Shown piece by piece: positions 1 to 32,000 of a stretch of DNA of 32,000 nucleotides. The notes beneath the pieces were generated by a model that had not been told where the DNA came from, ran no database searches, and worked only from the letters and a program-made list of their open reading frames with translations. The translations under genes were made by a program, and so were the position numbers. The DNA lies in NCBI GenBank assembly GCA_965224465.1, contig OZ245049.1, positions 3,660,001-3,692,000 of the forward strand, in the 5' to 3' direction. Origin of the DNA: Flavobacteriaceae bacterium (lineage in GTDB: Bacteria; Bacteroidota; Bacteroidia; Flavobacteriales; Flavobacteriaceae). How positions within the stretch are numbered: the first letter of the stretch is position 1; each line of letters opens with the position of its first letter.

Positions 1-8174: not shown

Positions 8175-9124
8175 GTAAGCGTACGGTAAAGTACACCCTT
8201 GATTATTTATCAACAGGCTTCCAATTTTGAGGCAGTAACTCCGAAAGTTTATTAGCTTTATGTTCTGGTAATCTATTAAGGACATCACATAGCCACGTAT
8301 GTGGGTTTACGTTATTCTTTTTGCAAGTAGCAAAAAAGCTATAAAATAGAGCTATGTTTTGTGCGGATTCATGACTGCCAGCAAAGAGATAATTTTTTCT
8401 ACCAATAGCTAAAGGTCTTATGGCATTTTCTATATTATTGTTGTCTATTTCAAACCTGCCATCATCGATGTATCGTTTTAGGTTTTGCCATATTTTAAGA
8501 GTATAAGCAATTGCTTTTCCTATGGCACTTTTAGGCAGTACGTTTTTTCGCTCTTTTGTAAGATAAATTTCTATTCCGTCTAAAACAGGTGATGCATGTT
8601 TTTCTCTATATGCTTTAGTTTGCTCAATAGTTAATTCTTGTTCTTTTACTTTACGTTCTATCTTGTATAGTTTTTGAATTTCCAACAAAACAACATCCGC
8701 TCTTTTAGGATCATTATCCAGCGCCTTCTCAAAATACCGCCTAGCATGAGCCATGCAACCTAAAAGAGTAATTTCTCCTTTTGTTGTTAAGTTTTGGTAT
8801 GCAGCATACCCATCGGACTGTAGTGTCCCATTGAAATCTTTAAAAAACTCTTCTGGAACAACTTTTCCTCTCCCTTTATTGTATTCAAAAAGAACTAAAT
8901 TTTTAACAGGATTTCGATACACCCACATATACCCTCTGTGTGTTGATTTTTTCTTGTCTTTATCTAAAACCTTTAGAGGAGATTCGTCTGCTTGAATATA
9001 ATTGGCATTTTCTAAAAACTGAGCCTTAAATGTATCGTATAAAGGAGCGATAAGCTCCGAGCTTTTAGATACCCAGCCTCCAATTGTTGATTTACTTACT
9101 TTTAAATCTTGTCGTTTAAAAATT

Positions 9125-10249
9125 CTTAAATTCAACTAATAAACGCAACTTTTCGATTTGATTCTATGATGGTTATATTTTCAAAACAGAAAAGTAGGAA
9201 AACCTACCTTTCTTGTCTTGATGGATATGTATCTTACGGTCTCAAATCTCGAAAAAAGAAGTTGTATGAAACACATCACCCAAGCACAAAGATACACAAT
9301 TTGCTGCATGTTAAAACAAGGTTATAAACAGGTTGAGATAGCAGCTGCTATAGGAAAAGACAAGTCTGTTATTAGCAAAGAGATTAAGCGTAATTCAGAC
9401 AAAAGAAATGGAGTTTACAAGCATGAATTAGCCCAAAAAAAGTATGCTAAACGTCATAAAGAAAAGCCTAAAAGAAAACGCTTTACAGAAGATATTCAAC
9501 AAGCAATAGAATTGTTATTGCGAGACGATTATAGTCCTGAGCAAGTAGTTGGTATCCTAAAAAAACAAGGTAAAGAAACGGTGTCTATTGAGCGTATATA
9601 TCAGCATATTAGGGAAGACAAGAGGAATGATGGTGATTTACATACACACCTTCGCAGACAGGGAAGGAGATATAGAAAACGTGGCTCATCAAAGGATTCT
9701 AGAGGGGTTATAAAGAATCGCATTAGTATAGAACAACGACCTGAAGTTGTTGAACAAAGAAATCGATTTGGAGATTTAGAGGTCGATTTAATCATAGGTA
9801 AAAACCATAATCAAGCCATACTTACCGTAAATGATAGAGCTTCTGGAATGCTTAAAATGAAAAAAGTAAGCTCTAAAGAAGCAGTTGTTGTCACCAAAGC
9901 TATCAATGAAATATTAGAAGACTGGAAGCCTTATCTACATACTATAACAGCTGATAATGGAAAAGAATTTGCAGGCCATGAGCAGGTTGCAGAAAATTTA
10001 TGTATTGATTACTTTTTTGCGCATCCATATCACTCTTGGGAAAGAGGATCTAACGAAAATTTAAATGGTTTGATTAGACAATATTTTGCCAAAGGAAGTG
10101 ACTTTACAAACCTAACAGATCAAAGAATCAAAGAGGTAGAAACAAAATTAAATAACAGACCTAGGAAGAGACATAAATACGAAAACCCTATATTTGTAAT
10201 GGAACAATTATTATTTAACTAAAAGTTGCGTTTGTGACTTGAATTCAGC
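9125..10249 (+). mobile_element. IS30-family insertion sequence, copy B
   Basis: Collinear with 5120-6244 at a constant offset of 4005 nt. I saw no mismatch by eye, and the encoded 334-aa proteins are identical. 3-bp duplication ATT at 9122-9124 and 10250-10252. Inserted inside IS66 tnpC. Confidence 0.9.
9218..10222 (+). CDS. IS30-family transposase (identical to 5213-6217)
   Basis: Translation identical to the copy A transposase. Confidence 0.9.
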   Translation: MMDMYLTVSNLEKRSCMKHITQAQRYTICCMLKQGYKQVEIAAAIGKDKSVISKEIKRNSDKRNGVYKHELAQKKYAKRHKEKPKRKRFTEDIQQAIELLLRDDYSPEQVVGILKKQGKETVSIERIYQHIREDKRNDGDLHTHLRRQGRRYRKRGSSKDSRGVIKNRISIEQRPEVVEQRNRFGDLEVDLIIGKNHNQAILTVNDRASGMLKMKKVSSKEAVVVTKAINEILEDWKPYLHTITADNGKEFAGHEQVAENLCIDYFFAHPYHSWERGSNENLNGLIRQYFAKGSDFTNLTDQRIKEVETKLNNRPRKRHKYENPIFVMEQLLFN

Positions 10250-10424
10250 ATTTGAATTAATCTGTAAAGTGGTAAATGGTCTACAAATTTTGAAATAAGT
10301 ATAAAGGCCAATAAACTTGCTGATGCATTTCCTTTAGGTATCGGTAAGCTTGGTAATTCTGCTATAACAACGCCTTTTTCTTCCGGAAGTGCATATTTAG
10401 GTCTTACAATTCGTCTTACAAAAA

Positions 10425-11839
10425 GGTTGTGTAATTTAAACTCTGTCTGCTTGTTTTTTTCTACGTTTTAAAATAGTTCGATTTTCTCTTCATAAGGCTG
10501 CTTTAAAAATCGAACTATTTTAAAATGAGCCCCAGCGGCTAGCGTCACGAACTGCTTCCGTTTTTATGTAAATCCAACGTTATTCGATCTTCAAATTTAA
10601 TATATAATTGTTGAATTGTCAAGCACCAATTATGTAAAGGGTTTGTCCATTTTTTTTCGATATTTTTTGTTGCTAAGTAAACAAGCTTCAATAGTGCCAT
10701 ATCACTGGTAAAAGCCCCTTTTGTTTTAGTTACTTTTCTTACTTGTCTATGAAAACCTTCTACTGCATTTGTTGTGTAAATTATTTTTCTGATAGGTTCT
10801 GTATACTGAAAAAACTGAGATAACTCTTCCCAATTACGGTTCCAGCTTTCTAAAACTACAGGGTATTTTTCTCCCCATTTTTCTTCTAATTTCAATAACT
10901 CCAACTCAGCAATATCTTTATTAACTGCCTTGTAAACAAGCTTTAAATCTCGAATAAATTCTTTTTGATCTTTGGAAGCTATATACTTTAAAGAATTACG
11001 AATTTGATGAACAATACACTTTTGAATTTGTGTTTTAGGAAATACACTCAAGATAGCTTCTGAAAACCCTTTTAAGTTGTCTGTACAGGCAATTAGGATA
11101 TCCTTAAGCCCTCTGTTATTAAGGTCTGTCAATACTTGAAGCCAAAAATTTGCGCCTTCACTTTCTGAAATATACATTCCTAAAACCTCTTTTATCCCTT
11201 CTTTATTTACTCCTAAAACATTGTAAAGTGCTTTGTGTTGTATTTTACCGTCTACTTTTACCTTGTAATGCATAGCGTCAAGCCAAACAATGCAGTACAT
11301 CTGTTCTACTGGACGACTTTGCCATTGTTTTATATCGGGTATGATCTTATCTGTAATTTGACTTAAAACAGTGTGTGATATATCTGTATCATACATCTCT
11401 TTTATATGACCAGAAATATCGCGTAAGCTCATTCCTAAGCCATATAATCCAATGATCTTATCTGATAAATTATCTGCTAAAATGGTTTGACGCTTTTTTA
11501 TCAGAACAGGCTCGAAACTACTATTTCTATCCGCTGGCGTACTTATTTCAAAACTACCAATACTAGTTTTAACAGTCTTTTTGCCCTTTCCGTTACGTTT
11601 ATTCCCTTTAGAACGTTCCTCTTCACTAAGGTGTGATTCCATTTCTGCTTCCAATGCTTTCTCAAGAAATTGTTTCATTAAAGGAGCAAAGGCACCTTCT
11701 TTTCCGAATAAACTTTTTCCTGATAATAATTGATCCAATGCCTTTTTTTCAATGTTGGCTAACTCGTCTTTTGTCATGTTTTCTGTTTGAATAAAGTTAA
11801 TACTTTTTTTTATTCAGACAGAGTTGAGTTTACAGTCCC
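10425..11839 (-). mobile_element. IS256-family insertion sequence (1415 bp) inside IS66 tnpC
   Basis: Imperfect 25-bp terminal repeats (GGTTGTGTAATTTAAACTCTGTCTG at 10425; GGGACTGTAAACTCAACTCTGTCTG reverse-complemented at 11839; 19/25 match). 8-bp duplication TACAAAAA at 10417-10424 and 11840-11847. Removal restores ...PLSVFVRRIVRPKYA in tnpC. A 19-bp perfect hairpin (about 10467-10525) lies downstream of the transposase stop. Confidence 0.85.
10545..11777 (-). CDS. IS256-family (mutator-type) transposase
   Basis: 410 aa. Typical N-terminus (...LLSGKSLFGKEGAFAPLMKQFLEKALEAEMESHL...RNGKGKKTVKTSIGSFEISTPADRNSSFEPVLIKKRQ) and DDE core (VWLDAMHYKV...ACTDNLKGF...QKCIVHQIRNS...YTTNAVEGFHRQVRKVTK). 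Confidence 0.9.
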   Translation of the reverse strand: MTKDELANIEKKALDQLLSGKSLFGKEGAFAPLMKQFLEKALEAEMESHLSEEERSKGNKRNGKGKKTVKTSIGSFEISTPADRNSSFEPVLIKKRQTILADNLSDKIIGLYGLGMSLRDISGHIKEMYDTDISHTVLSQITDKIIPDIKQWQSRPVEQMYCIVWLDAMHYKVKVDGKIQHKALYNVLGVNKEGIKEVLGMYISESEGANFWLQVLTDLNNRGLKDILIACTDNLKGFSEAILSVFPKTQIQKCIVHQIRNSLKYIASKDQKEFIRDLKLVYKAVNKDIAELELLKLEEKWGEKYPVVLESWNRNWEELSQFFQYTEPIRKIIYTTNAVEGFHRQVRKVTKTKGAFTSDMALLKLVYLATKNIEKKWTNPLHNWCLTIQQLYIKFEDRITLDLHKNGSSS

Positions 11840-12300
11840 TACAAAAACGGAAAGAGGCGTTATTTCTAAAAGCTCTGTAACTTCTTCTCCTATTTTTACA
11901 GCTCCTTCTTCTATGTGCTTAGGCTCTATAATCTCTTCTACTCGCGGAAAATGCGCAGGTATAGAAGAGCGAACAGGTTTTTTCTTTCCTTTCTTCTTTT
12001 GTTTTCTTTCGTAGATTACAATATGTTTTTTGTATGCCTCTTCTTTCTCAGCTATTATTTTTCCAAAAAGCGACAATTGACTTGTGTCAACAGGGATAAA
12101 ACGTTCGCTTTTAGACCCGAAAACCATTCTTTTAAGCTCCTCCGTATTGCTGCTTAATTTCAGCTAGTTCTTGAGCTGTTTTTTCAAGTTCAATCTTTAA
12201 AATTATAAGCTCTTTTTGTATGTCTATTGTATTGTTTTCCACACTATAAATATACGAAAAACAAGCCTAAATAGCAGGTAAAACCTACAGTTTTATTGAA

Positions 12301-12654
12301 TTATTTAGCCTCTAAATAACGTTCGTTTTTCTGAGTATTTATAATACTAATTCCGTCTAAAACCATAACCATTTGGGTATAACTCAAAACTACTAATCCA
12401 TCTTCAATGTCGTATTTTGGAAGCTCAAAAATACCTCGTTCCAATCGTTTATAATACAGTACAAATCCTCCAGGTCGCCAATGAAGAAGTTTTAGTTTAT
12501 TTTTTTGCTTATTGATAAATGCATAAACACTATCTCTATCTCGCTCTTGTTCCATGTGCTCACTAACTAATCCACTTAATCCATTAAATCCTTTTCGCAT
12601 ATCAACTGCAGATAAGTGATAATAATACGTGTGTTCTGTACCTAATCCTAACAT
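12301..12654 (-). CDS. tnpB: IS66-family accessory protein TnpB (Orf2)
   Basis: 117 aa with the conserved VDMRKGFNGLSGLV...VYAFINKQKNKLKLLHWRPGGFVLYYKRLERGIF pattern. Lies just inside the IS66 end and upstream of tnpC. Confidence 0.85.
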   Translation of the reverse strand: MLGLGTEHTYYYHLSAVDMRKGFNGLSGLVSEHMEQERDRDSVYAFINKQKNKLKLLHWRPGGFVLYYKRLERGIFELPKYDIEDGLVVLSYTQMVMVLDGISIINTQKNERYLEAK

Positions 12655-12781
12655 TTATATTTTCGTTTTTGTTTAGATGCAAAAATTAGATTATTTTTAA
12701 CTTCTTACAAGATGTAGTTCTCCGTACGCTTACGCTGAAAAGTGTAAGGGTGGACAAAGTAATTAGGGACGATTGCCAAAG

Positions 12782-12820
12782 AAAAAACCTGTATTTCATA
12801 GTTGAAATGCAGGTTTTTTT
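12782..12820. terminator. Bidirectional rho-independent terminator-like hairpin
   Basis: A-run, stem CCTGTATTTC / GAAATGCAGG (one G-U pair), 6-nt loop, T-run. Near-copy of the hairpin at 17976-18015. Confidence 0.6.
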
Positions 12821-13039
12821 AGTTCGTAGCTTGACAAGGATGTATTGATGTTTACCTGTTTTTCGTTTCGTTTTCTATTGCATTGCCATGTATGATTCTC
12901 AACCTCTTATTTTTTGTTTTTTTAGATGTAATTTGTAGGGTTTTAAGCAGGAATGGTGGTTTTTACCGAAAGCTATTAATTTTTTTTAGCTAATGTAAGT
13001 CTTGTTTCTACAATAATTGAACATAGAAATAATGTGTTA

Positions 13040-13156
13040 TATCAATTACAATCCAAAAAGACAGATATTGTAGTTTGTTTTACGTGTTAGCGTTGTTGAA
13101 AAATAGAACAAAAAATAATTCTATTTCTAAACCGTCACTTGGAAATGTATTTGGTA
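13040..13156 (+). repeat. ~117-bp repeat element bounded by inverted repeats (MITE-like), canonical copy
   Basis: Starts TATCAATTACAATCCAAAAAGACAG and ends ACCGTCACTTGGAAATGTATTTGGTA; the ends are imperfect inverted repeats of each other. A 41-nt block (GAACAAAAAATAATTCTATTTCTAAACCGTCACTTGGAAAT) is identical to 30286-30326. Related copies at 18108-18214, 30067-30387 and 30928-30991. Confidence 0.75.
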
Positions 13157-13544
13157 GTAAACCTTCAGTAGAAAAGCCTTTTTTTATGAATTACGGAGTT
13201 TGTTTGTAAGTTTATTGAGTGCTAATATGCTTAAAAAGTGCTTATACGGCGTAAAAATGAGTGAAAACTTTTTAATTTTTCTTTTATCTCTTGATTTTTT
13301 GTAATATATTCGCTTCTTAATGTGTTATGTGCTTTACGTGTGTAATGCTTGTATGTTTCTAATAATGAGTATTTTAATGCTATTATTAGCTGTTTATTTT
13401 TGATTAACCCCGATAAAAAAGACTTTGAAATTTGAGCTGTTTAGCCATAAATTAACGTTTATGCGTTGGATTTGGCATACTATCAATAAAAAGTCGTAAT
13501 TATTTTAACATATTGAAGATTTTCAATATTAATAAGTATAAATT

Positions 13545-16500
13545 ATGAAAAAAAAGTATCTAATTTCTTATTTACTTCTTATGAGTATGCATGTTGTACT
13601 CTTAGCGAAGCCTATTTACAAGAATAATCATGTAGGTCCTTATTGCGATGTCCCTGTTGTAAATGAGAGTAAAACTAAGGGAGATTCATTAATAGTGGCG
13701 GCTGCAAATAATTCGTTTCTAATAGCGTCTCATGGATTTAGTTTAAAGGCACCAGAAGAAACATCATGTAGTTTGCCTGTTTGGTATGAGAAAAGAGACT
13801 ATTCAGTAAATTATTATGTCAGTTATAATAATAAAGTATACCAGTCCAACGGATGGATTGGGAATTCTGAGGCTGCTCCACCCAGTAATACAAAATGGAC
13901 TTTGATAGGAGATTGTACTCTAAAGGTTGTACCTCTAACAACAGACTGTGACTCAGCTAAAACGTGGAATGAAAAAGAGAAAAATTACAATGCCTCAGAC
14001 AAGGTAATGTATAATAATGGCTTGTATAAAGCAAAGTATTGGGTTGCAGGAAGTGACCGCCCAGATAAGTCTGAAGCGTATGACTTTATAGGGGTCTGTG
14101 TAACGCCTCCTGAGATAACATCAACTTACAGCAATGCCACAACTATTGTGCAAAGTAGCATTCAAAATGTTCTAATAAGTGCAAAAATTTTAGACTTTGG
14201 TTTTTCTCCCTTGGCAGTGGATTTTATGGTAAAAGAAAAAGGAGCATCTACATATACAAAACATTCCATGAAGAATTCTTCGGGTGATTTATATACCTTT
14301 AGTTGGACGCCATCCTCGTATGGAGATTTTGAGATTATTATTAAAGCGACCAACTTGGTAGATGTTTCTTCTGAAATGATTTCATCTATAAAAATTGCAT
14401 TGAGTACGCCTCCAATAGTACGTTTAGTAGAGCCTAAAGACAATTCAAAATTTATTCAATTAAATTTTGAGCCCATAGAAATTGTGTTTACAGCTTCTAA
14501 GACCGCAAAAAAAATATCAAAAATATGGGTTAAGGACATCACAGCTTCTACATCTAATACAATTTCAGTAGCTCAAAAAGATCAATATTCATATCAATGG
14601 ACTCCCAAAAGTTATGGAAAAAATATTTTAGAGCTTGTAGTGGAAGATGTTTTAGGGACATCTACAACCGTTAGTTTTTCATATATGCTTGTGGATCCAT
14701 CAAAAGAAACAGTTTCATTTACCTCTTTGCCTAATCAGATAAAAGGTATAAAAGGTGTCACTAAAGTATTTACTTTTGATGAAAAAATCACAAAAGTATT
14801 GAGTAGAAGGGTCGATTTATGTAACCTATCATTCTCAGGAAATACACTTACGGTTTCAAATCCAATAGAAGGAAGAACGGGACTTGAAATTACAACGGAT
14901 AAGGGTTCTTATTATGTTGGATTAAGAATTGATAAAAAAAACGGAGAGGTAGCAGAGCTTCCTGGGTATCTATCTTTAGGCTCGGTTTCAGAAGATATTG
15001 GTGGTGATATTAAGTTTTGGAGAGACCTAGATAATACCAATCTTTTGAAAAATAAAAGAATGGATATCAGATATATTTATGTGAATGGAGGTCCGTTAAT
15101 AGGGTGGAATACCTGGCAGCCTGATAGGGTTACAAAGTTTACAAGAAACAGCCTTAAGTTAGGGATTATACCTTTATTTGTTTTTTATAATATTCCAGAT
15201 GGGGGTGAATCATATACTACCAATAAAGGACATATTGAAAACCCAACGTATATGAAAGCTTATTTTAAGAATTTAACATTGTTTTTTGATCATGTAAAAC
15301 AAGAGGTGGGAGATGAAATGTTTATGGTTATTTTAGAACCTGACTTTTTGGGGTATATGCAACAAAATAATCAGACTGCAAGCATGCCTACTTCCGTAGG
15401 CTTAAATTCAATTGGAAATAATGCAGGGACACTTCAAACGCTGGTACAGCGAATAAACATGGAGATTAATAACAGAAGGGAAAAAGATAATTTGAACTTT
15501 GTGTATGGTTGGCAATATAATTTATGGGCTAAAGGAGGTGTTTCTGGAGCTAAGGGGATTGTGAGAGAAACGGATACCGGAGATTTCGCAACTAAGCTGG
15601 CGAAAATAAAACAAACAGGTGCTGATATTACCAAATACGGTATGGAACTAGGTACCTTGAGCCATGATGCGGATTTTATTTCAATAGATAAATATGGATT
15701 AGATGCATTAGGAGCTCCAAGTGGAAAGAAAGATCCTGATGGTTATACATGGTTTTGGAACAACGATCACTGGTTGAATTACTTAGCAATGGTAAAATCA
15801 ATGTCGGAAACGGCGAACAAGCATGTGATCCTTTGGCAATTGCCTGTAGGGCATATTAATGGAAGTCAAGCTGTTTCTGAGTATACGGGAGCACCTTTCC
15901 CTCTATTTACTAATAAATCCAAACATTATGAGGATTCAGCATCTACGTTCTTTTTTGGTGATGAAGTAGATTTTAGTAATAATACAGATAGATTCAGTTA
16001 CTTTTCGCAAAATAAACATAAAGACCCAAAACTTAAGGTTGATGCAGGAACGAAACATGTAACGTTTGGAGACCATTTTGCAGAAGCCAATAAGTCTGGT
16101 GTACGAATAGTACTAATGGGTGCAGGAGTTGGAGATAGTACAGATGGAGTAGGAGCTCCTCCTACAGATGATTATTATTGGATTCAAAAAGTCCAAAGAT
16201 ATTATACAGGACAATTGACAACAGATAAAGTTGATGCAGATAAAGATGGAGTGTTTGACAATTTAGATAAATGTCCCAATACACCAAGTGGAGAAAAGGT
16301 AGATTCCAAAGGCTGCTCTGATGGTCAGTTGGATGATGATAATGACGGTGTTCCAAACAGTATTGACGATTGCCCTAATACTTTGATTGGGGTAACGGTG
16401 AACAAAAAAGGATGTGTGGATAATCAACAGGATTCGGATAATGATGGTGTTTTAAATGCTTCTGATCAATACCCAAATACACCTAATGGAGCCGTAGTAG

Positions 16501-17273
16501 ATGGGAATGGTGGTGTCATTTTAAGCGGGAATACGTTTAGCCTTTCACAAACAGGTCTTACCTGCCCTAATAAAAATAACGGGACCATAACACTTACAAA
16601 TGCATCTCCGTATCTTTTTGATGTTCAATTTTCAAGTCCAAATAAACCTGCTATTACTATAGAAGATGCGCTTGAAGCCAAAGGGAGTCATACAATTACA
16701 AATTTACCTCCTGGTGAATATCGTTTTACTATGAAGTTTGATAAGAATTTGGGAATCGATATAGGTGAGTATGTTGTTAAGGTTGCAGATGCTGCTAAAA
16801 TATCAGGAAAGGTATTAGAAACCGACAAAGCAAGTAAAACAACCACTGTAAAAGTAAAAAATGCGAAGGTTTATCATGTAAAGGTAAACGGGAATTACCT
16901 TAAAACAGTAACGTTTAAAACTATTGATAGTCATCAAATTGTAGTTCCATTAAGTGTAGGTGACAACCATGTTAATATTAGTACAGATGCTACATGTAGA
17001 GGATCTGTGGATACATGGATTACAATTGCTGGTTCTGTTGAGTTTTATCCAAATCCAACGGTAGGGGACGTATTTATTCGAGGCTTAAAACCAGGGATGA
17101 TTCATATAAAAATTGTTACCTTAAGTGGGCAAGTAGTTAAAACAATAAGCAAACAATCAGCCGATGGTACGTTGCAACTTTCAGTAGCGCATTTACATGA
17201 TGGTGTGTATATTGTACATCTTTCTGGTTCAGAAAATAAAAACATATTACCTTTTAAAATTGTTAAAAAATGA
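13545..17273 (+). CDS. T9SS-sorted multidomain secreted protein: two CBM5/12-like modules, Ig-like repeats, central putative glycoside-hydrolase-like domain, three thrombospondin type-3 calcium-binding repeats, C-terminal Por sorting domain
   Basis: Signal peptide. Aromatic chitin-binding-type modules (WYEKRDYSVNYYVSYNNKVYQSNGW; WNEKEKNYNASDKVMYNNGLYKAKYW). TSP3 repeats (DADKDGVFDNLDKCPNTP, DDDNDGVPNSIDDCPNT, DSDNDGVLNASDQYPNTP). Last ~80 aa (FYPNPTVGDVFIRGL...LHDGVYIVHL...FKIVKK) fit the type A T9SS C-terminal domain. The central region carries motifs in GH6-like order (see finding). Confidence 0.8.
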   Translation: MKKKYLISYLLLMSMHVVLLAKPIYKNNHVGPYCDVPVVNESKTKGDSLIVAAANNSFLIASHGFSLKAPEETSCSLPVWYEKRDYSVNYYVSYNNKVYQSNGWIGNSEAAPPSNTKWTLIGDCTLKVVPLTTDCDSAKTWNEKEKNYNASDKVMYNNGLYKAKYWVAGSDRPDKSEAYDFIGVCVTPPEITSTYSNATTIVQSSIQNVLISAKILDFGFSPLAVDFMVKEKGASTYTKHSMKNSSGDLYTFSWTPSSYGDFEIIIKATNLVDVSSEMISSIKIALSTPPIVRLVEPKDNSKFIQLNFEPIEIVFTASKTAKKISKIWVKDITASTSNTISVAQKDQYSYQWTPKSYGKNILELVVEDVLGTSTTVSFSYMLVDPSKETVSFTSLPNQIKGIKGVTKVFTFDEKITKVLSRRVDLCNLSFSGNTLTVSNPIEGRTGLEITTDKGSYYVGLRIDKKNGEVAELPGYLSLGSVSEDIGGDIKFWRDLDNTNLLKNKRMDIRYIYVNGGPLIGWNTWQPDRVTKFTRNSLKLGIIPLFVFYNIPDGGESYTTNKGHIENPTYMKAYFKNLTLFFDHVKQEVGDEMFMVILEPDFLGYMQQNNQTASMPTSVGLNSIGNNAGTLQTLVQRINMEINNRREKDNLNFVYGWQYNLWAKGGVSGAKGIVRETDTGDFATKLAKIKQTGADITKYGMELGTLSHDADFISIDKYGLDALGAPSGKKDPDGYTWFWNNDHWLNYLAMVKSMSETANKHVILWQLPVGHINGSQAVSEYTGAPFPLFTNKSKHYEDSASTFFFGDEVDFSNNTDRFSYFSQNKHKDPKLKVDAGTKHVTFGDHFAEANKSGVRIVLMGAGVGDSTDGVGAPPTDDYYWIQKVQRYYTGQLTTDKVDADKDGVFDNLDKCPNTPSGEKVDSKGCSDGQLDDDNDGVPNSIDDCPNTLIGVTVNKKGCVDNQQDSDNDGVLNASDQYPNTPNGAVVDGNGGVILSGNTFSLSQTGLTCPNKNNGTITLTNASPYLFDVQFSSPNKPAITIEDALEAKGSHTITNLPPGEYRFTMKFDKNLGIDIGEYVVKVADAAKISGKVLETDKASKTTTVKVKNAKVYHVKVNGNYLKTVTFKTIDSHQIVVPLSVGDNHVNISTDATCRGSVDTWITIAGSVEFYPNPTVGDVFIRGLKPGMIHIKIVTLSGQVVKTISKQSADGTLQLSVAHLHDGVYIVHLSGSENKNILPFKIVKK

Positions 17274-17953
17274 AAAAATTAGTTTACACATTGTTTGCAA
17301 TCATGCTCTTTAATTCCTGTGGAGGAGGAATTGATCAGGAAGATGATGAAGATGCAATACCTAAAAGTGTTAGTTTAAACAGTCCTTCTCAAAACGAAGT
17401 TTGTGTGGGTAATGGGACAGGAAGTGTTGTCACACAAAATATCCAATGGTCTTCTGCACAATATGCAACCAGCTATAGCTTGAGTATATTTGTGTCCGAT
17501 GGAACCACCAATGTTGCGGGCAGTCCATTTAAAGTTACGGGTACTTCTAAGGAAGTCAATTTAGCGTCTGGGAAAGCCTATTCGTACAAAGTAACTGCTG
17601 TAAATAAGCAAGGAACTAGTAATTCGCCTACATGGGCATTTACCACAAGAGGGATTGCTGTAGTAAATTCAGTGCCGCAAGCGATCACTACAATTGAGGT
17701 AAACAAGGATCGTTTATCTATACGTTTTAGTGATAATGATGGAGATGCTATGACCTACGATGTATATATATCATCAGATAAAACTTTTGAATCTAGTGAT
17801 CAGGTGCTTAGTGGTGTTTCGGTGACGGATGGTGAAACAAAAGTAATGGAGAATCTTGGACTGTCAGAGAAGCCTTTGTGGTTTAAAGTAGTCACTACAG
17901 ATGTGTTTAAAAATAGGTCTGTAAGCTTTGATTCGTACCGATTGATAAATTAA
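17270..17953 (+). CDS. Lipoprotein with FN3/Ig-like repeats, translationally coupled to the T9SS cargo gene
   Basis: ATGA start/stop overlap with the upstream gene. Signal peptide with lipobox (LFNSCGGG). Beta-rich repeats (YSYKVTAVNKQGTSNS) resemble fibronectin type III. Confidence 0.6.
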   Translation: MKKLVYTLFAIMLFNSCGGGIDQEDDEDAIPKSVSLNSPSQNEVCVGNGTGSVVTQNIQWSSAQYATSYSLSIFVSDGTTNVAGSPFKVTGTSKEVNLASGKAYSYKVTAVNKQGTSNSPTWAFTTRGIAVVNSVPQAITTIEVNKDRLSIRFSDNDGDAMTYDVYISSDKTFESSDQVLSGVSVTDGETKVMENLGLSEKPLWFKVVTTDVFKNRSVSFDSYRLIN

Positions 17954-17975
17954 TTTGTTTTTTTATAAGTAAAGT

Positions 17976-18015
17976 AAAAACCTGTATTTCTATGTTGAAA
18001 TACAGGTTTTTTTTT
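17976..18015. terminator. Bidirectional rho-independent terminator
   Basis: A-run, perfect 10-bp stem CCTGTATTTC / GAAATACAGG, 6-nt loop, 9-T run. Sits between convergent genes. Confidence 0.7.
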
Positions 18016-18037
18016 GTCAACTTTTAGGGCTTGGTGT

Positions 18038-18072
18038 AAAAAAACCTCGAAACTATTGTTCGAGGTTTTTTT
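18038..18072. terminator. Second bidirectional terminator hairpin
   Basis: A-run, 9-bp stem AACCTCGAA / TTCGAGGTT, 7-nt loop, T-run. Confidence 0.65.
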
Positions 18073-18107
18073 ATTCCCTAAAGATGTTTTTGGGAACGGA
18101 TACGTAT

Positions 18108-18214
18108 ATCAATTAAATTTCCAAGTGGCGGTTTATAAAACAGATTATTTTTACAAGCTGTTTGTAAAAAATAATTCAATATGATAATGCGACTTTATAT
18201 AAATAAATTGGTAT
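18108..18214 (-). repeat. Inverted-repeat-bounded repeat element, diverged copy immediately 3' of tssC
   Basis: On the + strand it reads TATCAATTAAATTTCCAAGTGGCGGTTTATAAAACAGATTATTTTT...AAATAAATTGGTA. This matches the reverse complement of the 13040-13156 element ends (TACCAAATACATTTCCAAGTGACGGTTTAGAAATAGAATTATTTTT...). It ends 17 nt from the tssC stop codon. Confidence 0.6.
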
Positions 18215-18231
18215 ACTATGAGTCTCCTAAA

Positions 18232-19575
18232 TTATTGTTGCTCATATTCTGCATCCCATTCAGTACCATCATCTCCTTTTTGTCCGTCCATTTTAATCAT
18301 AAAATTCTTAGCAGGAAAATAAGGTTTCATGTGTATGTCTAAGTACACTCTGTCTTTCTGATTTGGATCTTGTTCAAATCTTTTGATGGTAAAATCTTCG
18401 ATTAATTTATCAGGACCTGTTATGTTGTCTAAGAACTTTACAATCTGATTCATTAATTCTTTACGAGTTCTAGCGTTAAAGTTTTCAAAAGCCCTACGGT
18501 TTAAGAAATCCATTAATACTTTTGTTACGTAATCAAATACACGTACAACGGAGTAGGTTTGTAGTCCTAAATTATCTCCATTAAATAATGTTTTTGCAGA
18601 GAAAGCCATTACTTTACCGTATTCGTTAACCATAGGAATTAGTCCGAGTTTTTCAATTTGTGATATTTCTGATTTTTTCAAATCAAATTTAACTCCAGAA
18701 ACTTCGTTTAATCCACCATGCTTTTTACCAGCAGTAACTTGGGACATTAGGGTTCTATAAACTTTACCTGCGAGTGCCGAAGATGGTGGGATAAATAAAT
18801 CTTCTTCCTCTCCAACTTCATCAAATTTTCCTCTTCCGACGAGCCAGTTACACGTCATCATAACATTGGATTTATAGTTGTCTCCACTTGTTAAATTTGC
18901 AGCTTCAAACATTTCCATAACATCATCCGGTTCGTCTAGGTGTTCAAAATCAGTAATTAACATCACCTTATTATTGTAAGCTATTTTAGCCCATTTTTCA
19001 ATAATTGCATTGTTTTCTAGATATCCAGGGATCACTAATATTCCGTAATTATCTCTTAAATCTAAACGGTCATAATTATCTTTTAATTCTTCAGATACAG
19101 CATCTATAAAACGCGTGTTGTCTAAATCTCGCATTTGTTCTGGGTCTGCGTTTAAGATAGTTACGTTTTTTATCTTATCTGCTTCTGTATTTTTATAAAA
19201 CATGGATAAGGAGCGATATGATCTTTCTAGCTCTTTGGTATCCTCAATTGCCATACCTACATTTTTCACTAATGTTTCATGTGCAATTTTAGATTTTTCC
19301 TGAGCTTCTCCGATCATTTTAGCGACGTCACCTTCACCTTCTTCAAGTATTTTTTGCCAAATTTCTAATGTTTTTTTAACTCTTTTTCGTTCAAGTTTTT
19401 TAGAGTTTTCTGTTAAAAATATTTTTTTTCTAGCTTTTCTTTCTGGGTTTAAATTTTGAGATCCATCAATGGTTGCTTCTACTAAATCGAACCCTCCAAA
19501 TCTAGCCAGTTTTTCACTGCTTTCTAGTACCTTTTCAACAATGCTTTTAGTACTTTGTTCTTGTGCTTGAGCCAT
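18232..19575 (-). CDS. tssC: T6SS contractile sheath large subunit TssC
   Basis: 447 aa, directly downstream of tssB. VipB/TssC-like conserved core as I recall it for Bacteroidetes TssC (NYGILVIPGY, MMTCNWLVGRGKF, GLNEVSGVKFDLKKSE, QTYSVVRVFDYV). Confidence 0.9.
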   Translation of the reverse strand: MAQAQEQSTKSIVEKVLESSEKLARFGGFDLVEATIDGSQNLNPERKARKKIFLTENSKKLERKRVKKTLEIWQKILEEGEGDVAKMIGEAQEKSKIAHETLVKNVGMAIEDTKELERSYRSLSMFYKNTEADKIKNVTILNADPEQMRDLDNTRFIDAVSEELKDNYDRLDLRDNYGILVIPGYLENNAIIEKWAKIAYNNKVMLITDFEHLDEPDDVMEMFEAANLTSGDNYKSNVMMTCNWLVGRGKFDEVGEEEDLFIPPSSALAGKVYRTLMSQVTAGKKHGGLNEVSGVKFDLKKSEISQIEKLGLIPMVNEYGKVMAFSAKTLFNGDNLGLQTYSVVRVFDYVTKVLMDFLNRRAFENFNARTRKELMNQIVKFLDNITGPDKLIEDFTIKRFEQDPNQKDRVYLDIHMKPYFPAKNFMIKMDGQKGDDGTEWDAEYEQQ

Positions 19576-19582
19576 ATTTTTT

Positions 19583-20035
19583 TTAGTTTTTAGTATTTAG
19601 TTCTTCTAATAGGCCTGCTATGGTGTCTAGCAATGCTTTTTTTGCCTCGGGATCTGCCAATGCTAAACGAAGAATTTTATTTGTTTTTAATTGTTTTACT
19701 ACTTTTATGTACTGTTCTTTTTCGGTGTCTAAATCTTTTAAGAATTCACTTTGATTTGTAATTCCGTTTTTTCCGAAATCACCTACTGTTTTAAAGCGTA
19801 AAACTTCTTTTGATTGCATTCCGTCATCATCGGTAAATGTCATCTCTATCTTTGGATCAAAATACTCAAATGCTTCATTTATTGATTTTAATCCTCCAAT
19901 CATTTCAGGTTTTACAGGAGGGAATTCTGTTAGTTTTTCAACGATTAAGGTTCTGTTTTGAGGTATTTCTTGAAGTGCTTCCGCAGCATCACTTTTTACT
20001 TCATTTCCACCTATTCCGTATGTGTTATCACTCAT
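19583..20035 (-). CDS. tssB: T6SS contractile sheath small subunit TssB
   Basis: 150 aa, 7 nt upstream of tssC. VipA-like pattern (EVLRFKTVGDFGKNGI...LKDLDTEKEQYIKVVKQLKTNKILRLAL). Confidence 0.85.
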   Translation of the reverse strand: MSDNTYGIGGNEVKSDAAEALQEIPQNRTLIVEKLTEFPPVKPEMIGGLKSINEAFEYFDPKIEMTFTDDDGMQSKEVLRFKTVGDFGKNGITNQSEFLKDLDTEKEQYIKVVKQLKTNKILRLALADPEAKKALLDTIAGLLEELNTKN

Positions 20036-20137
20036 AGTTTTTAATTTTTAATTTTTTATAAATATAAATATATTTTAGGTAAGCGTATAACTTTCTTGGC
20101 GAATCTATTCGTTAAATGTAAGAAAGTTAGGGTTTTT

Positions 20138-22630
20138 CTATTTTTTGTCTTGTTTGTTTGTTTTTAGGGGTTTAGTAGTCCATATTAAATTGTTGTTTTT
20201 GTCAATTTTTAACTTTACGTGATCTCCTTTTTTGAGTTCTCCAGAAATTATTTTTTTTGATAAAGGAGAGCGTAGGTCTATTCGAATAACATTTCTTAGT
20301 GGTCTGGCACCATATTTAGGTGTGAACCCTTTTTTAGCAAGAAATTCAATGGCTTCATCTGTTATTTCAAGTGTTATGTCTTGTTTGAGTAATGCCTGGT
20401 GTAAACTTTTTAATTGAATGTTAAATATTTCAGTGATGTTTTCTTTTGTAATAGGTGAGAAAGGAACAATTTCTGTGAGTCTTCCTAAGAATTCTGGTCT
20501 AAAATGACTTCCCATCATTTCTAAGAGGTCGTTTGATTTAGGAATGATTCCTTTTTCAAAAGATGCTACAATATGATCGCTACCAATATTTGAGGTGAAT
20601 AGGATGACTGCATTTGAAAAATCGCCTTCTTTACCTAGTCTGTCGTGTAATTTACCTTCGTCTAATATTTGTAAGAAAATATCAAATACAGATGGATGTG
20701 CTTTTTCAATTTCATCAAATAATACGATAGAATATGGTTTTTGACGAATTTTATTAACCAATAGTCCTCCTTCTTCGTAACCTACATATCCTGGAGGCGC
20801 TCCATATAACAAGGCGGCAGAATGCTCTTCTTTAAATTCTGACATGTCAAAACGAATGATGGATGTTTCGGTTTGAAACAAAAATTCGGCTAAGGATTTT
20901 GCCAATTCTGTTTTACCTGTACCTGTAGGGCCCGAAAAGAAAAAGGAGCCGATAGGTAAATTAGGTTTGCTCAATCCAGATCGTGATTCTAAAATAGCAT
21001 CGGTAATTACGCGAATGGCATGGTCTTGTCCTACAACTCGTTTACGGAGAATCTTATCCATTGTAAGGAGGCGTTCTTTTTCGTCTGTTTGTAATTTCCC
21101 TATGGGTATTCCTGTTTTATTTGCAATGGTTAGCGCTATATCATTTTTAGTAATCGTATTTTTTTCTTTAGCTGCAATTTTGGAGAGGCTGTTTAAAATC
21201 TTATGAAGCTTTTTAAAACCTCCTTTTGCTTTTTTTACATCTTTGTAATGTTCATCTTCTTTGAGTTCTCCAAACAGCAAATAGCTTAATTTATTTTTTA
21301 TTTGATGAAATAACCAAGATTGCTCTGTCAACGCATCTTCTTCTTTCAATTTTTTAAGCTCTAATTCTGTAACTTCTTTTTTCAAATTCTCTATTTGAGA
21401 GTTTGATGTTTCTGTCATAAATTTAGTTCCCGACATTGTTCTGTCTATTAAATCTATGGCAGAATCGGGTAAACTTCGTTCTTTATTATAGCGTTTTGCC
21501 AATCGGATGGCTTCTTTAATACTATCATCATCAATGCTGAGGTTGTGATAGTTTGTATAATAAAATATGGTGTTTTTTATCATTCGGAAAGCCTCGTATT
21601 CACTGGGCTCCTGGAGTCTTACAATTTCAAATTGTCGGGTAAGTGTTTCGTCTATTTCTATGTGTTTTCTAAAGGAATCGTTGGTAGCTGTTGCTATAAT
21701 TGTTATTTCTCCTTTTACTAATTCGGCTTTTAAAATATTTATGACGCCCTCATTATTGTTGTTTTTATGCGTTAAATTATTCAGTTGATCTATTAAAAGA
21801 ATTGGTTTTTCGTACGTTTTTATGGCGTCGACAACTTTTTTTAAACGGTCTTCAACTTCTCCTTTATAGCCTGCTCCCGATGTTAAATTGATAAAGTTTA
21901 ATTCGAAAACATGCGCATTTTTAAAGTGTTCAGGTACGGCATTTTCTAAAGTAGCGTATGTAAGAGCGTCTAAAAGTGCGGTTTTCCCGACCCCTGGATC
22001 TCCTAGAATCAGTACATTTGGCTTGGAACGTCTTCCTAATATTTCCGTAATTGTTTTAATTTCTACATCTCTACCGTAAATTTTTTCTAATTCGTTTTTG
22101 GTTGCTTTCTCTGTTTTATTGATACAGTACGTTTCCAGTATTTTTACAGCTTCACTTGATTTTATACTAGAGACGTTATTTTTTATAAGTCCTTCAATAG
22201 GGTGTCCTTCATTTTTAGAAATATTTCCTATAATTTCGTTGGGTGTTAAGGGCAATGTTTTTAATTGTTCGTAGCTAAAACCTACACCAGGAGTACTTAT
22301 CGCAACCAAAAAACATATTTCATCTATTTCATCTACAGCTATCTTGTATGCAATACTTTCTGCTTCAATAAAAATTGCATCTACAAAAGCATCTCCTTTT
22401 ATATTTTCGGGAATGGTTGAGGATTTTGGAAGAGATTCTAAACGTACTTCTGCCCATTCCTCCACGTAGTAAGGGTCTTGTCCTATGCTTTCTATATAAG
22501 GCATCATCCCAATATTTTTGTGCAATAGTGCTTTTAACAAATGAGACGAGGAGTATTCTTTATGGGAATGCTCTTTTGCTATTGATTTAGCAATATGAAT
22601 GGCTTCTTCTAGTTTTATTGAAAGTTTCAT
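20138..22630 (-). CDS. clpV: T6SS AAA+ ATPase ClpV (ClpB-like, two AAA modules)
   Basis: Clp N-domain (SSSHLLKALL), Walker A motifs GDPGVGKTA and GPTGTGKTE, Walker B LLIDQL / VLFDEIEKA, ClpB D2-small domain (GARPLRNVI). Adjacent to tssBC. Confidence 0.9.
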   Translation of the reverse strand: MKLSIKLEEAIHIAKSIAKEHSHKEYSSSHLLKALLHKNIGMMPYIESIGQDPYYVEEWAEVRLESLPKSSTIPENIKGDAFVDAIFIEAESIAYKIAVDEIDEICFLVAISTPGVGFSYEQLKTLPLTPNEIIGNISKNEGHPIEGLIKNNVSSIKSSEAVKILETYCINKTEKATKNELEKIYGRDVEIKTITEILGRRSKPNVLILGDPGVGKTALLDALTYATLENAVPEHFKNAHVFELNFINLTSGAGYKGEVEDRLKKVVDAIKTYEKPILLIDQLNNLTHKNNNNEGVINILKAELVKGEITIIATATNDSFRKHIEIDETLTRQFEIVRLQEPSEYEAFRMIKNTIFYYTNYHNLSIDDDSIKEAIRLAKRYNKERSLPDSAIDLIDRTMSGTKFMTETSNSQIENLKKEVTELELKKLKEEDALTEQSWLFHQIKNKLSYLLFGELKEDEHYKDVKKAKGGFKKLHKILNSLSKIAAKEKNTITKNDIALTIANKTGIPIGKLQTDEKERLLTMDKILRKRVVGQDHAIRVITDAILESRSGLSKPNLPIGSFFFSGPTGTGKTELAKSLAEFLFQTETSIIRFDMSEFKEEHSAALLYGAPPGYVGYEEGGLLVNKIRQKPYSIVLFDEIEKAHPSVFDIFLQILDEGKLHDRLGKEGDFSNAVILFTSNIGSDHIVASFEKGIIPKSNDLLEMMGSHFRPEFLGRLTEIVPFSPITKENITEIFNIQLKSLHQALLKQDITLEITDEAIEFLAKKGFTPKYGARPLRNVIRIDLRSPLSKKIISGELKKGDHVKLKIDKNNNLIWTTKPLKTNKQDKK

Positions 22631-22746
22631 GTTCTTTTTTTTATAGGCATTAAAAGTATGAAAAATCGCTAACGTAGGAGCTGTTATTTTTCAATATAAA
22701 ACGGTTATCTTTACGGGATTATCCCCTTTTTTGTACTAATGGAATT

Positions 22747-23505
22747 ATGAGATTACATACATTTATTTTACTTGTCTTTTTGTCTTTTACAAATGGTATA
22801 ATGGCTCAGAAAAAATACGGTAAAATTATTTTTTTAAATAAGAGTCATGTGCTTGGCAAGGTTGTTTTTAAAAACAATTCCAATTTTACAAAAGTGTCTT
22901 TTAAACACACGCGTAAAACGATGTATTTGCGAAAAGAGGTCTATGCTTCTTTTCAGGAAATGCACCATCAGGCTGCGAGGGACGGGGTGCATATTTTTAT
23001 TATTTCTGGTGCTAGAGATTTTGAGCATCAAAAAAATATTTGGAATAGAAAATGGGAGAAGGCTGTGAGTACGTTGGATATAGACAAGGCATATGAACTG
23101 TTAAATTACAGTGCAATGCCTGGGACTTCAAGACATCATTGGGGGACGGATATTGATTTAAACAGTTTAAGTAATACTTACTTTCTAAAAAAAGAAGGTA
23201 AAAAAGTGTTTGATTGGCTGTGCGATAATGCTTCTAAATATGGGTTTTATCAAGTGTATACCTCAAAAAAAACGTCCTATAGAACAGGGTATAACGAAGA
23301 GAAATGGCATTGGTCTTACCTGCCTAGTGCTAAACAATACCTGTCTTATTTTAATACATATATTACAAATAAGGATCTTGTAGGATTTAAGGGTGCTGAG
23401 CTTGCGGAAGCATTAGAGATTGTAAAGCTCTATGTTAACGGTGGATACCAAGAGGTTGGTGCTGTTTTTCAAAATCGTTATGTGCCTTCTAGTTTTAAGT
23501 ATTAA
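22747..23505 (+). CDS. Secreted VanY-like M15 (LAS) zinc peptidase / D-alanyl-D-alanine carboxypeptidase family
   Basis: Signal peptide (LSFTNGIMAQ). Motifs SGARDFEHQ, SRHHWGTDIDLN and EEKWHWSY (H-x6-D ... H zinc triad of LAS enzymes). Divergent from clpV. Confidence 0.75.
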   Translation: MRLHTFILLVFLSFTNGIMAQKKYGKIIFLNKSHVLGKVVFKNNSNFTKVSFKHTRKTMYLRKEVYASFQEMHHQAARDGVHIFIISGARDFEHQKNIWNRKWEKAVSTLDIDKAYELLNYSAMPGTSRHHWGTDIDLNSLSNTYFLKKEGKKVFDWLCDNASKYGFYQVYTSKKTSYRTGYNEEKWHWSYLPSAKQYLSYFNTYITNKDLVGFKGAELAEALEIVKLYVNGGYQEVGAVFQNRYVPSSFKY

Positions 23506-23521
23506 TAATCCCTAAAATTAC

Positions 23522-23570
23522 AAACACAAAGAATTGTACTCAATTAAGGAGCGTACAATTCTTTGTGTTT
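23522..23570. terminator. Long hairpin between convergent genes
   Basis: Perfect 18-bp stem AAACACAAAGAATTGTAC / GTACAATTCTTTGTGTTT with a 13-nt loop. No clean T-run on the + strand. Confidence 0.45.
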
Positions 23571-23863
23571 GGACTAAAAATAATGAATAGCCGTATCTAG
23601 TGTGCTGTTTATCATCAAAAACAATAGAAAAGGAATTGTTTGTGTTGGGGCTTCTTCGCTATTATCAACATCGCATGAATTTCGAATGGATTAAAAACCT
23701 TCTTAAAAATGGATTGATTCTTCCAATCTCCTAACTTTTTAACATATATGCTTCAAAAAAACAATTCCATTCGCATACCTTAGTCTTATTTCTCTTATTT
23801 CTTTCTAGCGCTAATAGTAATGATGGTTTGTTTTTAGAGCGATAAATATTTTTTTACAGCTAT

Positions 23864-24370
23864 TTAACTTTGCGATCTTGCAAGTATTAAGTCTCTTTCT
23901 AGTTGTTGAAATTCTGCTCTGGATTTTTCGAGTGCTTCTTTGTATTCTTCAATCGTATTTTCTGAATGCTGAAGGCGCTTTAATTTTCTTTTCATAGTCT
24001 GCATGTCTAGAAATAATGTGATAACATTACTATACATATCGTACTTATATGTAGAATCTTTTGTAGGGATTGATTCTTGCATATCAGCCAAATCTTTTCC
24101 TATCAGCAGGTTTATGTAATTTGTATTACTTCCTGGCGTTTCTAAAGAATCTAACATTTTTTTTACATTGCTCATTCTGTCGTAAAATGCATCTTGAAAT
24201 TTTAATTCAAAATCAATTTTTTTGACTTTTGTCTTTAGCACAGTATTTTCTTTTAAAGGGACTTTAAAAGTGAAAAATACGGCAGTAACAATGGTTCCTG
24301 AAGTTAATATAAATAGTAATAAAAATTTCAAAAAGCTATTTCTTCTTTCTTTTGTGTTTTTTGGTTGCAT
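23864..24370 (-). CDS. Single-pass membrane protein with coiled-coil C-terminus; candidate T6SS-iii TssO
   Basis: One N-terminal TM helix (FLKFLLLFILTSGTIVTAVFFTF), remainder helical/coiled coil. Last gene of a four-gene minus-strand run in the T6SS core. Assignment rests on topology and context only. Confidence 0.4.
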   Translation of the reverse strand: MQPKNTKERRNSFLKFLLLFILTSGTIVTAVFFTFKVPLKENTVLKTKVKKIDFELKFQDAFYDRMSNVKKMLDSLETPGSNTNYINLLIGKDLADMQESIPTKDSTYKYDMYSNVITLFLDMQTMKRKLKRLQHSENTIEEYKEALEKSRAEFQQLERDLILARSQS

Positions 24371-24388
24371 ATTTAGGGGTTTATTAGA

Positions 24389-25255
24389 TTAAACTCTTTG
24401 ACAAATAATAACATCGTCTTCTTTTAAGTTATTGGATTCTATAGTTTTAGCGTAATTTATGTATTTTATAGATCTAAAAAACGAGGGTTTTCTATAAAAC
24501 ACCCATTTGTCGGTGGCCCCATTTTCATCTAAATAATTGATTTCCTCTTCTGGGTGTCGTTCATTATAATCGTTTAGAAAGAAATAAAACAACCTTCCAA
24601 AGCTTAGGTTTTCGGGTGCTTTGACTCTAAAGTTTGTGACTTCGTTATCTGCGACATCTTTTTTCTTGAACTCAAAACTTATTACGAGTGGGTTTTTTAG
24701 CTCTTTAGCACTTGGATCCTTAATGTTTTCTCCTACTGGATACAGCCATTTTTTGTATATTTTAACAGGTATTAATAAGGAAAACTCATAAAGTTTATAA
24801 AATAGTAATGGCACAATAAAGGTAATTATAGAACTTAAATACATAAACTTGAATAGGACTTTAAAGCTACTTGTTACTTTAAAAAAAGCGATCAGCCCTA
24901 TAAATACATATACGAGTGTAAAGAAAAACTCATTAAAAAATGTTGATTTATCTTCTGATAATTCCTTGAAGTATGTTCGCAATACCCAAACATGAATGCC
25001 TCCTAAAATTAAAAAGAGCGATTGAAATCCGATAAAACTATTTAAAGCAGTATCGTTTAGCACCTTGGACGAGCTTAGCAGTCCTACGAGCGCAAATGAG
25101 ACAAGAATAATCAATGCATAAATAATAGCTTTCTTTTTGTTTTTACTAAATAATTTTCGGACATCTGTTAAAATAAACATGAAAAACGAGCTTAGTAAGA
25201 AAAATAATAAGCTGAATTTCAGAGTGTCCCCCTGTAATAATCCATTTATACCCAT
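24389..25255 (-). CDS. Polytopic membrane protein with soluble C-terminal domain; candidate T6SS-iii TssN
   Basis: About 5-6 hydrophobic helices in the first ~165 aa, then a ~120-aa soluble domain. Tightly packed between the neighbouring genes (6-nt and 18-nt gaps). Assignment rests on topology and context only. Confidence 0.4.
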   Translation of the reverse strand: MGINGLLQGDTLKFSLLFFLLSSFFMFILTDVRKLFSKNKKKAIIYALIILVSFALVGLLSSSKVLNDTALNSFIGFQSLFLILGGIHVWVLRTYFKELSEDKSTFFNEFFFTLVYVFIGLIAFFKVTSSFKVLFKFMYLSSIITFIVPLLFYKLYEFSLLIPVKIYKKWLYPVGENIKDPSAKELKNPLVISFEFKKKDVADNEVTNFRVKAPENLSFGRLFYFFLNDYNERHPEEEINYLDENGATDKWVFYRKPSFFRSIKYINYAKTIESNNLKEDDVIICQRV

Positions 25256-25261
25256 AGCAAT

Positions 25262-26155
25262 TTATATTTTTGTAGAAACACCAATAATAGCTGGCATCTC
25301 TGTATTTAATGAAAAACGTTCCTTTTTGTTACAATAAAAATGAGTTTCCGCTTGAACTTCTAACGGTAGGAAGTACCCGTAGAATAATTCAAGAAATTTC
25401 ATGATTTCTGAGTTCTCGAAATATATTTTTAATTTAGTTTCGATTACTGGACCAATATTAAACTCAATAACTGGTACTCCTATTCTTAATTTTTTTGTTT
25501 CTGAAATAAAATTTATTCCTAAAACTATTTCCTCGTTCTTTTTCTTAATTTCAATGTTTTTGAATGATTTTTTAAGGGTTACTTTTTCGTCTAAAATGCG
25601 TTCTAGGCATAATCTTGTCAACTCTAAATCACCTGCTATCTTATGACTATGAGGTAGTAGTTTTATCAATTTTAAGATGTATTTATTATCGAGATGGTCT
25701 TTTAAATCCCAGAATTTTAAAAAAAAATCATTGTCTAAGTCATAAAAATCATCGAACAATTCTCGTTCTTTTTTTTCTATTGAAACTGTCTGATAAAACA
25801 ATTCGTTTTCGATAGGGCTAAACAATAGTCGTGCGTCTGCTTCTTCTCTTTTTTTTGTTTTTCTCTTAGAGAGGTATGTTTCATTTTTGTTGGTGATATT
25901 TTTATGAAACACATTCTCTGGTAAGGAATCGTAGACTCCATCTCTTGATAATTCTAATAGTAATTTAGTGTCCTTTTTTTTAGATTTTAAAATATCTCTT
26001 CGATACCCTCTTTTAAACGAACTTTTATTTTCTATTAGAAAATCATTTTCCATAGCACTGTTGTTCTGCAGTTCTAGTACCATAGCTTCTGCCTTTATGT
26101 TCTCATAAAAAGAAGCTAATTCTTTTACGATTTTATCTACTAATTTTTCTTCCAA
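25262..26155 (-). CDS. Soluble 297-aa T6SS-cluster protein; candidate baseplate subunit TssG (alternatively TssP)
   Basis: No TM helix or signal peptide. Size is typical of TssG, and no tssG follows tssF on the + strand. I recognise no diagnostic motif. Confidence 0.3.
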   Translation of the reverse strand: MEEKLVDKIVKELASFYENIKAEAMVLELQNNSAMENDFLIENKSSFKRGYRRDILKSKKKDTKLLLELSRDGVYDSLPENVFHKNITNKNETYLSKRKTKKREEADARLLFSPIENELFYQTVSIEKKERELFDDFYDLDNDFFLKFWDLKDHLDNKYILKLIKLLPHSHKIAGDLELTRLCLERILDEKVTLKKSFKNIEIKKKNEEIVLGINFISETKKLRIGVPVIEFNIGPVIETKLKIYFENSEIMKFLELFYGYFLPLEVQAETHFYCNKKERFSLNTEMPAIIGVSTKI

Positions 26156-26176
26156 AAGAGCTAGGTTAAATTTTAG

Positions 26177-32000: not shown

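Follow-up and report, generated by a model that had tools for sequence, protein, structure and literature searches.

A MITE family with a TAA/TTA target, and its probable bearing on the repeats that follow tssC and hcp genes in a Flavobacteriaceae bacterium

The locus and the repeat copies within it

The window considered here, that is, the whole stretch of 32,000 nucleotides that was analysed, contains genes of a T6SS, a gene for a protein with a T9SS sorting domain and a group of insertion sequences (IS), and among these lie copies of a short repeat, found just beyond the stop codons of tssC, hcp1 and hcp2 and also upstream of the T9SS cargo gene. The names given to these genes in an initial annotation, made from the sequence alone, agree with Pfam; exact-protein look-ups for Hcp1 and for the window TssC returned no record.

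13545 to 17273, forward strand: protein with a T9SS sorting domain (Pfam)
18232 to 19575, reverse strand: tssC, T6SS sheath (PF17541, E 4.8e-234)
29680 to 30066, forward strand: hcp1 (TssD; Pfam Hcp)
30503 to 30898, forward strand: hcp2 (TssD; Pfam Hcp)

The stretch between the T6SS effector genes and the first repeat copy (copy A, below) is occupied by a nest of IS30-like, IS66 and IS256 elements. Two 1127-bp copies of the IS30-like element, 100% identical to each other (5118-6244 and 9123-10249), encode a 334-aa transposase with HTH_38 and rve domains and have the ends AATTCAA...CGCAACTTTT; the second directly adjoins a truncated IS66 transposase gene (8203-9135) and is followed by an IS256-family transposase gene (10545-11777) and more IS66 parts (11810-12127 and 12301-12654). 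A near-perfect long hairpin, with about 24 bp per arm, occupies the gap that separates the IS30-like copy from the IS256 transposase gene (10461-10530), and gave spurious Rfam microRNA matches. At the left edge of the window, a 149-nt direct repeat of 90% identity (1-149 and 2844-2992) is common to the adjacent large ORFs 60-1523 and 2621-4402, the latter with a phage-lysozyme domain, and looks like an N-terminal module common to T6SS effector candidates.

The repeat family is genuine at all four sites at which it had been reported, its end motifs being far commoner than chance would allow. The left-end motif TACCAATTACAATCCAAAA, at up to three mismatches, is found four times in the window against 0.07 expected (at 13040, 30067 and 30178, and at 30991 on the reverse strand), and the right-end motif AAACCGTCACTTGGAAAT five times against 0.08 (at 13129, 30309 and 30360, and at 18134 and 30955 on the reverse strand). 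The window holds four to five family members, arranged as follows, with the duplicated target triplets of the third site included.

13040 to 13156, forward strand: copy A, a 117-nt member without the central 42 nt (nhmmer E 2.5e-17, model positions 2-159)
18107 to 18213, reverse strand: copy B, a degenerate member lying some 18 nt past the tssC stop
30064 to 30066, forward strand: left target-site duplicate of copy C, identical with the TAA stop codon of hcp1
30067 to 30387, forward strand: copy C, a composite whose outer element (30067-30174 plus 30337-30387) is split by an inner full-length element
30178 to 30336, forward strand: inner element of copy C, the full 159 nt (profile E 2.4e-46, positions 1-159)
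30388 to 30390, forward strand: right target-site duplicate (TAA) of copy C
30928 to 30991, reverse strand: copy D, a 64-nt short form made of the left end and the right end

Several particulars of the initial annotation change on closer inspection. Copy A, which lies 389 nt upstream of the gene for the T9SS-sorted protein with the flanks TTA and GTA, had been taken as the canonical 117-nt unit; the canonical form has 159 nt, and copy A is a deletion derivative of it. Copy B was correctly located, its coordinates moving from 18108-18214 to 18107-18213, and clear family homology is confined to its right end (18107-18152; 46 nt, 80-83% to the right end of the family), the remainder being an older remnant common to the window and to a sister strain described below. 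Copy C, which begins at the first base past the hcp1 stop, had been read as one long copy and is in fact a full 159-nt element nested inside another. Copy D lies 29 nt past the hcp2 stop, within the hcp2-vgrG spacer and in the orientation opposite to that of copy C. A candidate fifth copy at 23558-23648 was not counted (E 0.001 only, with no recognisable ends).

Anatomy, target site and mobility of the element

We defined the full element from eight intact copies of 158-159 nt, from which a family profile was built. It is 159 nt long, non-coding and A+T-rich, and forms an imperfect palindrome throughout: once reverse-complemented, the profile still aligns with itself from end to end (positions 1-159), and the ends, previously described as imperfect inverted repeats, do indeed pair imperfectly over about 30 nt (TACCAATTACAAT-CCAAAAT.ACCG / CGGTCACTTGGAAATGTAATTGGTA). 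Every copy starts and ends with TA. The predicted fold is one long imperfect hairpin, with a free energy of -41.8 kcal/mol and a z-score of -6.7 for the inner element at 30178-30336 (-41.3 kcal/mol and -5.5 for a second fold). Short derivatives consist of the two ends only, and measure 57 nt (loci L007 and L023), 58 nt (L009) and 64 nt (window copy D). There is no coding capacity: members measure 57-159 nt, and 321 nt as nested composites, which leaves no room for an ORF.

With the left end as query, a scan of a species-representative genome collection returned 43 loci, about 25 of them chance matches in unrelated sequence. The true copies all fall in Flavobacteriaceae MAGs of one project (North Pond, NORP), bar a single contig binned as Labilibaculum: NORP150 accounts for 15 left-end matches on 14 contigs, and further copies occur in NORP167, NORP129 and NORP270, and on the contig binned as Labilibaculum NORP351. 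By sequence, no relatives were found in Rfam, in plasmids and phages (blastn), in viral contigs or in JGI metagenomes; metagenome scans with the left end and the central hairpin gave 0 matches, and scans of viral contigs gave 0 true matches and one chance match inside a phage ORF. This is a MITE family of marine Flavobacteriaceae that has a narrow host group and was not previously described, the kind of element being one already known. The Labilibaculum copy (L030 2869-3026 of JAESUW010000033.1; full length, E 1.3e-49) scores as high against the NORP-built profile as do the NORP150 copies, and the 9.6-kb contig that holds it has been placed in a different order, which suggests either recent transfer or misbinning of a co-assembled contig.

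Directly outside the terminal TA...TA lies a 3-nt direct repeat, which is perfect in 12 of 20 independent insertions (binomial p 7e-16 against local base composition). In these 12 cases the duplicate is always TAA or TTA and always direct; the inverted combination, which is what would be expected if the triplet merely extended the inverted repeat, was never found. Nested insertions at two further loci (L007 5084-5242 and L043 3982-4140), each with a TTA duplication, point the same way, as excising the inner element together with 3 nt gives the host element back its normal 20-nt stretch, and they serve as paralogous empty sites; among the loci compared, no clean orthologous empty site was recovered. 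A perfect duplication is absent from the other 8 insertions, and in 5 of these one flank is TAC or GTA, so that the last 3 nt of the element itself are repeated where the TWA duplicate would stand. Such TAC|TACC or GGTA|GTA junctions occur at the right flank of copy A (13157-13159), the right flank of copy D (30992-30994, forward strand), the left flank of the inner element of copy C (30175-30177), and in L030 and L021. The simple duplication model does not explain these flanks, nor does the left junction of the nested insertion in the window (TAC / GAA) fit a clean TWA duplication.

The initial annotation had described each copy as bracketed by TA, and this stands insofar as TA is present at both termini, as the element's own ends; the duplication itself is the 3-bp TAA/TTA outside them. 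The wording implied an element of IS630 or Tc1-mariner type, comparable to RUP or Correia, that duplicates the dinucleotide TA, and terminal TA is typical of bacterial MITEs (PMC2229807), is shared by every copy here, and would allow a TA duplication plus 3 additional nt as a reading of the nested insertion in the window. Such a reading leaves the additional TAA/TTA direct repeat of the 12 insertions unexplained, and in L007 and L043 it is only the excision of the element plus 3 nt that restores the host length; we regard it as very unlikely.

On our reading the element is a non-autonomous DNA transposon, moved by a transposase supplied in trans, as its insertion into TAA/TTA with duplication of those 3 bp implies. 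A 3-bp TNA/TWA target-site duplication is a mark of IS5 / PIF-Harbinger-type transposition, and from the target we infer a putative transposase of this type. An autonomous partner IS with the same terminal repeats, which the initial annotation had proposed to look for, was not seen in the window, in the sister strain or in about 200 kb of related DNA, and an all-against-all blast of the related loci found the MITE to be the only repeated DNA. The IS elements of the window (IS30-like, IS66, IS256) and the IS1595 of the sister strain were considered as partners and rejected, their ends being unrelated.

Movement of the family is seen both between loci and between strains. An identical 57-nt form occurs at two unrelated loci (L007 4308 and L023 3431), each time with its own TTA duplication, and the 321-nt nested composite likewise occurs at two unrelated loci (L007 and L043) with a TTA duplication of its own at each, the similarity between the two ending exactly at the duplications, so that any DNA lying between two ends moves as a unit; there are three mobile size classes, of 57, 159 and 321 nt. 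The sister strain, a metagenome contig (ERZ25073217; L046/L047) that is 99.7% identical to the window, has identical copies C and D. Two differences from the window were seen: the tssC remnant is immediately followed by an additional family member of 136 nt that the window lacks, and an IS1595-family element (L046 16637-17719; ends GGCTCAAC...GTTGAGCC, 8-bp duplication TTGAAAAA) interrupts the sequence corresponding to copy A, which is uninterrupted in the window. These nested insertions and this difference between near-identical strains, together with the terminal inverted repeats, the target-site duplication and the several size classes at unrelated loci, bear out the original reading of the repeat as a MITE.

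The same contig has an extra degenerate 117-nt member at L046 18120-18236, absent from the window, whose sequence is rearranged there, and an ORF of 65 aa (L046 18217-18414, reverse strand) that reads into the left end of this member and stops at an internal TAA.

Bacterial MITEs have been described as elements of less than 200 bp with terminal inverted repeats, terminal TA, a high A+T content, target duplication and an end-to-end stem-loop, lying mainly between genes and often co-transcribed with the upstream gene (PMC2229807). The window family shares this structural definition with RUP of S. pneumoniae, Correia/NEMIS of Neisseria and ERIC, and differs from all of these in having no sequence similarity to them, in its 3-bp TAA/TTA rather than TA duplication, in its marine Flavobacteriaceae host and in having no known partner IS. 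With Tourist / PIF-Harbinger elements and IS5 subgroups it has in common the 3-bp TWA duplication, short inverted-repeat ends and nesting. IS5 family ends are G-rich, and those of the window family (TACCAATTAC...) are unlike them. Within the same phylum (Bacteroidota), the MITEs BrickBuilt, MITE293 and MITE700 of Porphyromonas gingivalis are IS5-derived, having been assigned via end similarity (PMC4596501); their ends (GAGACCTTTGCA) are unrelated to those found here, and they are larger, with internal tandem repeats and variable duplications (PMC4596501).

That palindromic repeats just past stop codons could be REP/BIME units mobilised by a RAYT transposase, or integron attC sites following gene cassettes, can practically be dismissed: the element is 159 nt long with terminal inverted repeats and target duplications, both the attC core GTTRRRY and the conserved REP tetranucleotide are missing, no integrase or RAYT lies nearby, and the neighbours are T6SS, IS and chromosomal housekeeping genes in normal operons.

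Placement at gene ends and the question of co-option

The position of copies B, C and D after three T6SS structural genes had suggested co-option of the repeat as a terminator, a 3' stabiliser of the mRNA, an sRNA or a protein-binding site. This is unsupported, as the same placement is found beside unrelated housekeeping genes. The neighbours of the family in the NORP MAGs are ligA, comEC, a met-zincin, an aminotransferase fusion, hmuY, a histidine phosphatase and a rhodanese/MBL gene, with no T6SS gene among them; both orientations relative to the upstream gene occur. The duplicated triplet is itself the stop codon of hcp1 in the window, of ligA in L012 and of a thioredoxin-like gene in L009, where the convergent genes were originally 4 nt apart and the stop codon was therefore almost the sole tolerated target.

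To quantify the bias, we removed the element sequences from both the window and the MAG loci, and took all intergenic TAA/TTA sites in the same DNA as the null. Three of 19 insertions lie exactly on a stop codon (2% of the intergenic TAA/TTA sites do so), 9 of 19 lie within 30 nt of an ORF stop (11% of sites), and for 17 of 19 the nearer gene boundary is a 3' end and not a start, against 47% under the null (Mann-Whitney p 2e-4, binomial p 1e-4). The sample is small and ORFs were called crudely, yet the bias is clear. The initial annotation had held that copies randomly distributed with respect to genes and orientation would speak for a plain MITE; in the window and the MAGs, orientation is indeed mixed, and positions are biased to the 3' ends of genes, these genes being unrelated to one another.

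We consider it highly probable that the repeats are copies of a MITE with a TAA/TTA target and that their positions after tssC and the hcp genes reflect the general behaviour of the family rather than a role in the T6SS. Since the target duplication re-creates a TAA stop codon, insertion on a stop codon is harmless, and in a tightly packed genome a stop codon would be one of the few tolerated sites; this tolerance, along with the loss of insertions in coding sequence and promoters, would leave survivors in the spacer between stop codon and terminator. The copies after tssC, hcp1 and hcp2 would then be instances of this general insertion behaviour. The TAA/TTA target accounts at least partly for the 3'-end placement. 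The observed bias exceeds what the supply of TAA/TTA sites predicts, and the excess could reflect selection against promoter insertions, targeting, or a benefit from the hairpin.

Two of these possibilities can be phrased as a more specific, and in our view improbable, proposal: that the element is directed to the stop-terminator spacer by a preference of its transposase, or is kept there for an effect of the transcribed hairpin on the rate of mRNA decay. In the first version, the transposase would prefer TAA beside terminator hairpins or a DNA structure associated with termination; in the second, the lineage would own a movable 3'-UTR module on the highly expressed hcp1, hcp2 and tssC.

The surroundings of the window copies bear on what role, if any, the transcribed element might play. 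Copies B, C and D are each followed, after 27-41 nt, by a terminator-like hairpin; two of these hairpins are given here.

18046 to 18075, both strands: bidirectional terminator-like hairpin (CCTCGAA...TTCGAGG, with T runs on either strand); on the tssC strand it follows copy B at a distance of about 30-40 nt
30428 to 30459, forward strand: strong hairpin that resembles an intrinsic terminator and has a T run, 41 nt past copy C

The second is likely the native hcp1 terminator. These calls come from our own terminator detector, which placed hairpins beyond the element at the three window copies and at L023, and they apply to those loci rather than to the MAGs in general. With hairpins beyond B, C and D, the copies lie inside a 3' UTR or an intercistronic spacer and not at a transcript end, and they are probably co-transcribed as 3'-UTR or intercistronic hairpins. 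A predicted 3'-UTR hairpin of -42 kcal/mol may in that position affect the mRNA incidentally.

In its strongest form, the case for co-option is that the element acts as a 3'-UTR RNA which blocks 3' exonucleases, or terminates transcription partially, and so raises hcp and tssC relative to the genes downstream. A parallel exists in enterobacterial REPs, palindromes of about 35 nt that are mobilised by RAYT, lack target duplications and act as 3' stabilisers of mRNA in operons. The likeness lies in a stable hairpin that follows a stop codon and precedes the next gene or terminator, with stabilisation established for REPs and putative here. The great predicted stability of the hairpin, a 3'-end bias in excess of the supply of TWA sites, and the location of copy D between hcp2 and vgrG, two genes for which differential expression would be sensible, are all in keeping with this, as is the apex of the full-length element, where a 6-bp hairpin runs into T-rich tracts on either strand.

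This apex hairpin, which copies A and D and the 57-nt and other short forms lack, is, however, weak and the only terminator-like feature that the element has; nowhere does the element show the G+C-rich hairpin, directly followed by a U tract at a transcript end, of an intrinsic terminator. The terminator-like hairpins beyond the window copies and the mixed orientation weaken the idea further, as does the same placement beside unrelated housekeeping genes, and copy A lies upstream of a gene rather than downstream of one. Folding and covariation analysis, suggested at the outset as a check, returned a stable hairpin and no covariation: across 11 full-length copies, too alike for a strong test, RNAalifold gave a covariation term of +0.53, with double changes in 2 pairs only and single-sided changes that break pairs. 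A search of Rfam 15 over the whole window, at E up to 1, produced no match on any copy; weak matches to trpB, rimP and mir-553 fall on other hairpins.

Comparison with related systems also speaks against co-option. No family members were found in seven T6SS loci with TssC about 87-90% identical (among them those of Tenacibaculum geojense, a Polaribacter MAG and a Flavobacteriia MAG), which have a terminator about 20-60 nt past the tssC stop, and hcp followed by vgrG after 44 nt. As these loci work without it, the element is best seen as a recent, lineage-specific addition to the T6SS locus, and we judge co-option as a 3'-UTR RNA to be improbable.

For T6SS biology, the message from the MITE reading is mostly negative, the element being a lineage-specific passenger. 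More generally, repeats found right after stop codons need not signal regulation, given that an element targeting TAA/TTA rebuilds the stop on which it lands. The finding is a modest one, since MITEs are very common in prokaryotes (present in 56.5% of 183,232 genomes, with about 90% of them intergenic; PMC11602168), and the family may be of use for telling strains apart and for tracking down its transposase.

Finally, two bidirectional terminator-like hairpins in the window (12778-12820 and 17971-18013; AAAAACCTGTATTTC...GAAATACAGGTTTTT) are 88% identical to each other and, with a third of the same type in L046 near 18010-18040, may represent a second small repeat family.
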